Sequence record: AP018932
Source: Escherichia phage KIT03
Reading direction: 5' to 3' (one strand)
Length of the DNA: 64,000 nt
Shown here: positions 1 through 64,000 of the stretch, one piece after another
Layout of the letters: every line of letters begins with the position of its first letter
Numbering within the stretch: the first letter of the stretch is position 1
Position numbers and translations under genes: made by a program
The notes under the pieces: model-generated
Databases searched by the model: none
What the model was told of the DNA's origin: nothing
Seen by the model: only the letters and a program-made list of their open reading frames with translations

Positions 1-2178
1 TTAGGCCGCAAGGGCCTTCATAGTTTTAGCGATTTGGGAAACTTCATCATCACTTAAAGAGTTGCGATATCCGATGAAGTCGGAAACAATACGGAATTTC
101 TTGGTAAACTCAGCAACCATTTTATCACTGTTTTTTGAAGCATTATTTGATAATACATCAAAAAGATTAGTTACTGTCCAGATATCATGACCGATGGTAT
201 CTTTTCCACCATTAAAATATACACCACGCAATGAACTAACTATATTAGCGAGTCGTGTATATTCTTCAGAAACTTCATCTGTACTGAAGTACTTCATCAT
301 AAAATCTAGCTCAGGATACTTGATAATTTTATCAATATATCGTTGAGCTGAACTTGAATAACCTACATACTTATCATAATCTACATCATCAAAAGCATCT
401 ACATATAAATCACGCAAAGCTTCAAAAATACATTGGCACTGACCGAGTTCTTTTACCTTTTTCTGTAAAAGCGGACGAATAACATAAAATTCATTAATGC
501 CAATAAGATTAGCCATACGAATCAAAATATTCATAGATGGATGACAAAGTGATGTAGTACCATCCATAGAGAAAATATCAGAACGATGCATATACGCTAC
601 ATAACCAGTAATTTCATCTGCTTCTGACGTAAGTGTAAATAGTTCCTCTTTTTCCCATCGCCCATCTTTAATTTCAAATTTAAATGCTGTAGCAGCTTTA
701 GGACGAGGAGCTTTACTTTTAACTACCTTTGGAATATAGCTTTTAACTAAAGTTTCAATTTCTGACAGATAATGAATGTTAACTTCATCACTTTCAAACA
801 TTGCCATAATATCAGGTAGTAAATCAATCTGCGATTCTACTTCCGGATTAATAAACAGAAGACGCTCATTGTGATGAATATTCAAAGTGTTATTAAATTC
901 ACTATCATCTAGCGCATGTGCTAATCCACGGACAATATTAACACGATTTTTAATATTATCAATAACGATATTAATTTTTGTTGTATTAATACCAAACAGA
1001 CGATAACTTGATGCAACGGCTGAAGTTTCATGACTTTGCTTAATGCGTTTCAGTCGAGGGTCAAGATTTACTTCATACACCACGCCTGCATTACATAACT
1101 TACTGTCAGGTTCAAACATGCTCTGCATCTTTTTATATGACAGATTTTTAGTCGTGAATTTGACTGAATTACTAATCATATAATCTCGAGCAGAATACCC
1201 CATCTTCATCAATTCACGATATGTGTGACGGGGAGATGTAGATTCTTTAAATCGTTTTACATCTTCATTAAATGCTTTCTCACTAAGCTCTTTAACTCGT
1301 TCAATAATATTTTTACGAGTACGATCATCCAATGAAAGAGCTTCACGTGATGGAGCAATATCAAGTGAACCCATTGGAAACTTAATGTAATTCACTTCAT
1401 TGCGAATGCTTAGCCAGTTACGGTCTCTAATAACACCATCGATAGGATAAACAATACCACCATAGATAGCATATAATCCACCACGATCAGGCCAGTATCT
1501 TTCTGGATTTACACCGTAATAGTCATCAAAATCCGGAAAATAATCAATTTCACGGTCAAGACCATTAATAATAGCTAAATCTTTGAACGGTCGCATGATA
1601 TAAGAAACTTCATAAGCAAAGTTGCTAAAATCTTTTTCTTCAACTGGAACTACAATTTCAATACCAGTTTTATCATCTGGACCCATTTCTTTCACGAATG
1701 TAGGTTTAATTTGTGGACCATCGCCATCCATGTAAGCTACATAACCACGAATTTCACCTTTATGATACGAAGTAATACTAAATGTATCAGTATAACTAAA
1801 CGGAGATTTAGAACCTAAACCAAATCCGCCAATGAAATCGTTAGATTCAGCCTTAGATGAACTGAAGTATGAATTATACAAACCAGGAGAATTATCATCA
1901 CCCTGAATATCAAAATCACTCATACCCGGACCAAAATCTCGGCAAACAAATCGTGGATCTAAACGTCCAGGAACTTGAATGATAAATTTTTCAGGATTTC
2001 CATTGAGAGCATGGGCATCAATCATGTTGGTAATCAATTCACGAACAACTGCGCGAATTTTGTTTGTATACAAATCAGATGACAGAATTTTAAATACTTT
2101 AGGAGATGCTGTGATGCTAAATGCTTTTGATTTAGAACCATTACCAAGAATTGTTTCTTTTTCAGTGGTGATAATCAT
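1..2178 (-). CDS. rIIA: rIIA membrane-associated protein (725 aa)
   Basis: 725-aa ORF, same length as T4 rIIA as recalled; ATPase-like N-terminal motifs; stop codon at window pos 1-3; first gene of the T4-like early block. Confidence 0.88.
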
Positions 2179-2188
2179 AATTTCCTCA

Positions 2189-2392
2189 TTAATTCATATT
2201 ACGCTTAATAACTTCAGCAACTTCTAGTAGTTCATCTTTAGTTGCGGTGTCGGATTGAATTTTATCTCTAATATCTTTAAAGCGGTTTTTAAATTCTTCG
2301 GCTTCTCCCATATCGAAAAAGCGTTGAATGATTCTATATTCTCGATGAACTGCTTTATCAAAAAGTTCTAAATTTACTTTATATGATTTCAT
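2189..2392 (-). CDS. small hypothetical protein (rIIA.1 position), 67 aa
   Basis: ORF directly upstream of rIIA, early promoter immediately upstream at 2418-2447. Confidence 0.55.
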
Positions 2393-2417
2393 TCCAATAT
2401 CCTCATTTGCCCAATTA

Positions 2418-2447
2418 ATTATACCACATCCTTGTGGTAAAGTAAAC
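2418..2447 (-). promoter_or_regulatory. T4 early-type promoter (GTTTAC -35, 18-nt spacer, TGGTATAAT extended -10)
   Basis: minus-strand reading GTTTAC-n18-TATAAT preceded by TG; plus-strand gtaaac at 2442-2447 and attata at 2418-2423. Confidence 0.6.
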
Positions 2448-4267
2448 TACTGGCTCATCCATTCTTTACGAAGGTCAGCATTATCTCCCATGAGCATTTC
2501 AAAAAGCTCTTTCCAGTTCTCAGGAAGTTTAACAACATCATATACTGGGTTTTGAATCATCTCACGATATTCAGATTTTTCCAAAGAGCCAAGTCCCTTA
2601 ATATAACGGATGCTATGTTTAGGTAGAGCATCTTTGGCACTCTCATATTCAGCGACTGTATAAAACCATTCTTGTTTTTTACCGACCTGAGCGATGATTA
2701 CAGGAGTTTTGACAAAGCGAATTCTTCCTTGTTCAAACAGTTCTGGCCAATTACTAAAAAATCCGAGCAGAGAAGGATAAATGCTTCCTAAACCATCATG
2801 GTCAGCATCGGTCATAATAGCAATATTATGATAATTCAAGTTTTCAGCTTTTTCACCAAGAACTAATCCAGTGATTGCGCAAATATCAAACAGTTCTTTG
2901 TTTTTAAGCATATCAGCATATGACATACCCCAACTGTTGAGAACTTTACCACGCAATGGATAACCACCATGAAGTTCTTTATCACGAACATCAATAAGAT
3001 ATCCGATAGCAGAATCACCCTCAGTCAAGAAAAGAGTAGTGTCAGCATCTTTACCGCAAAGATTCGCTTTGATATGTTTATGAACCTTAGCTTTAGAAGC
3101 CTTTTTAGCTGCTTTAGTTTCTGCTGCTTTTTCTGCTGCTAATTTACGTGCTAAAGCAGCTTCAATAATCGGCATTAAAATTGCTTCATTATTTAGAATA
3201 GCGCGTGAAATCTTTTTAGCATCAAGTTGAATATGACTACGAATTTCACCAAAAGGAGAAGTAAGTCGTTCTTTAGTTTGAGAATCAAATCGCATGTTTT
3301 TCATATCACGGACAAACATAACGATAGTCAAACATTCTTTGACACGTGCTTTAGTTACATCAATTTTGAACTTACGTTTGATTTGTGGAATAAGGTCTTC
3401 ACAAATATCATCCATAACACAGTCAATGTGATGGCCGCCATTCTTAGTGTGAATGTTATTCACATAAGTTAATTGACGAAATCCATCCGGTGAACGACCA
3501 ACCGCAATAGAACAATTTTCTTGTTCTTGAACAATAGCATGTTCATCATACTGCCGTGCATATTTCTTAAAATTGCCCTGAACCTTTTTACCATTAAAAG
3601 TAAATTGAATATCAGGATAAACAACAGCAAGTGTCTGGAGACGATCTAGTGTAATGTCAAGATAAACTTGGGACAGCTCATTAGTTTCAAATGACATAAA
3701 ATCAGGAATGAAAGTAACACGGGTTCCTTTCCATTTTCCTGGAATAGTTTCCCAGGATTTATTTTCCATGCCATTTGAACAACGAACTACAATATTATTT
3801 TGACCATCGCCAGTTTCACCGACAAACATCACAGAAAAAATGTTAGTTAAACTAGAACCAACACCATTCATACCACCGGTGACACGTTCTTTATCATCAC
3901 CAAAGTTACCACCTGCTTTTGGAATAGTCCATGCAGCAACAGGACCAGGAATTTCTTCACCGGTAGGTGTTTTAACCATTGCCTGTGGAATACCGCGACC
4001 GTTATCTTCAACTGTTACCTGATTATTTTTAATGGTAACATTAATTTTATTTGCGAATTTAAACTTAGTACGAATACCTTCATCGACTGAGTTATCGATA
4101 ATTTCATCAATAAGCTTAACAAGACCAGGTACATACTGAACACTTTCCCATTTACCAAACAGAAAGCGCTCATGCATTTCATTAGCAGAAGAGCCAATGT
4201 ACATGCCACTACGCTTTTTGATATGTTCAATATCGCTCAGAATTTTAATTTCATTCTTAATCATCAC
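2447..4267 (-). CDS. 39: DNA topoisomerase II large subunit, GyrB-like ATPase; single fused ORF covering T4 gp39 plus gp60
   Basis: 606-aa ORF with GyrB-type ATPase N-terminus and TOPRIM-like C-terminus; uninterrupted, unlike split T4 genes 39/60. Confidence 0.88.
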   Translation of the reverse strand: MMIKNEIKILSDIEHIKKRSGMYIGSSANEMHERFLFGKWESVQYVPGLVKLIDEIIDNSVDEGIRTKFKFANKINVTIKNNQVTVEDNGRGIPQAMVKTPTGEEIPGPVAAWTIPKAGGNFGDDKERVTGGMNGVGSSLTNIFSVMFVGETGDGQNNIVVRCSNGMENKSWETIPGKWKGTRVTFIPDFMSFETNELSQVYLDITLDRLQTLAVVYPDIQFTFNGKKVQGNFKKYARQYDEHAIVQEQENCSIAVGRSPDGFRQLTYVNNIHTKNGGHHIDCVMDDICEDLIPQIKRKFKIDVTKARVKECLTIVMFVRDMKNMRFDSQTKERLTSPFGEIRSHIQLDAKKISRAILNNEAILMPIIEAALARKLAAEKAAETKAAKKASKAKVHKHIKANLCGKDADTTLFLTEGDSAIGYLIDVRDKELHGGYPLRGKVLNSWGMSYADMLKNKELFDICAITGLVLGEKAENLNYHNIAIMTDADHDGLGSIYPSLLGFFSNWPELFEQGRIRFVKTPVIIAQVGKKQEWFYTVAEYESAKDALPKHSIRYIKGLGSLEKSEYREMIQNPVYDVVKLPENWKELFEMLMGDNADLRKEWMSQ

Positions 4268-4316
4268 TTATCCTCGTTTGGTTTCGGGAATATTATACTC
4301 CGGCATTCATAAAGCT

Positions 4317-4334
4317 AAAGGCCCGAAGGCCTTT
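4317..4334 (-). terminator. stable hairpin, UUCG tetraloop in mRNA (7-bp stem)
   Basis: plus aaaggcc-cgaa-ggccttt; immediately after stop of upstream ORF. Confidence 0.55.
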
Positions 4335-4603
4335 TATTTAAAACGAATAGTTGAATCCTTAAAGAACAGCCCAGAACATACTGTTCCTTCTACTTTCTGC
4401 CCGGTAGGTCCAACAGCACGAAATCCAGTATGTTGGAAATCATTTTCAGAGCAACCGAACCAGTTATATCCAGTGATTTCAATATTCGTAAAACCACTTG
4501 ATGATAAAATTTTAGTTGCATTATCAGCATCAGTACATCCTACTAAAAATACTGCTAATACTAATGCTGCGATAGAACGATTAACATATTTCATAATTTT
4601 CAC
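4334..4603 (-). CDS. predicted lipoprotein (signal peptide with LVGC lipobox), 89 aa
   Basis: N-terminal hydrophobic segment followed by Cys; RBS; position equivalent to T4 39.1/39.2. Confidence 0.55.
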   Translation of the reverse strand: MKIMKYVNRSIAALVLAVFLVGCTDADNATKILSSSGFTNIEITGYNWFGCSENDFQHTGFRAVGPTGQKVEGTVCSGLFFKDSTIRFK

Positions 4604-4974
4604 TTAAATTTAATGGCTTGAAGAAGACTAATAATTCTCAAACGGCTTCTTTCATCTTTAACTGTAAAAGAAAGAGGGTCGCCAGATTTCATAGTAATAG
4701 TGCATTCAAAATCAAAATCTTCTGTGACTTCTTCGAAGAAGTCAAATTCTTCATCATAAATTAGAACACTACTTTGCAGACTGTGAAGAGTTTTTCCAGC
4801 ATTTCTGCTAACTGCTGTACTAATCATTGTAACATTATGACCTTTCATATCTTCAACGATAAATTCACTAGTCAATATTACAGCATTAATAGAACTATTC
4901 CTATTACTAGCAGAAAGTAGAAATTTCTTTTCTTCGCCTTCGCGAATACGATACTTCTTACCAATTTTAAACAT
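4600..4974 (-). CDS. hypothetical protein, 124 aa
   Basis: ORF with ATGA stop/start overlap to downstream gene. Confidence 0.5.
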   Translation of the reverse strand: MFKIGKKYRIREGEEKKFLLSASNRNSSINAVILTSEFIVEDMKGHNVTMISTAVSRNAGKTLHSLQSSVLIYDEEFDFFEEVTEDFDFECTITMKSGDPLSFTVKDERSRLRIISLLQAIKFK

Positions 4975-4976
4975 AA

Positions 4977-5153
4977 TTACCCTTTAAGTAAGTCGTAAAA
5001 TCCACCATTCACATGCTTAGGAGCAGAAGGCCGACGAGTAGACAAACGATGACATTTAGGACAAACATCATTTTCTCGTTCAGAAATCTTTTTAATTTTT
5101 TCATATTCATGCCCGCAATCTTCGGATTGGCATTTATAATCATACATTGGCAT
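4977..5153 (-). CDS. small zinc-ribbon protein (two CxxC pairs), 58 aa
   Basis: translated by hand: MPMYDYKCQSEDCGHEYEKIKK...VCPKCHRL; not in ORF track (<60 aa); tightly packed between flanking genes. Confidence 0.5.
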   Translation of the reverse strand: MPMYDYKCQSEDCGHEYEKIKKISERENDVCPKCHRLSTRRPSAPKHVNGGFYDLLKG

Positions 5154-5155
5154 AA

Positions 5156-5581
5156 TTATTCCTTAAAATGTGCTTTCAGCATCTGATACAAAGACCATGC
5201 CTGTTCATTATTTTCAATAGTAACTTTCATGACCGGGAATTCTGTGAAATCTTCTATTTGTTCTTGCTCTTTCTCTTCCTGCTCTTGCTCTTCGGCTGCC
5301 TGGTATGGATTTTCCACTTCATCAAAGAACGCAGCTTCGCTCGTTGAAAGCCAGATAAAATCTTCATCCAAAATATCTTTACCAGAAGATAACGCCAATT
5401 TTCCACTAGATGTCACAATTTTAGTAGGACGACCAAGATAGTCAATATCTGTAACTCTAAAAGGTTCCATACCAAGACGACGTGCATAAATTCCATTTTC
5501 AGTATGGTCCTTGATAAAATTTTCTTGAGCTTGTTTATTTTTAAATTGATACCATTTATTAACTTCAAATTTAGTAGCCAT
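5156..5581 (-). CDS. hypothetical protein, 141 aa; possible goF homolog by length and position
   Basis: 141 aa equals recalled T4 goF length; acidic [11 protein letters not shown] stretch. Confidence 0.5.
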
Positions 5582-5796
5582 TAATAAGTTTCCTTCCAGT
5601 AAGTTGTGCCATCTTCAGTAATTTCACGAAATACACCGTAAATTGGTTGTTTATCGCCGACTTTCTCATACACATAAACCGAAGTCAAGTGAGTAAACTT
5701 AGCAGTGTGTTCCTTTTGAACTACTACCAAATATGGATCAAATAATACATCTTCAAATTCGTCATTAGTGCAATTCTGAACAATTTTACGTTTCAT
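5581..5796 (-). CDS. hypothetical protein, 71 aa; possible cef homolog by length and position
   Basis: 71 aa equals recalled T4 cef length; overlapping stop/start with upstream gene. Confidence 0.45.
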
Positions 5797-5809
5797 TACA
5801 ATTTCCTCA

Positions 5810-6079
5810 TTAATTGAACAGTGGAGCGATGCGTTTCAGAAGAGTAGCAGCACCTTTAGCGAATTTTACATCATGAAAAACAGTTTCTTCTTCCGTTACA
5901 ACACGAGCTTTAATGTTTTCACAATCCCAATTTTTGCGAACAATCTTCAAAAGCTGCAGTAAATCTTTGCATTCAGCAATATCGATAACACATCCACGAG
6001 AATCTTCCATTATCGCACGATAACCGTAAGCCATACCATAATCGTTGAAAGATTGTTCGATGATAATTAAGTTTTCCAT
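5810..6079 (-). CDS. hypothetical protein, 89 aa
   Basis: ATG at 6077-6079 preceded by GGAGAATAAA leader shared with two other genes; ORF-track start at 6091 is a TTG extension. Confidence 0.5.
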   Translation of the reverse strand: MENLIIIEQSFNDYGMAYGYRAIMEDSRGCVIDIAECKDLLQLLKIVRKNWDCENIKARVVTEEETVFHDVKFAKGAATLLKRIAPLFN

Positions 6080-6122
6080 TTTATTCTCCAAGTTGTTTTC
6101 TGTATCAGTAGTTGATATTGAT

Positions 6123-6152
6123 ATAGTACCATAATCAACTACTGATGTATAT
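6123..6152 (-). promoter_or_regulatory. probable early promoter (TGGTACTAT extended -10; -35 poorly matched)
   Basis: -10 and leader nearly identical to promoter cassettes at 25398 and 52555. Confidence 0.35.
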
Positions 6153-6176
6153 AGTTTTATGAAAAAATTTTAAACT

Positions 6177-6674
6177 TTATGCACAGCGAGCTTTGCTATA
6201 GTGTTTAATCCAACTTTCAGGAATGACTTTGTATGTTCCTAAAAATACCGCGTTGTACAACTTAACGCCATCTTCTACCCACTGATCGGTGATGTATGCA
6301 CACATAGCGCGAGTACGGTGTTTTTGAACAACCCCTTCCTCATCTTCAGTAAATTCGAATTCATAAGGAGCAACGAACTTAATAGCTTGACCGAGTTTCC
6401 ACTTAAAGTCTACACCTACGTGCGAAGTATCAATCGTTTCAATTCCTTTAGCAGGAACAGCTTTCAAAAACGCAGACTCAAGAAATTTCGCACGAACATA
6501 GCCAAACTGAGGTTTAGATTTTCCATCTTTAGGAATGATACGCACTTTTACTTCAGAATCTTCATCTTTAACACCGTGTTTAAGCTGAATGCTTACAATT
6601 TCGACCAATTTTCCTGCTGCTTTAGAACGGGATTTATCAGATACACGAGCAATTTCACCAATATTAATAATCAT
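6177..6674 (-). CDS. hypothetical basic protein, 165 aa; possible MotB-like; paralog of next gene
   Basis: C-terminal ITDQWVEDGVKLYNAVF resembles VTDQWFEDGVELLNVVH of 6751-7287. Confidence 0.5.
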   Translation of the reverse strand: MIINIGEIARVSDKSRSKAAGKLVEIVSIQLKHGVKDEDSEVKVRIIPKDGKSKPQFGYVRAKFLESAFLKAVPAKGIETIDTSHVGVDFKWKLGQAIKFVAPYEFEFTEDEEGVVQKHRTRAMCAYITDQWVEDGVKLYNAVFLGTYKVIPESWIKHYSKARCA

Positions 6675-6750
6675 AGTTATCTCTCACTTGTTAAAAAGAT
6701 TTTATACTCCACGGGACCAGAGTATAATGGTCCCAAGAGTTTGTAAACTA

Positions 6751-7287
6751 TTAATTTAAAATAGCTACCACCGCACTACGAGGTACTACACTAAAATCAC
6801 CTGCATGAACAACGTTCAGAAGTTCAACACCATCTTCAAACCACTGGTCAGTTACCCAACCACAGACCGAAATAAATGGAGTCTTGATAGCTACCGCATG
6901 AGTTAGAAGGTCAGTAGGATCGCATTCTTGAAAGAGGATGAACTCTGCTTCATAAACCAGGATTTTCTCTATTTTGTTATTGTCTAAACGACGACCGTGG
7001 ACAATATAAGATTTAGTAAACCATTTACTTTTTTCAAAATCTTCAACAATAAATTCGCCTTCGCCAAAAACATCAGTCAGAGTTTTATGGCCGGAAATCA
7101 AGGCATTAGTTTTAATTTCAGGTTCAACCAGTTTGTAGGTTTTGCCAATTTCGATGGTCCGAGCAGTCATAAATGTTTCCTTAATTTCTAATGGTTTAAC
7201 AAGGGTGCCGTACATGCTTGCTATATCCATATCAAACGGTTTATCTACAGGATTCGGTGTGTATTTAGGATTATAATTAAATTTCAT
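6751..7287 (-). CDS. hypothetical protein, 178 aa; paralog of 6177-6674
   Basis: shared C-terminal motif with neighbour. Confidence 0.5.
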   Translation of the reverse strand: MKFNYNPKYTPNPVDKPFDMDIASMYGTLVKPLEIKETFMTARTIEIGKTYKLVEPEIKTNALISGHKTLTDVFGEGEFIVEDFEKSKWFTKSYIVHGRRLDNNKIEKILVYEAEFILFQECDPTDLLTHAVAIKTPFISVCGWVTDQWFEDGVELLNVVHAGDFSVVPRSAVVAILN

Positions 7288-7289
7288 AA

Positions 7290-7802
7290 TTATTTCATTT
7301 CAATAAAATCTATGAGTTCAGCATGCGATTTGCGGAACATTACTTGGTGCCCGCCAATGATAACTTCATCTTCAGGAACTTCATAAATCGCAATGTACAT
7401 TCCACGATCTTTTAAGTCTTCACGCTCTTCTCGGGTGAACCATCTCATCATATCATATTCACTAGCGAAAGCAAAATGATATAATGAAATAAGCCACAAT
7501 GGAATATAATTTTCAAATTGTGAATAATCTTTATTCCATTTAGTTTTAATAGCATCATTAGCATTTTCAACTAATAACTTATCATCGTGTGGAATAGGAA
7601 TACTTTCATGGCTTTCATAATTATCGCTATGATGATGAAATGACGATGAATTAATACCGCAAAATTTTAGCCAAGTTCGAGTTTTCATAGAATCAAATCC
7701 ACGATAAGGAGTTGATTGAACGCATAACTCTTGCCTAATTTTCACTATACCACTATCATCATTTAATGCGCTAAACGATGATTCAACACGATAAATTTTC
7801 AT
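7290..7802 (-). CDS. hypothetical protein, about 170 aa
   Basis: start moved to ATG at 7800-7802 (GAGGA RBS) because ORF-track start 7841 lies inside the promoter. Confidence 0.5.
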   Translation of the reverse strand: MKIYRVESSFSALNDDSGIVKIRQELCVQSTPYRGFDSMKTRTWLKFCGINSSSFHHHSDNYESHESIPIPHDDKLLVENANDAIKTKWNKDYSQFENYIPLWLISLYHFAFASEYDMMRWFTREEREDLKDRGMYIAIYEVPEDEVIIGGHQVMFRKSHAELIDFIEMK

Positions 7803-7829
7803 TTTATTATCCTCAGTAGCTATGGTGTT

Positions 7830-7859
7830 ATAGTACCACAACTAACCGAGGAAGTAAAC
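7830..7859 (-). promoter_or_regulatory. T4 early-type promoter
   Basis: GTTTAC-n18-TACTAT with TG extension. Confidence 0.55.
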
Positions 7860-7865
7860 AACTTT

Positions 7866-8549
7866 TTATCGTTTTGTTGGAAGAGATAGAGGATCGCATT
7901 CTTCCTCTGATGGAGCATCTTCAAGACCCATAGCATAACGCAAAGCATACTTCATCATCAGGATGTCTTTCGCACAGTCATGAATAGAATCATGCGCAAC
8001 GAATCCATCTAAAGTTCCTTTTGGAAGAGGACACGTGGTCATATCACGAACAAGGAGAAGTGCTTCAATTCTGGTACGAATATCACGCTGATTCCAAAAT
8101 TTACAAGGTTCTAACTTAAATGTATCAAGCTCATTCTCGGAAACGCCGTTAAGACGTTGAATATCGCGAATGAGATCGACTAAAATTGGAAAATCAAACG
8201 ACATTCCACGGCACCAGCCTTGAGATTTCCAAGGATCGATATTATGCGCATTGATGTAATCGTTGAATTTTGCAATACCATCAATGGTGCTTACATCTTC
8301 ATCGGATGGTGCAATATTTTTTCTAGCTTCAGGCGATTGATTTTTCCACCATTCAATAGTGCTTTTAGTAAAAAGACGGTGTCCTTTTTGACTTTTTAAG
8401 TCAAATTTAATTTTAATGCCACGTGAAACTAGTTCATCGAATGTTTCAACAACTTCTGGGTTAGGGTCAAAAGCAATTACAGCCAAATCAATAACAGCTG
8501 CTTTTTCACCACTTCCCATCGTTTCAAAATCTATAATAAAATCAAACAT
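7866..8549 (-). CDS. dexA: exonuclease A, DEDDh 3'-5' exonuclease
   Basis: 227 aa equals recalled T4 DexA length; N-terminal DFET exonuclease motif. Confidence 0.8.
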   Translation of the reverse strand: MFDFIIDFETMGSGEKAAVIDLAVIAFDPNPEVVETFDELVSRGIKIKFDLKSQKGHRLFTKSTIEWWKNQSPEARKNIAPSDEDVSTIDGIAKFNDYINAHNIDPWKSQGWCRGMSFDFPILVDLIRDIQRLNGVSENELDTFKLEPCKFWNQRDIRTRIEALLLVRDMTTCPLPKGTLDGFVAHDSIHDCAKDILMMKYALRYAMGLEDAPSEEECDPLSLPTKR

Positions 8550-8791
8550 TAAACTTTCCTCGCTAAATCGCGAATTTGACCTACAGTATAATCTTGGATA
8601 TAAACTTTATTAATAGGCTCATCAATAAATTTTGCCATAGATTCAATATCTTTTTGTATCTCTTCAAGACTGTATACTATCTTTAAAGCTTTTTCGCGAA
8701 TAGTAATATTTTCAGGACTAGAATTTTCCTCAATGACAGCTTTAACATTTGTCATAAGAGATTTAAACTGATACCAACTTAATTCAATCAT
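8549..8791 (-). CDS. hypothetical protein, about 80 aa
   Basis: internal Met chosen to avoid 56-nt overlap with upstream ORF. Confidence 0.4.
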   Translation of the reverse strand: MIELSWYQFKSLMTNVKAVIEENSSPENITIREKALKIVYSLEEIQKDIESMAKFIDEPINKVYIQDYTVGQIRDLARKV

Positions 8792-9044
8792 TAATAACCG
8801 CCTTATAAAGATGGTTAATTTCACCCAAAATATAATCACTGATTGTGACAGTTTTCACTTCGCCGCAAAAGAATTCTAACGCAATCAAATCTCGTTCAAT
8901 TTCTTCTAATTGAAGCATTAACTTGCCTGATTCAATTTTCACGTTTTTGCGATTTTTACTATAAGCTATTTCATAAATTTCGCTCACTTTATCTTGAAGC
9001 AGATAAAACTGATCTTTAGTTATTTCCACGAATAGCTTCCTCAA
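8784..9044 (-). CDS. hypothetical protein, 86 aa
   Basis: ORF in dexA-dda interval. Confidence 0.45.
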   Translation of the reverse strand: MRKLFVEITKDQFYLLQDKVSEIYEIAYSKNRKNVKIESGKLMLQLEEIERDLIALEFFCGEVKTVTISDYILGEINHLYKAVIND

Positions 9045-9276
9045 ATTTAATCAGCAGCTTACAGACACTTTCATCTAGCGTAATTACCGTGTCTGTATTA
9101 CTGTGATATGATTGTTTTTCAATTCGTTTAATTGCTAGTATAGTATCACTTATAAGATAAAGCTTATGAAGGAGCTCAGCTCCTGTTACCATAACATCGA
9201 GATTATCTTGCTTATCAGTATGCTTCCTTATACCATCTATTAGACGATTTAAATATTTTGAATTGATGTTAATCAT
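9016..9276 (-). CDS. hypothetical protein, 86 aa
   Basis: ORF in dexA-dda interval. Confidence 0.45.
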   Translation of the reverse strand: MININSKYLNRLIDGIRKHTDKQDNLDVMVTGAELLHKLYLISDTILAIKRIEKQSYHSNTDTVITLDESVCKLLIKFEEAIRGNN

Positions 9277-9282
9277 ATAGCC

Positions 9283-10602
9283 TCACACATAAAACACATC
9301 ATAACGACCACGTGTTACACCAACATAAAGAAGCTGCTGAGCTAGTTCAGCATCTGCATAATGAATACAAGGCGTATAAATGAAAGCACGGTCTACAGAC
9401 ATACCCTGAGCTTTATGGAATGTTGATGCAGGAAGTGCTTTCACTTTACTGAACTGTGATTTAGCATCCCAAAAATCACTCCATGGAGCTTTTCCGCCTT
9501 TGTTCCAATTTTTATAAGTTTCTGCCGTTTTACCTAAAAATAGGTTAAACTTATATAGCTCTTCATCAGATGAAATTATTTTAATCTTTTCACGATAATA
9601 TTCATCATCGCCGTAAGTTTCTACTGTTAAGTCCCAATGACGAATTAGATATTCTCCAGGAACACCACGAGCTTTAACAAACGTTGATGTATACTCTGCT
9701 TCTATAATACGAACTAATTGTCCGTTATTAAAAATAATTTCTGATACAGGCTTTCCATCAATTTTATATGTTTTAATTAACGGTTCTTGCATTACAATAA
9801 TTTCACCAACGATAAAATCTTTATCAGTTTCAAAAATCTTTTTGCGAATAATATTGTTTAACTTATCAACAGATTTATTCGTAAATGCCATTACGCGATT
9901 TTCAAACAAATCATCTAGTGATTTGACGATTGAAAAATAATTTACCATAAAATCGCGTAAAGCGGTATCACCAATAAATCCACGTACTCCATGCCCGTCA
10001 ACAACTTTATCATAAATCCACTTACCGTTGCGAACATCAGTAGCTACATCAATAATAGGAGCATTACTGCGTTTAACTTCAGTGAGTTCACACTGATAAA
10101 AATCTTTGTGTGTAAAGAATGGACTGATATAAGCAGTATTTTCTCCTGGGTCAACAGGTCTAATTTGCTTATTATCGCCTATTCCAATTATAGTACACCA
10201 CGGTGGGATAGTTGAAAGCAAAATTTTGAAGAGCTTTCTATCATACATTGACACTTCGTCGCAGATTAATACCCTGCATTTAGCTAAATCTGGTACTTCC
10301 TTCTGTTCAAAAAGAACGTTTTCTTCATATGTTACTGGGTTAATTTTAAGAATACTGTGAATAGTACTCGCTTCTTTCCCCGACAGTTTTGAAAGAATCT
10401 TTTTAGCTGCATGTGTAGGAGCTGCCAAAATGATACCAGTTTCGCCCGTAGATATTAAAGCTTCAATGATGAACTTAGTAAGAGTAGTCTTACCAGTACC
10501 AGCAGGTCCATTAATAGTTACATGATGTTTCTTTTCTTTAATAGCCCTCATAACGATGTTAAAGGCATTTTTCTGACCTTCGGTCAAATCATCAAATGTC
10601 AT
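9283..10602 (-). CDS. dda: Dda DNA helicase (SF1)
   Basis: 439 aa equals recalled T4 Dda length; Walker A GPAGTGKT. Confidence 0.88.
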   Translation of the reverse strand: MTFDDLTEGQKNAFNIVMRAIKEKKHHVTINGPAGTGKTTLTKFIIEALISTGETGIILAAPTHAAKKILSKLSGKEASTIHSILKINPVTYEENVLFEQKEVPDLAKCRVLICDEVSMYDRKLFKILLSTIPPWCTIIGIGDNKQIRPVDPGENTAYISPFFTHKDFYQCELTEVKRSNAPIIDVATDVRNGKWIYDKVVDGHGVRGFIGDTALRDFMVNYFSIVKSLDDLFENRVMAFTNKSVDKLNNIIRKKIFETDKDFIVGEIIVMQEPLIKTYKIDGKPVSEIIFNNGQLVRIIEAEYTSTFVKARGVPGEYLIRHWDLTVETYGDDEYYREKIKIISSDEELYKFNLFLGKTAETYKNWNKGGKAPWSDFWDAKSQFSKVKALPASTFHKAQGMSVDRAFIYTPCIHYADAELAQQLLYVGVTRGRYDVFYV

Positions 10603-10910
10603 CGTAAATTCCCTGCAATTGGTATACTAACAATACGCCCAGTATCTAAAATTCGCCGATATAATCTTTGTGTGTCTACATCAGGCTTAACGTGTTTAAC
10701 TTCTATTTTATTAAACCAAAACTTGCGTGGAGTTTTAACTAATCTTGGAATTCCCATACCTAAAGCTAGTCGATACTGCTCTTTAAGAGTGGTAAATACT
10801 CTATCAGCAATCTCCCTTTCAAAAAATACAGCAGGACGATGTTCATCAAGAGGAACAGGCACCGCAAATCCATCTTTATCTCTATACACTATCGCATATA
10901 CATAAACCAT
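10599..10910 (-). CDS. hypothetical protein, 103 aa (dda.1 position)
   Basis: ORF with overlapping stop/start. Confidence 0.5.
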   Translation of the reverse strand: MVYVYAIVYRDKDGFAVPVPLDEHRPAVFFEREIADRVFTTLKEQYRLALGMGIPRLVKTPRKFWFNKIEVKHVKPDVDTQRLYRRILDTGRIVSIPIAGNLR

Positions 10911-10911
10911 A

Positions 10912-11658
10912 TTATCCTCGGATAAGTTTAAAAATTGAACAATTTAGCGGGTATCCTCTTTTCAGTTTAAGTTTATCAATAAAAGACAAGTTTTGATACC
11001 GCTCTACACCTTGAATAATTTTATCACACATATCATATTGCATTTCTGCTTCTGACAACTTTTTCACAATTTTCCAATCTGAGCCTTTAAGAAGAACGTT
11101 CAGTTTAACAACTTCAGCACCTTCTGCTATACGAGAACCATCAATACGAGCTTTAAGTGCTATAATCCTTAGCTTAATGTCAGAGGTCTGTTTTGATTTA
11201 GAAAGCTGAGAAATGTGCTCAATTCGGTTTTCACGTTTTTTCTGTATAGCTTTAATTTGATTATAAGTCTTTTTGATTTTAGCCCATTTCTTTTCATCTA
11301 AATTTAGTTTATGAACTTTTTTCGCAGATGAACGACCAATTCGCAAAGCAAATAAATCACGCTTTTCAATCAACTCTTCTAAAGTATAATCAGAACGAAA
11401 TGTATTATACTTTTTCTTTACTGCAATAACATTCCCTTTAATATATCCAACGTTATTATCAAAACGTTCTAATGATAATTTCTCTCCTTCAATACGATTA
11501 TCAAAAGGTTCTCCCGAGTAAGCGCAAACTTTTTGATCTAAAATATTCTTAATGTAATTGAAGTCTAAGTTAAAATCTTTAGAACGTCTTTTTGCAGATG
11601 CCTGAGTATGCTCTAAACGACGTTTAATTTTACGAATTTGATTATTAGACAGTTTCAT
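10912..11658 (-). CDS. srd: Srd-like protein, 248 aa
   Basis: length and position between dda and modA match recalled T4 srd. Confidence 0.5.
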   Translation of the reverse strand: MKLSNNQIRKIKRRLEHTQASAKRRSKDFNLDFNYIKNILDQKVCAYSGEPFDNRIEGEKLSLERFDNNVGYIKGNVIAVKKKYNTFRSDYTLEELIEKRDLFALRIGRSSAKKVHKLNLDEKKWAKIKKTYNQIKAIQKKRENRIEHISQLSKSKQTSDIKLRIIALKARIDGSRIAEGAEVVKLNVLLKGSDWKIVKKLSEAEMQYDMCDKIIQGVERYQNLSFIDKLKLKRGYPLNCSIFKLIRG

Positions 11659-11693
11659 ATTTTTCTCACATCTTACGGACGATTGACTACTAT

Positions 11694-11723
11694 ACTATAA
11701 CATTTTTACCTTAGCTTGTAAAC
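11694..11723 (-). promoter_or_regulatory. T4 early-type promoter
   Basis: GTTTAC-n18-TATAGT. Confidence 0.5.
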
Positions 11724-11780
11724 AACTTTATGTAAAAATGCTTTAAAAATTTCATGGTATAATGAATCTAAGTCCTTCCA

Positions 11781-12383
11781 TTATAGATTAAATCCTTCAA
11801 AATCAAGAGTATAGATAGTGTATGTTGAATACTTTTTATACTCATATCTATCTGCAATTCTAAATACACTTCCAGCTGGTATCATTACTTCTTGTTCATC
11901 TGAAACTAATTCCATATTACGATAACGATGGCTATCCGGAAACTTAAAGTTTGGATTGTATTCTTTACAGCGTAGAGCTTTTATAGCATACTCCTGGAAA
12001 TTGAATACCATAGGAGCTTTGAATTCAAAAATAACCTGTGTGTTATACTCTAAACCGGAAGCAAAATGTAAAGCTATATTTTTATCATATGAAGCTGATA
12101 CGACTTTATCAAATGTAATAATATCAATTCCTTGATTTAACACCTGCTTAGTCTCAGCTGGAACACCTCTCCAAAGAGGTTTATCGTTTGGAACCAAACG
12201 AGATTTGATTATTTCATTTAACCAAGTATGGTCATCTGGCTTATTAGTAATACAATGAATTAAAAGTTCAATTTCAGATAAATTAAACCCTTCAGAAAGT
12301 AATTCTTCACGAATAGAAGCACGCACCGATGCATCCATTGATTTTATTTTAAAATCTTTTAGTTGCATTACTGAGTATTTCAT
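11781..12383 (-). CDS. modA: ADP-ribosyltransferase ModA
   Basis: 200 aa equals recalled T4 ModA length; tandem with 207-aa paralog. Confidence 0.7.
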   Translation of the reverse strand: MKYSVMQLKDFKIKSMDASVRASIREELLSEGFNLSEIELLIHCITNKPDDHTWLNEIIKSRLVPNDKPLWRGVPAETKQVLNQGIDIITFDKVVSASYDKNIALHFASGLEYNTQVIFEFKAPMVFNFQEYAIKALRCKEYNPNFKFPDSHRYRNMELVSDEQEVMIPAGSVFRIADRYEYKKYSTYTIYTLDFEGFNL

Positions 12384-13003
12384 TCAACTACCTCAATATC
12401 ATAAACTTTAAATGTTCCAAATGAATCGTGTAATTTTTCTTTTGAAATAGAAGTTATTTTATACTTTCCAATTGGAATCATCCATTCTTGTTCATGCACA
12501 GTCATCATTAAGTTATCAGTACGCTCTGAATCTAACCCATCAGTATCTTCATATGTATACTTAAACTCAGTATTAGGAGAAGAAAGTATAATATCGCTGA
12601 TATGGTCAGAGTAATTAAAAGCTTTATCAGTTTTTAAGCGAAGTATTGTTTCAGTGAAATATTCAGCATAAGAAAAAGAACACGCTGTATGCAAACTAGT
12701 AGTAAATGAATCTACCCTGTTCGTTGAAAACACTTCTCCAACTTGTAAATCTTTAATGAGTTCTTTTGTCGATTTTGATATACCACGATATAACTGATAA
12801 GGCGATTTAGTTAAATGCTTTTTAATGATTTTATTCAACTGTCTGTGAAGAGCTTCATTCTTTTTGGCTTCCATACATTGCCAAAGAATTGATTGTTCAA
12901 AATCAGTAAACTTTTCACAAACCTTTTTATACATATCATATTGAAAATCAACGCTTTCAGCTTTTATAGATAACTGTTCAACATCTGCAAGATTAATAAT
13001 CAT
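12380..13003 (-). CDS. modB: ADP-ribosyltransferase ModB
   Basis: 207 aa equals recalled T4 ModB length; paralogous to modA. Confidence 0.7.
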   Translation of the reverse strand: MIINLADVEQLSIKAESVDFQYDMYKKVCEKFTDFEQSILWQCMEAKKNEALHRQLNKIIKKHLTKSPYQLYRGISKSTKELIKDLQVGEVFSTNRVDSFTTSLHTACSFSYAEYFTETILRLKTDKAFNYSDHISDIILSSPNTEFKYTYEDTDGLDSERTDNLMMTVHEQEWMIPIGKYKITSISKEKLHDSFGTFKVYDIEVVE

Positions 13004-13019
13004 GATAGCCTCCGTATAC

Positions 13020-13049
13020 TTCAGAAGCTATCATATCATTGTTAGAAAG
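13020..13049 (-). promoter_or_regulatory. T4 early-type promoter
   Basis: GTTTAC-n18-TATGAT with TG extension. Confidence 0.5.
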
Positions 13050-13070
13050 GAAAGTAAACAACTTTTTGAA

Positions 13071-13253
13071 TTATTTTGCCCAGGGAGCCCAGGGCGGAGG
13101 GTCAAGATGGTATGAAGCTAGTTCTTCTAGAAGAGCATCTGGGGCTTCAATTCCATAATTCTGTAATACTATACGGTACTCTTTCTTATAATCACTAGAA
13201 TCATTCTGGATATTCGTAGAATGATTATCTTCTAACATCTCAAATAAATCCAT
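13071..13253 (-). CDS. hypothetical protein, 60 aa, Pro/Trp-rich C-terminus
   Basis: ORF; short GC-rich 3' end cccagggagcccagggcgg. Confidence 0.4.
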   Translation of the reverse strand: MDLFEMLEDNHSTNIQNDSSDYKKEYRIVLQNYGIEAPDALLEELASYHLDPPPWAPWAK

Positions 13254-13261
13254 ATTAATTC

Positions 13262-13732
13262 CTAGCGGTAAAAACCAAAATAACGGTTAGTTTCAATAAT
13301 CTTTCTTTCTTCTTCGGACATTCTCCAGCGTAGTCCAACATCAAAATGAGCCCAGACCATCTTAACAAATGCATTTATATCTTTAATATCTTCAATAATG
13401 AATGTTTTACTTTTAGAAGGTTGACTCGCTAATTTAACTTTATCGTCTTCAAACAGGTCAAAAAGACCATATTCATGAGCTCTTTTATAGCCTTTAATAG
13501 TTAAAGCTTCAGAAGAAGAAAATGGTGAATCAGTATTCTGCAAAATATCTTCAGTATGCTTTATAATTAGAATAACATTTTCTGGATATTTTCTTTCTTT
13601 TATATCTTTAATTAAAATATCCGGATTTTCTGCTAAAGGAATAATTAATGAGCACTCTTTATCAAGTGTATTTACCGATTTACCTTCTTTAGACATAAAT
13701 TCTATTGAATAATGTTTTGCTACTTCAATCAT
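13262..13732 (-). CDS. hypothetical protein, 156 aa
   Basis: ORF. Confidence 0.5.
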
Positions 13733-13890
13733 GTGATTTCCTCTTGCCTACTAATGGGCCGTCAGGAATTTTGTTTTCCTGGATATATTTCTCATTTTCT
13801 TCCATCATTTTACTGCCAATTTTAAGAAGCAAATCCAATGCTTCATTTGCTTTAGCCTTGGCCTCTTCTAACGTCATATCTCTGTTCATG
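13726..13890 (-). CDS. small hypothetical protein, 54 aa
   Basis: hand-translated [37 protein letters not shown]...; fills gap between flanking ORFs. Confidence 0.4.
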
Positions 13891-14089
13891 ATTTATCCCC
13901 ATAGATGTCTCTCATCAATTTAAGCGCTGAGCGTTCTAATTTCTTTTCTTTCTCAACGCTAATCATTGATTTCATCCATTCTTCTGATTCGTTCTGCATT
14001 TCTTTATTTGCCTGTTCAACCCAACCATCATCAATGTACATTGAGTTTGGTCTATTGAACCATTCAAACATTTTCTTCAGAACTTTCAT
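13886..14089 (-). CDS. hypothetical protein, 67 aa
   Basis: ORF. Confidence 0.45.
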
Positions 14090-14561
14090 TTGTTTTACCT
14101 AAAACAACAGTAGGAGCATCATCAAATTCATGAATTTTTAGCAAATTTGGATGTAAACTATTCCATACAGAAGAAATAAAGTATGATAAAGCATCTTCAC
14201 TCACAATTATAAATTTATTTCCTTTATCTATTTTCCAGCTATATACTGAATCATACGAATAGAAAGATAGAGGATTATCATTATATTGTTCTGCGCTAAC
14301 ATTAATGTATTCGGATTTAGTAAATGCTTCAATTGCTCTAAACGGAATATTTGGTACAGTTTCAATAATTCCGATCTTTTTAAGTTTTATTTCAGCATCT
14401 TCTGGAACTGGCATTGAAACGAAATTTTCTACGAGATACATTGGGTCACAATAACCCTTATCAATCATTACTGCTACTGTAATTGGAACATCTTTAGCAA
14501 ACGACATGCTATTACTGCTAATATACATTTCAAACAAAATCGCTTCCATAATTTTCCTCAA
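14064..14561 (-). CDS. hypothetical protein, 165 aa
   Basis: ORF. Confidence 0.5.
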
Positions 14562-14899
14562 TCACAAGATGTAGATGAACAACTAGAATCACAAGAACTT
14601 TCACATGAATCACCCGTCCACACATGAACAGGAACATTAGTATCATATGAATCAGAACTAGACTGTGTATTCTGCGTATTAGATGATGTAGTAGGTGTTG
14701 ACCAGCGCCAAGGATTTTTATAATATTCCTGGGCTTCTTCATAAGTCATAGTAACTGCTTCTACTGTTCCATCTCCCATATAAACATATTCAACTACAGT
14801 TAAAGGGAGGTAGTCATTTGAAATAGGAACTACACCTTCTCCGGGAGTTGTAGAGAAAAAATCCGTAAAGAAACTTTTAAACCAATTAAAGATAAACAT
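14558..14899 (-). CDS. hypothetical protein, 113 aa, Cys/Ser-rich C-terminal tail
   Basis: C-terminus [19 protein letters not shown]. Confidence 0.5.
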
Positions 14900-15105
14900 T
14901 ACAAAAAGCCTCTCTTGAATTCGACTTGCTTCTCGCCATAATCATATCGAATCTCTGCATTAAATTCGACAGAACCATCTGCGTACATCATAAATGAATG
15001 CACAACAACTTCTGTAGACCATGGCTGCAGTTCATATTTCTTCATTACATGCCGTGAAATGATAATATCTAAATCTTCATTTGGTTTAATCCAGCGATTT
15101 AACAT
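14899..15105 (-). CDS. hypothetical protein, 68 aa
   Basis: ORF. Confidence 0.45.
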   Translation of the reverse strand: MLNRWIKPNEDLDIIISRHVMKKYELQPWSTEVVVHSFMMYADGSVEFNAEIRYDYGEKQVEFKRGFL

Positions 15106-15174
15106 AGTGCTCTCCTCTATAAGATAATTCTATTATACCATACTCATTTTGATATGTAAACTGCAAAAACGAAA

Positions 15175-15197
15175 AAAGGAACCCCGAAGGATTCCTT
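15175..15197 (-). terminator. hairpin with UUCG loop directly after soc stop
   Basis: plus aaggaa-ccccgaagga-ttcctt. Confidence 0.5.
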
Positions 15198-15202
15198 AAA
15201 TT

Positions 15203-15460
15203 TTAACCACCAATACCTGGAGTTGGCGTAACAGTCCAAAGACCTTCATTAGCAGTGATCCATTCAGTACGCTGATTTTCTTCATATACTGTAGAATATG
15301 CTGCTTTTTCAGAAGGGAATGTCTGATAATGAGCACCAGAAATTTTGTGAACATCAGAATAAAGAGGGAAAGCTACAGAAATTTCTTTACCCTGAATTGT
15401 ACCACCATCAACTGCTTGGTCAAATGTTTTGATATTAACATAACCGCGAGTACTAGCCAT
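15203..15460 (-). CDS. soc: small outer capsid protein Soc
   Basis: 85-aa ORF beginning MASTRGYVNIKTF with FPLYSDVHKISGAHYQTFPSEKAAYSTVYEENQRTEWI, matching recalled T4 Soc. Confidence 0.9.
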   Translation of the reverse strand: MASTRGYVNIKTFDQAVDGGTIQGKEISVAFPLYSDVHKISGAHYQTFPSEKAAYSTVYEENQRTEWITANEGLWTVTPTPGIGG

Positions 15461-15476
15461 GTAATTCTCCTTTTAT

Positions 15477-15686
15477 TTAAATTACATGATTATTTATAAT
15501 AAATTCTCGCGGAACGTTAAAATATCCGATTTTAGTTAATATAACAACATCACCATTAATAATTACCGGAGAATAATCTTCTGAAGCATTAAATTTCCAA
15601 TGGGCTCTAATATTATATCCATCAGAACCAAATGCTCGACTAGCCGTTCTCCCGGCTTTTTGCCATGCATAAAAATCAAATTTCAT
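15477..15686 (-). CDS. hypothetical protein, 69 aa
   Basis: ORF. Confidence 0.45.
   Translation of the reverse strand: MKFDFYAWQKAGRTASRAFGSDGYNIRAHWKFNASEDYSPVIINGDVVILTKIGYFNVPREFIINNHVI
15491..15498 (-). promoter_or_regulatory. late promoter TATAAATA for soc
   Basis: exact TATAAATA on minus strand about 30 nt upstream of soc ATG, followed by AAGGAGA RBS. Confidence 0.6.
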
Positions 15687-15886
15687 TTTGAATGCTCTAT
15701 AATTAATTTTAAGGCTTCTTCACGCACCAACTTGTCTAATGGTATATGCCCAGTTTTAATTGTGTAAGCTTTGTGGAGCTGATTAGATAAGAGCTCGTAT
15801 GTGAGCTCTTTGTCATAATCTTTAAATAGCTGGTCAATACGTTTCTTGCGGGCTTTCTTAAGCTGGCGTTTATTTAAACGAGCCAT
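15683..15886 (-). CDS. hypothetical protein, 67 aa
   Basis: ORF. Confidence 0.45.
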   Translation of the reverse strand: MARLNKRQLKKARKKRIDQLFKDYDKELTYELLSNQLHKAYTIKTGHIPLDKLVREEALKLIIEHSK

Positions 15887-16404
15887 TAATAGCCTCTGTC
15901 TTGACGAGCGAAGTTTTCAGCATTTTTCAGATAATAAAGTTTAAATATTTCTTCAGCTGACATTCCAAGAGCAATAAATTTATTCATGAAAAAGTGAAAT
16001 TGGTCAATCAGTTCAAATTTAATTTCAAGCTGATCTTCAGGAGATAAGTCTTGAATTTTCTTGGATTGCATTTCAGAATAACGTTTCTTCCAAGGTTTCC
16101 ATACAGCAGAAGCTTCTTTTTCACCATTACTCATACCACCAAGAGAAGTATATAGCTCGCGAGTTTCGTCTGCGATATAATCGTCTTGGTTTCGCAGCCA
16201 AGCAAGAACTTCTCCTGCAGTTTCAAGTGAATCAGGATGACGATTTGTTTCTGGTTTATCATTAGCCAAACGAATCTGTAAATGCCGCTGCATGTCAAGC
16301 ATAACCTGCAATGGGTCAATACTGTGCATAATATACTCAGCATATGCACGATTTGCTTTATCAACACCTTCGATCAAATGAGCACATTCGTTAAAGTAAG
16401 CCAT
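15886..16404 (-). CDS. 56: dCTPase/dUTPase gp56 (MazG-like)
   Basis: start set to ATG at 16402-16404 (172 aa, close to recalled T4 gp56 171 aa); ORF-track N-terminal extension is antisense of a plus-strand ORF. Confidence 0.75.
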   Translation of the reverse strand: MAYFNECAHLIEGVDKANRAYAEYIMHSIDPLQVMLDMQRHLQIRLANDKPETNRHPDSLETAGEVLAWLRNQDDYIADETRELYTSLGGMSNGEKEASAVWKPWKKRYSEMQSKKIQDLSPEDQLEIKFELIDQFHFFMNKFIALGMSAEEIFKLYYLKNAENFARQDRGY

Positions 16405-16438
16405 TATTTTTCCTTTCAATTCATGGGTTAGTAGATTA

Positions 16439-16462
16439 ATTATACAATAAATATATAAAGCA
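16439..16462 (-). promoter_or_regulatory. middle (MotA-type) promoter for gene 56
   Basis: minus strand TGCTTTA - 11 nt - TATAAT. Confidence 0.5.
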
Positions 16463-16475
16463 ATAAGGAGGACAT

Positions 16476-16676
16476 ATGGTACAAAAATTAATGGCACTTG
16501 TTAATGCCATAAAAGGTAATAAAAAACGTATAGCTTTTACTATTTCTGCTATGGTAGGAATTTTACTCTGGAACTTTATTTTATCACCAATTGCAATTGC
16601 ACATGGTGTTAATATTCCAGTAGTTACTCTTGATACATTCGTAGATCTAGCATTTGCTTTAGTTGGGTTAATTTAA
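16476..16676 (+). CDS. small hydrophobic protein, 66 aa, on the opposite strand
   Basis: AAGGAGG 4 nt before ATG; two hydrophobic segments; sits in the otherwise non-coding 56-61 interval. Confidence 0.4.
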   Translation: MVQKLMALVNAIKGNKKRIAFTISAMVGILLWNFILSPIAIAHGVNIPVVTLDTFVDLAFALVGLI

Positions 16677-17701
16677 ATCTTAGCATATTTAGATAGCCGC
16701 ATTTTAGCCATCAACCCCTGGGCAATATTATTTTTCATATATTCCATAATTTGTTCAGGGGTTGCACCTTCCTTTCTAATCATATCATTGACATCTTTTG
16801 ATTTCCAGGGAGATTTATCCCAAAACATAACCCTTTCTCCTGCATCAACTAATTTAGTCATTCGCTTGATAGTGTCAGGGTGACGAGGTTCATTATCTAA
16901 AACCCACACTCGTCTATCTTTAAATGGAACAACTTCTAGGTCTAATTGACCGCCAGTAATGGCTATACCATTTTCAATAAAAAGTGAATCGATAGGTCCT
17001 TCTAGAACATATACATCACCATCTTTAACTCGTTCAACACCGTAAATTTTTGTTGCCTCAGGATAAGCTTTAATGGTGATATATTTTTGAGGAGCATCTT
17101 TCTTTAATGCACGTCCTTGAAAAGACTCAGCTTTTCCATTAGCATTATAAATTGGAATAACAAGACGAGGCTCAGGAATTTCCTTTTTGTATGTTCCTGG
17201 TGCTATGCTATTAACTAATTTAGGCCATTCGGTTGTAAACCAAAGATATTTCCATTTATCCTTTGGAATACAACGAGCTTTTACGTATTTTATAATTGGA
17301 TGGTCTTCCGCCAGTTTATCTAATCTAACACATGACGGAAGAGATTTAATTATTTTCTTCTCAGGTTGTTTAGGAAGTTCTTTAGGTTTTTCTACTGGAC
17401 GACTTTTACCTTTTTCTTTTCTTATTTCAAAGATATACTCACGATATAAATCGGGTTCAAACTCCTTTAAATATATTCCGATTGGTGCATGATAGTTACA
17501 GTTATAACAATGAATATTTCCTTCATTATTATCACCATAATACCATCCACGAGCTTTATTTTGGTCGGTTTTTGAATCTCCACAAACAGGGCATCTAAAC
17601 CGCAATTTAAAAGTTGAACTATTATTTACTTGTGTGAATTTAGGTAAATGAGCTAATGCACGGTATGCAAACTCATTATCAATCCAAGGTATTGATGACA
17701 T
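16673..17701 (-). CDS. 61: DNA primase gp61
   Basis: 342 aa equals recalled T4 gp61 length; N-terminal zinc ribbon CPVCGDS...CYNC. Confidence 0.9.
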   Translation of the reverse strand: MSSIPWIDNEFAYRALAHLPKFTQVNNSSTFKLRFRCPVCGDSKTDQNKARGWYYGDNNEGNIHCYNCNYHAPIGIYLKEFEPDLYREYIFEIRKEKGKSRPVEKPKELPKQPEKKIIKSLPSCVRLDKLAEDHPIIKYVKARCIPKDKWKYLWFTTEWPKLVNSIAPGTYKKEIPEPRLVIPIYNANGKAESFQGRALKKDAPQKYITIKAYPEATKIYGVERVKDGDVYVLEGPIDSLFIENGIAITGGQLDLEVVPFKDRRVWVLDNEPRHPDTIKRMTKLVDAGERVMFWDKSPWKSKDVNDMIRKEGATPEQIMEYMKNNIAQGLMAKMRLSKYAKI

Positions 17702-17702
17702 T

Positions 17703-17868
17703 TTTACTCTTCTTTTTCTTTAGATTCCTCTTTTTTCTTTTTAGGAATCTGTTCAGGACCTTTATTTACTACAGCACCCGACGTTGTTCCAGTAGAGATA
17801 TTTTCAGGATTACCACCTGAATCTCCAGCTACCATATCTTCTTTGATAAATTCTTTATATGTTTTCAT
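17703..17868 (-). pseudogene. small ORF with capsid-targeting-sequence-like N-terminus (MKTYKEFIKE), interrupted by a frameshift in an A4 run
   Basis: frame from ATG 17868 stops at 17752; removing one A restores a 54-aa ORF ending next to the gene 61 start. Confidence 0.3.
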
Positions 17869-17910
17869 ATTAACCTCTATTCATAAAAGCATTAAAAATT
17901 TGGTCATCAA
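17861..17910 (-). repeat. about 45-nt direct repeat, copy 1 (3' end of gene plus junction)
   Basis: catattaacctctattcataaaagcattaaaaatttg... nearly identical to 18221-18269. Confidence 0.7.
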
Positions 17911-18226
17911 TCAATGGAATAGCAACTTTTTCTGCATCATTTAGCAAATCATTAATTTCATCAGATAGCATAACACATGTATCTTTATTTCCTGTAATTG
18001 TTACTGCGCAATTACGAACATTTTCTTTATTAAATTTTAGGTTAATATTTTCGTAATGAAAATCCTTTAATGCTGAATATATTTTTAAAATAAAATTGTC
18101 TTTTACTACAATAAACCCAACCTCACTATTAAAACGTGGCTCATGGAAACTGTAATAAACCTTTTCATCTATAAAATCGTATGAAATTTTTTCCATTTTT
18201 AAATATGAAAATTCAGAACTATACAT
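17870..18226 (-). CDS. hypothetical protein, 118 aa, C-terminus DDQIFNAFMNRG
   Basis: ORF; shares C-terminal tail with next gene. Confidence 0.5.
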   Translation of the reverse strand: MYSSEFSYLKMEKISYDFIDEKVYYSFHEPRFNSEVGFIVVKDNFILKIYSALKDFHYENINLKFNKENVRNCAVTITGNKDTCVMLSDEINDLLNDAEKVAIPLIDDQIFNAFMNRG

Positions 18227-18269
18227 ATTAACCTTTATTCATAAAAGCATTAAAAATTTGATCGTCAAT
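18221..18269 (-). repeat. about 45-nt direct repeat, copy 2
   Basis: matches 17861-17910 with 3 mismatches. Confidence 0.7.
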
Positions 18270-18854
18270 AGAAACTTTTACTTTAGGCTGTTCTTCAAAC
18301 GGTAATTCATATCCACATATTACAATTTTGTGATCGATACCAAAATGCACAGAAGCAATATGATTAATGTTATTTTCAGTAAAGTCTAAATCAACATCAA
18401 TATCTTTTTGACCACAGCCCAAAGGATAAATAATGCGAGTAATTCGATTATCTTTAACAAAGATTCCACCGACATACTCTGTGCTGAGTTTAAAGTCTAC
18501 ACGCCGACGAAATGAAAAATATTCAGGCTCTTTATGAGCTCGGCTCATAGGACACAACGAGTAACTAGAATAAGAGATGTCAAATCCTACACCTTCAATA
18601 TGAGCCAAAGTATTACGATTAAACCAATTATAATCGTACGCCAAATCCATTAGATTATAATATGTAAAAGGCACCGGATTAACATCATTAGTCACAAGCA
18701 TGTAATTAGCAACTGCTATAATTTCATTGTTTTTAACGAATACAAACCGTGATTGATGCGAATGACCTGGACCCGCGTTTTCACGATTAATGATATAACA
18801 CTGGGCACCTTTATATTTGTATGTATCTTTGCACTTGTGCATTTGATAGAGCAT
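18228..18854 (-). CDS. hypothetical protein, 208 aa, C-terminus DDQIFNAFMNKG (T4 61.2 position)
   Basis: ORF; paralogous tail. Confidence 0.55.
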   Translation of the reverse strand: MLYQMHKCKDTYKYKGAQCYIINRENAGPGHSHQSRFVFVKNNEIIAVANYMLVTNDVNPVPFTYYNLMDLAYDYNWFNRNTLAHIEGVGFDISYSSYSLCPMSRAHKEPEYFSFRRRVDFKLSTEYVGGIFVKDNRITRIIYPLGCGQKDIDVDLDFTENNINHIASVHFGIDHKIVICGYELPFEEQPKVKVSIDDQIFNAFMNKG

Positions 18855-19147
18855 TATTCACCTACCACTTCAGCGATGATATTTTTATTATTAAAGTTTT
18901 TATCGCAATATAGAACATAATTATACTGCATTACACCACCAGACTTAAGCTGTTTTTGCACTTCAGCTTTCATTTCAGGACGATCACGCTCAACGATATT
19001 CATAATATCTGCTTCAATTTGGGTTTCAACTTCAGTCTGATCTGCAGTCATAGACCACTCACACAAATCTTTGTCATAACCCGCCATAGCAGGCTGAGCA
19101 GCGCAAGAAGATAAAGCAAAAATTGCAGCAAAGATAAATTTTTTCAT
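18854..19147 (-). CDS. sp: Spackle periplasmic protein
   Basis: 97 aa with cleavable signal peptide; length and position match recalled T4 sp. Confidence 0.7.
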   Translation of the reverse strand: MKKFIFAAIFALSSCAAQPAMAGYDKDLCEWSMTADQTEVETQIEADIMNIVERDRPEMKAEVQKQLKSGGVMQYNYVLYCDKNFNNKNIIAEVVGE

Positions 19148-19175
19148 GATAATCTCCTCAGTAGTTTATGTTTAT

Positions 19176-19205
19176 ATAATATCTCAATTTCCAATAAAAG
19201 TAAAC
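19176..19205 (-). promoter_or_regulatory. T4 early-type promoter
   Basis: GTTTAC-n18-TATTAT. Confidence 0.45.
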
Positions 19206-19207
19206 AG

Positions 19208-19465
19208 TTATTTTAAAACTTCTGCATAATCACATGTTACAAACTGTTTCTCTAGTTTAATAATTTTACGAAAGTATCTTTTGCATTGACGAATCTGCCG
19301 CTTCGTAGGGCGCACAGCAAACTTAATAAATTCCACTCGACCAAATGGAGGGCTTTCTTCTGCCGGAATATCTAACACCAATTCCCACGTATCTGCAACA
19401 AGTGCTTTGAATTGAGTATTTTTCCTGACGTTATACGGAGTAGGTTTAAATAAAACGATATGCAT
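19208..19465 (-). CDS. hypothetical protein, about 85 aa (61.4 position)
   Basis: ATG at 19463-19465 with GAGGA RBS; ORF-track start is a TTG extension overlapping dmd. Confidence 0.45.
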   Translation of the reverse strand: MHIVLFKPTPYNVRKNTQFKALVADTWELVLDIPAEESPPFGRVEFIKFAVRPTKRQIRQCKRYFRKIIKLEKQFVTCDYAEVLK

Positions 19466-19466
19466 A

Positions 19467-19649
19467 TTATCCTCGGCAATCCACTTCACATACTTTCTTA
19501 TCATCAATGAAAGCTTTAACTAGCGCTTTATTAACTTCAGCATATTGAGTAGTAGCCCATTGAACGTCATCTTTCATCATTGTGATTTCTTTAGTAAACA
19601 TGCTTTCGTTCTTAAACCACCCCATAAAAACTACCTTTACCAATTCCAT
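19467..19649 (-). CDS. dmd: Dmd, antitoxin against RnlA/LsoA
   Basis: 60 aa equals recalled T4 Dmd length; position just upstream of sp and downstream of gene 41. Confidence 0.65.
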   Translation of the reverse strand: MELVKVVFMGWFKNESMFTKEITMMKDDVQWATTQYAEVNKALVKAFIDDKKVCEVDCRG

Positions 19650-19678
19650 AACAATCTCCTCATTTAACCAACAAGACT

Positions 19679-19708
19679 ACTATACCATAGTCTTGTCGGC
19701 TTGTAAAC
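19679..19708 (-). promoter_or_regulatory. T4 early-type promoter
   Basis: GTTTAC-n18-TATAGT with TG extension. Confidence 0.55.
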
Positions 19709-21135
19709 TAAAATTTTAATTCATTCGCTAAAGCATCTAACTGAGCTCGAGCAGATTCGTTTCTTTGATAGCGATTCTGTTCAGCCTGAATCTGCTGTGA
19801 ACCTGCTACTTCACTCACTTCGGTTGGAGTAGAATCTTGCTCAATTTCTACCCATTTCTGATTTCCTTTTTGAACACCCATCAAAAACTTATTCCATTTG
19901 TTCTTATCACCATATCGTGATTTGATTTGCTTAATGAGTTGTTGTTCAGCAGCTGCTAGCTCCTCGGTTTCAATGACCGCAAGCATAAAATCGGCTGTTG
20001 CTGGAAGACCGGCAGATTCTGCAATATCGCTCATGTTAACATCAGAAGAGTCCCAAGCTTGCTTACCAACCTGTGCTGCAGTCCAAAGAACAGTTTCGGT
20101 TTCAACAGCAAGAGCACGCAATTCTTCTGCGATGGCTTTAACAGTTGTGTAACTATTTTCTGAATAAACTCTGATGCGGCAAGATTTACAAATACCTAGA
20201 TAGTCGACAATAATGATTGTTGGAACAAAATTCTTCTTGAGCTTTAATTCATTTAAAAGTGATCGAAATGTATTAGCGTCTGCTCCACCAGTAGGATATT
20301 GCTTAACGATTAAACGACCGAGAGTAGATTTCTCACGCCATTTTTCCATTTTTCCTTTATACTCGGCATAAGAAATATGTCCATCATCAATATCGTCAAG
20401 AGAAACATCGAGCATGTTAGCATCAATACGTTTAGCACAGACTTCTTCTGCCATTTCCATGGAGATATAAAGAACGTTATGACCAAGCTGCAAATAATCT
20501 GCTGCTAATGAACAAAGTCCTAATGATTTACCAACGTTAACGCCAGCCATTAAAACGTTCAGTGTTCCAGTCTCAGCTCCGCCTTTAGTAATTTTATTTA
20601 GAATTTTGAGTCTAAATGGAACCTTACGAGCTTTATTCATATAAGATAGCCAGCGTGCTTCGTAGTCATCCATCCAATCATGACCAACGTAGCTATCAAA
20701 TGAAATTGATAATGCTTGACGCATGATGTCAGGAATAGCACCAACATCCGGCATTTTCTTATTTCGTTTTTCCGGAGGAAGCTCAGCATTAGTTTGAATT
20801 TCAATTATTTTAGACGTAGCATTAAACATCGCCCTTTGCTGAACATATTTTTCTGTTTCTTTTACTAACCAGTTGTGGTCTTCTGGAGAATCAGCCAGTT
20901 TTGAAATAAGTGTTTTTACACCAGAATATTCTGTTTCAGTAAATGAACTATTTTCTAATGCAACATTTAACGCATTAATAGATGGAACGCTATGATACTC
21001 ATTAACATGAGATTTAATTAATTTGAATGTATTTTTAGCTGGACCACTTTCAAAATATTCTGAATCCATATATGGCCAAACTTTTGAAAAATAAGCTTGA
21101 TCAAATATGAGATGAGAAAGAATAATTTCTACCAC
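19708..21135 (-). CDS. 41: replicative DNA helicase gp41 (DnaB family)
   Basis: 475 aa equals recalled T4 gp41 length; Walker A GVNVGKS. Confidence 0.9.
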   Translation of the reverse strand: MVEIILSHLIFDQAYFSKVWPYMDSEYFESGPAKNTFKLIKSHVNEYHSVPSINALNVALENSSFTETEYSGVKTLISKLADSPEDHNWLVKETEKYVQQRAMFNATSKIIEIQTNAELPPEKRNKKMPDVGAIPDIMRQALSISFDSYVGHDWMDDYEARWLSYMNKARKVPFRLKILNKITKGGAETGTLNVLMAGVNVGKSLGLCSLAADYLQLGHNVLYISMEMAEEVCAKRIDANMLDVSLDDIDDGHISYAEYKGKMEKWREKSTLGRLIVKQYPTGGADANTFRSLLNELKLKKNFVPTIIIVDYLGICKSCRIRVYSENSYTTVKAIAEELRALAVETETVLWTAAQVGKQAWDSSDVNMSDIAESAGLPATADFMLAVIETEELAAAEQQLIKQIKSRYGDKNKWNKFLMGVQKGNQKWVEIEQDSTPTEVSEVAGSQQIQAEQNRYQRNESARAQLDALANELKF

Positions 21136-21144
21136 ACTTACTCC

Positions 21145-21507
21145 TTAAAAGAATTTAAATTTTTTCTTTGACCTTTTATTAAATGCATCTTGTAATTGCA
21201 TTGTAATACATTTTTCTACATGAGGAGCTAACTCAGCTTTTCTTTCTTGGTCAAGAACAGCAAAGTCCATTACGACTTTTCCATCAACCCAATTTAATTT
21301 TGTCACATACACAATGTGTGTAGAACCATCTTCTAGTTTAATGACAATCTCCTGGATAACATTTTCCATGGCAGATTTAATTATCTTAAGAGACTCATTA
21401 AAAAGACGTTCTTTTCTTTCTTCTTCCCCCTCCGAAGAGGGGGATTCATCGATAATTTCTAGATCTAAATCTAAATCATCTTTATTCATTAAATTCTTCC
21501 ATATCAC
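21145..21507 (-). CDS. 40: gp40-like protein
   Basis: about 115-120 aa ORF between 41 and uvsX; start may be an internal Met. Confidence 0.55.
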   Translation of the reverse strand: MIWKNLMNKDDLDLDLEIIDESPSSEGEEERKERLFNESLKIIKSAMENVIQEIVIKLEDGSTHIVYVTKLNWVDGKVVMDFAVLDQERKAELAPHVEKCITMQLQDAFNKRSKKKFKFF

Positions 21508-22663
21508 TTAACTGCTCAAGGTCAGTTTCTAAATCAGCAGCTGATTTACTTTTACTTTCTGGAGATTTAAATTTTTCAACCTTTGAGTTAATCAATTCAT
21601 CAACTTCAGCTTCAACAATTTCATTACTATCAATAGCACCTAACTGATAAGCACGTTTAATAGCATCTCGGAATGGTTGATGCTTAAATAAAGGACCCCA
21701 GAATGTAGTGCAGTTGGTATCTTTTGCACGCCAAGATTTTTCTTCGCGAATCATCTCGCCGGTTTCTTCATCAAGAAATTCACGAGCATACCAACCATTT
21801 TTAGGTTTTACCACGAATCCTAATTCTAGAGCCATATCTAACAATCCAGAATAAGGATCGATACCGCCGTCAAATTTAACATCAATAAAGAATTTACTTT
21901 TTTCTTTAACGGTACGAGATTTTTCTACATTTAGAACAAATTGATACCCTTGAAGATCAGAACCATCTTTAATCTGACGTTTACCGATAATGAATACGGT
22001 ATCAGCCGAATACATTACGCCTGTACCACCTGTCATCACGGTTTTACTAAACATTTCAATTGTTTCAATTGTATGGTTAACCGCAACACATGGAATGTTT
22101 TTAATACTAAAATAAGGAGTAACAATACGGAATAATGACTTCAGTGATTTAGCACGAGTCATATCTGCCACAGATTTTTCATTCAAGGCATCTTCCGTTT
22201 CTTTCTTAGAAGCCATATTACCAATTGAGTCGATGAATACAATAACTTTTTCACCACGCTCAATAGCTTCAAGCTGATTCACCATATCAATTTTCAGCTG
22301 TTCAACTGACTGAATTGGTGTATGAATTACTCGTTCCGGGTCAACTCCCATGGATCGCAAATAAGCTGGAGTAATACCAAATTCGCTATCATAGAATAGA
22401 CATACCGCGTCAGGATATTTGTTCAAATACGCCGCAACCATAGTCAAAGACATATTTGATTTAAAGTGTTTAGAAGGACCTGCAAAAATGGTTAAACCAG
22501 ACTGCATACCACCATCAATCGCACCAGAAATAGCGATATTAAGCATTGGGATTTTTGTACGAATTACATCCTTTTCATTAAAGAATTTAGATGTAGTCAG
22601 TTCAGCAGTCATTTTAGAAGTGGAAGCTTTAATCAAACGGGATTTTAAATCTGCAATAGACAT
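21482..22663 (-). CDS. uvsX: UvsX recombinase (RecA-like)
   Basis: 393 aa; RecA fold motifs. Confidence 0.9.
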   Translation of the reverse strand: MSIADLKSRLIKASTSKMTAELTTSKFFNEKDVIRTKIPMLNIAISGAIDGGMQSGLTIFAGPSKHFKSNMSLTMVAAYLNKYPDAVCLFYDSEFGITPAYLRSMGVDPERVIHTPIQSVEQLKIDMVNQLEAIERGEKVIVFIDSIGNMASKKETEDALNEKSVADMTRAKSLKSLFRIVTPYFSIKNIPCVAVNHTIETIEMFSKTVMTGGTGVMYSADTVFIIGKRQIKDGSDLQGYQFVLNVEKSRTVKEKSKFFIDVKFDGGIDPYSGLLDMALELGFVVKPKNGWYAREFLDEETGEMIREEKSWRAKDTNCTTFWGPLFKHQPFRDAIKRAYQLGAIDSNEIVEAEVDELINSKVEKFKSPESKSKSAADLETDLEQLSDMEEFNE

Positions 22664-22740
22664 TCATTTTTTCCATAGGCATCATTATATTTTCCTCACT
22701 GGTTAAAGATAGAGTAATTATAACACAATAAATTTAGGCA

Positions 22741-23589
22741 TTAATCAACTGCTATTGGATGAATAGCATTAAACTTATGAAACGCTTCTGATTTTTCTTT
22801 GCGCGAAACACACATGCGAAGAACCTTTAATGGCTCGTCTTCTTCACCCAACGATTTTCTCTTTTCAATATTCGATGTTTTCCAACGAGCTTGCTCTGGA
22901 AACTCTCTATTGATTTGCTCAAGAGCTCTATTATGTTTTGAATTACTACGAATTGAACTGCACCCGCCCGGAGCCTGTGCTTTTCCAGATACAACCAGAT
23001 ATTTGAACAAGGCCAAATGCGGATAACCTTGATTAATTAAATTGAGAAATGCATACATATCTTCGCATAAATCAATTTTTCCATACCCAATTTGTTCTGT
23101 TGTAAGTTTCCCGAGGTCATACCAAGTATTCGTGAATCCATATGAATTTTCACGATAATTACCCCAAGATGAAGTAATTTTAAAAATAGGTAGACGAGCA
23201 TGACCGTGATAATACCCGCAATCCATGGCATCTTCCACGTATTGAATCAATTCATAGAACTGTTCACGAGTTAATTGATTAATTTTATCTACACAGCGAC
23301 GATCATCTTTCTTTCGCATTGAACTCATACGAATAGTAGTATCATCATCAATCATCCAGATTCGTTGACCTGCATACATATCAGTAATTGCTTTACGAGT
23401 ACCAGCAATTCCATTAACATCATCAGGAATAGTTATAATTTTGGCTTTAGACCCGTAAGCGTCATAATAAGCTTTTTCTTCGTGTTCACGTACTACAATA
23501 TGAGGTTCATAATCAGTCGGAAACATATCAAGGGCAGAAACTGCCCCTACGCGTTGATAGCTTGGAATTACGAATTGAATCATTTCCAC
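22741..23589 (-). CDS. DNA glucosyltransferase, 282 aa, at the T4 beta-gt position; possibly T2/T6-type
   Basis: ORF between uvsX and 42; shorter than recalled T4 beta-gt (351 aa). Confidence 0.5.
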   Translation of the reverse strand: MEMIQFVIPSYQRVGAVSALDMFPTDYEPHIVVREHEEKAYYDAYGSKAKIITIPDDVNGIAGTRKAITDMYAGQRIWMIDDDTTIRMSSMRKKDDRRCVDKINQLTREQFYELIQYVEDAMDCGYYHGHARLPIFKITSSWGNYRENSYGFTNTWYDLGKLTTEQIGYGKIDLCEDMYAFLNLINQGYPHLALFKYLVVSGKAQAPGGCSSIRSNSKHNRALEQINREFPEQARWKTSNIEKRKSLGEEDEPLKVLRMCVSRKEKSEAFHKFNAIHPIAVD

Positions 23590-24320
23590 TCACCATTATA
23601 ATCTTTTTTCACAATATGAGTTTCGCCAGTATTCCACCAATGATCAACCAAGTAAAAATGACGAGAATATACATGAAGACTTCCAACATTCCATATAATA
23701 GAACCTGCTTTATACTGACGAGTTGAATCACCTGCATTCAAATCAGATACTAATTTATCTAGTACGTATTTTTGCCATGCATAATCATTACGGAATCCGA
23801 AGACCACGTCATTTGAACGCATGCTTACTACTGCATTGACTTTCTTATCACGAATCAGGTATTGTACTGTATTCGTACACATGAAATCTGACATACCATC
23901 TTTATTGTAGTCAAATTGCATGGATGGACGAGTATAAATCATGATACCGCGTCGAGAATCAGGATTTTGACCAAGTTCAGCTAAACACATATCATATTGG
24001 GCATAGTTATCTTCTGACCAGATGGCCCAACCATAATTCGAATTAATTTCGCCTTTAGAAGATGCTACCTGTTGCCAAATCTTCGGTGTTTCACCTGGAA
24101 TATCTTTAACAAACAAACTTTTAGATTTATACCATTCAAGTTCACGCTGAATGTATTCATCATTAAGAGCGCCAAAAATAAATGGTTCATCTGCTACAAA
24201 TGATGCGCCAATAATTTCAATAGTTTTAACGCCAGTTTTATCAACTACGAAATCTTTTTCCTTTAATGCAAGCCCCAAATGAAGACGGATTTCTTCAACT
24301 GTCATAGAGTCACTAATCAT
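23580..24320 (-). CDS. 42: dCMP hydroxymethylase gp42
   Basis: 246 aa equals recalled T4 gp42 length; thymidylate-synthase-like. Confidence 0.88.
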   Translation of the reverse strand: MISDSMTVEEIRLHLGLALKEKDFVVDKTGVKTIEIIGASFVADEPFIFGALNDEYIQRELEWYKSKSLFVKDIPGETPKIWQQVASSKGEINSNYGWAIWSEDNYAQYDMCLAELGQNPDSRRGIMIYTRPSMQFDYNKDGMSDFMCTNTVQYLIRDKKVNAVVSMRSNDVVFGFRNDYAWQKYVLDKLVSDLNAGDSTRQYKAGSIIWNVGSLHVYSRHFYLVDHWWNTGETHIVKKDYNGEWK

Positions 24321-24473
24321 TTAAACCTCAATTGATACATTCATATTTAACTTGTAACAGTAATAAACCCCAACCTATAATAAGTGTCGGAATCATACAA
24401 GGAACCGTTACGCTATAGTATATACTTATTATAATCATCAAGATTAAAAGCAATACTGCTAAAATTTTGCTTT

Positions 24474-24725
24474 TCATTCCTTCTCTCTGATGATAATTAC
24501 TTGATTCGGTTGTGCAGATTTTTTAGTTTCACCCGCAATTGACCAAATAAATGTAATAAACCAACCAATAATTGACCAATTAAACAGTAAAGATGTGAAA
24601 AAGATTCCTACTGTCGATTTTGACCCACGCATCAAGGCGATGAACCACGGAAGCATGTATATAATGATAGCCAACACGCCTGAAACTAAAACCATAAAAA
24701 TTGAACCTGCTACTAAAGTTTCCAT
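24474..24725 (-). CDS. imm: Imm superinfection immunity membrane protein
   Basis: 83 aa with two hydrophobic segments. Confidence 0.75.
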   Translation of the reverse strand: METLVAGSIFMVLVSGVLAIIIYMLPWFIALMRGSKSTVGIFFTSLLFNWSIIGWFITFIWSIAGETKKSAQPNQVIIIREKE

Positions 24726-24732
24726 CTTTTCC

Positions 24733-25113
24733 TCACTTAGTCAAATTTTTTACGCATGAATTATAAGAATTCACTACATACTCCATCGGAGCATTTTTAC
24801 CAGTACGCCATTGGTAATTATTAGCCCAATTAGCCCAAAGTTCGGCGCAGTAGTTTTCAATTTTTTCTTCGCGTGTAATTACATCCGAATTACGATATGC
24901 TTGAGCAGATTCATCTGGACGAATAGCTTCGTCAAAATTCGCCTGCATTTGTTCTACTGTCTGTTTTGGAGCTTCTTTATAACACTTGACATTAGGATTA
25001 TAAAACTTGCTTGAACAGTTTACAATTTTTCCTACATCAGACTGATTTACTACCGGTCCTTGAGCCACACAACCAGTAAGACCTAATGCAATAACCAAAA
25101 TAGCGATTTTCAT
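24733..25113 (-). CDS. predicted lipoprotein, 126 aa
   Basis: signal peptide with LTGC lipobox. Confidence 0.55.
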   Translation of the reverse strand: MKIAILVIALGLTGCVAQGPVVNQSDVGKIVNCSSKFYNPNVKCYKEAPKQTVEQMQANFDEAIRPDESAQAYRNSDVITREEKIENYCAELWANWANNYQWRTGKNAPMEYVVNSYNSCVKNLTK

Positions 25114-25123
25114 AATAATTTCC

Positions 25124-25360
25124 TCAAATGCAAGTAGTAATTACTCCAGTAGTGCTTATGCAGGTATTACCCATTTGCACACCTAAAGATCCATTTGTAT
25201 TCACATGAAGATTATCATCAATTTTAACTGATATTTTACCATTAGTGTGAATAACGGTGCTAGATTTAATCACAGGTTGAGTATCATTTTCAACACTAAT
25301 AAATGGAACTGCTACTAATGCAACTAAACAAACTGCTAAACATCCCATAACAATTTTCAT
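25124..25360 (-). CDS. secreted/membrane protein, about 78 aa
   Basis: ATG at 25358-25360 after GGAGAATAAA leader; N-terminal signal-like segment. Confidence 0.5.
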   Translation of the reverse strand: MKIVMGCLAVCLVALVAVPFISVENDTQPVIKSSTVIHTNGKISVKIDDNLHVNTNGSLGVQMGNTCISTTGVITTCI

Positions 25361-25397
25361 TTTATTCTCCAAATCTGTATCAGTAGTTGATAGTTGT

Positions 25398-25427
25398 ATA
25401 GTACCATAGAAGAACAGGGATGTAAAC
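25398..25427 (-). promoter_or_regulatory. T4 early-type promoter in a promoter-stem-loop cassette
   Basis: GTTTAC-n18-TACTAT with TG extension. Confidence 0.6.
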
Positions 25428-25512
25428 AGTTTTGTGAAATTTTTTAGGGAATTCTAAAGGTCCAGAATCATCTGTTTTTCATAAGTATAGATTTATATTA
25501 CTTGTATGAAAA

Positions 25513-25530
25513 AGGGACCCGGAGGTCCCT
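25513..25530 (-). terminator. hairpin with UCCG loop 13 nt after gene 43 stop
   Basis: plus agggacc-cgga-ggtccct. Confidence 0.55.
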
Positions 25531-25542
25531 AGATTTATTCTA

Positions 25543-28239
25543 TCAGCCAAACAGGAAGTCTAACGAAGCTTTTTCTTCATAGTCCATACCAGCCGATTCA
25601 CACATGCCTGCAAGCGGTTTAACAAACGATTTTTGGAACAAAGTTGAGTAGTCAATCCAAGACAGTACGTCAGAACGAATTTCTTTTGGAAGTTCTGTAC
25701 CCGACGGCCAAGCAATGCATTTGTCACCAAATGGATTTCCTTCACGCAATGGAAGAACCATTACTTTATTTCCATCCAAAATTGGAGCTACACCTAAACC
25801 GCTAACAGCTCGACGATAAGTTAGCACACCACGAATATGGAACGGGCATTTAAATCCTGGCCAACCTTTATCATCATATTTCGCTATATCGTTCGCAGTT
25901 TTTACTTCAGCAATAACTTTATAGTCAAGTTGACGATATTCTTTCTCGAAGTTCTTATAATATTCTTGAACAGACTCTTCGCCTTCTTGAAGAATACGAC
26001 GGATACTTTCTTCAAGAGCTTCTTGGACCGCTTTAGGCGTTGAACTCTGCTGAGTTTCCATACCCATGATTTTTAGATGCGGTTCAGCAAATCGCTTATC
26101 TTCCATATCATAAACGTTCAGAGCATAACGCTTTTTCGCTTTCCAAAATCCACCAACGCCCTTTGAACCAAGTGGAGGGCAAGAAATAGCTTCACGGTCC
26201 ATATGCATCAGATGCTCGCGGTTATTCATATAATCACATAACTCACGATATGCAACATCAATCATAGGTTCCATCTTTTTCTTACCGAACTGATTCATGA
26301 ATTCAACTAAATCGTTCTGCTCTTTGAATCGGTCAAGACCAACTTTTTCAATAACTTTATCTACACAAACATATACCGAATCAGTATCACCTGCTGCGAT
26401 GAAATCTTCGCCATTAGTTCCACATACTTTATTCAGATACTCATTAATTTTACGAGCAATCCACTGAATACCGACTTGACCAAAAATTGTAATAGCAGTA
26501 GCATTTCGCAAATCATAGTAGCGGAAATGAATATTACCAAGAGCACCGTAAAGGCTGTTAATAAGAATTTTACGGTTCAGCTGATTTGTATTAGCAAGTG
26601 TAGCCGCTTTTTCACATTCTTCAATCAAACTATTGAGAACAGATTCAGTATAATTCGATAGTTCATTTAAGAAATCATCACTGAACTTAACATATCGTTC
26701 AACTTCCGGTTTAGTTGAACAAGACCCTGCGCCTTTCATAATAATCTTTTTAATAGCTTCGGCATTCATTTCTTCAGCGAACATTTTCTTTTTCCAATCT
26801 TTACGCTGGAAAAATACTTTAGCGATTTCCTTTGGAATGATACCTTCTTGATGCTTATCATACATCCATCCATTCGGAGAACAAGAATATTCATCACTCG
26901 GTTTAGGAGCTGTTCCTGCGATATATTCATGAATTGGATGAACTTTAAACTGACCACGAATAGTCTCAGGACTAATGTTAACCTGACGAATAATGCTAGG
27001 ATACAGAGACGTCAAGTCAAAACTCATAATATATCGACGAGCAATTGGTTTAGGTTCAAATACAAATGCACCCGGAAAACTTTGTTTAACGTGCGAACCT
27101 TGTTGAGGAATAACCTTATGTTCACCTTTCAATGAGTTAAAAATAATAGCATCCCAAGTTTTAATAGGACTCATTACACCAGAAAAAGGCATTTTAGCAT
27201 AATAAGACATACTTAAAACTAGATCGATAAACCCGCGAATTTTATCAATTGCTTGAACTGATTCTACGTCAATGATGTTATAACTAATGTATCGTTGATG
27301 ATTAGTCTCACGAAGTTTATTAATAGGACCGTCGTATGGTAATTTACCTTTTTTGGTTTCATGCTGAGCAACTGATTCCAAAGAGAATGACGGCAAATTA
27401 GTAAATGCGAATTTCTTATACAAATCTAAATAATCAAGAATAGATACGCCATCAATAGAATAAATTTCTTTGCTACCGTACATATTTTGAATTAGTTTAG
27501 ATTTTACTCGACCGATTGGAGAGAAACGTTTCATACTGCGTTCACCGAGAACCATTTTAACACGATTCATGATATACGGAACGTCAAATCCCTCAATATT
27601 CCAACCAGTAAAAATAGCAGGTCGTTTCTGTTCCCAGAGATTGATATATTCCATGAGCATATCACGCTCATTATCGAATGGCATATAAATTACTCGGTCA
27701 AGAATTTCTTGAGGAACTTCATCACCACCTTCACAGTCAAGCTTAGCAGCTAACTTTGCATCCCATTTTGATACTGAACCATACATTGAATTCAAAAGGT
27801 CGAAAACATAAAAACGATCATCAATTGAATCGTAATGAGTGATAGCATCAATTTCATATTCAGCTTTCATTGGGTCAGGAAATTTATCACCAGTAACCTC
27901 AATGTCACAGTTAGCTACACGAACAAATTTTCGGTCATAAACAATTTCTGAACCGTATGTATCACTGATATAAGCGAGTTTAAAATCGTTCATACCGAGA
28001 GCTTCGAGACCGATGTCTTCCATTCGCTTCATCCAATCTCGAGCATCTTTCATTGATGGAAATTTTTGAGGAGCGCAATTTTTACCATAGATGTCTTTGT
28101 ACTTTGACTCTTCCTTACAATGTCTAAACATAGTTGGAAGATATTCTACTTCACGAGTACGTTCCTTTCCGTTTTCATCAATATAACGTTCAACAATGTT
28201 ATTTCCGACTGTTTCAATAGAGATATAAAATTCTTTCAT
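25543..28239 (-). CDS. 43: DNA polymerase gp43 (family B)
   Basis: 898 aa equals recalled T4 gp43 length; exonuclease and polymerase motifs. Confidence 0.95.
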   Translation of the reverse strand: MKEFYISIETVGNNIVERYIDENGKERTREVEYLPTMFRHCKEESKYKDIYGKNCAPQKFPSMKDARDWMKRMEDIGLEALGMNDFKLAYISDTYGSEIVYDRKFVRVANCDIEVTGDKFPDPMKAEYEIDAITHYDSIDDRFYVFDLLNSMYGSVSKWDAKLAAKLDCEGGDEVPQEILDRVIYMPFDNERDMLMEYINLWEQKRPAIFTGWNIEGFDVPYIMNRVKMVLGERSMKRFSPIGRVKSKLIQNMYGSKEIYSIDGVSILDYLDLYKKFAFTNLPSFSLESVAQHETKKGKLPYDGPINKLRETNHQRYISYNIIDVESVQAIDKIRGFIDLVLSMSYYAKMPFSGVMSPIKTWDAIIFNSLKGEHKVIPQQGSHVKQSFPGAFVFEPKPIARRYIMSFDLTSLYPSIIRQVNISPETIRGQFKVHPIHEYIAGTAPKPSDEYSCSPNGWMYDKHQEGIIPKEIAKVFFQRKDWKKKMFAEEMNAEAIKKIIMKGAGSCSTKPEVERYVKFSDDFLNELSNYTESVLNSLIEECEKAATLANTNQLNRKILINSLYGALGNIHFRYYDLRNATAITIFGQVGIQWIARKINEYLNKVCGTNGEDFIAAGDTDSVYVCVDKVIEKVGLDRFKEQNDLVEFMNQFGKKKMEPMIDVAYRELCDYMNNREHLMHMDREAISCPPLGSKGVGGFWKAKKRYALNVYDMEDKRFAEPHLKIMGMETQQSSTPKAVQEALEESIRRILQEGEESVQEYYKNFEKEYRQLDYKVIAEVKTANDIAKYDDKGWPGFKCPFHIRGVLTYRRAVSGLGVAPILDGNKVMVLPLREGNPFGDKCIAWPSGTELPKEIRSDVLSWIDYSTLFQKSFVKPLAGMCESAGMDYEEKASLDFLFG

Positions 28240-28297
28240 AGATATTCCTTAGTTTATAGCCCGAGTTATTAGGCTCTTGATATATTATACTCCAAAT

Positions 28298-28315
28298 AAG
28301 GGGCCGAAGCCCCTT
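28298..28315 (-). terminator. hairpin with UUCG loop between regA and gene 43
   Basis: plus aaggggc-cgaa-gcccctt. Confidence 0.55.
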
Positions 28316-28317
28316 GC

Positions 28318-28686
28318 TTAATTACCAATCGTGTATTTAGGAACGAGTTTCCATTCATGTTTTTGTTTAAAAGAAATAACTCGGAAGTTATTAGTTAAAT
28401 CTTTCATAAAAGTTCTTTGACCAGGAACGATTTCAATCAGTCCCCAATCTTCTAACAGCCATGCAATCGAATCACGACGAACTTCATCTTCTTCTGTCAT
28501 TTCAACTTGGCGACCATCCATACGAAGCATTTCTTTAAAATGAACGATATAGTATAGTCCTTTTTTCTGAAGAATATGACAGGACTGATACAGAACTTTA
28601 TCTTTATTATTAGCAATTCCCATACGAGTCAAAGTTTCTTTTACTTTCAGAAAATCTTCAGGTTTTTTAAGAGTAATTTCAATCAT
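28318..28686 (-). CDS. regA: RegA translational repressor
   Basis: 122 aa equals recalled T4 RegA length; position between 62 and 43. Confidence 0.8.
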   Translation of the reverse strand: MIEITLKKPEDFLKVKETLTRMGIANNKDKVLYQSCHILQKKGLYYIVHFKEMLRMDGRQVEMTEEDEVRRDSIAWLLEDWGLIEIVPGQRTFMKDLTNNFRVISFKQKHEWKLVPKYTIGN

Positions 28687-28687
28687 T

Positions 28688-29251
28688 TTACCATTCCAAT
28701 GCTAGTTTTTTGAGTTGTTTCTGTTCTTTTACGTTCTTAGTCACTTCTTTCAAAAAATCATCCGTGACTAAACCTTTAAGTTCTTTTAATACTAAAGGAA
28801 GTTTTCCATTTTTAGTAAGAATTGATTTATAGTTAATTGCATCATTTGTATTAACTTGATACCGCTTAGCAAGTAACTTAATAATCAATACTTCGGTGGA
28901 ATCTTCAACTAGTTTTGCCCATTTACCATATCTTTTACCACGAGGAACTGCAGCCATTAGATAATTAAAATGAGCTTCATCACTTAAACCTGATCCAATT
29001 AAATTCATAGCATATACAGCTGGCATGCACTCTGGAAATTGTGATAATGCATTTTCAACCATGAATTTTGAATAATCTTTTTGAGCAATAGAGCATTTAG
29101 TTTTATTATTGATAGCTCCAATTATTTCAAAAAATTCATTTTCAGCTTTTTCTTTAAAAGAATCAGCAGCGGATTGGACAGCTGTCCAATCTTTTGAATA
29201 CCAAGCAACTTGATGCTCGTTTAATTGAATATCATCTTCAAATAAGCTCAT
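28688..29251 (-). CDS. 62: clamp loader subunit gp62
   Basis: 187 aa. Confidence 0.85.
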
Positions 29252-29252
29252 A

Positions 29253-30227
29253 TCACTTCCACTGCATTTCGCATGCTAATTGAATGAAAAGATAAGCTAA
29301 ATGCAATTCAGTATTAGCTGCAATACCATGATACTGATTATTTTCGCCGACAATTTCGTACATACGAATAATACTCTGTGGAGTTACACGTGAATAGATT
29401 TCTTCGGCAAGTTTACCAACAAACCAAGAATAATCTGCTGCATATTTTGGTGCTAAAGCTCTGAGTTGTTTAACATCTTTATTTTTGAGAGACTCAAGAA
29501 CATCATCAATAGCACCACGATCGTTAGTAACCAGTGATAAAATACCAGCATCCAAAACACCTTTAGATGAATAACTATCGAGCTCGCCAATAGTTTTACG
29601 AAAATCAGGAAAATTCTTTTTAACCAAAGCTGCTACAACTTTCATATCAGCTATAGCAATTCCTTCATGCTTACAGATTTCAGTCAACCGACGAATCATC
29701 TGCTTCATCATTTCAATTTTATCTTCATCGGTCGGTTGACCGAATGTAATAACTCGGCAGCGTGACTGAAGCGGTTTAATAATACCATCAATATTGTTAG
29801 CAGTAATAATAATACTACAGTTTGAACTATAAGCTTCCATAAAGGAACGAAGATGTCGCTGAGACTCTGCTAGCCCTGAACGGTCAAATTCATCAATAAC
29901 GATTACTTTTTGACGACCATCAAATGAAGCTGCACTCGCAAAATTAGTTAAAGGACCACGAACGAAATCAATTTTACAGTCTGATCCATTTACAAACATC
30001 ATATCAGCATTTACATCATGACACAATGCTTTTGCTACAGTTGTTTTACCTGTTCCTGGAGAAGGAGAATGAAGAATAATATGTGGAATTTTACCTTTAC
30101 TTGTAATAGATTTAAAGGTTTCTTTATCAAAGGCGGGAAGAATACATTCATCGATAGTAGATGGACGATATTTCTGTTCAAGAATGTGTTCTTTTTCATT
30201 TACGGTAATCATAATTTCCTCATTCAA
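29253..30227 (-). CDS. 44: clamp loader ATPase gp44
   Basis: 324 aa; Walker A SPGTGKTT. Confidence 0.9.
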
Positions 30228-30246
30228 GTTTTAGTGTAAATTATAA

Positions 30247-30260
30247 AGGGCCGAAGCCCT
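30247..30260 (-). terminator. short hairpin with UUCG loop between genes 45 and 44
   Basis: plus agggc-cgaa-gccct. Confidence 0.45.
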
Positions 30261-30263
30261 CTA

Positions 30264-30950
30264 TTAAAAATCGTGGGTAGAATCAGCTTCAAGAGCTACT
30301 ACATAATTCGCATGTTCACCTTCAAATTTAGCAGCGCCTTGTTTACCTTTTGCCCAGAGCAGAAGTTTATAATTTCCTGGTTGCATTTTCATATTTGCCA
30401 TATTGATAATGAAATTAAATGTATTTTCACCATCATAATCACCAAGAGTCAAAGAATATTTAACACGGGTCAGAGCAGAATCTTCTACTTTATTAAAACC
30501 GTTAATTACGATTTTACCTTCTTTTACCGTGATAGCAATTGTATCAATTTGCAGACCACGAGATACACGCAACAGTTGTTGAAGGTCTTCAGCTTTAATT
30601 TCAGTAACAACAGATGCTACCGGGAATGGAATTGGTTTATTAGGAGCAACTACTGTACTCGGATCGGCTGCTGGCCAAAAAATTGTTGAACGAGCATCAG
30701 CAATTTTAATATTTCCATCTTCTGACTGGGAAATTTCTGCATCATCATTAACTAGAGACAGAATACCGAGAAAACCGTTCAAATCGTAAATTGCTACATC
30801 AAAATCAATAACGTCAGAAATATTTGCTTCCGCATAAGTTGTACCATTAACTGCGCGAGTCATAATAAATTGACCGGATTTAAGCATAATACCGGAGTTA
30901 ATAGTAGCGAAATTTTTAAGCAGAGCAGTAGTATCTTTAGACAGTTTCAT
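30264..30950 (-). CDS. 45: sliding clamp gp45
   Basis: 228 aa equals recalled T4 gp45 length. Confidence 0.9.
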   Translation of the reverse strand: MKLSKDTTALLKNFATINSGIMLKSGQFIMTRAVNGTTYAEANISDVIDFDVAIYDLNGFLGILSLVNDDAEISQSEDGNIKIADARSTIFWPAADPSTVVAPNKPIPFPVASVVTEIKAEDLQQLLRVSRGLQIDTIAITVKEGKIVINGFNKVEDSALTRVKYSLTLGDYDGENTFNFIINMANMKMQPGNYKLLLWAKGKQGAAKFEGEHANYVVALEADSTHDF

Positions 30951-30981
30951 GTAATTTCCTTCAATTCAAATGAGATTTAAT

Positions 30982-31004
30982 TTTATAACTAATTTAATAA
31001 AGCA
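30982..31004 (-). promoter_or_regulatory. probable middle promoter for gene 45
   Basis: minus strand TGCTTTA about 11 nt upstream of TATAAA. Confidence 0.4.
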
Positions 31005-31005
31005 A

Positions 31006-31395
31006 TTAACGATTAAAATCAGCCGCAATTGTTTCCGCAACAATTTGAGCAGCAATAATTAGACGTTCATCTGCATTACCACAATAATCATCTTCAAGGC
31101 GTTCACCACATGAAGTCATAATAAATTTAGCACCAGCATTTAGGGATTCTGTAGTATGTTTGCGCATTAGTTCAATCCATTTATTACTTACTTCACGATC
31201 GATAGCTTCATAATACGCATGACGAGCAGGTGCAGATTTAATTTTATTCTGAATAACTTCCATTGCGTTATCAGAAAGAGACAAAACCCATGCTCGACGA
31301 ATTTTATTTTGGTTTTGTGGATTTGATTCAGAACGCACGTGTTTTGGCTGAATATCTTTTACATCAACAGTATAATTCACAGTAATTTTAGTCAT
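31006..31395 (-). CDS. rpbA: RNA polymerase binding protein RpbA
   Basis: 129 aa equals recalled T4 RpbA length. Confidence 0.65.
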
Positions 31396-31404
31396 AATAC
31401 ACCT

Positions 31405-31593
31405 TTAGTCATAATAATCAGTAACAGTCCAAGCTTCATTTCTATTGGACATTATTTTTGTATATTCTGCTTTAAATGCATTCCTAAGCATAGATTCAGT
31501 AACTATATGCTCTTCATTAGAAAAATTATTTCTCAGAATATATCGTTTTATTTCAGGAATAGTTAATAGATGCTGTCCAGTTGAATATTCCAT
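31405..31593 (-). CDS. hypothetical protein, 62 aa
   Basis: ORF. Confidence 0.45.
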   Translation of the reverse strand: MEYSTGQHLLTIPEIKRYILRNNFSNEEHIVTESMLRNAFKAEYTKIMSNRNEAWTVTDYYD

Positions 31594-31648
31594 GTTTTTC
31601 CTCCATAGAGATTATACTCTAATAAATTAAAGCATAATCTCTTATAAA

Positions 31649-33331
31649 TTAAACCATTACAGTAAATCGACCAACTTTCTTCATTTGAAGATGCTGACCA
31701 TATTCTTGTGGGTCATGGTCTTTATGCGAAATTATAAAAACATTAGTGTTTTTCATTGAATTTATAATATTAGCTACACCTTTAATACCTTCGGCATCAA
31801 ATGACCCATCAAACACTTCATCAAGAATTAATGTACTAATACTAACACCAGATACGATAGAAGCAATATCACGCCAAGTAAATAAAAGAGCAATATCGAT
31901 TCGTGCCTTTTCACCTTCACTAAATGAAGCATAACTAAAATCTTCACGACCACGGGATTTAATTGTCTCATTAAATTCTTCATCTAATGTAAACACATAA
32001 TCCGCTTCCATTATTTTAAGATAATGGTTAATCTGCTTATTGAATAATGGAATGTACTTTTTAATAATAGCACCTTTAATACCAGAATCTTTGAGCATAT
32101 CAGTCAAAATTCCTCGGTGGTATTTTTCCATTACTAAATTAGTTTTTGTCTTAACAATTTTATCAAGTTCTTCTTGAAGCAGTGCTATTTCATCAGCATG
32201 GTCAATAAACTCAGAAGATGCTTTTTCTATAGCTGCTTTAACTTTTTTAGCTTTATCTACCGTCGTGATTAGAGATTGCTTTTTATTGCGAATATCATTT
32301 GCCAACGACTGCTGGGTTTTAATATTATCTCGGTATTCATCAACAAGAACTTTTAAATTATCACGATGTGTTGAAAGCTGTTCAAACGAATGCGTGCATT
32401 CAGAAACTTTATCTTTAATTTTAGAAACAACTTTATCACCGGAACTTAATTGTGACAAGCAGGTTGGACATAATCCACCTTCGTGATACATATTAATGAC
32501 TTTATTATACGAGTCAATTTTTGATTTAATTAAAACTGCTTCTTGACCGATTTTATTAAATGCATCAGTCGGGTCTTCATCCAAAACAATATTAACTAAT
32601 CTTTCATTAGCTTCTTCTATTTCCGATTTTAGCGTTCTAGCTTCTTTTGCCAAATCATCATACATATTTTGTAGACGAGTAAGGTTGTCACCCGTTAATT
32701 TTTTCTGGCGTTCAACGTTATCATTATATATTTTAATTTGTTGGATAATACTATCTTTTTTAACATCAAGCACTTGGTTTTGTGAATTTAATTCACGTAT
32801 TAGCGCTTTATTAAGCTTATCCATTTCAGCTAATGTTCCTACCTCAAGCAGGTCTTCCACAAGCTTTCTTCGCGCAGGGGTCGACAAACCCATGAAAGGG
32901 GTATACCCTGCTGTACCAAGGACAACAATCTGCTTGAAACTGGCATATGACATTCCGATAAGCTGTTCAAATTCTGCTTGGAAATCTTTACTGCTGGCAG
33001 ATTCATTAAGACGTGTACCGTTAACGGTGATTTCGAAAACGTTTGGTTTTTGTCCTCTTTTGATATAATACTTTTTCTCATCATATTCCATCCACAGTTC
33101 AACTAAAAGTTCTTTCTTATTTGTGCTGTTTATTAATTGACCTTTCTTTACATCACGAAATGGCTTGCCAAAAAGCCCAAATGTGATGGCTTCTAACATA
33201 GTAGACTTACCACCGCCATTTCGGCCAGTAATAAGAGTTTTTTGAACCTTATCTAATTGAATGTCAACTCCATTTTGACCAACTGACATTATATTTTTAT
33301 ATTTTACTCTATTAAGTTTAAATGATTTCAT
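31649..33331 (-). CDS. 46: recombination endonuclease subunit gp46 (SbcC/Rad50-like)
   Basis: 560 aa equals recalled T4 gp46 length; Walker A GRNGGGKST, long coiled coil. Confidence 0.9.
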   Translation of the reverse strand: MKSFKLNRVKYKNIMSVGQNGVDIQLDKVQKTLITGRNGGGKSTMLEAITFGLFGKPFRDVKKGQLINSTNKKELLVELWMEYDEKKYYIKRGQKPNVFEITVNGTRLNESASSKDFQAEFEQLIGMSYASFKQIVVLGTAGYTPFMGLSTPARRKLVEDLLEVGTLAEMDKLNKALIRELNSQNQVLDVKKDSIIQQIKIYNDNVERQKKLTGDNLTRLQNMYDDLAKEARTLKSEIEEANERLVNIVLDEDPTDAFNKIGQEAVLIKSKIDSYNKVINMYHEGGLCPTCLSQLSSGDKVVSKIKDKVSECTHSFEQLSTHRDNLKVLVDEYRDNIKTQQSLANDIRNKKQSLITTVDKAKKVKAAIEKASSEFIDHADEIALLQEELDKIVKTKTNLVMEKYHRGILTDMLKDSGIKGAIIKKYIPLFNKQINHYLKIMEADYVFTLDEEFNETIKSRGREDFSYASFSEGEKARIDIALLFTWRDIASIVSGVSISTLILDEVFDGSFDAEGIKGVANIINSMKNTNVFIISHKDHDPQEYGQHLQMKKVGRFTVMV

Positions 33332-33346
33332 TTTGTATCCAATTGT

Positions 33347-34201
33347 TCACAATGAAGAAAATTCTTTAACTAAAGCCTGTAATGAAGCCTCTATTGGATA
33401 TCCATTCTTAACTAACATTTTCCTAAACATTACATGTTTAGGACGATTATATGATATCCACAATTCATACAATTTATCTTTATTATCCCAATGATAGCCT
33501 TTTCGTCGAGATGCTATATGAGCTTTTCTAATCTCCGGATTTTTCCAACTAGCAGCTACTGAATTTGATATAGCTATTTTATATTCAGGTTTTGATAAAG
33601 CAGCACGAACAGCCTTTTGGTGTTTAATTTTATTTTCTTCGTTATTAAACCATTCCCTTGAAGCCATTGAAATTTTTTGTTTTGTTTTAAAATTATTTAA
33701 TCTTTCTTTATTATCTTTCCTATTTTTTGCTACTGAAAAATATTTTAATGCCCTTTCTCTAGCAGCATTTCTATTTTGCGGATTTGAATAATACTGTTGA
33801 AGCCTTTTTGATATTGTGTCACTTACATCTTGTTTTATAAAACTATACTCAGCAGCTATTAAATCAACTTCGGCTAAAGATAAATTTTTATATGTTTTTC
33901 CTGACATCATTCTATTTAAAGCATTTAGCATTTTTCCATTTTTACCTTTTGCTAATAAGAAGTGTGCTTTAAAATGATTAAAATGACTTAAATTAACTAA
34001 ATTCCATGTAGATTTTAAATATTCAGGAAATATTGATTTAGGAAGCACGTGGTGTGCTTCCGTTTTACCTGGAGTTTTAACAGTTGAATTCACAGAAATA
34101 AAATTAATGTAAGACTTGGCGTCTTCTTCACTCAACGCTAATTTTTCAACTAATTCCTTTATTAAAAATTCATCATTAATGTCAAGTTTAAAATTCTTCA
34201 C
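33347..34201 (-). CDS. free-standing HNH homing endonuclease, 284 aa
   Basis: HH...N...H motif (EAHHVLPKSIF...NLVNLSHFNHFKAHF) and basic C-terminal DNA-binding region. Confidence 0.65.
   Translation of the reverse strand: MKNFKLDINDEFLIKELVEKLALSEEDAKSYINFISVNSTVKTPGKTEAHHVLPKSIFPEYLKSTWNLVNLSHFNHFKAHFLLAKGKNGKMLNALNRMMSGKTYKNLSLAEVDLIAAEYSFIKQDVSDTISKRLQQYYSNPQNRNAARERALKYFSVAKNRKDNKERLNNFKTKQKISMASREWFNNEENKIKHQKAVRAALSKPEYKIAISNSVAASWKNPEIRKAHIASRRKGYHWDNKDKLYELWISYNRPKHVMFRKMLVKNGYPIEASLQALVKEFSSL
33347..34201 (-). mobile_element. homing endonuclease gene inserted between genes 46 and 47
   Basis: T4 has only small ORFs here (recalled); N-terminal motif duplicated in next ORF. Confidence 0.5.
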
Positions 34202-34404
34202 AAAAGATTCCTTTTAATGTATCTTTTAGACCATTCTATCATATCATCATAATCTAAAAAGTATTCATCAAATTCAGCCATGCAAACAACGCCTTGTGCT
34301 GCTTTTGATGTGATATAAATTATTCCAACATATCTAGAATCTTCTTCGGTATAATCAATATTTGCTATGAATTCATCATTAATGTCAAATGTCGAAAACT
34401 TCAT
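34198..34404 (-). CDS. hypothetical protein, about 68 aa, starts MKFSTFDINDEF
   Basis: internal Met chosen; N-terminus resembles that of the HNH gene. Confidence 0.4.
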   Translation of the reverse strand: MKFSTFDINDEFIANIDYTEEDSRYVGIIYITSKAAQGVVCMAEFDEYFLDYDDMIEWSKRYIKRNLL

Positions 34405-34648
34405 AGTATGCATCCTTAATACAAGATACAGCCATATCTCGTAATGATTTAGGTGTGTCATTATCTAAAATGTTGAAGTTAAAAGATACAGCCCAGTCAG
34501 TGCAGACTGTAACCTTTTTAATACAATTATCTTCAACCTCTAACGGTTCAAACCAATATTCAATAATTTCTTTATGCCCAATATCATCTTTTACTTCGCA
34601 TTCAAAATGCTGACTCATCATAACATTTTTAAATTCATCAAAAGTCAT
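34385..34648 (-). CDS. hypothetical protein, 87 aa
   Basis: ORF. Confidence 0.45.
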   Translation of the reverse strand: MTFDEFKNVMMSQHFECEVKDDIGHKEIIEYWFEPLEVEDNCIKKVTVCTDWAVSFNFNILDNDTPKSLRDMAVSCIKDAYYEVFDI

Positions 34649-35664
34649 TGTGTTGCCTCTACATATAGCTGATTTGCATATTGAATAAGTGCTTCACGGT
34701 CAGAATCAGTGATGTCTGGAATTGCATTAATATACTCTTCCATTAATGTCTGAAGCGATTGGACTTCAACTTCTTCACTGTCATCTGACTCGACAGAGTT
34801 ATCAATCTTTGACACAACTCGTAATGAATGCACAACTTTCTCTAGTTCAGATTCAAACTTCGTCAGATTTTTGTCTACTTCAGTTACTATAACACGTACT
34901 GATAGATTTGTAAAATCTTTATAGTCAATTTTTCCTTTAAATGGATAATGAATTCTACGATGCCAGGTAGTGTTGTTTGGAATAAATTCCATTCGTTCTG
35001 TTTCTGTATCAAACATCCAGAACCCGCGAGGGTCATTCTCGTCACCTGCAGTTAGTGTCCATGGTGTCCCAATATATCTGACGTTAGCAGCCTCAGAGAT
35101 AGTATGGAAGTGACCAGACCACACTTCTTTATAAGTCTTAAGGAAATCAGGTTCAAGACCGTGAGATTTCATTCCTTTATAAAAATAAAATCCATTCAGT
35201 TCCCAGTGACCAACACAAAAAGAAGCAGATGAAGTTTTGATGTGTTCAAGAATTTCACCAGTATTTTCTTCACACATCCAAGGAATTAAATCAATTAAAC
35301 ATCCGTCAAAATCTACTGTAGTAGGCTTATCATATACTTTAACATTAGGATATTTAGCCAAAAGTTCAGTAGAAGCATTTGGGGTTAAAGTATTTTTAAA
35401 GTGCATATCATGGTTTCCTACAACGGTATGTAGTGTAATACCAGCATCATCAAGCATCTGAACTATTTCACGAGCGAACTCCATAGTTTTATGCGTGATC
35501 GCTTTTCGCACATCAAAAATATCGCCGTATTGAATCCATGTAGTAATTCCATTTTTCTTAGAATATTCTATTGCTTGTTTAATTCCATCCAACTGAATGG
35601 ATTGAATCCACTCATCATCGGCTTTAACACCTAAATGCCAATCACCTAAATTTAAAATTTTCAT
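34645..35664 (-). CDS. 47: recombination nuclease subunit gp47 (Mre11-like)
   Basis: 339 aa equals recalled T4 gp47 length; phosphoesterase motifs. Confidence 0.9.
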   Translation of the reverse strand: MKILNLGDWHLGVKADDEWIQSIQLDGIKQAIEYSKKNGITTWIQYGDIFDVRKAITHKTMEFAREIVQMLDDAGITLHTVVGNHDMHFKNTLTPNASTELLAKYPNVKVYDKPTTVDFDGCLIDLIPWMCEENTGEILEHIKTSSASFCVGHWELNGFYFYKGMKSHGLEPDFLKTYKEVWSGHFHTISEAANVRYIGTPWTLTAGDENDPRGFWMFDTETERMEFIPNNTTWHRRIHYPFKGKIDYKDFTNLSVRVIVTEVDKNLTKFESELEKVVHSLRVVSKIDNSVESDDSEEVEVQSLQTLMEEYINAIPDITDSDREALIQYANQLYVEATQ

Positions 35665-35801
35665 ATATCAAGAACCGTCATTGAAATGCAAAATAAAATT
35701 AATGAAATAAATCCATCTGGAGTGCTAAAGAACCCAATCCAACACGCTCTGGTGAATAGATAAAATGCGAGAAAAAGTATCACATATCCAAGAAATATCA
35801 T
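35661..35801 (-). CDS. small hydrophobic protein, 46 aa
   Basis: hand-translated MIFLGYVILFLAFYLF...; GGAG RBS; stop overlaps gene 47 ATG. Confidence 0.4.
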   Translation of the reverse strand: MIFLGYVILFLAFYLFTRACWIGFFSTPDGFISLILFCISMTVLDI

Positions 35802-35824
35802 TATATCAAACTCCGTATAAAGCT

Positions 35825-35842
35825 AAAGGGCCGAAGCCCTTT
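35825..35842 (-). terminator. hairpin with UUCG loop at a-gt stop
   Basis: plus aaagggc-cgaa-gcccttt. Confidence 0.55.
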
Positions 35843-37043
35843 ATTTTGTAATAATGTCAAACTGTTCTTTAAAGCAGAAGCTTGAATCTTGATGCTGATA
35901 CAAAAATTCATAAGCTTTTTCACGTTCGCGGTCATAAAGAGTTCGGTCAGATGACAGTTCTTTAATACGTTCAAATGTTGATTCCATGTCATTTTCATCA
36001 AACCAAATGATACCGCTATCATGCGAGGTCAAAGGAGTATTATCAACACGGAATTTTAAATTTTCGCCAGTAGATTTCCAAAATACCGGAATTGTTCCAC
36101 ATGCACCAAGCTCGAGATGAGTATATTCTAAAGAACGTTGTAGATATTTTTTATCCAACTTACTCAACTGATAACCAAAACCGGATTTACTCATACGTTC
36201 AAGCATTTCGCTATTTACATAACGGTCAAGAATTTGCGTTGGCAAATTAGGAGCAATTTTAATTTGGTCTACTTGATGAAGACGATAATACTCGTATGGA
36301 ATTCCTTTTTCTTTAATAGGAATGAACGCTGGAGAACGTTCCAGACCTTCCATAATAGTACTTAGTCCTGCAGGTTTAAGATGTTTTTCGTGAAAATCAA
36401 ACATCTGATAAAAACCTTTCCATGTAGTCGTACGACCAATCCAACGGTTGATATTCATGTTAATTTCAGAAACATCTTTCCAGTAGGTTGATCGAACCTT
36501 CGCAATATCCATAGGAGGCTGAAAGTTATATACGGTCGGTGCTTCTTCAATATCATCAAACAGAGAAACAGTTTCTGGATACCACTCTTTCATCAGAACT
36601 TTATTAAAATCACCATTATCAGAATGGCTAAAAATAACATCAGCTCGACGAACAGTTTCTTCTAATCCCAAATTTCGGCGCAAAGAAAGAGAAGAATGGT
36701 CATGTTGATAAACTACAACACGAACCGAAGGTTTAATGTTATCAATAATTTTTTTATAGTTATTAATAGTGTCTTCTTCTACTGAAGTAGCAGGAACTGA
36801 ATTGATAATTAGAATATCACAATCATTTACCAGCTTAAGTGTTTTATCGTATTCTTTTGCCAATAAAACCGGAATTGAAAATGATTTATAATCATGCGCG
36901 CAATTACGAGTAAATGATTTATCTTTAGCATAAACCAAAGTTACTTCATGACCATTTTTAATAAACCAATCACGCTGCTCGAGAGAAAATTTAGTTACGC
37001 CGCAACCTTCAAGACCTCGAGCCATAAAAATACATACTTTCAT
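35841..37043 (-). CDS. a-gt: alpha-glucosyltransferase
   Basis: 400 aa equals recalled T4 alpha-gt length. Confidence 0.85.
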   Translation of the reverse strand: MKVCIFMARGLEGCGVTKFSLEQRDWFIKNGHEVTLVYAKDKSFTRNCAHDYKSFSIPVLLAKEYDKTLKLVNDCDILIINSVPATSVEEDTINNYKKIIDNIKPSVRVVVYQHDHSSLSLRRNLGLEETVRRADVIFSHSDNGDFNKVLMKEWYPETVSLFDDIEEAPTVYNFQPPMDIAKVRSTYWKDVSEINMNINRWIGRTTTWKGFYQMFDFHEKHLKPAGLSTIMEGLERSPAFIPIKEKGIPYEYYRLHQVDQIKIAPNLPTQILDRYVNSEMLERMSKSGFGYQLSKLDKKYLQRSLEYTHLELGACGTIPVFWKSTGENLKFRVDNTPLTSHDSGIIWFDENDMESTFERIKELSSDRTLYDREREKAYEFLYQHQDSSFCFKEQFDIITK

Positions 37044-37067
37044 TTAATATCCTCATTGTTTTGGTTT

Positions 37068-37091
37068 ATTTTACCAAAAATTTATAAAGCA
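37068..37091 (-). promoter_or_regulatory. middle (MotA-type) promoter for a-gt
   Basis: minus strand TGCTTTA - 11 nt - TAAAAT, then GAGGA RBS. Confidence 0.5.
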
Positions 37092-37093
37092 AT

Positions 37094-37113
37094 ATAGGAG
37101 CCGAAGCTCCTAT
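37094..37113 (-). terminator. hairpin with UUCG loop (8-bp stem)
   Basis: plus ataggagc-cgaa-gctcctat. Confidence 0.55.
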
Positions 37114-37286
37114 CCGCATAATACACCATACAGAGGCTCATTAGAGCTTCTAAATTTTATACGCTTATATGTTATAGTTCCTTCTGCTTTAGCTTTATCA
37201 TGAGACTCTTTAAAGCGTCTCATCATTTCTACTTTAGAGGAACGAATTTTATTATAATCTATTTCAGAAGTCTGGATGTTCATCTT

Positions 37287-37493
37287 TCACAGTTGCCACC
37301 ATTTTTTAACTTGATAAGAATCAACCCACACTTTCATATTAGGGTCTGCTCTTACAATAGGAGGATTAACTTCTTTAATTGAACTATCATGGTATTCTTT
37401 TTCAGAAATTTTCACACAAAGATGACCATTCAAAGATTCAGTAAATCCTGCATTAATTTTAAGACGCTTGAATTTTACGTGTGTAAGCATCAA
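37287..37493 (-). CDS. hypothetical protein, 68 aa
   Basis: ORF. Confidence 0.45.
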   Translation of the reverse strand: MMLTHVKFKRLKINAGFTESLNGHLCVKISEKEYHDSSIKEVNPPIVRADPNMKVWVDSYQVKKWWQL

Positions 37494-37776
37494 TCATATC
37501 CTCAATCTGCGATCTAGTAGTCTTCCAAAGAATACTGATAAGTTCATCGTTATATGGCTGTTTTAGAATATCCCGACTTTTCTTGATAGCATATTCGTAT
37601 TGAGCAAAATTATTGTTTTCAGCTGCGATCTGAGCGTGCTTATAAAGACGATTCAGTTCGCGTTTGTTTTTAGACAATAACTTATTTGCTTTTCTTTCTG
37701 CTTCAAGACGGTTCTTTTCTTCAATAGAAGAAATAAGCTTTTCCACTTCATCATTAATTTCGGGTTTATCAGTCAT
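37459..37776 (-). CDS. hypothetical protein, 105 aa
   Basis: ORF. Confidence 0.5.
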   Translation of the reverse strand: MTDKPEINDEVEKLISSIEEKNRLEAERKANKLLSKNKRELNRLYKHAQIAAENNNFAQYEYAIKKSRDILKQPYNDELISILWKTTRSQIEDMIDAYTRKIQAS

Positions 37777-37777
37777 A

Positions 37778-37996
37778 TTATTTCTCTAATATAAAATAAA
37801 AATCATCATCTGTTAAATGATACCGATAGTTTAATTCTACACCATTAGATTTAAAAGCGGTATCATACGGATTTTCTGGATCAATATCAATGTCAAGAGC
37901 TAAAACTTCCCTGAGATACATTTTAAGTAAATAGGGAATAGCTTCAACTTCAGGTATTTCTTCCAAGAATCCGGAGAGGTTAATCGTTAGCCTCAT
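37778..37996 (-). CDS. hypothetical protein, 72 aa
   Basis: ORF. Confidence 0.45.
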
Positions 37997-38543
37997 ATAA
38001 AAAATCCAAACTAGGAGAATCGTCTACAACACTTTTCTTTTCAGCCCCCGGTGTTCTATAGGTTGATTCTTCGTAATGCGTCATTTTATCGTAGATGTCT
38101 TGAATAAAAGTTTCATCTACTAACGCAACCATATCGTCGTCACGACTGTCATAGACATTGTGAACGAAGTAACTATATTTCTTTGCAACTTCCTTACGTT
38201 CTTTTTTAATACGCTGGACGAATGCATTAAAACAAGCTTGAGTTATATATGCATGTGGGTTTTTATATTTCGTTTCATCAAAATTATGAAGCCCCTTAAT
38301 AGAAGCTTCTATACCATCTGCAATCATTTCTTGTTTCCAAGACTGGGTGTATCCTGAAAAGTTGAAACGTTTAGATAAGCCTTCTGCAATAAGCATAATG
38401 GCTAATCCGATAGTATCATTCTGACGAACTACTTTATTTGGGTCTTTATTATTTGCTAATTCTGTTTTCCAATCAATAATAGCTTGTAAAAGCTCTTTAT
38501 TGTTTACGTAATTATATTTAGGCTTAGTTTCTGACATTTTCAC
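37980..38543 (-). CDS. 55: late transcription sigma factor gp55
   Basis: 187 aa; position between a-gt block and nrd genes. Confidence 0.8.
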
Positions 38544-38615
38544 CTCTTAGCTCAATTCATAGATCTATTATATCATAATATTTGAAGATCTATCTTAAAG
38601 CACAGAGGATATCAG

Positions 38616-38885
38616 TTATCTAAGTAAACAGTATGCTTGGAATACTTTCTCCATCATCTTTTTAAATTCATGAATATCTATATAATGACTAGTTAGATCA
38701 GCATGATATAAAAAGTCTAAAAACTTTTCATGTGTACTAACATATTCACTTTCATTTAATTCAGAAACATGACTTTCCCAATATCCAACACCAGTCTTAT
38801 TTGGGAAAAATGAAATTTTCATGTATTGGTCAACATAGAAAATGCCATAATTTTCAATAGTAATAGAAATATTAATAAATTTCAT
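38616..38885 (-). CDS. hypothetical protein, 89 aa
   Basis: ORF. Confidence 0.45.
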   Translation of the reverse strand: MKFINISITIENYGIFYVDQYMKISFFPNKTGVGYWESHVSELNESEYVSTHEKFLDFLYHADLTSHYIDIHEFKKMMEKVFQAYCLLR

Positions 38886-39097
38886 ACATTCATCAACTTA
38901 GCCGCTTCGAGAGCTGCATCTAGTGAATCAAATTGATCGACATATTCAATCAGTTTGCCGTAATTAGCGTATAACCACCATTGGCTAAATTCATACTCAA
39001 GGATAAATCCATTTCCTTCAATTTGAGTTAAACCAATGCCATTTGTATTTACTTCATACCCAGCAAGACGTAAATCGTTAATAAGAGCTTCGTTCAT
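38882..39097 (-). CDS. hypothetical protein, 71 aa
   Basis: ORF. Confidence 0.45.
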   Translation of the reverse strand: MNEALINDLRLAGYEVNTNGIGLTQIEGNGFILEYEFSQWWLYANYGKLIEYVDQFDSLDAALEAAKLMNV

Positions 39098-39099
39098 AA

Positions 39100-39426
39100 T
39101 TATACCTTAGTAATTTTCAGGTCTGCAAATTTTTTCTTGCGTTGATTTTTCATACGACGAATAGTTTTATCGGAAATTTCATGCTTTTGATAAGCTTTAG
39201 ATTCTGCGCCAAAAGCTTTAACATCAAATTCTGACAAGATATATTGAACCAACAATTCACGGACAGTATTTCGTCCAATCTTCTGATCATTCTGTTTCAT
39301 CGTCTGATGAAGCTCTTTTTCCCATTTATCCAAAATTTGAGGAGTTACAATATCGCCTTTTTCTAGCAGAGAAACTACTTTATCATATGCATAAGAATTG
39401 ATGGCGTTTTTAATTTGAATAGTCAT
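39100..39426 (-). CDS. hypothetical protein, 108 aa
   Basis: ORF. Confidence 0.5.
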   Translation of the reverse strand: MTIQIKNAINSYAYDKVVSLLEKGDIVTPQILDKWEKELHQTMKQNDQKIGRNTVRELLVQYILSEFDVKAFGAESKAYQKHEISDKTIRRMKNQRKKKFADLKITKV

Positions 39427-39464
39427 ACATTATCCTCAATTGCGTTAAAATTTTATTATCCAAA

Positions 39465-39480
39465 AAGGGCCGAAGCCCTT
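39465..39480 (-). terminator. hairpin with UUCG loop
   Basis: plus aagggc-cgaa-gccctt. Confidence 0.5.
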
Positions 39481-39679
39481 AGCTAAACTGTTTGGCACCC
39501 TTCCAGCCTTCGTACATCATTGCGGCTGATATTAATATTGCTCCTGCGCATTTTGAATATTTGTGATTCCAAAACCAGTTTAGAAAAACTTCGTCATCAA
39601 TACCTTGGGCTATCATATTTTCAAAGAATTGACGACGAGCTTCAGCAATTCGTTGCGATAATTTAGATTCAGGATTCAT
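39479..39679 (-). CDS. hypothetical protein, 66 aa
   Basis: ORF. Confidence 0.45.
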   Translation of the reverse strand: MNPESKLSQRIAEARRQFFENMIAQGIDDEVFLNWFWNHKYSKCAGAILISAAMMYEGWKGAKQFS

Positions 39680-39811
39680 TTAAATTTTCCAGTTACCATT
39701 TTCATCAATGAATTTAATCCAATCATTTACTGACCACTTGGTCGTATCGCCCTTTGGAGCAACATTTAAAGTGTATAATCCTTGTTTAAAAAGCATGCGT
39801 TTGATATTCAT
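39680..39811 (-). CDS. small hypothetical protein, about 43 aa
   Basis: internal ATG with GAGGA RBS; avoids overlap. Confidence 0.35.
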   Translation of the reverse strand: MNIKRMLFKQGLYTLNVAPKGDTTKWSVNDWIKFIDENGNWKI

Positions 39812-39818
39812 ATTTTCC

Positions 39819-40112
39819 TCAGCTGTAACGATAGCACTCGTTTGATTTGCGCTTAGCAACTCGTTGAGAAGTATTGTAATCAAAATCATCGTCAATGTAA
39901 ACTGATTTTTTCAACTTTCTTACTTCACCGCGTAATTGGCGATTTAGCTCATCTTTAACTTCTGAATCGATGCCTTTCATTCTACGCCATTTATCTGAGC
40001 GAAAAATGTTTTCAACCATATCTTTATGACTTACACCATCAGGAGCTTTACGCTTTCCGAAATAGTCATAATCACGTACTTTTAAATCTTTACGACGATA
40101 CGTTTTACCCAT
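39819..40112 (-). CDS. basic hypothetical protein, about 97 aa
   Basis: ATG at 40110-40112 with AAGGAAA RBS. Confidence 0.45.
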   Translation of the reverse strand: MGKTYRRKDLKVRDYDYFGKRKAPDGVSHKDMVENIFRSDKWRRMKGIDSEVKDELNRQLRGEVRKLKKSVYIDDDFDYNTSQRVAKRKSNECYRYS

Positions 40113-40281
40113 GGAGTTTAATTTCCTTAGCAACTGAACTAAATACAGCACGATCACAAATCATCTGTTTATTCCATTTAAGTACAGTATAATGAACATC
40201 TAGATCATCTACTGCTGTAACAATAACAATATGTCCGTTAACACGATAATACTGATCCTTTTTAATCTCTTTATCAACCAT
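40105..40281 (-). CDS. small hypothetical protein, 58 aa
   Basis: hand-translated MVDKEIKKDQYYRVNGHIVIV...; GAGGA RBS. Confidence 0.45.
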   Translation of the reverse strand: MVDKEIKKDQYYRVNGHIVIVTAVDDLDVHYTVLKWNKQMICDRAVFSSVAKEIKLHG

Positions 40282-40311
40282 ATCAAATCCTCAAAGGCAA
40301 TTCATATGTTA

Positions 40312-40341
40312 ATAATACCACAGTTTGAACTTCTTGTAAAC
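40312..40341 (-). promoter_or_regulatory. T4 early-type promoter
   Basis: GTTTAC-n18-TATTAT with TG extension. Confidence 0.5.
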
Positions 40342-40420
40342 AACTTTGTGAAATTATTTTAGGGAACGATAAGAAGGGAACGATAGCTTAGAATGGTAAT
40401 ATACAGAATGCGAGAAAGAA

Positions 40421-40438
40421 AGGCCCAGAGGGCCCGTC
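40421..40438 (-). terminator. GC hairpin followed by U-tract after nrdH-like gene
   Basis: plus ggccc-aga-gggcc, then T-rich on minus strand. Confidence 0.5.
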
Positions 40439-40747
40439 TTAGTCTTCTATGATATCTCTATCATATCCAAGTGAAATGAGAGTTTCTTTGAAGTGTTTAA
40501 TGTTCTTTTGTCTAGAATCATTGATGAAAATGACTGGATAACGAATGTTAAGAGATGTGAATCCAGCGCGTTTAGCAAGAGATACAATCAGTGGACGATC
40601 ATACTCAATCTTACCATTATTTGTAAGAACTTTATAGAAAGTAAAAGGAGCATTGAGCTCCTTTAGAAGTTTTGTAACTGATTGACATCCAGGACAACGA
40701 CCTACTTCATCTGGAATTCCATAGACTTCAATCTTGTTTTGTTTCAC
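40439..40747 (-). CDS. nrdH: glutaredoxin-like protein NrdH
   Basis: 102 aa with CPGC active site. Confidence 0.65.
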   Translation of the reverse strand: MKQNKIEVYGIPDEVGRCPGCQSVTKLLKELNAPFTFYKVLTNNGKIEYDRPLIVSLAKRAGFTSLNIRYPVIFINDSRQKNIKHFKETLISLGYDRDIIED

Positions 40748-40749
40748 AA

Positions 40750-40986
40750 CTATTCCTTACTAAGAGCAGCATTCAGCTTGTTAGTAATTTTATCCAGACG
40801 CTCATTGAATTCGCTAGAAGATAGTCCTTTTTCTGGAGAAATCAAACTAATCACGAAAAATATAGCAATAAAAGGAATAAGGAAAATAGCTCCAACTGCC
40901 ATAAACAAAAAGAATGTTACGGTTGTAAGAAAATCAGCTAAACCTTTACGAAATTTATACATATTTACCCTTAATTGATTAACCAA
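40750..40986 (-). CDS. small membrane protein, 78 aa
   Basis: central hydrophobic stretch. Confidence 0.45.
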   Translation of the reverse strand: MVNQLRVNMYKFRKGLADFLTTVTFFLFMAVGAIFLIPFIAIFFVISLISPEKGLSSSEFNERLDKITNKLNAALSKE

Positions 40987-41076
40987 GCATTGATAAGCAC
41001 TAAACTATATTGCGAATAAAATTCTGGACCAAAATGAAAAATCATATCATTTATAGTGTCCATAATATAATTCAAT

Positions 41077-41547
41077 TTAATCATGTTTCCACACCCCATC
41101 GGTATTTGACCAAAGTCGCTGATTATCTGATCCTCGCCACAGCTTTTTGGTCGGAAGATTTTTCTCATACTTCCCATCAATAATAACATCAACATATTTA
41201 AGCATTTCTAGTTGTTTAATATCTTCAAATTTATATCCTGTCCACAACCAAATGCTTTTATTGGGATAAAAATTTTTTACTGTTTGAACAATGCAATGAA
41301 CAACATCTCGGTTATCAGGATAGAGAGGGTCTCCTCCAGTTATAGTTAATCCTTCTATATAATCATTATTCAAACATTCAATTAATTGTTCTAGTGTTTC
41401 ACCAGTGAATGGAACGCCATTTCTAGCGTTCCATGTTGATTTATTATAACACCCTTCACATTTATGCAAACAACCTGTAACGAAAAGAACGACCCTGCAT
41501 CCAGGGCCATTCACAAAATCGCAAGGATAAAATCTATCATAATTCAT
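41077..41547 (-). CDS. nrdG: anaerobic ribonucleotide reductase activating protein NrdG (radical SAM)
   Basis: 156 aa; CxxxCxxC cluster GCLHKCEGCYN. Confidence 0.85.
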   Translation of the reverse strand: MNYDRFYPCDFVNGPGCRVVLFVTGCLHKCEGCYNKSTWNARNGVPFTGETLEQLIECLNNDYIEGLTITGGDPLYPDNRDVVHCIVQTVKNFYPNKSIWLWTGYKFEDIKQLEMLKYVDVIIDGKYEKNLPTKKLWRGSDNQRLWSNTDGVWKHD

Positions 41548-43361
41548 TGGTGTTTAACCCTATGCATGATTTCTTTATTTTTGCCGAGATTAAATCCACG
41601 TTCGTTCGGATTTCCCAAATAACCACAAGTTCTTCTTATTGTGTTCATCTTTTTAGGATCAGTTTCTCCACAAATAGAACAAACAAACCCGTTTTCAGTA
41701 GGAGTCATTTCATGGGTACTTCCACACGTAAAACATTTATCTACTGGCATGTTAACACCAAAATAATCTAAATGTTGTGCAGCATAATCCCATACAGCCT
41801 CAAGACCTTTTAGGTTATTTTTCATATCAGGAAGTTCAACATAAGAAATGTGACCGCCTGTCGCAATGAAATGATATGGGGCTTCGCGAGAAATCTTTTC
41901 AAACGGAGTAATATTTTCTTCTACTGAAACATGGAAACTATTAGTGTACCATCCTTTATCAGTAACATCCTTTACACTTCCATATTTTTCAGTATCAAGT
42001 TTACAGAAGCGATAACAAAGGTTTTCAGCGGGAGTAGAATACAAGCTAAAAGCAAAACCAGTTCTTTCAGTCCACTGCTTAAGACGAGCATTCATTTTAG
42101 TCAAAATTTCCTGTCCAATATCACGACCGACAAGAATATTCAATTCGTGAATACCAATGTATCCTAGGGACACTGAACTTCTACCGTTTTTAAATAACTC
42201 AATTATGTCGTCATCAGGTTTAAGACGAACCCCGAATGCACCTTCTTGGTAAAGAATAGGAGCAACAGTCGCTTTAACTCCTTTTAAGGAACTAATTCTA
42301 CACATCAAAGCTTCAAAACACAAATCCATTCGTTCATTGAACAATTCGGCAAATTTCTGTTCATTGAATTGTGTTCCAATATAAGAATCTAGTGCAATGC
42401 GAGGAAGATTCAGTGTTACAACACCAAGATTATTACGTCCATCAAGAATTTCATTACCAGTCGAATCTTTCCATACACTCAAGAAACTACGGCAACCCAT
42501 TGGAGAAACAGGAATAGATGAACCGGTGATAGCTTTATTGTTCTTAGCTGAAATAATATCAGGATACATTCTTTTGCTTGCACACTCTAGAGCAAGCTGC
42601 TTAATATCATAGTTCGGATCGTCTTTATAAAGATTAACACCTTCTTCAACGAACATAACAAGCTTAGGGAAAATAGGAGTTATCCCATCGCGACCAAGGC
42701 CTTTAATGCGATTTTTCAGAATTGCTTTCTGAATCATTCGTTCAGTCCAGTCAGTTCCCGTACCAAATGTAATTGTTACAAAAGGCGTTTGTCCGTTTGA
42801 ACTAAAGAGAGTATTTACTTCATATTCATACGCTTGGAATGCGTCGTATACGTCTTTTTCTGTTTTAGATTGGGCATAATTCAACGCATCAGCGATTTGC
42901 CATTTTTCTGCATCCTCAATATGTTTTGCATAGGTGCGTTTAACATAAGGTGAAAGTACTTTATCTACATTAGCAAAAGTCGTTCCGCCATATTGATGGG
43001 AAGCAACTTGCGCAGTAATTTGTGCCATAATTGCAGTAGCAACACCGATTGATTTAGGAGTTTCAATCTGCGCATTACCAAGCTTAAATCCGTTCTCAAG
43101 CATTCCTTTTAAATCTACTAAACAACAATTAGTAAATGGAAGAGCAGGGGAATAATCAATATCATGGAAATGAATAATTCCGCTTTCATGCGCTTTCATA
43201 ATAAAAGACGGGACCATATTTTTGGCAATGTGTTTAGACACAATACCAGCCATAAGGTCCCGTTGAGTTGGAAAAACACGAGAATCTTTATTAGCATTCT
43301 CGTTTAAAAGGTCTTTATTAGTTTTATGAATCAATCCTTCAATTTCTTTTTCAATTGTCAT
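41544..43361 (-). CDS. nrdD: anaerobic ribonucleoside-triphosphate reductase NrdD, uninterrupted
   Basis: 605 aa; C-terminal zinc ribbon and glycyl-radical motif. Confidence 0.9.
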   Translation of the reverse strand: MTIEKEIEGLIHKTNKDLLNENANKDSRVFPTQRDLMAGIVSKHIAKNMVPSFIMKAHESGIIHFHDIDYSPALPFTNCCLVDLKGMLENGFKLGNAQIETPKSIGVATAIMAQITAQVASHQYGGTTFANVDKVLSPYVKRTYAKHIEDAEKWQIADALNYAQSKTEKDVYDAFQAYEYEVNTLFSSNGQTPFVTITFGTGTDWTERMIQKAILKNRIKGLGRDGITPIFPKLVMFVEEGVNLYKDDPNYDIKQLALECASKRMYPDIISAKNNKAITGSSIPVSPMGCRSFLSVWKDSTGNEILDGRNNLGVVTLNLPRIALDSYIGTQFNEQKFAELFNERMDLCFEALMCRISSLKGVKATVAPILYQEGAFGVRLKPDDDIIELFKNGRSSVSLGYIGIHELNILVGRDIGQEILTKMNARLKQWTERTGFAFSLYSTPAENLCYRFCKLDTEKYGSVKDVTDKGWYTNSFHVSVEENITPFEKISREAPYHFIATGGHISYVELPDMKNNLKGLEAVWDYAAQHLDYFGVNMPVDKCFTCGSTHEMTPTENGFVCSICGETDPKKMNTIRRTCGYLGNPNERGFNLGKNKEIMHRVKHQ

Positions 43362-43831
43362 TTTAAACTCTTTCTAAGCTGCTTCTTAAATGAAGCTATT
43401 AATTGTGTTTTGGTGTCAGATTCATTATATTCAAATCCTCTTTGAAGCATCTCAGCCATCATTTCCTCTTTTCCTAAACGAGAAAATTCCTTTGATTTAT
43501 CTCCAACAAAGTTAGGGTGAATATTATTTTGGGTGTAATCGGATTTTAAATAAGTAAGTAAATTTTCTAACCATTCAAGATAATCAACACCTTGCCCCTT
43601 TAAGCCAGAACGATTAAATTTATGTTTCATTTGACCTTCTGCGGCATTGCAGAGATTACAAAGCAATCCACGCACCTTTCCTGCTTTTGGTCCATTTAAT
43701 TCATGGTCATGATCAAGATGATTAGCTTGAACATCAGGATTTAGTTCTCGTTGGCAAATTAAGCATTTACCGTTTTGTGCATCATAAAATTTCTGTTTTT
43801 CTTCTTTGTATAATTTGCCAGTCAATAACAT
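43358..43831 (-). CDS. 49: endonuclease VII (Holliday junction resolvase) gp49
   Basis: 157 aa; CLICQ and CNLCN zinc motifs, HLDHDH. Confidence 0.85.
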   Translation of the reverse strand: MLLTGKLYKEEKQKFYDAQNGKCLICQRELNPDVQANHLDHDHELNGPKAGKVRGLLCNLCNAAEGQMKHKFNRSGLKGQGVDYLEWLENLLTYLKSDYTQNNIHPNFVGDKSKEFSRLGKEEMMAEMLQRGFEYNESDTKTQLIASFKKQLRKSLK

Positions 43832-43872
43832 AATAAACCCTTACCTTAAATAGATAAGGGTATTTATTATTT
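43832..43872 (-). promoter_or_regulatory. hairpin sequestering the gene 49 RBS, with near-consensus late promoter
   Basis: mRNA CCCUUA...UAAGGG stem includes the SD; ATAAATA just upstream. Confidence 0.4.
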
Positions 43873-44049
43873 TCAAGTATTGTAAAACATTCGATGCAAT
43901 CGCTTATATTGTCGAATCATCTTTTTAGTAGGACGAGAATAAGTTCCTATACAAGTGGTCATATTAGGGTCAGTAGGACTTCCTTTAATAAAAAGTTTCC
44001 AAACCTTACCACCATTTAACTTTTCAGTATAAATTAATTCGGTTTTCAT
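43873..44049 (-). CDS. small hypothetical protein, 58 aa
   Basis: hand-translated MKTELIYTEKLNGGKVWKLF...; TAATG overlap with upstream gene. Confidence 0.45.
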   Translation of the reverse strand: MKTELIYTEKLNGGKVWKLFIKGSPTDPNMTTCIGTYSRPTKKMIRQYKRLHRMFYNT

Positions 44050-44495
44050 TAAAACGCTCGGTCAGAAAAAGAAATTTGAGTTTCAAGCCATTCAATATAT
44101 TCTGCCGCGGCTTGCATTAAATTTCCTTCGTAATCATCAATATCTTTTTTCAACGCCGATTTAGATAATGCATATGAAATGCGTTCACCCTGAAATCCAG
44201 CTTTAGGTTTATGAATAACTTGATCAATTCGTTCTACGACTTCTTCAATTTCGCCATTTTCTGCGGATTCAGTATTCCACAAGCACCAATATGTAATTGG
44301 CTTATCATAGATGTTAATAATCTTTCCATCAGAAAGTTCAATTTCAATAATTCCAGTATCAGGTTCTATATCATCTTCGCATTCTTTTGCAAGTTCACGA
44401 ACTTTAAAGACAGTACCTGCACTAAGTTCCGGCCAGTAATTACACAGCCCTTTATCAGCACGATTAATTCTAAACCACTTATCTACTGCAATCAT
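44049..44495 (-). CDS. hypothetical protein, about 148 aa; position of T4 pin
   Basis: ATG start chosen over ORF-track TTG. Confidence 0.45.
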   Translation of the reverse strand: MIAVDKWFRINRADKGLCNYWPELSAGTVFKVRELAKECEDDIEPDTGIIEIELSDGKIINIYDKPITYWCLWNTESAENGEIEEVVERIDQVIHKPKAGFQGERISYALSKSALKKDIDDYEGNLMQAAAEYIEWLETQISFSDRAF

Positions 44496-44618
44496 ACCCC
44501 ATCTCCATATCAATTAAGTCATTTATCGTCGGTTCATTATATACTGTTTCTTCATCAGTATAAACCGGTTCTTCCGGCTCTGGCTCTACTGTTTCCCATC
44601 TAGCCGCCCACCAAGGTT

Positions 44619-44929
44619 TTATAGCGTAATCCATTCTCGTACTGTCTGAGTTACTACACGTTCACGGGGCTCGACTAGTTCAACAGTCGGAACTGCATAA
44701 TACCAGTCAGAATGATAAGAACCTGACCGAGATTCATTTACAGACACATGAACGTTATGTTTTGGACTAAAATAAACACACTGACGATATTGGCATTTGC
44801 CGTCTTGCACCCAGTCTTCTATTTCGACAGGTTTAAGATAATCCGAAAAATCGAAATCATAATTTCTGAAAATGCGTCATGGTCTTCGATGATTTCACTC
44901 AGAACTGCATCAACATCTAATTTATTTTC
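44619..44929 (-). pseudogene. ORF of about 103 aa split by a frameshift in a T4 homopolymer run
   Basis: ATG frame 44929-44807 and downstream frame to 44619 overlap; one extra T at 44869-44872 would fuse them. Confidence 0.3.
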
Positions 44930-44948
44930 AATAGTCATTTGTCACCAA

Positions 44949-45158
44949 TTAATTTCGCAATTTATTAAGTTCTTCATAATCAATCCAGGATTCTAGTCCT
45001 GATGGCAAATCAGATTCAATTTCCCAAAGAAGCTCTTCAATTTTCTGAAGACGATCTAATTCTTCGGCTGGAATAGTAACCATTGACGGAGTTCTTGATA
45101 CACTAATATCGTAAATCATATTTACCCCAGTTTGACCATGCAATCGCCATATTTCCAT
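44949..45158 (-). CDS. hypothetical protein, 69 aa
   Basis: ORF. Confidence 0.45.
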   Translation of the reverse strand: MEIWRLHGQTGVNMIYDISVSRTPSMVTIPAEELDRLQKIEELLWEIESDLPSGLESWIDYEELNKLRN

Positions 45159-45337
45159 TTAGAAATAGACTTTTCACCGTTAGAATAATAAACTTCGAGT
45201 TTAGCACGATTATTTTTAATTTGAATAACCTTTGCTGTCATCAAAGTTCCATACCCGTAATAAACTGCAACCTCATCACCTACATATACCGCGCTTCCGC
45301 GGTAGTCATGGATATAATCAGTTCCTTCGAGCATCAT
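45122..45337 (-). CDS. hypothetical protein, 71 aa
   Basis: ORF. Confidence 0.45.
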   Translation of the reverse strand: MMLEGTDYIHDYRGSAVYVGDEVAVYYGYGTLMTAKVIQIKNNRAKLEVYYSNGEKSISKWKYGDCMVKLG

Positions 45338-45597
45338 TTAAAGTATTCCCGCAATTGGTCAAATCCACCAATATGACTTCCATCAGGAGCAAATACTTGT
45401 GGCATTGTCAAACCAATTTGAGTATCACGACCTAGTTTCGTCAGAAGCTCAGCGATTTTCTCATCATCAAAAACACCTTTTTCCGGCATAATGTTGATAA
45501 ACTCAAACGGCTGTTTCTTCACAGTCAAAAGACGTTTTGCATTATCGCAATACACACATTTATGGATGCTGCTATCATAACCATATACTTTAAACAT
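45334..45597 (-). CDS. nrdC: thioredoxin/glutaredoxin NrdC
   Basis: 87 aa with CVYC active site. Confidence 0.8.
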   Translation of the reverse strand: MFKVYGYDSSIHKCVYCDNAKRLLTVKKQPFEFINIMPEKGVFDDEKIAELLTKLGRDTQIGLTMPQVFAPDGSHIGGFDQLREYFK

Positions 45598-45598
45598 A

Positions 45599-45841
45599 TT
45601 ATTCCTTAATTCCTAGTACTTGTTTAAAAGTCTCGTCGTAATCAAGACTTTGACCTGTTTGTTCTTTATGTTTGTATATAATATCACTTACTTCTGATAG
45701 CATATTTTTATATGAACGAGTTATAGCAGATTTAAGCACGCTATATCTATCAGGAAATTTACCGTGTTCATTATAATACGCTATTGCTAATTCACGGACT
45801 GCCTTTTCAGCAGTCTCCATATATTCTTTACGCTTTGTCAT
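45599..45841 (-). CDS. hypothetical protein, 80 aa
   Basis: ORF. Confidence 0.45.
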
Positions 45842-46148
45842 TTTCTTCTCGGTTAAATCGGTGTTTACAATGACGGCATTTATAACGAAGATTACTAGTC
45901 TGCCAATGGACTAATTGAACCTGTTCAGTACCACATTTTGGGCAGTTCGGAACATTCTTAGAAGCCCTTTCGCGACGTTCAACCATAACCATAATAGCAT
46001 CCCAGGCTGGAGGTTTAAAATCTAAATCATCACAACCATGAATCTTTCCGCGCATTTCCAGATCGTCTTCTTCACCAGCCATAATAATAATTTTAATTAG
46101 ACTGGAATTACTTGAAGCTGCAATATCTTCTAATAGACGCTTTTTCAT
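45828..46148 (-). CDS. hypothetical protein with C-terminal zinc ribbon, 106 aa
   Basis: CPKCG...CRHCKH. Confidence 0.5.
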
Positions 46149-47074
46149 TTCAATACCTCAATAGCATTACGTAAACCATTTGCTTTTGCATTAAGAGCTT
46201 TTAACAATTTAGTGTGTTCGGCAATCTGAGCTTCAACTTCAACTAGTCGAGATTTGAGGTATTCACGTTCTTCGCTCAAGTTATCAATCTTTTCTACTTT
46301 AGGCTCTTTTACAACTGTCTTATATGTATTAGGGTTCTTCAGTTTAATTAAAATGCGTGAACTGTATAACATTGAACCATTATCTTCGGTTTCGTCATAC
46401 ATTTCTACTACGTCCATGATTTTTAACATCATGCGGAGTTTATAAGACAACGAACGAATAGTTTTGTTGTGCTTATTAATTTCTTTAGCTGTCATGGTGC
46501 CGAGATTACGTGAGTAATAATAAGGAACCTGGATATTAATTAATACTGATGAACCACCTGGCTTGTGTGTTACTTCATCAGCAATAACCCAATCCTTAAC
46601 ATGAACTGTATTTGTACGGTCATCGCCCGCGGTAAATAGTTTACGAGCATGCTTAAAAAGCATATTCACTTGGTCATTGAATTGACAAGCGAACTTATCA
46701 GCAAATTTAGTTTCAGGAATGGTAGATAACCAATCAGCCAAATGGGTCTTTTTAACATCATTAACAATAGTAAATTCAACCAAATCAGTTATAGATGTCT
46801 CAGATTTAATAAAGCTCGGCTTCATAAAGTTTTTAATGTTATCGCGAGCTACAGTAGAAGATAACATACGAGAACGTTTAAACCATTGAAGCAAATTGCC
46901 CAACGAATGAGAATAAGCGTTTTGAGTATCTTTACAGATATGATTTTCCTGGCCAACATATTGAAGGAAATCACGAAGAATATTATTGATTACTGCTCTG
47001 TGTCCGATCTGATAATTACGGTGTTTAGTAATAAGACTGTCAAAATAATCAATATAATGTTTACGAGTTTTCAT
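46145..47074 (-). CDS. coiled-coil protein, 309 aa, member of a four-gene paralog array
   Basis: starts MKTRKHY; C-terminal heptad-rich region. Confidence 0.6.
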   Translation of the reverse strand: MKTRKHYIDYFDSLITKHRNYQIGHRAVINNILRDFLQYVGQENHICKDTQNAYSHSLGNLLQWFKRSRMLSSTVARDNIKNFMKPSFIKSETSITDLVEFTIVNDVKKTHLADWLSTIPETKFADKFACQFNDQVNMLFKHARKLFTAGDDRTNTVHVKDWVIADEVTHKPGGSSVLINIQVPYYYSRNLGTMTAKEINKHNKTIRSLSYKLRMMLKIMDVVEMYDETEDNGSMLYSSRILIKLKNPNTYKTVVKEPKVEKIDNLSEEREYLKSRLVEVEAQIAEHTKLLKALNAKANGLRNAIEVLK

Positions 47075-47126
47075 GTTCTTCTCACTTGGTTAATGATTTA
47101 TACTCCGAGCCATCCTTGGCTTTAAA

Positions 47127-48128
47127 TTACTTAATTAACTGTAAAGCTTGTTCTAGACGATCAAGACGATTAACAGATTCTTCCCAAATCCTTTTAGCCT
47201 GCTCATATTCTTTCTGCGCTTTATTAGAAATTTCTAGAACTTCTTTATAAGCTTTTTCTAGTGCAATAACTTCTGGACGAATTTCTACCGGTTCAGGTGA
47301 ATCATCAAGATTATCCATTAGTTCCTCAAGGGTAGTTTCTTCTTTAGGAGTATTCACAATTTCATCACATTTTTGTTGATAAATTTCTTTATCAGTCGGT
47401 GAGTACGCGCACTTTAATTCACGAAGGCTAATTACAATTTTATATCCTTCCCAACCGCATATATTCTTAAAAGGATATGTATGAATATTTTCTACTGTTT
47501 CCATACAAAGTAATGCAGTCTCTAACTGACGAGTTATAGTGCTAGCAATTGAGAAAAATTTATTAATATTCTTTTGGCTAGCGTTTGGTGTAAAAAATCC
47601 ATAATTCACAAAAATAGCTACTTTATTTTCATCAAGCTCATATTCTTTTACGATAATCATATCAGAAGCCAAAGGATGAATTTGACGATAATCGCCATAA
47701 CATAATTTAGAAGCTGATTTTAGAATTTGTCCTTTGAAAAGTTTGAAATTACTAATCCAACGACGAGTAAAAATATTCTCAGGGTCTTCTTTATTATTAA
47801 GATGATAAGAATTAACATCACCGAACCAATTATATCCTACTACATCTTTAGTTCGTTTAATTTCTTTCCCAAAATTACCAAGAATATCCCGATTAACCAA
47901 ATATGAAAGAAGACGAGACTCTTTAAAGGTTTTCTTGATAACATCTTTATCTACACGGCTAGAAATTTTACGAATTTCATGAATAAATTTAGTAGAAGAA
48001 ACAATACTTGCATCAACACTATTGAGCCATTGATTGATAATAGAAAGAACGATATTTTGACCAAACATCGGTATAGCTTTATCATCAATAACGCTATTGA
48101 ATGATTTGATATATTCGTTACGAGTCAT
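47127..48128 (-). CDS. coiled-coil protein, about 333 aa, paralog array member
   Basis: ATG at 48126-48128 with GAGGAG RBS; ORF-track start lies in promoter. Confidence 0.6.
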   Translation of the reverse strand: MTRNEYIKSFNSVIDDKAIPMFGQNIVLSIINQWLNSVDASIVSSTKFIHEIRKISSRVDKDVIKKTFKESRLLSYLVNRDILGNFGKEIKRTKDVVGYNWFGDVNSYHLNNKEDPENIFTRRWISNFKLFKGQILKSASKLCYGDYRQIHPLASDMIIVKEYELDENKVAIFVNYGFFTPNASQKNINKFFSIASTITRQLETALLCMETVENIHTYPFKNICGWEGYKIVISLRELKCAYSPTDKEIYQQKCDEIVNTPKEETTLEELMDNLDDSPEPVEIRPEVIALEKAYKEVLEISNKAQKEYEQAKRIWEESVNRLDRLEQALQLIK

Positions 48129-48156
48129 AATAATCTCCTCAGTAGAAAGTAAGAAC

Positions 48157-48186
48157 ATTATACCACATCCTTGTGGCAATGTAAAC
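48157..48186 (-). promoter_or_regulatory. T4 early-type promoter
   Basis: GTTTAC-n18-TATAAT with TG extension; near-identical to promoter at 2418. Confidence 0.6.
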
Positions 48187-49205
48187 TAGTTCAGTGCATT
48201 TAGTGCATTGTTCAGTTTAGAACGTTGCTTCGTAAGATTTTTGACTTTTTCTTGAGCTTTTTCCAACATCTTTTCAGCTTCTAGCACTTCATTGGTCGCT
48301 TTAACGAGTTCATCATCTACTGCCTTGATAGACTTCTCAATCGCATCCGCGTGCCATTTTTCAACAGGTTTAAGACTCGGATTTTCAACAGGAAGAAAAT
48401 TCACTTTATTGAATTTCCATGCATCATTATTACCTGAACTATACATCCAAAATTTAGGATCGTTTGATAAGTAATTGGATAAATTTAAGTTATCTTGCAC
48501 TTCCTGCTTTTTCTCTTGCGGGACTTCGTCCTTTCTCAAAAAATCGTATTTAAATGAAACGATCATATCAAGTTCATATGATGTTGTATCTAACTTAAAT
48601 CGTTCAAAACGAGGTAAAATCTTAGATTGAACAGCAGCAACAACATCCATATACTTAAATGCTTCTGTCAACTGCGATTTAAGGCATTCGCAAATTGAAA
48701 GAGAATTTTTTGTATTAGGTTTAAAGCTAATTCGTGCAGTTCTATTATTTTCTTTTAATGGTCTTACTTCCATCTGAAGAGTATAACCATCAAATTTCAG
48801 GTTCTTTAAGTTAATATCAGAACCTTTTAATCGACTCGCAGTTGATAAAATTTGCTTTAATTGTCTACGGAATAGAGCAATAAATCTCCATTCAATACGA
48901 TAATGATTTGGATTGAAAAATCCAGATGATAAATCGACCTTACTTTGACCAACGCCTTGAACAAATAGAGGATTTTTATAATCAATAGTTTTACAGAAAT
49001 CGGTGAGCTGCTCACGAGCAGTCATTTGTGTAATATATCCCGCTTTATCAAAATGACGTAACCATTCACTGCTATTCATATACTTAAAGTGAATGGAACT
49101 ATTAACTCTATCAGGGTCTAAATTATTTTGGCACAAAAATGTCATAACATTACGGGTATAGCTGGCATTACGAACCATATCTTCAATTTGAGAACGAGTT
49201 TTCAT
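48186..49205 (-). CDS. coiled-coil protein, 339 aa, paralog array member
   Basis: starts MKTRSQIED; C-terminal coiled coil. Confidence 0.6.
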   Translation of the reverse strand: MKTRSQIEDMVRNASYTRNVMTFLCQNNLDPDRVNSSIHFKYMNSSEWLRHFDKAGYITQMTAREQLTDFCKTIDYKNPLFVQGVGQSKVDLSSGFFNPNHYRIEWRFIALFRRQLKQILSTASRLKGSDINLKNLKFDGYTLQMEVRPLKENNRTARISFKPNTKNSLSICECLKSQLTEAFKYMDVVAAVQSKILPRFERFKLDTTSYELDMIVSFKYDFLRKDEVPQEKKQEVQDNLNLSNYLSNDPKFWMYSSGNNDAWKFNKVNFLPVENPSLKPVEKWHADAIEKSIKAVDDELVKATNEVLEAEKMLEKAQEKVKNLTKQRSKLNNALNALN

Positions 49206-49213
49206 AGTGTTCC

Positions 49214-50122
49214 TTAAGATTTAAGTAAATCAACAATTTTAATTAACTTTTCACGCTCAGATTTAGCTTTACTACTCAATCCAGATAGTCTGAAAATTTC
49301 ATCGTCATACTGTTGAATAGAAATATTCAGCTCTTCAATTTGCTTATTAAAATAATCAATTTGCTCAGAATGTTTTTCATTACTGCGAACTGGTACAGGG
49401 TTTGTAGGCAATTTAGTTGAACTGGATTCATCCGGGCGATAAATTAAAATACAACTTGAACCAATTGGACATTTTGCACCAGATGAATATTCTAACGTTC
49501 CAGCTTCTTTTAAAACTTCAAAAGCTAAACAGAGATGATGCCCCATATTAACATAATCTGTAGAGCGAGCTCTGATATAATAATCATCGCCGCGAATACT
49601 AAATTTAAAGCATTTAAGGTCTTCTGTATTATTGGTCTTAAAAATCATTTGTTTATCTAGACCTTTAGCTAATCGAGCGCCTAATGCTAATAATCGTCGT
49701 TGATTTTCCCACAAATCCGCAATCATTTGATCGAATGACAATTTCGGCATTAGTCTACCATAAAGGTCATATCCTTTATTATAATTACGAAGGATTTCAC
49801 TCGCGTTAATACGAGACAACGCTCCAATTTTATTAAGGGCTTTCATAATGCGATTAGATAAACCCATTCCAGACCCGTTTGTTCGCTGTAAATGTTTTTC
49901 TAATCCAAATCCAATATCAACTTTAAACTTATCTAAAATTTCTGCATGAACATCTCTGTCAATAACATTCAAATCCAAAGTTGGGTTAAATCTATGAAAA
50001 AATTTATCTGGCTCTCCACGACGAAGTACAGTCCATTCATTCATTTTTTTATTAACTAAAGATTTAATTACTGTATTGACATTATTAATTACTACTGACA
50101 TATTTTCCTCACTCAATTTCAA
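49214..50122 (-). CDS. coiled-coil protein, 302 aa, paralog array member
   Basis: C-terminal coiled coil. Confidence 0.6.
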   Translation of the reverse strand: MKLSEENMSVVINNVNTVIKSLVNKKMNEWTVLRRGEPDKFFHRFNPTLDLNVIDRDVHAEILDKFKVDIGFGLEKHLQRTNGSGMGLSNRIMKALNKIGALSRINASEILRNYNKGYDLYGRLMPKLSFDQMIADLWENQRRLLALGARLAKGLDKQMIFKTNNTEDLKCFKFSIRGDDYYIRARSTDYVNMGHHLCLAFEVLKEAGTLEYSSGAKCPIGSSCILIYRPDESSSTKLPTNPVPVRSNEKHSEQIDYFNKQIEELNISIQQYDDEIFRLSGLSSKAKSEREKLIKIVDLLKS

Positions 50123-50516
50123 TTTTACTAAATACGCAGAATATGATGGAAAAGACTATATAAGCACCGCATACAGATTGAACTAATACCATTCCAAAGA
50201 ACCAAACAATATTATCAAACAATGTCTGTTTTACGTCGAAAGGACGTAAACTTACAGTAATATTATCGCCTTTTTCTATTGATGAATACATCTCTGGGGA
50301 AATATATTCGCTAAATCTATAACCGTCTTTGAGTTCATATACGGCAATAAACGATAAACTAGACCCCTTTCCTTGAGTTCCTATAAGGGTATTAACTACA
50401 GTAACATCATAATCTTTATAATGCATATAATCATTAATTGCGTAATAACCATATGCAACTACTACGCATAAACAACATATCAATAAATTCAATCTTTTAA
50501 TTATCAACTGTTTCAT
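50109..50516 (-). CDS. membrane protein, 135 aa
   Basis: hydrophobic N- and C-terminal segments. Confidence 0.5.
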   Translation of the reverse strand: MKQLIIKRLNLLICCLCVVVAYGYYAINDYMHYKDYDVTVVNTLIGTQGKGSSLSFIAVYELKDGYRFSEYISPEMYSSIEKGDNITVSLRPFDVKQTLFDNIVWFFGMVLVQSVCGAYIVFSIIFCVFSKIEIE

Positions 50517-50552
50517 AATAATCTCAATTAAAAGGGCTTAGAACCATTATAC

Positions 50553-50585
50553 CATCCTTGGTATAAAGCGGTTATGCGAGTACCG
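50553..50585 (-). promoter_or_regulatory. possible extended -10 promoter (TGGTATAAT), weak -35
   Basis: minus-strand TGGTATAAT. Confidence 0.3.
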
Positions 50586-51099
50586 TCTTTAACCGTTCTT
50601 CAAACTTCCGAAGAGTGTTCTGGCGTTCAGCTCTTTGCTTTTTGTAAGTTTCAATACGCTCTGAAATGAGAGTGTATCGTTCATTTACTGATTCTTTCAT
50701 AAAATCAGGAATTTCACGAGAAGCTTTAATCTCGTCAAATTTATCAATAACAGCTTGCTCTTCAGCAATTAAGTTATCATACATCAAAATATCTTTCTTG
50801 ATGAACTCAATATCTTCTTGAGTTACACGAGATAATTTAGATGCTTTATCCTTTTTGTACTGTTCGTTAGTATCACGAGACCAGTGTAATGTACGATTTT
50901 TATTCGTATTCTTATAAATTTCTACAATACCAATCTCATCAATAATAACGATCCAATTCCAACGAGATTTGTAAATTTGTCCTCCGTCAACCGTGATTTC
51001 ACCTCCGATTGAGATGTCATTAAAGAACTTGCTTTGTGCTTCAGATTTAAATTTACCATCATTGTAGTTTACTAAGTTGAAAATATCTTTAGCATTCAT
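50572..51099 (-). CDS. hypothetical protein, about 175 aa
   Basis: ATG at 51097-51099 with GGAGGA RBS. Confidence 0.5.
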   Translation of the reverse strand: MNAKDIFNLVNYNDGKFKSEAQSKFFNDISIGGEITVDGGQIYKSRWNWIVIIDEIGIVEIYKNTNKNRTLHWSRDTNEQYKKDKASKLSRVTQEDIEFIKKDILMYDNLIAEEQAVIDKFDEIKASREIPDFMKESVNERYTLISERIETYKKQRAERQNTLRKFEERLKTVLA

Positions 51100-51119
51100 T
51101 TTCTGTTCCTCCGTAGTTG

Positions 51120-51149
51120 ATAGAGTAATAATACCACAGAGGAACAGTC
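51120..51149 (-). promoter_or_regulatory. T4 early-type promoter
   Basis: GTTTAC-n18-TATTAT with TG extension. Confidence 0.5.
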
Positions 51150-51159
51150 TTGTAAACAA

Positions 51160-51462
51160 CTAAAAGAAACTTCTTTCACAATTTTTTCCACTGAACCATG
51201 CGCTCACTGCTTTCTTAGTCTCAGGAGCAGTATTATCCATAAACCATTCAAAGGCAGCCTTTTTATGATTCTGGAGGGCTTCTCGGGCTTTAATCTGCTC
51301 ACGGTCTATTAACACTAACATATGAGCCTTTCTTGTCACCATGGGCTTTGAATATTCCCAATCATTTGTCCATCGCATCGTTGTTGCGAATTGAAGTACA
51401 GCTTCTTTAATTTTAGTTTCGTAAATTTCACGAGCCTTTGAGTATAACATTACTACCTCCAT
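51160..51462 (-). CDS. hypothetical protein, 100 aa
   Basis: ORF. Confidence 0.5.
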   Translation of the reverse strand: MEVVMLYSKAREIYETKIKEAVLQFATTMRWTNDWEYSKPMVTRKAHMLVLIDREQIKAREALQNHKKAAFEWFMDNTAPETKKAVSAWFSGKNCERSFF

Positions 51463-51551
51463 TTACCAGTTTAATTCTAGTCATCTTTTTGATGGCAGTC
51501 CATATAATCTATTTCTGAACTGCCTTTTTATCTTAGAAGGCCTCTTATGAA

Positions 51552-52520
51552 TTATTTCAGAAGAGTAACCTCAGCGATTTCTTCCCAACCGTTTTTGTCG
51601 GTCATAATAAAGTCAGCAAGATAAAGAGCAGTACGCAGTGAAACATTGCGTAAACGATTAACATTGACTTTCATCCATGATAATGCTTTATAAGTTTCTT
51701 CATCAGAAAGACCGCGCTTTTGCATCATGTCAGTTGAAAGAATAACATCTTCAACCCTGACCATAATTTCTTCATTAGTGTGAACACCCAAATCCAAATA
51801 AACTGAGCGGGACACTAATGCTTGTAAATGTGGAGCAAGTTTAGTACCACGGTCTAATTCGCGGTCAATGTCAACGTTTGTGATAAAAACAATCGTTCCT
51901 TTAAATTCAAACTCACGCTCAATGCCTTTTTCTTCTAAGTAAGAAGATGCAGTGCTCCAGCAGACTTTACGGGTCTCTCCAGTGTCCAGAGCAGCTTTCA
52001 GAAGATTAAGAATGTCCATATCAGAGAAAACATCCACATCATCAATCAAAAGGACAGAATTCTCTTCACGATTATTCCAAAGCTGCTCATAAAGACCAAT
52101 ACCAGAGATTTTACCATTAATGCTTTTATATTCAATGTATCCAATATCATTTGCTTTATTTAAAGCTTTATCTAAAGAATACGTTTTACCAATACCCGCC
52201 GCACCAGAGATAATTAATGAACGAATGTTTCCGTTAATAATACCATTCGTCATCATTCCCATAACATTAAATCTTTTATTAATGCGGGTTTTCATATCTT
52301 CATATGATTCTTTAACTTCTTCAACTTTTACACCATCATATGAAATGTCTGATTTGTAAACCCAAACACCGCGACGTTTACCGTCAATTTCAACAAAAAC
52401 TTTACCATCTCCTTGTGCATCTACTGGGGCATTATCAGGGAACCACTCACCTAAGAGTTCAAAAGTTCCAGAGATTTCTTTGCCAAAGTAGATACCCTTA
52501 TTGATAGTTACAGTTTTCAT
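51552..52520 (-). CDS. P-loop ATPase (AAA-like), about 322 aa
   Basis: Walker A GAAGIGKT, Walker B LLIDDVD; ATG at 52518-52520 after GGAGAATAAA leader. Confidence 0.6.
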   Translation of the reverse strand: MKTVTINKGIYFGKEISGTFELLGEWFPDNAPVDAQGDGKVFVEIDGKRRGVWVYKSDISYDGVKVEEVKESYEDMKTRINKRFNVMGMMTNGIINGNIRSLIISGAAGIGKTYSLDKALNKANDIGYIEYKSINGKISGIGLYEQLWNNREENSVLLIDDVDVFSDMDILNLLKAALDTGETRKVCWSTASSYLEEKGIEREFEFKGTIVFITNVDIDRELDRGTKLAPHLQALVSRSVYLDLGVHTNEEIMVRVEDVILSTDMMQKRGLSDEETYKALSWMKVNVNRLRNVSLRTALYLADFIMTDKNGWEEIAEVTLLK

Positions 52521-52554
52521 TTTATTCTCCAAATCTGTATCAGTTGATAGTTGT

Positions 52555-52584
52555 ATAGTACCATAAAGCTTTATGCTTGTAAAC
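52555..52584 (-). promoter_or_regulatory. T4 early-type promoter in a promoter-stem-loop cassette
   Basis: GTTTAC-n18-TACTAT with TG extension. Confidence 0.6.
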
Positions 52585-52613
52585 AACTTTGTGAAAAATT
52601 TTTGAAATAAAAA

Positions 52614-52633
52614 AGGGAGCCCGAAGGCTCCCT
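52614..52633 (-). terminator. hairpin with UUCG loop (8-bp stem) plus U-tract
   Basis: plus agggagcc-cgaa-ggctccct. Confidence 0.6.
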
Positions 52634-52634
52634 A

Positions 52635-53648
52635 TCATTTATAATAACTTCGATGGTTTTCAAGATAGACCTTCTCAAGGAAGTCATCCCAGAAACCCAT
52701 GTCTACTTTTTGCTGCATACCGTTCTTAGAAGCTTCAGTAGATGCTGCTTCTACTTGATCGACCACATCTTCCAAAAACTCTTGAACTGTTTTAAATGGA
52801 TGTTTACCCAACTTCACGTCGAGAATAAATGGAGCGTCTTGAAGTGGATAAACTAAGTCACCAGTTTTGTAAATTTCCAATAGTTGAAGTCCACCACGAC
52901 AGGCATGGCTCAGAGCTTTCCAGTCAATACCTTCATTGGCTTCGGCCTTACGAGCACGTTCACCATATTCAGCATCTAATTTGTTCAGTGACTGCTTAAG
53001 CTCAATAAGAGAAAGCGTTGTCTGATATTTACGACCCAACACAGTGTAGAACGTTTGTGGACCTGTTTTCTCATGATTATGGAACACCCATTCACAGAAT
53101 TCGTTTTCTGGAAGACGATGCTTAATATCTTCAATTTTAGTGCGACGTTGTCCTTGTGTTCCATCTTCTCGGTAGACATTCCGTTGATCAGGAATTTGAT
53201 TAATTACTTTCAACACATCACGTAATGCAGCTAGACGAGAACCTTTAACACCATATTTAGAAGCTTGCTTGCGAACATATCCTAAATAGGATTTCATGTT
53301 AGTCGTATAAAAACGAGAACGGTTGTCTTGAATAAACTTCCACACATCAGGCAAATCAGATTTAACTACTAGCTCAGGTGGAGTGTGAAGCATATCCAAT
53401 GCTACGGTTTCACCATCTGCTGCTAATTTAAAGAAATACTTAAGACTATACAATTCATGGTCAATATCATCTTTAGTGTTTTTAGATGATGTGTTGTTAG
53501 TGTTTTTACTCATATGCTCTTTAACATTTCCGATAAGAATATCGCGAGCAGGAGGAACAAAAATTTCTTTAAAATCTACATCAGATTCTGGGGTAGAAGT
53601 TCCATAAAGATGACTACCAAAATAGCTTTTCATTACTGTTTTCATCAT
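52635..53648 (-). CDS. predicted nucleotidyltransferase (Pol-beta-like fold), 337 aa
   Basis: N-terminal GS...SDVDF motif (YFGSHLYGTSTPESDVDF). Confidence 0.55.
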   Translation of the reverse strand: MMKTVMKSYFGSHLYGTSTPESDVDFKEIFVPPARDILIGNVKEHMSKNTNNTSSKNTKDDIDHELYSLKYFFKLAADGETVALDMLHTPPELVVKSDLPDVWKFIQDNRSRFYTTNMKSYLGYVRKQASKYGVKGSRLAALRDVLKVINQIPDQRNVYREDGTQGQRRTKIEDIKHRLPENEFCEWVFHNHEKTGPQTFYTVLGRKYQTTLSLIELKQSLNKLDAEYGERARKAEANEGIDWKALSHACRGGLQLLEIYKTGDLVYPLQDAPFILDVKLGKHPFKTVQEFLEDVVDQVEAASTEASKNGMQQKVDMGFWDDFLEKVYLENHRSYYK

Positions 53649-54106
53649 TCAGCCTTATATTCAATAACAGGACATACTTTAGCTTTACGAGCTTTTAAAA
53701 ATTCAACGATAATCGATTTCTTGGGTTGAATAGGAGGTAAACCTTTATTTTTCCTATCAATGTTTTCTACGTGTAAAGCATAATCCTTTTTCCATTTATA
53801 ATCTTTATATTTTTCACGCAAATGTACAGGAATAACAAATGAACTGATAATAAGTAAAACAACCAAAAGCGCAAGTATAAATGCTGATGGAAGCAAAGTC
53901 CATAAACTACCGAAAATAAGCCAACGCTGTAGGCTTTCTGCACAAATAATTGTTAGCCCTACGAGTATAGCACACCCGAAAATAGAAACGAAAAATGTAG
54001 GAATGGCAATAGACCAAAAATATGCGCATAGTGTCTTAGGTCGTTGCCATTCATCGTTAAACAATTTGAATAATTTATAGTGCCAAGAGTTTTCATTAAT
54101 AATCAT
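53645..54106 (-). CDS. membrane protein, 153 aa
   Basis: two long hydrophobic segments. Confidence 0.5.
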   Translation of the reverse strand: MIINENSWHYKLFKLFNDEWQRPKTLCAYFWSIAIPTFFVSIFGCAILVGLTIICAESLQRWLIFGSLWTLLPSAFILALLVVLLIISSFVIPVHLREKYKDYKWKKDYALHVENIDRKNKGLPPIQPKKSIIVEFLKARKAKVCPVIEYKAE

Positions 54107-54108
54107 AA

Positions 54109-54630
54109 TTATCCTTTCATTGAAGGCGTAACGGTTGTTAAATACTTAATCATAGCTTCAGCTTCTGATTTTGATAATGAAATTTCTCCATTGTTTTGAC
54201 GAATAGAAATAAAATCCGGATGACGGTCACCACCAGCTTTTAAAACACACATATAAGTATCAACTTCGCCTTCAATATTTGAAATGATTGAAGCAGTTCC
54301 ACATGAATGTGGTTTTTGATAAATCAATGCAGCTTTTCTTCCACCGTTTGACTGTTCATAAACTTTTAACACATCAAACAAATCGCTTCTTTTATCAATA
54401 GCTAAGATGTTGTTTTCATCTTCAATGTTAAATCCTTCGGATACTTCATAAAGTGTCACCCATAAATCACCTATATCGATAGTAGCATTTCCTTTTCCAC
54501 GACTTTCAAGAATATGACAAATTTTCTTGATTTCGTCATAACTCATTTTAATAATATCATCTCCTTGAATAAGGAAGATGTCATTTTTAAATTCAACACG
54601 AATTAAACCACTTCCACTTGAAATAAACAT
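54109..54630 (-). CDS. hypothetical protein, 173 aa, paralog of next gene
   Basis: C-terminal SEAEAMIKYLTTVTPSMKG resembles DEAIALKTYLDSVIPTMISK. Confidence 0.5.
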   Translation of the reverse strand: MFISSGSGLIRVEFKNDIFLIQGDDIIKMSYDEIKKICHILESRGKGNATIDIGDLWVTLYEVSEGFNIEDENNILAIDKRSDLFDVLKVYEQSNGGRKAALIYQKPHSCGTASIISNIEGEVDTYMCVLKAGGDRHPDFISIRQNNGEISLSKSEAEAMIKYLTTVTPSMKG

Positions 54631-54636
54631 ATTTCC

Positions 54637-55194
54637 TCACTTTGAAATCATAGTTGGAATGACAGAATCAAGATAAGTCTTTAGCGCAATAGCTTCGTCT
54701 TTGGTAAATGTGACAATATGCGATCGAAAATCATCAATTTGACGAATAGTTAAGACATCTCCATCTTCATAACATTTTGATACGTTTAAAACAGTTTCAT
54801 CATTCTGATTGCAAGCGTTAGTAATAATAGCATTGCAATTTTTAAACCATTTTAAACTATGTTTTCTTTCATTAGAATAATAAAAATATTTAATCTTATC
54901 TATAAAACTGTCCCAATGAATAACTGATAGGCATATTGACTCGCTTTCAATATTAAATCCTGGGCATGAAGAATAAAAATGAATTTTATGCTCATCATTA
55001 ATGCTTACAATTTTATCAGTATAAGGATTTTCAATTTGGGTTAAATGAATGATTTCACTAGGCGTAAAATACATCATATCATCTTCTTGCGTCAAACGAT
55101 ACATATTATTTACTTTTTCTATAGCTAATTCACCAAAAAGTGAACTAACTTCTAATACTAATCGTTTCATATTGATTCTCTTCGACTCACTCAC
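54637..55194 (-). CDS. hypothetical protein, 185 aa, paralog of previous gene
   Basis: shared C-terminal motif; probable GTG start with AGGAG RBS. Confidence 0.5.
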   Translation of the reverse strand: MSESKRINMKRLVLEVSSLFGELAIEKVNNMYRLTQEDDMMYFTPSEIIHLTQIENPYTDKIVSINDEHKIHFYSSCPGFNIESESICLSVIHWDSFIDKIKYFYYSNERKHSLKWFKNCNAIITNACNQNDETVLNVSKCYEDGDVLTIRQIDDFRSHIVTFTKDEAIALKTYLDSVIPTMISK

Positions 55195-55361
55195 AATTAC
55201 ATACTCCTTTGAATAATATCAATAATGTTGTTCACCAGATTATAAGTAAACATTGGGTAATTATATTGAATCATCACATACACAACAAACAAAACTTTCA
55301 TTCTCTTCTCCTTGGCAGTTGACAAGATTACTATATCATAACCTTGCCAACTTGTAAACCA

Positions 55362-55535
55362 TTAAATGACGTTTTCAATAAAATTCTGAAGCTTTGTGTG
55401 AGCATCAACCATGATTTTCATTTCTTCCTTTGCGAAAGCTGTACCTCTTTCCCGAGCAGAATACTCATAGTCAGAAACTGCATTAGCATATTCTTCAATT
55501 AGCTTCATTAAAAACATCTGCTTTTCAGTTTTCAT
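55362..55535 (-). CDS. small hypothetical protein, 57 aa
   Basis: hand-translated MKTEKQMFLMKLIEEYANAV...; GGTGG RBS. Confidence 0.4.
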   Translation of the reverse strand: MKTEKQMFLMKLIEEYANAVSDYEYSARERGTAFAKEEMKIMVDAHTKLQNFIENVI

Positions 55536-55719
55536 TATTCCACCTAATCATTTCAAGATATTGAACTAACTTAGCTTTGGATTTATCCAAATCCTTTTTA
55601 GCTGCTTCTATACCGTCGTATGAATATCCTTCACAATGCTCAACTGCTAATTGGTATGAATCTATTTCAATATCACGTGCTAATTTAATGATTTTTTCAA
55701 ACTGTTCACGTGTTAGCAT
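55525..55719 (-). CDS. hypothetical protein, 64 aa
   Basis: ORF. Confidence 0.45.
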   Translation of the reverse strand: MLTREQFEKIIKLARDIEIDSYQLAVEHCEGYSYDGIEAAKKDLDKSKAKLVQYLEMIRWNNEN

Positions 55720-55721
55720 AA

Positions 55722-55904
55722 TTAAACTCTCGTATTATGATCGATAATTTCATCAAGAAACATATCTAACGCTTCTAAAGCATTATCAACTTTAGCTTCA
55801 AGTTCTTCAATACCTGATAAGGCAAAGTTAATGCGTTCCTCATCTGCTTTGCGAATTGAAGCCACTAATTCCTTGATTTTATCCGCTTGCTCTACACTAA
55901 TCAT
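55722..55904 (-). CDS. hypothetical protein, about 60 aa
   Basis: internal Met start. Confidence 0.4.
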   Translation of the reverse strand: MISVEQADKIKELVASIRKADEERINFALSGIEELEAKVDNALEALDMFLDEIIDHNTRV

Positions 55905-56092
55905 TATTCCACCACATATGAAAGAGAGAATATTGCACACGCCATATGAGTTGCAGCTTCATCACACATACTATAGCGTTTCTTAAGAAATTCTACAAGT
56001 TCTTCACTAGTAACTTCATCCATGTCGACGAAAAAATCACCATTAATGATGACGTAGATGTTTCCTTCTTGATTGAGTGCTTCAATTTTCAT
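55904..56092 (-). CDS. hypothetical protein, about 62 aa
   Basis: ATG at 56090-56092 with GAGGAG RBS. Confidence 0.45.
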
Positions 56093-56120
56093 GATGTTCT
56101 CCTCTTTATCCGATAGTTGT

Positions 56121-56150
56121 ATAGTATCACAGCTCAAACGGAAAGTAAAC
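56121..56150 (-). promoter_or_regulatory. T4 early-type promoter
   Basis: GTTTAC-n18-TACTAT with TG extension. Confidence 0.55.
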
Positions 56151-56166
56151 CGGTAAAATGAAAAAA

Positions 56167-56182
56167 GTCTCCCGAAGGAGAC
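56167..56182 (-). terminator. hairpin with UUCG loop plus U-tract
   Basis: plus gtctcc-cgaa-ggagac. Confidence 0.55.
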
Positions 56183-56187
56183 TAATG

Positions 56188-56574
56188 TTATTCGAGGGAA
56201 AGAAGATACTTACTCTGATAAAACATCCCAGTAATATCATCTATCGTGCTTTGAATGGCTGGAGGCATTTCTTTATAAATGCTGTTAGATTGGTCTAGTA
56301 TGCGATCAATCATTTTAATTGTGTCGGTAGGAAGTTTACTGGCATCTGGAATTGAAGGTGTGTATTTTCTACCAGAATACCCCAAATATTGCTCACCAAA
56401 TTTATCAATCAAATCTGGCAACTCGGAGAAAATAAAATCGTATGCTTTATGTCTAGCATAACTTTTAGTTTCAAAATGTGCAGAATGAAAATAAGCTTGT
56501 GCAGCCATTAATAAACCTAAGTATTCATCTGCCTTTGAAGGTTTTCCACTTTGTGAAAAGTCGCTGAATTTCAT
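56188..56574 (-). CDS. hypothetical protein, 128 aa
   Basis: ORF. Confidence 0.5.
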
Positions 56575-56864
56575 TCAGTCTCCAATTTAATGTTCATAAT
56601 TCTAGCGTATGATTGTGCCATCTCCGCGCCTCGCTCTATACATTCAAAATCAGAAGAGCACGGGTCATTTTTATAGGTCGTTCTCATAAAACTATAGAAT
56701 TGTTCAGACGATTCTACGCTTTTATTTTCAAAAAGCATATAAACGTGCCTAATACCAGATTCCATAAATTTATCAAAATGAGGATCGACATTCGCTTCAA
56801 TCGATGGAGATAAAACAAATGACAATCCTAGCATGGCAAAAAGTGCCGTTGCTTTTAAGGCCAT
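56571..56864 (-). CDS. rI: lysis inhibition regulator RI-like periplasmic protein
   Basis: 97 aa with N-terminal signal anchor; position upstream of tk as in T4. Confidence 0.55.
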   Translation of the reverse strand: MALKATALFAMLGLSFVLSPSIEANVDPHFDKFMESGIRHVYMLFENKSVESSEQFYSFMRTTYKNDPCSSDFECIERGAEMAQSYARIMNIKLETE

Positions 56865-56876
56865 AAAGGCCTCCTA

Positions 56877-57089
56877 TCATTTTTGTCCTGTATTTACTTT
56901 ATGCCGATGCACGGCCTTAACTTTATCAAGGTATTTTTCAAAATTTCGCAATCTAGTATAGTCTGCCGGAGATTGGTTGAGTGATACTTCTCGACGCAAA
57001 GCTGAAATGATATTTCCAACTTCCCTACGAATTTCATCTAATTGAAGAACAGTAAGATTGCGAAGTTGCTTTTCAGTTAATTGTAGCAT
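56877..57089 (-). CDS. hypothetical protein, 70 aa
   Basis: ORF with AAAGGGG RBS. Confidence 0.5.
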
Positions 57090-57114
57090 ATATACCCCTT
57101 TAGTTAGATAAACC

Positions 57115-57122
57115 TATTTATA
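57115..57122 (-). promoter_or_regulatory. late promoter TATAAATA
   Basis: exact TATAAATA on minus strand about 26 nt upstream of the 57089 ATG. Confidence 0.55.
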
Positions 57123-57131
57123 ACTTTTGCA

Positions 57132-57713
57132 CTAACCGAGCTTTTTAGTTAATTCATTCCAATGTTTTCTACACAAAGAAACATAAATTTCATCACCAAT
57201 ACAGATTTGATTACCTTCTTTAACTGGTGTTCCATCTTCCATTAATCGAGCTGTCATAATCGCTTTTTTGCCACAATGACAAACTGCTTTTAGTTCAATA
57301 AGTTTATCAGCAATCGCTAAAAGTTCTTTAGAACCTTCAAATAATTTTCCGGCGAAATCAGTCCTTAATCCATAAGCCATAACAGGAACATTATATGTAT
57401 CAACAATTCGACTCAATTGATGCACTTGTTCAGTTTTTAAAAACTGAGCTTCATCTACAAATACACAATGAATATCTTTTTGTGCTTCAGCCCATTTATA
57501 GAACTCGAAAATATCCATATCATCTGTAATAATATTCGCTTCCTGTTTAATTCCAATGCGAGAAACGACTTCACAGACAGAATCGCGAGTATCAATAGCA
57601 GGCTTAAGAACTAATACACCCATTCCGCGTTCTTTATAATTATGCGCAGCAGTCAAAAGAGAAGCAGATTTTCCAGCATTCATTGCTGCATAAGTAAAAA
57701 TTAAACTCGCCAT
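57132..57713 (-). CDS. tk: thymidine kinase
   Basis: 193 aa equals recalled T4 Tk length; Walker A AMNAGKSA, C-terminal zinc cysteines. Confidence 0.85.
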   Translation of the reverse strand: MASLIFTYAAMNAGKSASLLTAAHNYKERGMGVLVLKPAIDTRDSVCEVVSRIGIKQEANIITDDMDIFEFYKWAEAQKDIHCVFVDEAQFLKTEQVHQLSRIVDTYNVPVMAYGLRTDFAGKLFEGSKELLAIADKLIELKAVCHCGKKAIMTARLMEDGTPVKEGNQICIGDEIYVSLCRKHWNELTKKLG

Positions 57714-57722
57714 ATCACCTTC

Positions 57723-57908
57723 TTAAAGCGTATTCACATAAGCTATTAATTCATTTTCTTTCTTATCAAACCGATCAGCAAATTCTTCCTGCTGTTCAGG
57801 AGATAGCGGGCCGTATTCATCATAAAAGGTGTTTGCTTCTGTATGCTCATCTAGAAGTTCATGGATAAGCTCAAACAATTTATCTTTTTGTTCTTTGCTT
57901 AGGCTCAC
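57723..57908 (-). CDS. hypothetical protein, 61 aa
   Basis: ORF. Confidence 0.45.
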   Translation of the reverse strand: MSLSKEQKDKLFELIHELLDEHTEANTFYDEYGPLSPEQQEEFADRFDKKENELIAYVNTL

Positions 57909-58077
57909 AGTATGTCAATCCCCAAAAGTTTTAAAATGACTCGTTTCTGATTCATAACCGCTACGATTGAATGACCGTTGGGGTCTTTTTGACCTGATCC
58001 AATTATAAATCCTTTTTGCGCAGAAAGTTTAATCAAAACATCAAGTTCACGTAATAATTGATATTTTAAATCATCAT

Positions 58078-58305
58078 TCATTTTGGTTTACCTTCTTTAA
58101 CGAAATCAGGATAAGGATAAAATCCTGAATAAAATCCTTCACCTTTATGATTGATGCATCTTTTATTAGAACAATAGCACCAATAATCGAAATCACAAGC
58201 CATTTCATCATTACATAAAGCAAAAACAACAGGCCACTTACACTTTTCACAGTGGGCATTTTTAAGAATACTAGTTTGGCTCATAACCATGTAACCTTTA
58301 AGCAA
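58078..58305 (-). CDS. cysteine-rich small protein, 75 aa
   Basis: multiple CxxC-like pairs. Confidence 0.45.
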   Translation of the reverse strand: MLKGYMVMSQTSILKNAHCEKCKWPVVFALCNDEMACDFDYWCYCSNKRCINHKGEGFYSGFYPYPDFVKEGKPK

Positions 58306-58493
58306 TATTCTTCTACATGTTGTTTACGACCTTTCTTATCAATAAAGGTATATTCAACGAATGTTCCAATGTAGTCTTTATCTACATCATGTGGACTATT
58401 AATTGGACATTTAGTACGGCAAATGCGTTCCCATTGACGAATAATTACTGCTTTGTTTTTAGGATCAAACGGATGTGGGTAATGCACTTTCAT
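58281..58493 (-). CDS. hypothetical protein, 70 aa
   Basis: ORF. Confidence 0.45.
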   Translation of the reverse strand: MKVHYPHPFDPKNKAVIIRQWERICRTKCPINSPHDVDKDYIGTFVEYTFIDKKGRKQHVEEYCLKVTWL

Positions 58494-58944
58494 AATCCAC
58501 CACTATTAAATCAATATCAGGAGTAAACATGTCGATTAATTTAGAAACCTTATCCCAATCGCCGCCAGCAATACCACAACCTATGCGTGGAATGTAAATT
58601 ACCGGTTTAAACAAAAGGGTTTCTGCCTGTAGATTTAATTCTATCATGCAGTTTACTAAAGCACCATAATCAAGATTAGGACCTGGTTCGTATTGCGTAT
58701 ACAAGTTATAACATATGCCAAAACCATTAGGTTTATGTTTAAAAACAATAGACATATCGCCTAATTTATCACGAGAACCGTACTCAGTAGTGGTTTTATC
58801 TATTTCTAAAATTTTGGGATAGGCTCTTGCTAATTGACCAGCTACACCACTGCCCATTGTATGAAAACAGTTACACCCGTGCGCAATAATATTACCTTCA
58901 AGAAAGAGGGCGACAATATCGCCCTTGATATATTTTACAATCAT
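58465..58944 (-). CDS. macro-domain protein (ADP-ribose binding/hydrolase fold), 159 aa
   Basis: N-terminal GCNCFHTMGSGVAGQL glycine-rich motif typical of macro domains. Confidence 0.55.
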   Translation of the reverse strand: MIVKYIKGDIVALFLEGNIIAHGCNCFHTMGSGVAGQLARAYPKILEIDKTTTEYGSRDKLGDMSIVFKHKPNGFGICYNLYTQYEPGPNLDYGALVNCMIELNLQAETLLFKPVIYIPRIGCGIAGGDWDKVSKLIDMFTPDIDLIVVDYESALPTSV

Positions 58945-59282
58945 CTAGTACTCAATCCTCGATTATAAGAATCTACCAAACGGTCAACCATTGAATGACA
59001 AGCGGCTTTATCTTTCTCCTCCGCAACTGAACATTCTAAGGTATTCCACTTTTTAGCATATCGTTTTAACAATGTATCATTTTTGTATCTGCTTGATTTA
59101 TCTCTTTCTCCGTCTTTATATGCATATATTAATTTCTGCGCAAATTCAGCTTGACATGCTTTATTTTTCCCGCAATAATCCGCTGCAGTACGGTTTACAT
59201 ATTCTCTAATTTCAGTATATGATGTATCTGCTAACGCAGAAAATGAAATTAATCCTATACATAAAACCAAAATTTTAGTCAT
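58941..59282 (-). CDS. secreted protein, 113 aa
   Basis: cleavable signal peptide; conserved Cys pairs. Confidence 0.5.
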   Translation of the reverse strand: MTKILVLCIGLISFSALADTSYTEIREYVNRTAADYCGKNKACQAEFAQKLIYAYKDGERDKSSRYKNDTLLKRYAKKWNTLECSVAEEKDKAACHSMVDRLVDSYNRGLSTR

Positions 59283-59820
59283 TTACTATTTCCAAAAGTT
59301 TATTATTTTTAAGGTAATTAGCCTTTTCTAGGACTTCAGAAGCATATTTAGAACCTGCTTTAACATTCCATCCCGAATTATAAGAGGATATTGCTTTTCT
59401 TATATCGCCCTTATGTATATTTAACCAATAAGAAAGTTCAATGTACGCCCAGGAAGCTGAATTGGATCGTTTATTCAACATTCTTTTTATTTCAGCATCG
59501 GTCATATTATAACCAAGTTCCTTAACTCTTGCTCGCATAGTAGGCAAATAATTTTGGAACATTCCGTAGGCGTGATGCTTTGGTTTAGATTTTAAATTAA
59601 CTCCACCAGAGCTTTCTTGCCATAAAATAGCAGCCATTATATGACCTAATCCGCTCTTGTGGATATTTTTGTGTGTTTTATATTTTCCATCCTTAGAAAA
59701 CTGTTCCCCGAATTGATACGCGTAACGCATGTTATCGAGTTGGACATTACTGAAAGTATGCTCGGAGCTATGTGCCATCATAGAAATGGCCAATAGACCA
59801 GCGAGTAGTGCTTTTCTCAT
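59275..59820 (-). CDS. secreted lytic transglycosylase-like protein, 181 aa
   Basis: signal peptide; WQESSGG and GMFQ motifs. Confidence 0.55.
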   Translation of the reverse strand: MRKALLAGLLAISMMAHSSEHTFSNVQLDNMRYAYQFGEQFSKDGKYKTHKNIHKSGLGHIMAAILWQESSGGVNLKSKPKHHAYGMFQNYLPTMRARVKELGYNMTDAEIKRMLNKRSNSASWAYIELSYWLNIHKGDIRKAISSYNSGWNVKAGSKYASEVLEKANYLKNNKLLEIVND

Positions 59821-59827
59821 GTTTACC

Positions 59828-64000: not shown

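Follow-up and report, generated by a model that had tools for sequence, protein, structure and literature searches.

An RlaP-family nucleotidyltransferase gene, nrdC.11, next to the AAA+ ATPase gene nrdC.10 in the Tequatrovirus KIT03: neighbours with separate transcription signals

Enzymes of the RlaP family were reported to add one or two NMPs onto the 3'-OH of RNA in vitro, with DNA and protein not serving as substrates, and this activity is known for only two Pseudomonas enzymes, PfRlaP and PaRlaP (PMC12776372, a 2025 preprint). The bacterial enzymes prefer Mn2+ as the divalent metal and a damaged-tRNA mimic as the acceptor, in which the anticodon 3' end at the break site is favored over the acceptor 3' end; full-length tRNA and rRNA are labeled too, with little NTP specificity (PMC12776372). 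It was proposed that RlaP completes tRNA repair, and NrdC.11 of phage T4 was placed in the family as a member of unknown function (PMC12776372). In jumbo phages the distribution of RlaP mirrors that of RNA ligase (PMC7824862). Repair of tRNA in T4 is well established and is carried out by Pnk/PseT and Rnl1, which counter PrrC (PMC12776372). T4 carrying a deletion that spans nrdC.11 remains viable under laboratory conditions (PMC9825161), a result consistent with an accessory role of the gene that gives this role no positive support.

We analyzed a stretch of 64,000 nucleotides from Escherichia phage KIT03 (AP018932), referred to below as the window. It belongs to Tequatrovirus, many genomes of which are 96-97% identical to the locus region. 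Both ORFs of the preliminary description, with their coordinates and motifs, were found as given there, on the minus strand (Table 1). The product of the first begins MMKTVMKSYFGSHLYGTSTPESDVDF and therefore carries the GS...SDVDF signature, and that of the second, with its 322 residues counted from the ATG, contains a Walker A motif GAAGIGKT and a Walker B motif LLIDDVD. Motifs, the Pfam RlaP model and the profiles phrog_388 and phrog_1250 agree with the assignment of a Pol-beta-type nucleotidyltransferase (NTase) and a Walker A/B ATPase. Annotated relatives carry them as nrdC.11 (337 aa) and nrdC.10 (322 aa), the correspondence that had been suggested, and 1562 phage records contain a homologue of the former and 1311 one of the latter. 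The two ORFs are real genes, orthologues of T4/T2 nrdC.11 and nrdC.10, and as such already known. No functional study of either gene was found in the literature under any of the name variants, but the term "uncharacterised" used for them earlier is outdated for the NTase family, since the RlaP chemistry has been published (PMC12776372).

Table 1. Genes and predicted transcription and translation signals at the nrdC.11-nrdC.10 locus (positions in the window)
Feature	Coordinates	Strand	Description
nrdC.10, AAA+ ATPase	51552..52520	-	322 aa; motifs, AF2, phrog_1250
nrdC.10 RBS GGAGAATAAA	52521..52530	-	directly 5' of ATG; kept in aligned relatives
T4 early-type promoter of nrdC.10	52555..52584	-	GTTTACA-N17-TGgTACTAT (17-nt spacer, extended TG, TACTAT)
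Intrinsic-terminator-like hairpin AGGGAGCC-UUCG-GGCUCCCU	52614..52633	-	8-bp stem, U run 52613-52608
nrdC.11, RlaP-family (PF10127) Pol-beta-type NTase	52635..53648	-	337 aa; Pfam, PHROG, invariant residues
Predicted membrane-protein ORF	53645..54106	-	153 aa; phrog_944; upstream of nrdC.11
Closest early-type promoter upstream of nrdC.11	55330..55359	-	GTTTACA-N-TGaTATAGT; three ORFs away
Next upstream cassette	56121..56183	-	UUCG hairpin 56183-56166 and early-type promoter 56150-56121

NrdC.11 is a member of the RlaP family with intact catalytic motifs, as computed here from several profiles and alignments. The Pfam model PF10127 matched with 44.1 bits (cut-off 23; E = 2.7e-11) over only residues 7-135, an N-terminal segment of 129 residues, and phrog_388 (nucleotidyltransferase) matched with E = 4e-136. 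PF10127 is recorded for all 120 of the listed homologues, and an environmental homologue with 37% identity passed the RlaP model at 50.5 bits. Residues G11, S12, D23, D25 and D63 show no variation among 43 homologues reaching down to 27% identity, and the same 43 diverse sequences share a C-terminal motif comprising R231, K244, H248 and R251. Spacing and conservation make D63 the putative third catalytic Asp. The AF2 model built with 23 close homologues was poor (mean pLDDT 56, below 50 for residues 1-97 and below 40 for the NTase domain), only the helical C-terminal half being moderately confident, so that the fold of NrdC.11 and the role of D63 are deduced from the amino acid sequence. Searches of PDB sequences with the single protein and with the 43-sequence profile gave no meaningful match.

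The resemblance to RlaP comprises the GS and DxD motifs, a third invariant Asp, the N-terminal placement of the NTase region, a predicted helical C-terminal half and, for phage homologues elsewhere, a link with genes of RNA ligase and kinase. NrdC.11 differs from the characterized enzymes in belonging to sequence cluster 5 rather than 1a, in a conserved insert peculiar to its subfamily, KNTxDDVD, which separates the DxD motif from the third Asp, and in a DWKAxSHAxR motif; moreover, the gene adjoins neither a ligase nor RtcB in the KIT03 genome, and no RNA ligase or kinase gene adjoins it in the window. With Pnk and Rnl1 it shares the phage lineage and the proposed purpose, that of undoing damage by host anticodon nucleases. 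Unlike them, it would be a putative component whose extra step, putting back a lost nucleotide, is required only when the nuclease excises nucleotides, as RloC does; in T4-type genomes nrdC.11 and the Pnk/Rnl1 genes are scattered, not clustered. CCA-adding enzymes and poly(A) polymerase (PF01743) are likewise template-independent Pol-beta-type NTases of RNA 3' ends, and a CCA-adding gene adjoins the NrdC.11 homologue in some phages. [quoted passage not shown]

The AAA+ superfamily membership of NrdC.10 is clear from a complete set of motifs. Its layout consists of an N-terminal beta-rich domain (approximately residues 1-61), a linker helix, the ASCE core and a helical lid, with Walker A at G106-T113, Walker B at D160/D161, sensor 1 at N215, an Arg finger (R238) in an SRS motif and sensor 2 (R296) in the lid; all five motifs are invariant among the homologues. 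Structure prediction, as the preliminary description had proposed for both proteins, gave for NrdC.10 an AF2 model of the AAA+ fold with pLDDT 88. The best PDB profile matches were RFC4 (E = 1.3e-4), Cdc6 and a helicase loader, and hhalign aligned NrdC.10 with the gp44 of the window at 95.7% probability, SRS being aligned to SRC. Fold searches returned Cdc6, Hda, RuvB, MoxR and MCM with similar scores. A PDB search with the single sequence found only a designed helical protein, none of the Pfam AAA models reached its cut-off, and the best NCBIfam match, Hda, was far below cut-off. The nearest relatives of NrdC.10 appear, by profile comparison, to be the clamp-loader and initiator AAA+ proteins. 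With gp44/RFC, Cdc6/ORC, DnaA/Hda and helicase loaders it shares the AAA+ core and lid, and with gp44/RFC the aligned Arg finger and sensor 2 Arg as well. Its identity to these proteins is only 10-19%, however, and it differs from them in an extra N-terminal beta domain, which is absent from many homologues, and in a conserved segment inserted after helix 3 and before the sensor-1 strand. To our knowledge there is no gp62-like partner for NrdC.10, and the phage already encodes the gp44/62 clamp loader in addition to it.

The NrdC.10 family is essentially phage-restricted: a search of 185,579 species genomes gave 28 matches, all on MAG contigs. No cultured cyanophage or pelagiphage was found among the distant homologues, the best cultured match being a Pseudomonas jumbo phage (48% identity). 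The distant homologues are flanked by genes of SSB (gp32), UvsX-like and UvsY-like proteins. A UvsW-like helicase gene follows immediately downstream in 47 loci, and in distant T4-like environmental phages the homologue lies directly upstream of uvsW. In Roseobacter phage RDJL6 the homologue has an exonuclease on one side and DNA polymerase A on the other. This synteny with recombination genes may merely be conserved T4-like gene order.

The transcription units were also delineated by computation. The hairpin between the genes has a dG of -17.7 kcal/mol (z = -3.67) and is terminator-like, marking the end of the unit that contains nrdC.11; it is kept in 17 T4-like loci, with compensatory stem changes in the alignment. 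Downstream of it, the early-type promoter of nrdC.10 is kept in 17 of 17 aligned T4-like loci. The preliminary description had assigned each gene an early promoter of its own, and this holds for nrdC.10 but not for nrdC.11: a pattern scan found no early-type or MotA-type promoter between 55330 and 52584, and the nrdC.11 ATG overlaps the stop codon of the upstream 153-aa ORF (ATGA at 53648-53645). The overlap suggests co-transcription and translational coupling with that ORF; a "membrane protein" is annotated beside nrdC.11 in RB69 and others. The promoter at 55330-55359 probably drives the ORFs at 54637-55194, 54109-54630 and 53645-54106, and then nrdC.11. Two candidates closer to nrdC.11 were rejected, GTTTAC near 53743 having no -10 element at usable spacing and the MotA-box-like TGCTTTA near 53780 having no TAnnnT 11-13 nt downstream. 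Across the window the T4 early-type pattern has 15 occurrences on the minus strand but none on the plus strand, and a generic sigma-70 scan showed no enrichment (31 sites against 26.1 +/- 4.4 expected). Nor is the pair bracketed by UUCG hairpins, as had been thought. Besides the intergenic one, the sole UUCG hairpin near the locus is that of the upstream cassette, and none lies 3' of nrdC.10, where the only structure is a stem of 9 bp closing a 13-nt loop at 51494-51524, which lacks a T run.

The main question then is whether the two genes are a functional pair, as was claimed. They might form a two-component module in which the AAA+ protein recruits or remodels a substrate, or regulates the NTase, and the NTase modifies that substrate in counter-defense. 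Both are early genes, and they adjoin each other in the same orientation in many T4-like genera, as seen at 8 ATPase-centered loci and at 15 of 22 loci of close NTase homologues. The neighbor status is kept across Tequatrovirus, Mosigvirus, Karamvirus-like and Acinetobacter T4-like phages, which is compatible with some functional tie. A conserved terminator and a separate promoter nevertheless stand between the genes, and the linkage is confined to close T4 relatives. Adjacency is limited to ATPases at least 66% identical or NTases at least 67% identical; of the 73 ATPase loci with no more than 58% identity, 72 had no NTase in the flank of up to 10 kb, and the ATPase was found at none of 46 distant NTase loci from 31 lineages. 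Even among the close relatives, 7 of 22 NTase loci have no ATPase nearby. In several relatives nrdC.11 and nrdC.10 are separated by additional ORFs of 300-860 nt, and in Vibrio phage D480 (KVP40-like) the two homologues are 67 kb apart. The records are also unequal in number, with 286 for the NTase and 149 for the ATPase in Klebsiella phages and 59 and 121 in Vibrio phages, and elsewhere each gene has different conserved neighbors. By these computed measures the two genes do not constitute a conserved NTase-ATPase module, their adjacency being lost with distance, and we regard a joint mechanism as quite improbable. The explanation that we favor, and consider fairly probable as a whole, is that these are independent early genes that are neighbors by chance in Tequatrovirus and near relatives, NrdC.11 being an RlaP-type tRNA-repair NTase and NrdC.10 a separate AAA+ protein.

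For NrdC.11, by analogy with the bacterial enzymes, we infer a template-independent RNA 3'-terminal nucleotidyltransferase, which would use D23, D25, D63 and a divalent metal to extend an RNA 3'-OH by one or two NMPs. If a host nucleotide-excising anticodon nuclease (RloC-like) removed a base of a tRNA, NrdC.11 could restore it, so that ligation would give a usable tRNA; in vivo, NrdC.11 would thus most likely extend the phage tRNA-repair toolkit of polynucleotide kinase-phosphatase and RNA ligase 1. The linkage of homologues in other lineages to RNA ligase and Pnkp-like genes fits such break repair. At distant viral loci L114-L122 the order is a Zeta/AAA_33 kinase, an HD+AAA_33 kinase, RNA_lig_T4_1 and the NrdC.11 homologue, with gaps of 15-492 bp, and an Rnl1-type ligase lies within 2-4.5 kb of the homologue in L086 (phiM7), L133 and L134. 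Instead of serving the repair of anticodon loops, the enzyme could act on RNA ends with another purpose, either rebuilding 3'-CCA or tailing RNA. CCA ends would be those trimmed by host nucleases, and tailing would alter the stability or function of host or phage RNA, offensively in the manner of MenT-type toxins. The labeling of full-length tRNA and rRNA with little NTP specificity speaks for such activity, as does a CCA-adding gene directly after the homologue in four viral lineages (L139, L149, L152 and L153), an arrangement that suggests upkeep of the tRNA 3' end; a further argument is the weak similarity of the NrdC.11 N-terminus to minimal NTases of the MntA type, far below the NCBIfam cut-off. 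We nonetheless hold this to be unlikely, given the preference of bacterial RlaP for the anticodon break over the acceptor end, the ligase and kinase linkage, and a locus with no toxin-antitoxin-like partner gene. A nucleotide-signaling role, in which a CD-NTase-like or anti-CBASS/Thoeris enzyme makes or destroys a signaling nucleotide, had also been put forward. NrdC.11 does share the Pol-beta superfamily catalytic core with cGAS/CD-NTases, a general property of the superfamily, but the PADLOC defense models, CD-NTases included, matched neither NrdC.11 nor NrdC.10 at E <= 0.1. There are no effector genes near nrdC.11 in the window, and in other phages the neighbors are RNA ligase, kinase and CCA-adding genes instead of signaling effectors. 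RlaP members act on RNA 3' ends and on neither proteins nor DNA, and an RlaP-type NrdC.11 would be expected to use an RNA acceptor rather than cyclize NTPs. The NTase being of the RNA-repair family, we find the signaling proposal scarcely credible. As for NrdC.10, it most likely serves DNA replication or recombination as an ATP-dependent loader or switch and works apart from the NTase. The more specific idea of an accessory factor, confined to phages, that assists recombination-dependent replication or repair and whose gene in T4 merely moved beside the NTase is only tentative; such a factor might, for example, cooperate with the UvsW helicase and UvsX/UvsY/gp32 as a loader or regulator. Equally doubtful is a chaperone/unfoldase-type or STAND-type NTPase unrelated to DNA transactions, such as a MoxR-like remodeler. 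All Pfam matches of this kind are under cut-off (nSTAND3, 20.3 bits against 27.2; nSTAND5, 16.7 bits against 34), the profile matches favor RFC, Cdc6, a helicase loader and gp44, and the genes around it in distant phages belong to replication and recombination.

In summary, the locus is not a new nucleotide-signaling or counter-defense module, and a false lead is thereby removed. NrdC.11 is a model-phage member of a family with chemistry known in vitro, and because the classic Pnk/Rnl1 pathway and well-defined host anticodon nucleases are available in T4, restoration of excised nucleotides by RlaP in vivo is directly testable there. NrdC.10 represents a widespread AAA+ family effectively confined to phages, and its neighborhood in distant phages suggests where its function may be sought.

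Both ORFs named in the preliminary description were confirmed, on the minus strand, as were the motifs of their products: the GS...SDVDF signature at the N-terminus of the nucleotidyltransferase (NTase) NrdC.11 (MMKTVMKSYFGSHLYGTSTPESDVDF), and the Walker A and B motifs (GAAGIGKT and LLIDDVD) of the ATPase NrdC.10. A mechanically called nrdC.10 ORF from an upstream TTG extends into the promoter; the ATG start gives the length listed in the table. The suggested correspondence to T4 genes is borne out by the names in an annotated relative (nrdC.11 for the NTase, nrdC.10 for the ATPase). The window is from a T4-like phage, with 3.2 kb at the locus 96-97% identical to many Tequatrovirus genomes (812 matching records); the KIT03 NTase shares 97% identity with its T2 counterpart and 95.8% with its T4 counterpart, and the ATPase has the same sequence (100% identity) as in T2 and many other phages. 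In GenBank, nrdC.4 to nrdC.11 are often mislabelled 'thioredoxin' as a spill-over from nrdC, and also appear under the labels 'putative HNH homing endonuclease', 'putative DNA polymerase', 'prohead core protein' and 'processivity clamp loader'. In Escherichia phages JSE and FL20 the NTase match is in two pieces (71% query coverage, ~45% identity), and RB49-like phages may have a truncated or disrupted nrdC.11.

Features around nrdC.11 and nrdC.10, and UUCG-loop hairpins of the window
Feature	Coordinates	Strand	Remarks
nrdC.11 (NTase)	52635-53648	-	ORF, 337 aa
nrdC.10 (ATPase)	51552-52520	-	ORF, 322 aa counted from ATG
UUCG-loop hairpin	52633-52614	-	between nrdC.11 and nrdC.10; 8-bp GC-rich stem, then U run
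Early-type promoter GTTTACA-N17-TGgTACTAT	52584-52555	-	after hairpin, before nrdC.10
nrdC.10 RBS GGAGAATAAA	between promoter and ATG	-	from sequence
Nearest promoters upstream of nrdC.11	55359-55330; 56150-56121	-	early-type pattern
UUCG hairpin, only other one nearby	56183-56166	-	hairpin scan; promoter 56150-56121 comes after
Hairpin between nrdC.10 and nrdC.9	51494-51524	-	9-bp stem, 13-nt loop, without U run
Tandem ORFs just upstream of nrdC.11 unit	54109-54630; 54637-55194	-	173 and 185 aa
UUCG hairpins 1-6	4317-4334; 15176-15197; 21425-21444; 28298-28315; 30243-30264; 35824-35843	-	hairpin scan
UUCG hairpins 7-11	37094-37113; 39465-39480; 46683-46700; 52614-52633; 56166-56183	-	hairpin scan

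Each gene had been credited with a promoter of its own. This holds for nrdC.10, but not for nrdC.11, whose ATG overlaps the stop codon of an upstream membrane-protein ORF (ATGA, 53648-53645); no early-type or MotA-type promoter pattern was found between 55330 and 52584. The hairpin between the genes has a dG of -17.7 kcal/mol (z = -3.67; none of 200 shuffles folds equally well), and in T4-like loci its stem shows compensatory variants (GGGAGCC/GGCTCCC, GGAACC/GGTTCC, GGCC/GGCC and GGGACC/GGTCCC). The -35, extended -10 and RBS of nrdC.10 are kept across 17 T4-like loci irrespective of upstream content, and the early-type pattern is not due to chance, because the minus strand of the window has 15 instances of GTTTAC..TGnTAnnnT and the plus strand has none. 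Since a hairpin and promoter lie between the genes and nrdC.11 has no such cassette, nrdC.11 is the final gene of one transcription unit and nrdC.10 the first of the following one. The bracketing of the two genes by UUCG hairpins was half right: one is located between them and the next is upstream at 56183-56166, and downstream of nrdC.10 we found nothing but the hairpin without a U run (z = -2.27 for the 86-nt stretch folded around it). The cassettes at 56121-56150 and 52555-52584 have an identical 15-mer, TACTATACAACTATC, covering the -10 element and start region. The tandem ORFs are a paralogue pair, both full-length matches to phrog_1502 (E = 2.5e-66 and 9e-81). Across the window, 11 UUCG-loop hairpins with 6-9 bp stems were found on the minus (transcribed) strand versus none of like quality on the plus strand; because a U run follows only some of them, several may serve in RNA stability or processing and not as terminators.

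There is little doubt that NrdC.11 belongs to RlaP (Pfam PF10127), a Pol-beta-type RNA 3'-end nucleotidyltransferase family, which it matches with a score of 44.1 bits (cut-off 23); a second match is to phrog_388, nucleotidyltransferase. Its subfamily comprises 3443 clusters (50% identity) at E <= 1e-3 and 826 at E <= 1e-30. Residues G11, S12, G16, S22, D23, D25, N57, D63, R231, K244, H248, R251 and P268 are invariant in an alignment of 43 homologues (down to 27% identity), a set that includes the GS motif, the DxD and a third Asp. The AF2 model of the N-terminal domain is poor and no solved relative in the PDB was detectable by sequence, so it is only from the alignment that we infer a role for this Asp, D63, as third metal ligand. 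As early as 2006, nrdC.11 was placed with the COG3541 nucleotidyltransferases and nrdC.10 with the AAA ATPases (Nolan et al.; PMC1524935). In jumbo phages the distribution of RlaP parallels that of RNA ligases, and RlaP was predicted to put back nucleotides removed by nucleases such as RloC (Iyer et al. 2021; PMC7824862). The NTase had been called uncharacterised, but the chemistry of its family was published in a December 2025 preprint: two Pseudomonas RlaPs add one or two NMPs onto the 3'-OH of RNA, not DNA or protein, favour Mn2+ and, in a cleaved-tRNA mimic, the end at the anticodon break, and increase aminoacylation of a tRNA repaired after the loss of a nucleotide; T4 NrdC.11 is placed there in cluster 5 of the family, function unknown (PMC12776372). 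A T4 deletion spanning nrdC.11-mobD.3 is viable (PMC9825161), which fits an accessory, host-dependent role.

The surroundings of distant NTase homologues (46 viral loci in 31 lineages, defined at 70% identity) agree with the published RNA-repair reading. In one lineage (L114-L122) a Zeta/AAA_33 kinase, an HD+AAA_33 kinase, RNA_lig_T4_1 and RlaP form an array in which the gaps ahead of the NTase measure 15-492 bp; in seven of its loci, from uncultured phages in IMG/VR, the array runs on one strand from ~3.4 kb upstream to the NTase match. It is a compact putative RNA-repair cassette, with a Pnkp-like HD+AAA_33 kinase and a T4-type RNA ligase 1. An Rnl1-type ligase lies within 2-4.5 kb of the NTase in three other lineages, phiM7 among them. 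In four IMG/VR lineages a CCA-adding/poly(A)-polymerase-family gene (PF01743) is located 2-121 bp downstream of the RlaP homologue, which suggests a paired function in tRNA-end maintenance.

The ATPase assignment of NrdC.10 was upheld by its AF2 model (pLDDT 88), in which a beta-rich domain at the N-terminus is followed by a long helix, an ASCE core and a lid of helices. Among 41 homologues (down to 32% identity), Walker A residues G106, G109, G111 and K112, Walker B D160 and D161, sensor 1 N215, arginine finger R238 (SRS motif) and sensor 2 R296 are invariant; the N-terminal domain is absent from many of the distant ones. Model and sequence point to several candidate AAA+ clades: Foldseek preferred ORC/Cdc6, Hda, RFC and RuvB, the sequence profile placed RFC4 on top (E = 1.3e-4) followed by Cdc6 and a helicase loader, and hhalign gave 95.7% probability with gp44, the phage's own clamp loader, whose SRC motif is opposite the SRS of NrdC.10. 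The family is essentially restricted to phages: homologues occur in 1311 phage records and >575 IMG/VR stretches, and the only 28 matches in 185,579 species genomes are all on MAG contigs, one of which (167 kb) is evidently a whole phage genome. These contigs include CAVJPU010000002.1 (167,038 bp) and a 73-kb contig of a 'Candidatus Nanoarchaeia' MAG, and several resemble T4-like phage genomes, complete or in part, that ended up in bacterial or archaeal MAG bins. Upstream of distant homologues are SSB (gp32-like), UvsX-like and UvsY-like genes, and a UvsW-like helicase (ResIII, Helicase_C, UvsW_N) is 1-3 genes downstream at 47 loci. The homologue is flanked by an exonuclease and DNA polymerase A in Roseobacter phage RDJL6, and by nrdA and a topoisomerase subunit in Vibrio phage V05.

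A further question is whether the two genes form a true two-gene module, as had been proposed. Adjacency is common among close relatives (15 of 22 NTase-centred loci), but no conserved linkage was found when searched from the homologues of both genes. The NTase is directly upstream of the ATPase only where ATPase identity is at least 66% (8 loci); at 58% or less, 72 of 73 loci have no NTase in a flank of up to 10 kb and the remaining one has it 8.5 kb off, and none of the 46 distant NTase loci has an adjacent ATPase. In Vibrio phage D480 the homologues are separated by 67 kb, and records are uneven (286 NTase versus 149 ATPase in Klebsiella phages, 59 versus 121 in Vibrio phages). Elsewhere the neighbourhoods are separate, RNA-repair genes for the NTase and SSB/UvsX/UvsY/UvsW-like genes for the ATPase. 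A functional pair is thus not supported, and NrdC.10 is probably independent of the NTase. The slot from the NTase stop to the nrdC.10 cassette spans 112-864 nt at 12 loci, has additional sequence in many relatives (300-860 nt before the hairpin in several close ones), and looks like an insertion hotspot. The annotation of phages RB6 and IME537 places a 'site-specific intron-like DNA endonuclease' next to nrdC.10.

For the NTase, the rivals are nucleotide signalling and other RNA-end tailing. The signalling role proposed earlier is not supported: RlaP membership and the RNA-repair neighbours elsewhere speak against it, and our defence-model search found no defence or signalling model matching NrdC.11. 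NrdC.11 would most likely add one or two untemplated nucleotides onto RNA 3'-OH ends, and would complement the phage kinase-phosphatase and RNA ligase once a host tRNase has taken out a nucleotide; we hold such a role in vivo to be slightly more likely than not. NrdC.10 is an independently transcribed AAA+ protein, whose likeliest role, held with low confidence, lies in DNA replication or recombination, as an ATP-dependent loader or switch; that it assists the UvsW/UvsX/UvsY machinery as an accessory factor not recognised before is less probable still. The rival is a MoxR or STAND-like remodeller; no Pfam AAA or STAND model scored above threshold.

In summary, the earlier observation is confirmed in part and its interpretation partly supported. 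The locus is already known, since both are catalogued T4 genes with domain assignments dating from 2006, reportedly 2016, and 2021, and NTase family chemistry from 2025. The lineage-specific nature of the adjacency, the RNA-repair cassettes seen in viral contigs around distant homologues of NrdC.11, and the recombination genes that surround distant homologues of NrdC.10 appear to be unreported in the literature searched. Rather than revealing a new system, these three points sharpen the annotation of the two genes.

Follow-up and report, generated by a model that had tools for sequence, protein, structure and literature searches.

A divergent natural allele of the T4 macrodomain gene tk.4/adfM, with a predicted Gln-type active site, in Escherichia phage KIT03

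The DNA analysed here, referred to as the window, is a stretch of 64,000 nucleotides from Escherichia phage KIT03 (AP018932) and belongs to a Tequatrovirus. When it was compared to positions 1-70,000 of T4, 90% of the length of the window aligned, with an identity of ∼94%. An open reading frame of 159 codons with an ATG start, which spans exactly 58465..58944 on the minus strand, encodes a single-domain macrodomain protein. The ATG overlaps the stop codon of vs by 4 nt (ATGA), and the final 29 nt of the gene are shared with the start of tk.3. The surrounding gene order, regB - vs.1 - vs - macrodomain gene - tk.3 - ... - tk, is that of the slot that tk.4 occupies in T4, and the window gene is orthologous to T4 tk.4 by both sequence and synteny. 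The 3.4 kb surrounding the gene was 98.9% identical to Escherichia phage AndreasVesalius and 98.7% identical to Shigella phage Sf22, and a 100% identical protein is present in phage JLBYU31. In many phage records the protein is labelled as a macro domain protein or a phosphatase. There is no toxin gene beside the macrodomain gene, the neighbours being vs and tk.3. A scan of 57000..61500 for promoters and terminators returned 13 promoter-like sites, compared to 16.5 ± 4.1 in shuffled sequence, and no transcription unit could be defined. Apart from its divergence, described below, the macrodomain gene belongs to the gene set expected of a T4-like phage.

An earlier note on this DNA had described the 159-aa open reading frame as carrying a glycine-rich, macro-domain-like motif. 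The motif, GCNCFHTMGSGVAGQL, was found at residues 23 to 38, and the profile searches and structure prediction that the note had proposed as checks both returned a macrodomain. The protein matched the Pfam family Macro, PF01661, above the gathering score (33.1 bits compared to a cut-off of 22; E = 6.1e-8; profile positions 2 to 117 of 118), as well as PHROG 335 (E = 1.8e-71). The AlphaFold2 model, for which 57 homologues were provided as input, had a mean pLDDT of 94.1 and a pTM of 0.89 and displayed the macro fold, a three-layer α/β/α arrangement with a central mixed sheet. Its nearest structural neighbours were of the TARG1/DarG/Poa1p/SCO6735/BT1257 type rather than the MacroD or PARG type. 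These matches and the confident model demonstrate that the product of the open reading frame is truly a macrodomain, consists of this one domain, and belongs to the ALC1/TARG1-like class. The only matches of the protein in libraries of defence proteins and NCBI families were to models of DarG, and both were weak: 27.7 bits for the DarG family model NF048014 (NCBIfam), compared to a cut-off of 250, and 27.6 bits for the PADLOC DarG model.

In sequence, the window protein was about equally close to yeast Poa1p, an ADP-ribose-1''-phosphate phosphatase, and to DNA de-ADP-ribosylases. The similarity to Poa1p, together with the 'phosphatase' and 'A1pp' annotations of the family, would be expected of a metabolic enzyme without a target in defence, either an ADP-ribose-1''-phosphate phosphatase or an O-acetyl-ADP-ribose deacetylase, that clears by-products of RNA repair or of sirtuins. 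However, these annotations were made by homology only, and the match to Poa1p was strong only across the N-terminal half of the protein (residues 3 to 79). ADP-ribose-1''-phosphate phosphatase activity is an in vitro side reaction of many macrodomains. Furthermore, the sole functional test on an orthologue, described below, revealed a DarTG2-specific phenotype. Thus, a purely metabolic function seems improbable.

Both glycine-rich loops of the macrodomain are present and conserved, and ADP-ribose is predicted to bind in the cleft between them. The predicted first ADP-ribose-binding loop, encoded by 58831..58878 on the minus strand, has a glycine-rich MGxG motif within MGSGVA. The predicted second, diphosphate-binding loop, PRIGCGIAGGDW (residues 119 to 130), is encoded by 58555..58590 on the same strand. 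Among the 57 homologues, with identities as low as 37%, no variation was seen at H22 (directly upstream of the first loop), G23, N25, C26, G33, A35, D49, L61, N80, Y82, Q84, P119, G122, G124, and W130; all 15 are retained in the T4 allele. Gln84, in the motif NLYTQ, is specified by the CAA codon at 58693..58695 on the minus strand and was found in 57 of the 57 homologues.

Residue equivalences were taken from the 57-sequence profile aligned to the solved structures of TARG1 and BT1257. Gln84 aligned with the catalytic Lys84 of TARG1 (LITK) and also with the Gln of BT1257 (NMIGQ), and Ala126 was found at the position of Asp125, the catalytic Asp of TARG1. The second loop is of the same type as the corresponding loops of SCO6735 (PRIGCGLAGGTW) and BT1257 (PRIGCGLAGGKW). 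The window protein is therefore of the Gln type, with Gln in place of the catalytic Lys and a PRIGCGxAGGxW loop that lacks the Asp of TARG1. When a small set of seven macrodomains was aligned with MAFFT, a gap of 2 residues fell at the catalytic position and BT1257 was placed incorrectly, and an hhalign comparison with PhiKZ gp104 had a two-residue offset at the same position, so the 57-sequence profile alignment was relied upon instead. The equivalence of Gln84 to K80 of DarG is based on the profile alignment to TARG1 and on a published structural alignment in which TARG1 K84, DarG K80, and SCO6735 Q85 are structurally equivalent (PMC9411070), rather than on residue-level superposition. As judged from these alignments, the active site of the window protein appears not to be DarG-like and to match those of BT1257 and SCO6735. 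A Gln-type, non-DarG active site is not discussed in the published descriptions of the T4 protein.

The window protein was only 58% identical to T4 Tk.4 (155 aa, gapless; E = 4e-70), whereas the proteins encoded by the flanking genes were 97% (vs), 100% (vs.1), 100% (regB), 96% (tk.3), and 99% (tk) identical to their T4 counterparts. The DNA was 100% identical to T4 across 59126..58907, the first mismatch was at 58906, and identity was back at 93 to 100% across 58449..58300. In the intervening core, 58452..58906, nucleotide identity to T4 was ∼30 to 80% in bins of 30 nt. This divergent core of ∼455 bp is a cassette-like allele replacement with sharp boundaries. Of the 155 aligned residues, 65 are different between the alleles, among them residues of the second binding loop, which has AGG in the window and GKG in T4. 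The window allele is common, as ∼317 phage records contain a protein with 90% or higher identity to it, and T4-type DNA is present in ∼240 records. Intermediate alleles at 81, 78, 75, 73, and 65% identity were also found. Comparison of the window with T4 positions 1-70,000 revealed ∼30 patches of low identity that make up 22% of the window and are embedded in sequence that is ∼94% identical; larger ones are at 6751-7800, 15451-16500, 22051-23700, 33301-34200, and 53551-54600. The macrodomain allele swap is one among these ∼30 mosaic patches and is not exceptional for this genome.

Several other features of this part of the genome were observed. A perfect 8-bp hairpin, AGGGCGATATTGTCGCCCT, is located at 58907..58925 on the minus strand, within codons 7 to 13 of the macrodomain gene, and its end coincides exactly with the point at which the match to T4 stops. 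Its position at the edge of the swap could be due to chance, or the hairpin could mark a recombination boundary. Directly downstream of the macrodomain gene, at 57601..58350, is a second replaced block, in which nothing matches T4 tk.1, identity to T4 tk.2 drops to 52%, and other small open reading frames are present, including a Cys-rich one of 75 aa at 58078..58305 on the minus strand. The region of the window that carries internal-protein genes and denV in T4 also differs: at 62401..63000, ipII was only 33% identical over 79 aa, and T4 denV, which encodes endonuclease V, had no tblastn match in the window. In OL964745.1, the record of a mutant T4 clone (T4_7t1), tk.4 is split into two short open reading frames (2474..2906 of the locus examined) by indels relative to reference T4. 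The possibility that tk.4 is a pseudogene in T4 was rejected because the gene is intact (155 aa) in reference T4 and ∼240 other records, which indicates that the split is specific to OL964745. It may reflect a sequencing error or a true loss in a laboratory lineage.

The function of the T4 orthologue has been addressed by genetics. When a T4 transposon library was grown on a host expressing DarTG2, no gene other than tk.4 scored significantly, a clean tk.4 knockout was sensitive to DarTG2, and the gene was renamed adfM, for anti-DarT factor Macrodomain, in a November 2025 preprint (bioRxiv 10.1101/2025.11.20.689424). The same preprint pointed out the structural similarity of T4 AdfM to M. tuberculosis DarG and rated the enzymatic removal of ADP-ribose from DNA only as 'likely' (bioRxiv 10.1101/2025.11.20.689424). 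The sensitivity of the knockout lends support to the suggestion in the earlier note that a phage macro domain could reverse DarT-type defences, and because tk.4 protects T4 against DarTG2, the window gene can be regarded as a diverged version of a gene already known for counter-defence. The presence of a macrodomain is less unusual than the note had assumed, as the T4 Tk.4 record has long been annotated 'contains A1pp phosphatase motif' and a macrodomain is encoded by about 41% of myoviruses (PMC9503650). The macrodomain annotation of T4 Tk.4 and the anti-DarTG2 genetics of T4 adfM are thus already known; what is new here is the divergent natural allele in a T4-like frame and its predicted Gln-type, non-DarG active site.

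Studies on SCO6735, the Gln-type macrodomain of Streptomyces coelicolor, bear on this active site. SCO6735 has neither the Lys nor the Asp, yet it efficiently removes DarT-made ADP-ribose from thymidine, an activity that is abolished in the Q85A variant and for which a water-mediated mechanism was proposed (PMC9411070). The protein can rescue E. coli from DarT, and a catalytically dead form of it retains inhibition of DarT through a direct interaction (PMC9411070).

The most probable explanation is that the window gene, as the orthologue of T4 tk.4/adfM, encodes a stand-alone ALC1/TARG1-like ADP-ribosylglycohydrolase that acts in counter-defence. Upon infection of a DarTG2 host, the DarT2 toxin would be freed and would attach ADP-ribose to thymidine in TNTC motifs of single-stranded phage DNA, so that replication is blocked. 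The phage macrodomain would hold the ADP-ribose in the cleft between its glycine-rich loops (residues 22 to 35 and 119 to 130) and cleave the thymine-ribose bond, which would release ADP-ribose and restore replicable DNA. The chemistry would be of the Gln type as for SCO6735, with Gln84 positioning the distal ribose and with activation of a water molecule, as opposed to the Lys-based route of DarG and TARG1, two proteins that, like PhiKZ AdfM, have also been shown to take ADP-ribose off thymidine. We infer that the 58%-identical window allele has the same activity and role as T4 AdfM. Hydrolysis need not be the sole mode of action, because catalytically dead SCO6735 binds and inhibits DarT.

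Additional genes are of relevance to ADP-ribosylation defences. T-even phages also carry AdfN, a NADAR-family protein that acts against DarTG1, and AdfA (PMC11825919). An orthologue of AdfA (T4 61.2, an inhibitor of DarT1 described by LeRoux et al.) is present in the window at 18231..18854 on the minus strand with 92.8% identity, and the window thus carries, with the macrodomain gene, at least two anti-DarT genes. In T4, nudE, ∼6 kb beyond tk.4, encodes a Nudix hydrolase that is active on ADP-ribose; the corresponding position is outside the window. NudE could provide a route for disposal of the ADP-ribose released by AdfM.

The extent of divergence from T4 AdfM raises the alternative that the window allele counters DarT2, or another nucleic acid ADP-ribosyltransferase, in a different manner than the T4 protein does, either by binding the toxin or through a shifted range that includes other DNA or RNA linkages or variants of DarT2. 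The low identity between sharp boundaries, flanked by proteins that are 96 to 100% identical, is consistent with such a shift, as are the intermediate alleles, the dissimilar second binding loops, and the inhibition of DarT by dead SCO6735 through interaction. However, all of the invariant active-site residues are kept in both alleles, as one conserved enzymatic activity predicts, and the divergence need not signal special selection because ∼30 mosaic patches are spread over 22% of the window. Furthermore, SCO6735 was inactive on 5'-phosphate-linked and 2'-OH RNA ADP-ribosylation (PMC11833690). Thus, it seems unlikely that the allele has a mode of action or range different from that of T4 AdfM, and the eraser activity proposed for the T4 orthologue remains the preferred interpretation.

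How T4-type phages acquired this eraser can be considered more tentatively. It is possible, although we consider it doubtful, that the T4-type AdfM, including the window allele, represents an independent recruitment of the Gln-type, stand-alone SCO6735/BT1257-like lineage rather than a captured DarG. Its catalytic mechanism would then be unlike that of DarG and of the AdfM of PhiKZ, and erasers directed against DarTG2 would have entered phages on two or more occasions. The alleles in the tk.4 slot would be deeply diverged, would be exchanged by recombination, and would tune the range of substrates or toxins, for example via the second loop. The one bacterial homologue that was checked, from Pelagimonas (40% identity), is encoded by a stand-alone gene on the chromosome, and no darT was found beside it. 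This single case fits an origin of the T4-type AdfM from stand-alone Gln-type macrodomains.

The window also contains, as the earlier note had recognized, a ModA/ModB pair at 11781..13003. An NCBIfam search assigned no family to either protein, and identification was decided by identity to T4 ModA and ModB (99% and 97%, respectively). The note had further suggested that the macrodomain might regulate the ADP-ribosylation carried out by the phage itself, and the presence of ModA and ModB in the same genome, together with the ability of TARG1 and SCO6735 to act also on protein substrates (PMC9411070), might be taken to indicate that the macrodomain erases or tunes protein ADP-ribosylation by Alt, ModA, and ModB. 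However, macrodomain homologues were found in 2774 phage records, including phages of Pseudomonas, Vibrio, Acinetobacter, Aeromonas, and Bacillus, whereas ModA homologues were found in only 927 records, those among the organisms listed being enterobacterial phages throughout. The macrodomain is therefore ∼3 times more widespread, is present in phage groups for which no ModA homologue was listed, and is not tied to ModA/ModB. The two loci are 45 kb apart in the window and are not inherited together as a module. The products of Alt, ModA, and ModB are arginine-linked ADP-ribose, a linkage that is removed by hydrolases of the ARH/DraG type and not, as far as is known, by macrodomains. In addition, DarTG2 sensitivity is the only phenotype reported for the T4 knockout. 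The suggestion of self-regulation thus lacks support from distribution, distance, and linkage chemistry, and it is highly improbable that the macrodomain acts on the marks made by the phage.

These results add to a newly described counter-defence gene a second natural allele that is highly dissimilar in sequence, in a background that is otherwise nearly isogenic with T4. The allele pair is well suited to a swap experiment that addresses the tolerance of an ADP-ribose eraser to sequence change and the DarT2 variants or linkages that each allele neutralizes.

Compared to known systems, the window protein is closest to T4 Tk.4/AdfM (NP_049723), which likewise lies between vs and tk.3, is of similar length (155 aa compared to 159 aa in the window), and has in common H22, N25, Q84, W130, and the remaining family-invariant residues. 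The two differ in the second loop, AGIGKGNW in T4 versus CGIAGGDW in the window, and, owing to a 13-nt difference at the 3' end, the window copy has a tail of 8 residues that runs into tk.3. SCO6735 and BT1257 (Bacteroides thetaiotaomicron) are likewise stand-alone, Gln-type ALC1-like macrodomains with the same type of second loop. Unlike the phage gene, however, they are encoded on bacterial chromosomes, they are 25 to 30% identical to the window protein, and SCO6735 is induced by DNA damage and has a longer, mobile loop that clamps DNA (PMC9411070).

Two other anti-DarT factors of T-even phages can be compared with the window protein. AdfN (T4 30.3), of the NADAR family, is likewise an orphan enzyme and strips ADP-ribose off DNA (PMC11825919), but its fold is unrelated and its target is the guanine-linked ADP-ribose made by DarT1. 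AdfA, in contrast, is a small inhibitor that binds the toxin.

The macrodomain of DarG from DarTG2 (PDB 5m3i, 5m31, and 7omu) differs from the window protein in that the latter has no C-terminal DarT-binding domain, has no adjacent darT, and has Gln84 in place of the catalytic Lys80 (K80 of T. aquaticus DarG, corresponding to K84 of TARG1). PhiKZ gp104, which was also named AdfM, is, like the window protein, a stand-alone phage macrodomain. It counters DarTG2 in PhiKZ infection and strips ADP-ribose in vitro from TNTC DNA that DarT2 has modified (Cell Rep 2026; PMC13309987). At 12518..13006 of the locus examined, gp104 matched M. tuberculosis DarG with an E value of 9e-25 and has an FPTK motif with the Lys. 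Its pairwise match to the window protein was marginal (9 of 31 identities, E = 0.001), and the 96% probability obtained with hhalign reflects similarity at the level of fold and profile only. Thus, gp104 belongs to a truly DarG-like lineage with Lys, in contrast to the Gln-type window protein, and given that the T4 protein also has Gln84, the name AdfM covers two different lineages. That these lineages have different catalytic residues matters for annotation and for predicting the escape of phages from DarTG2, a defence found in clinical strains.
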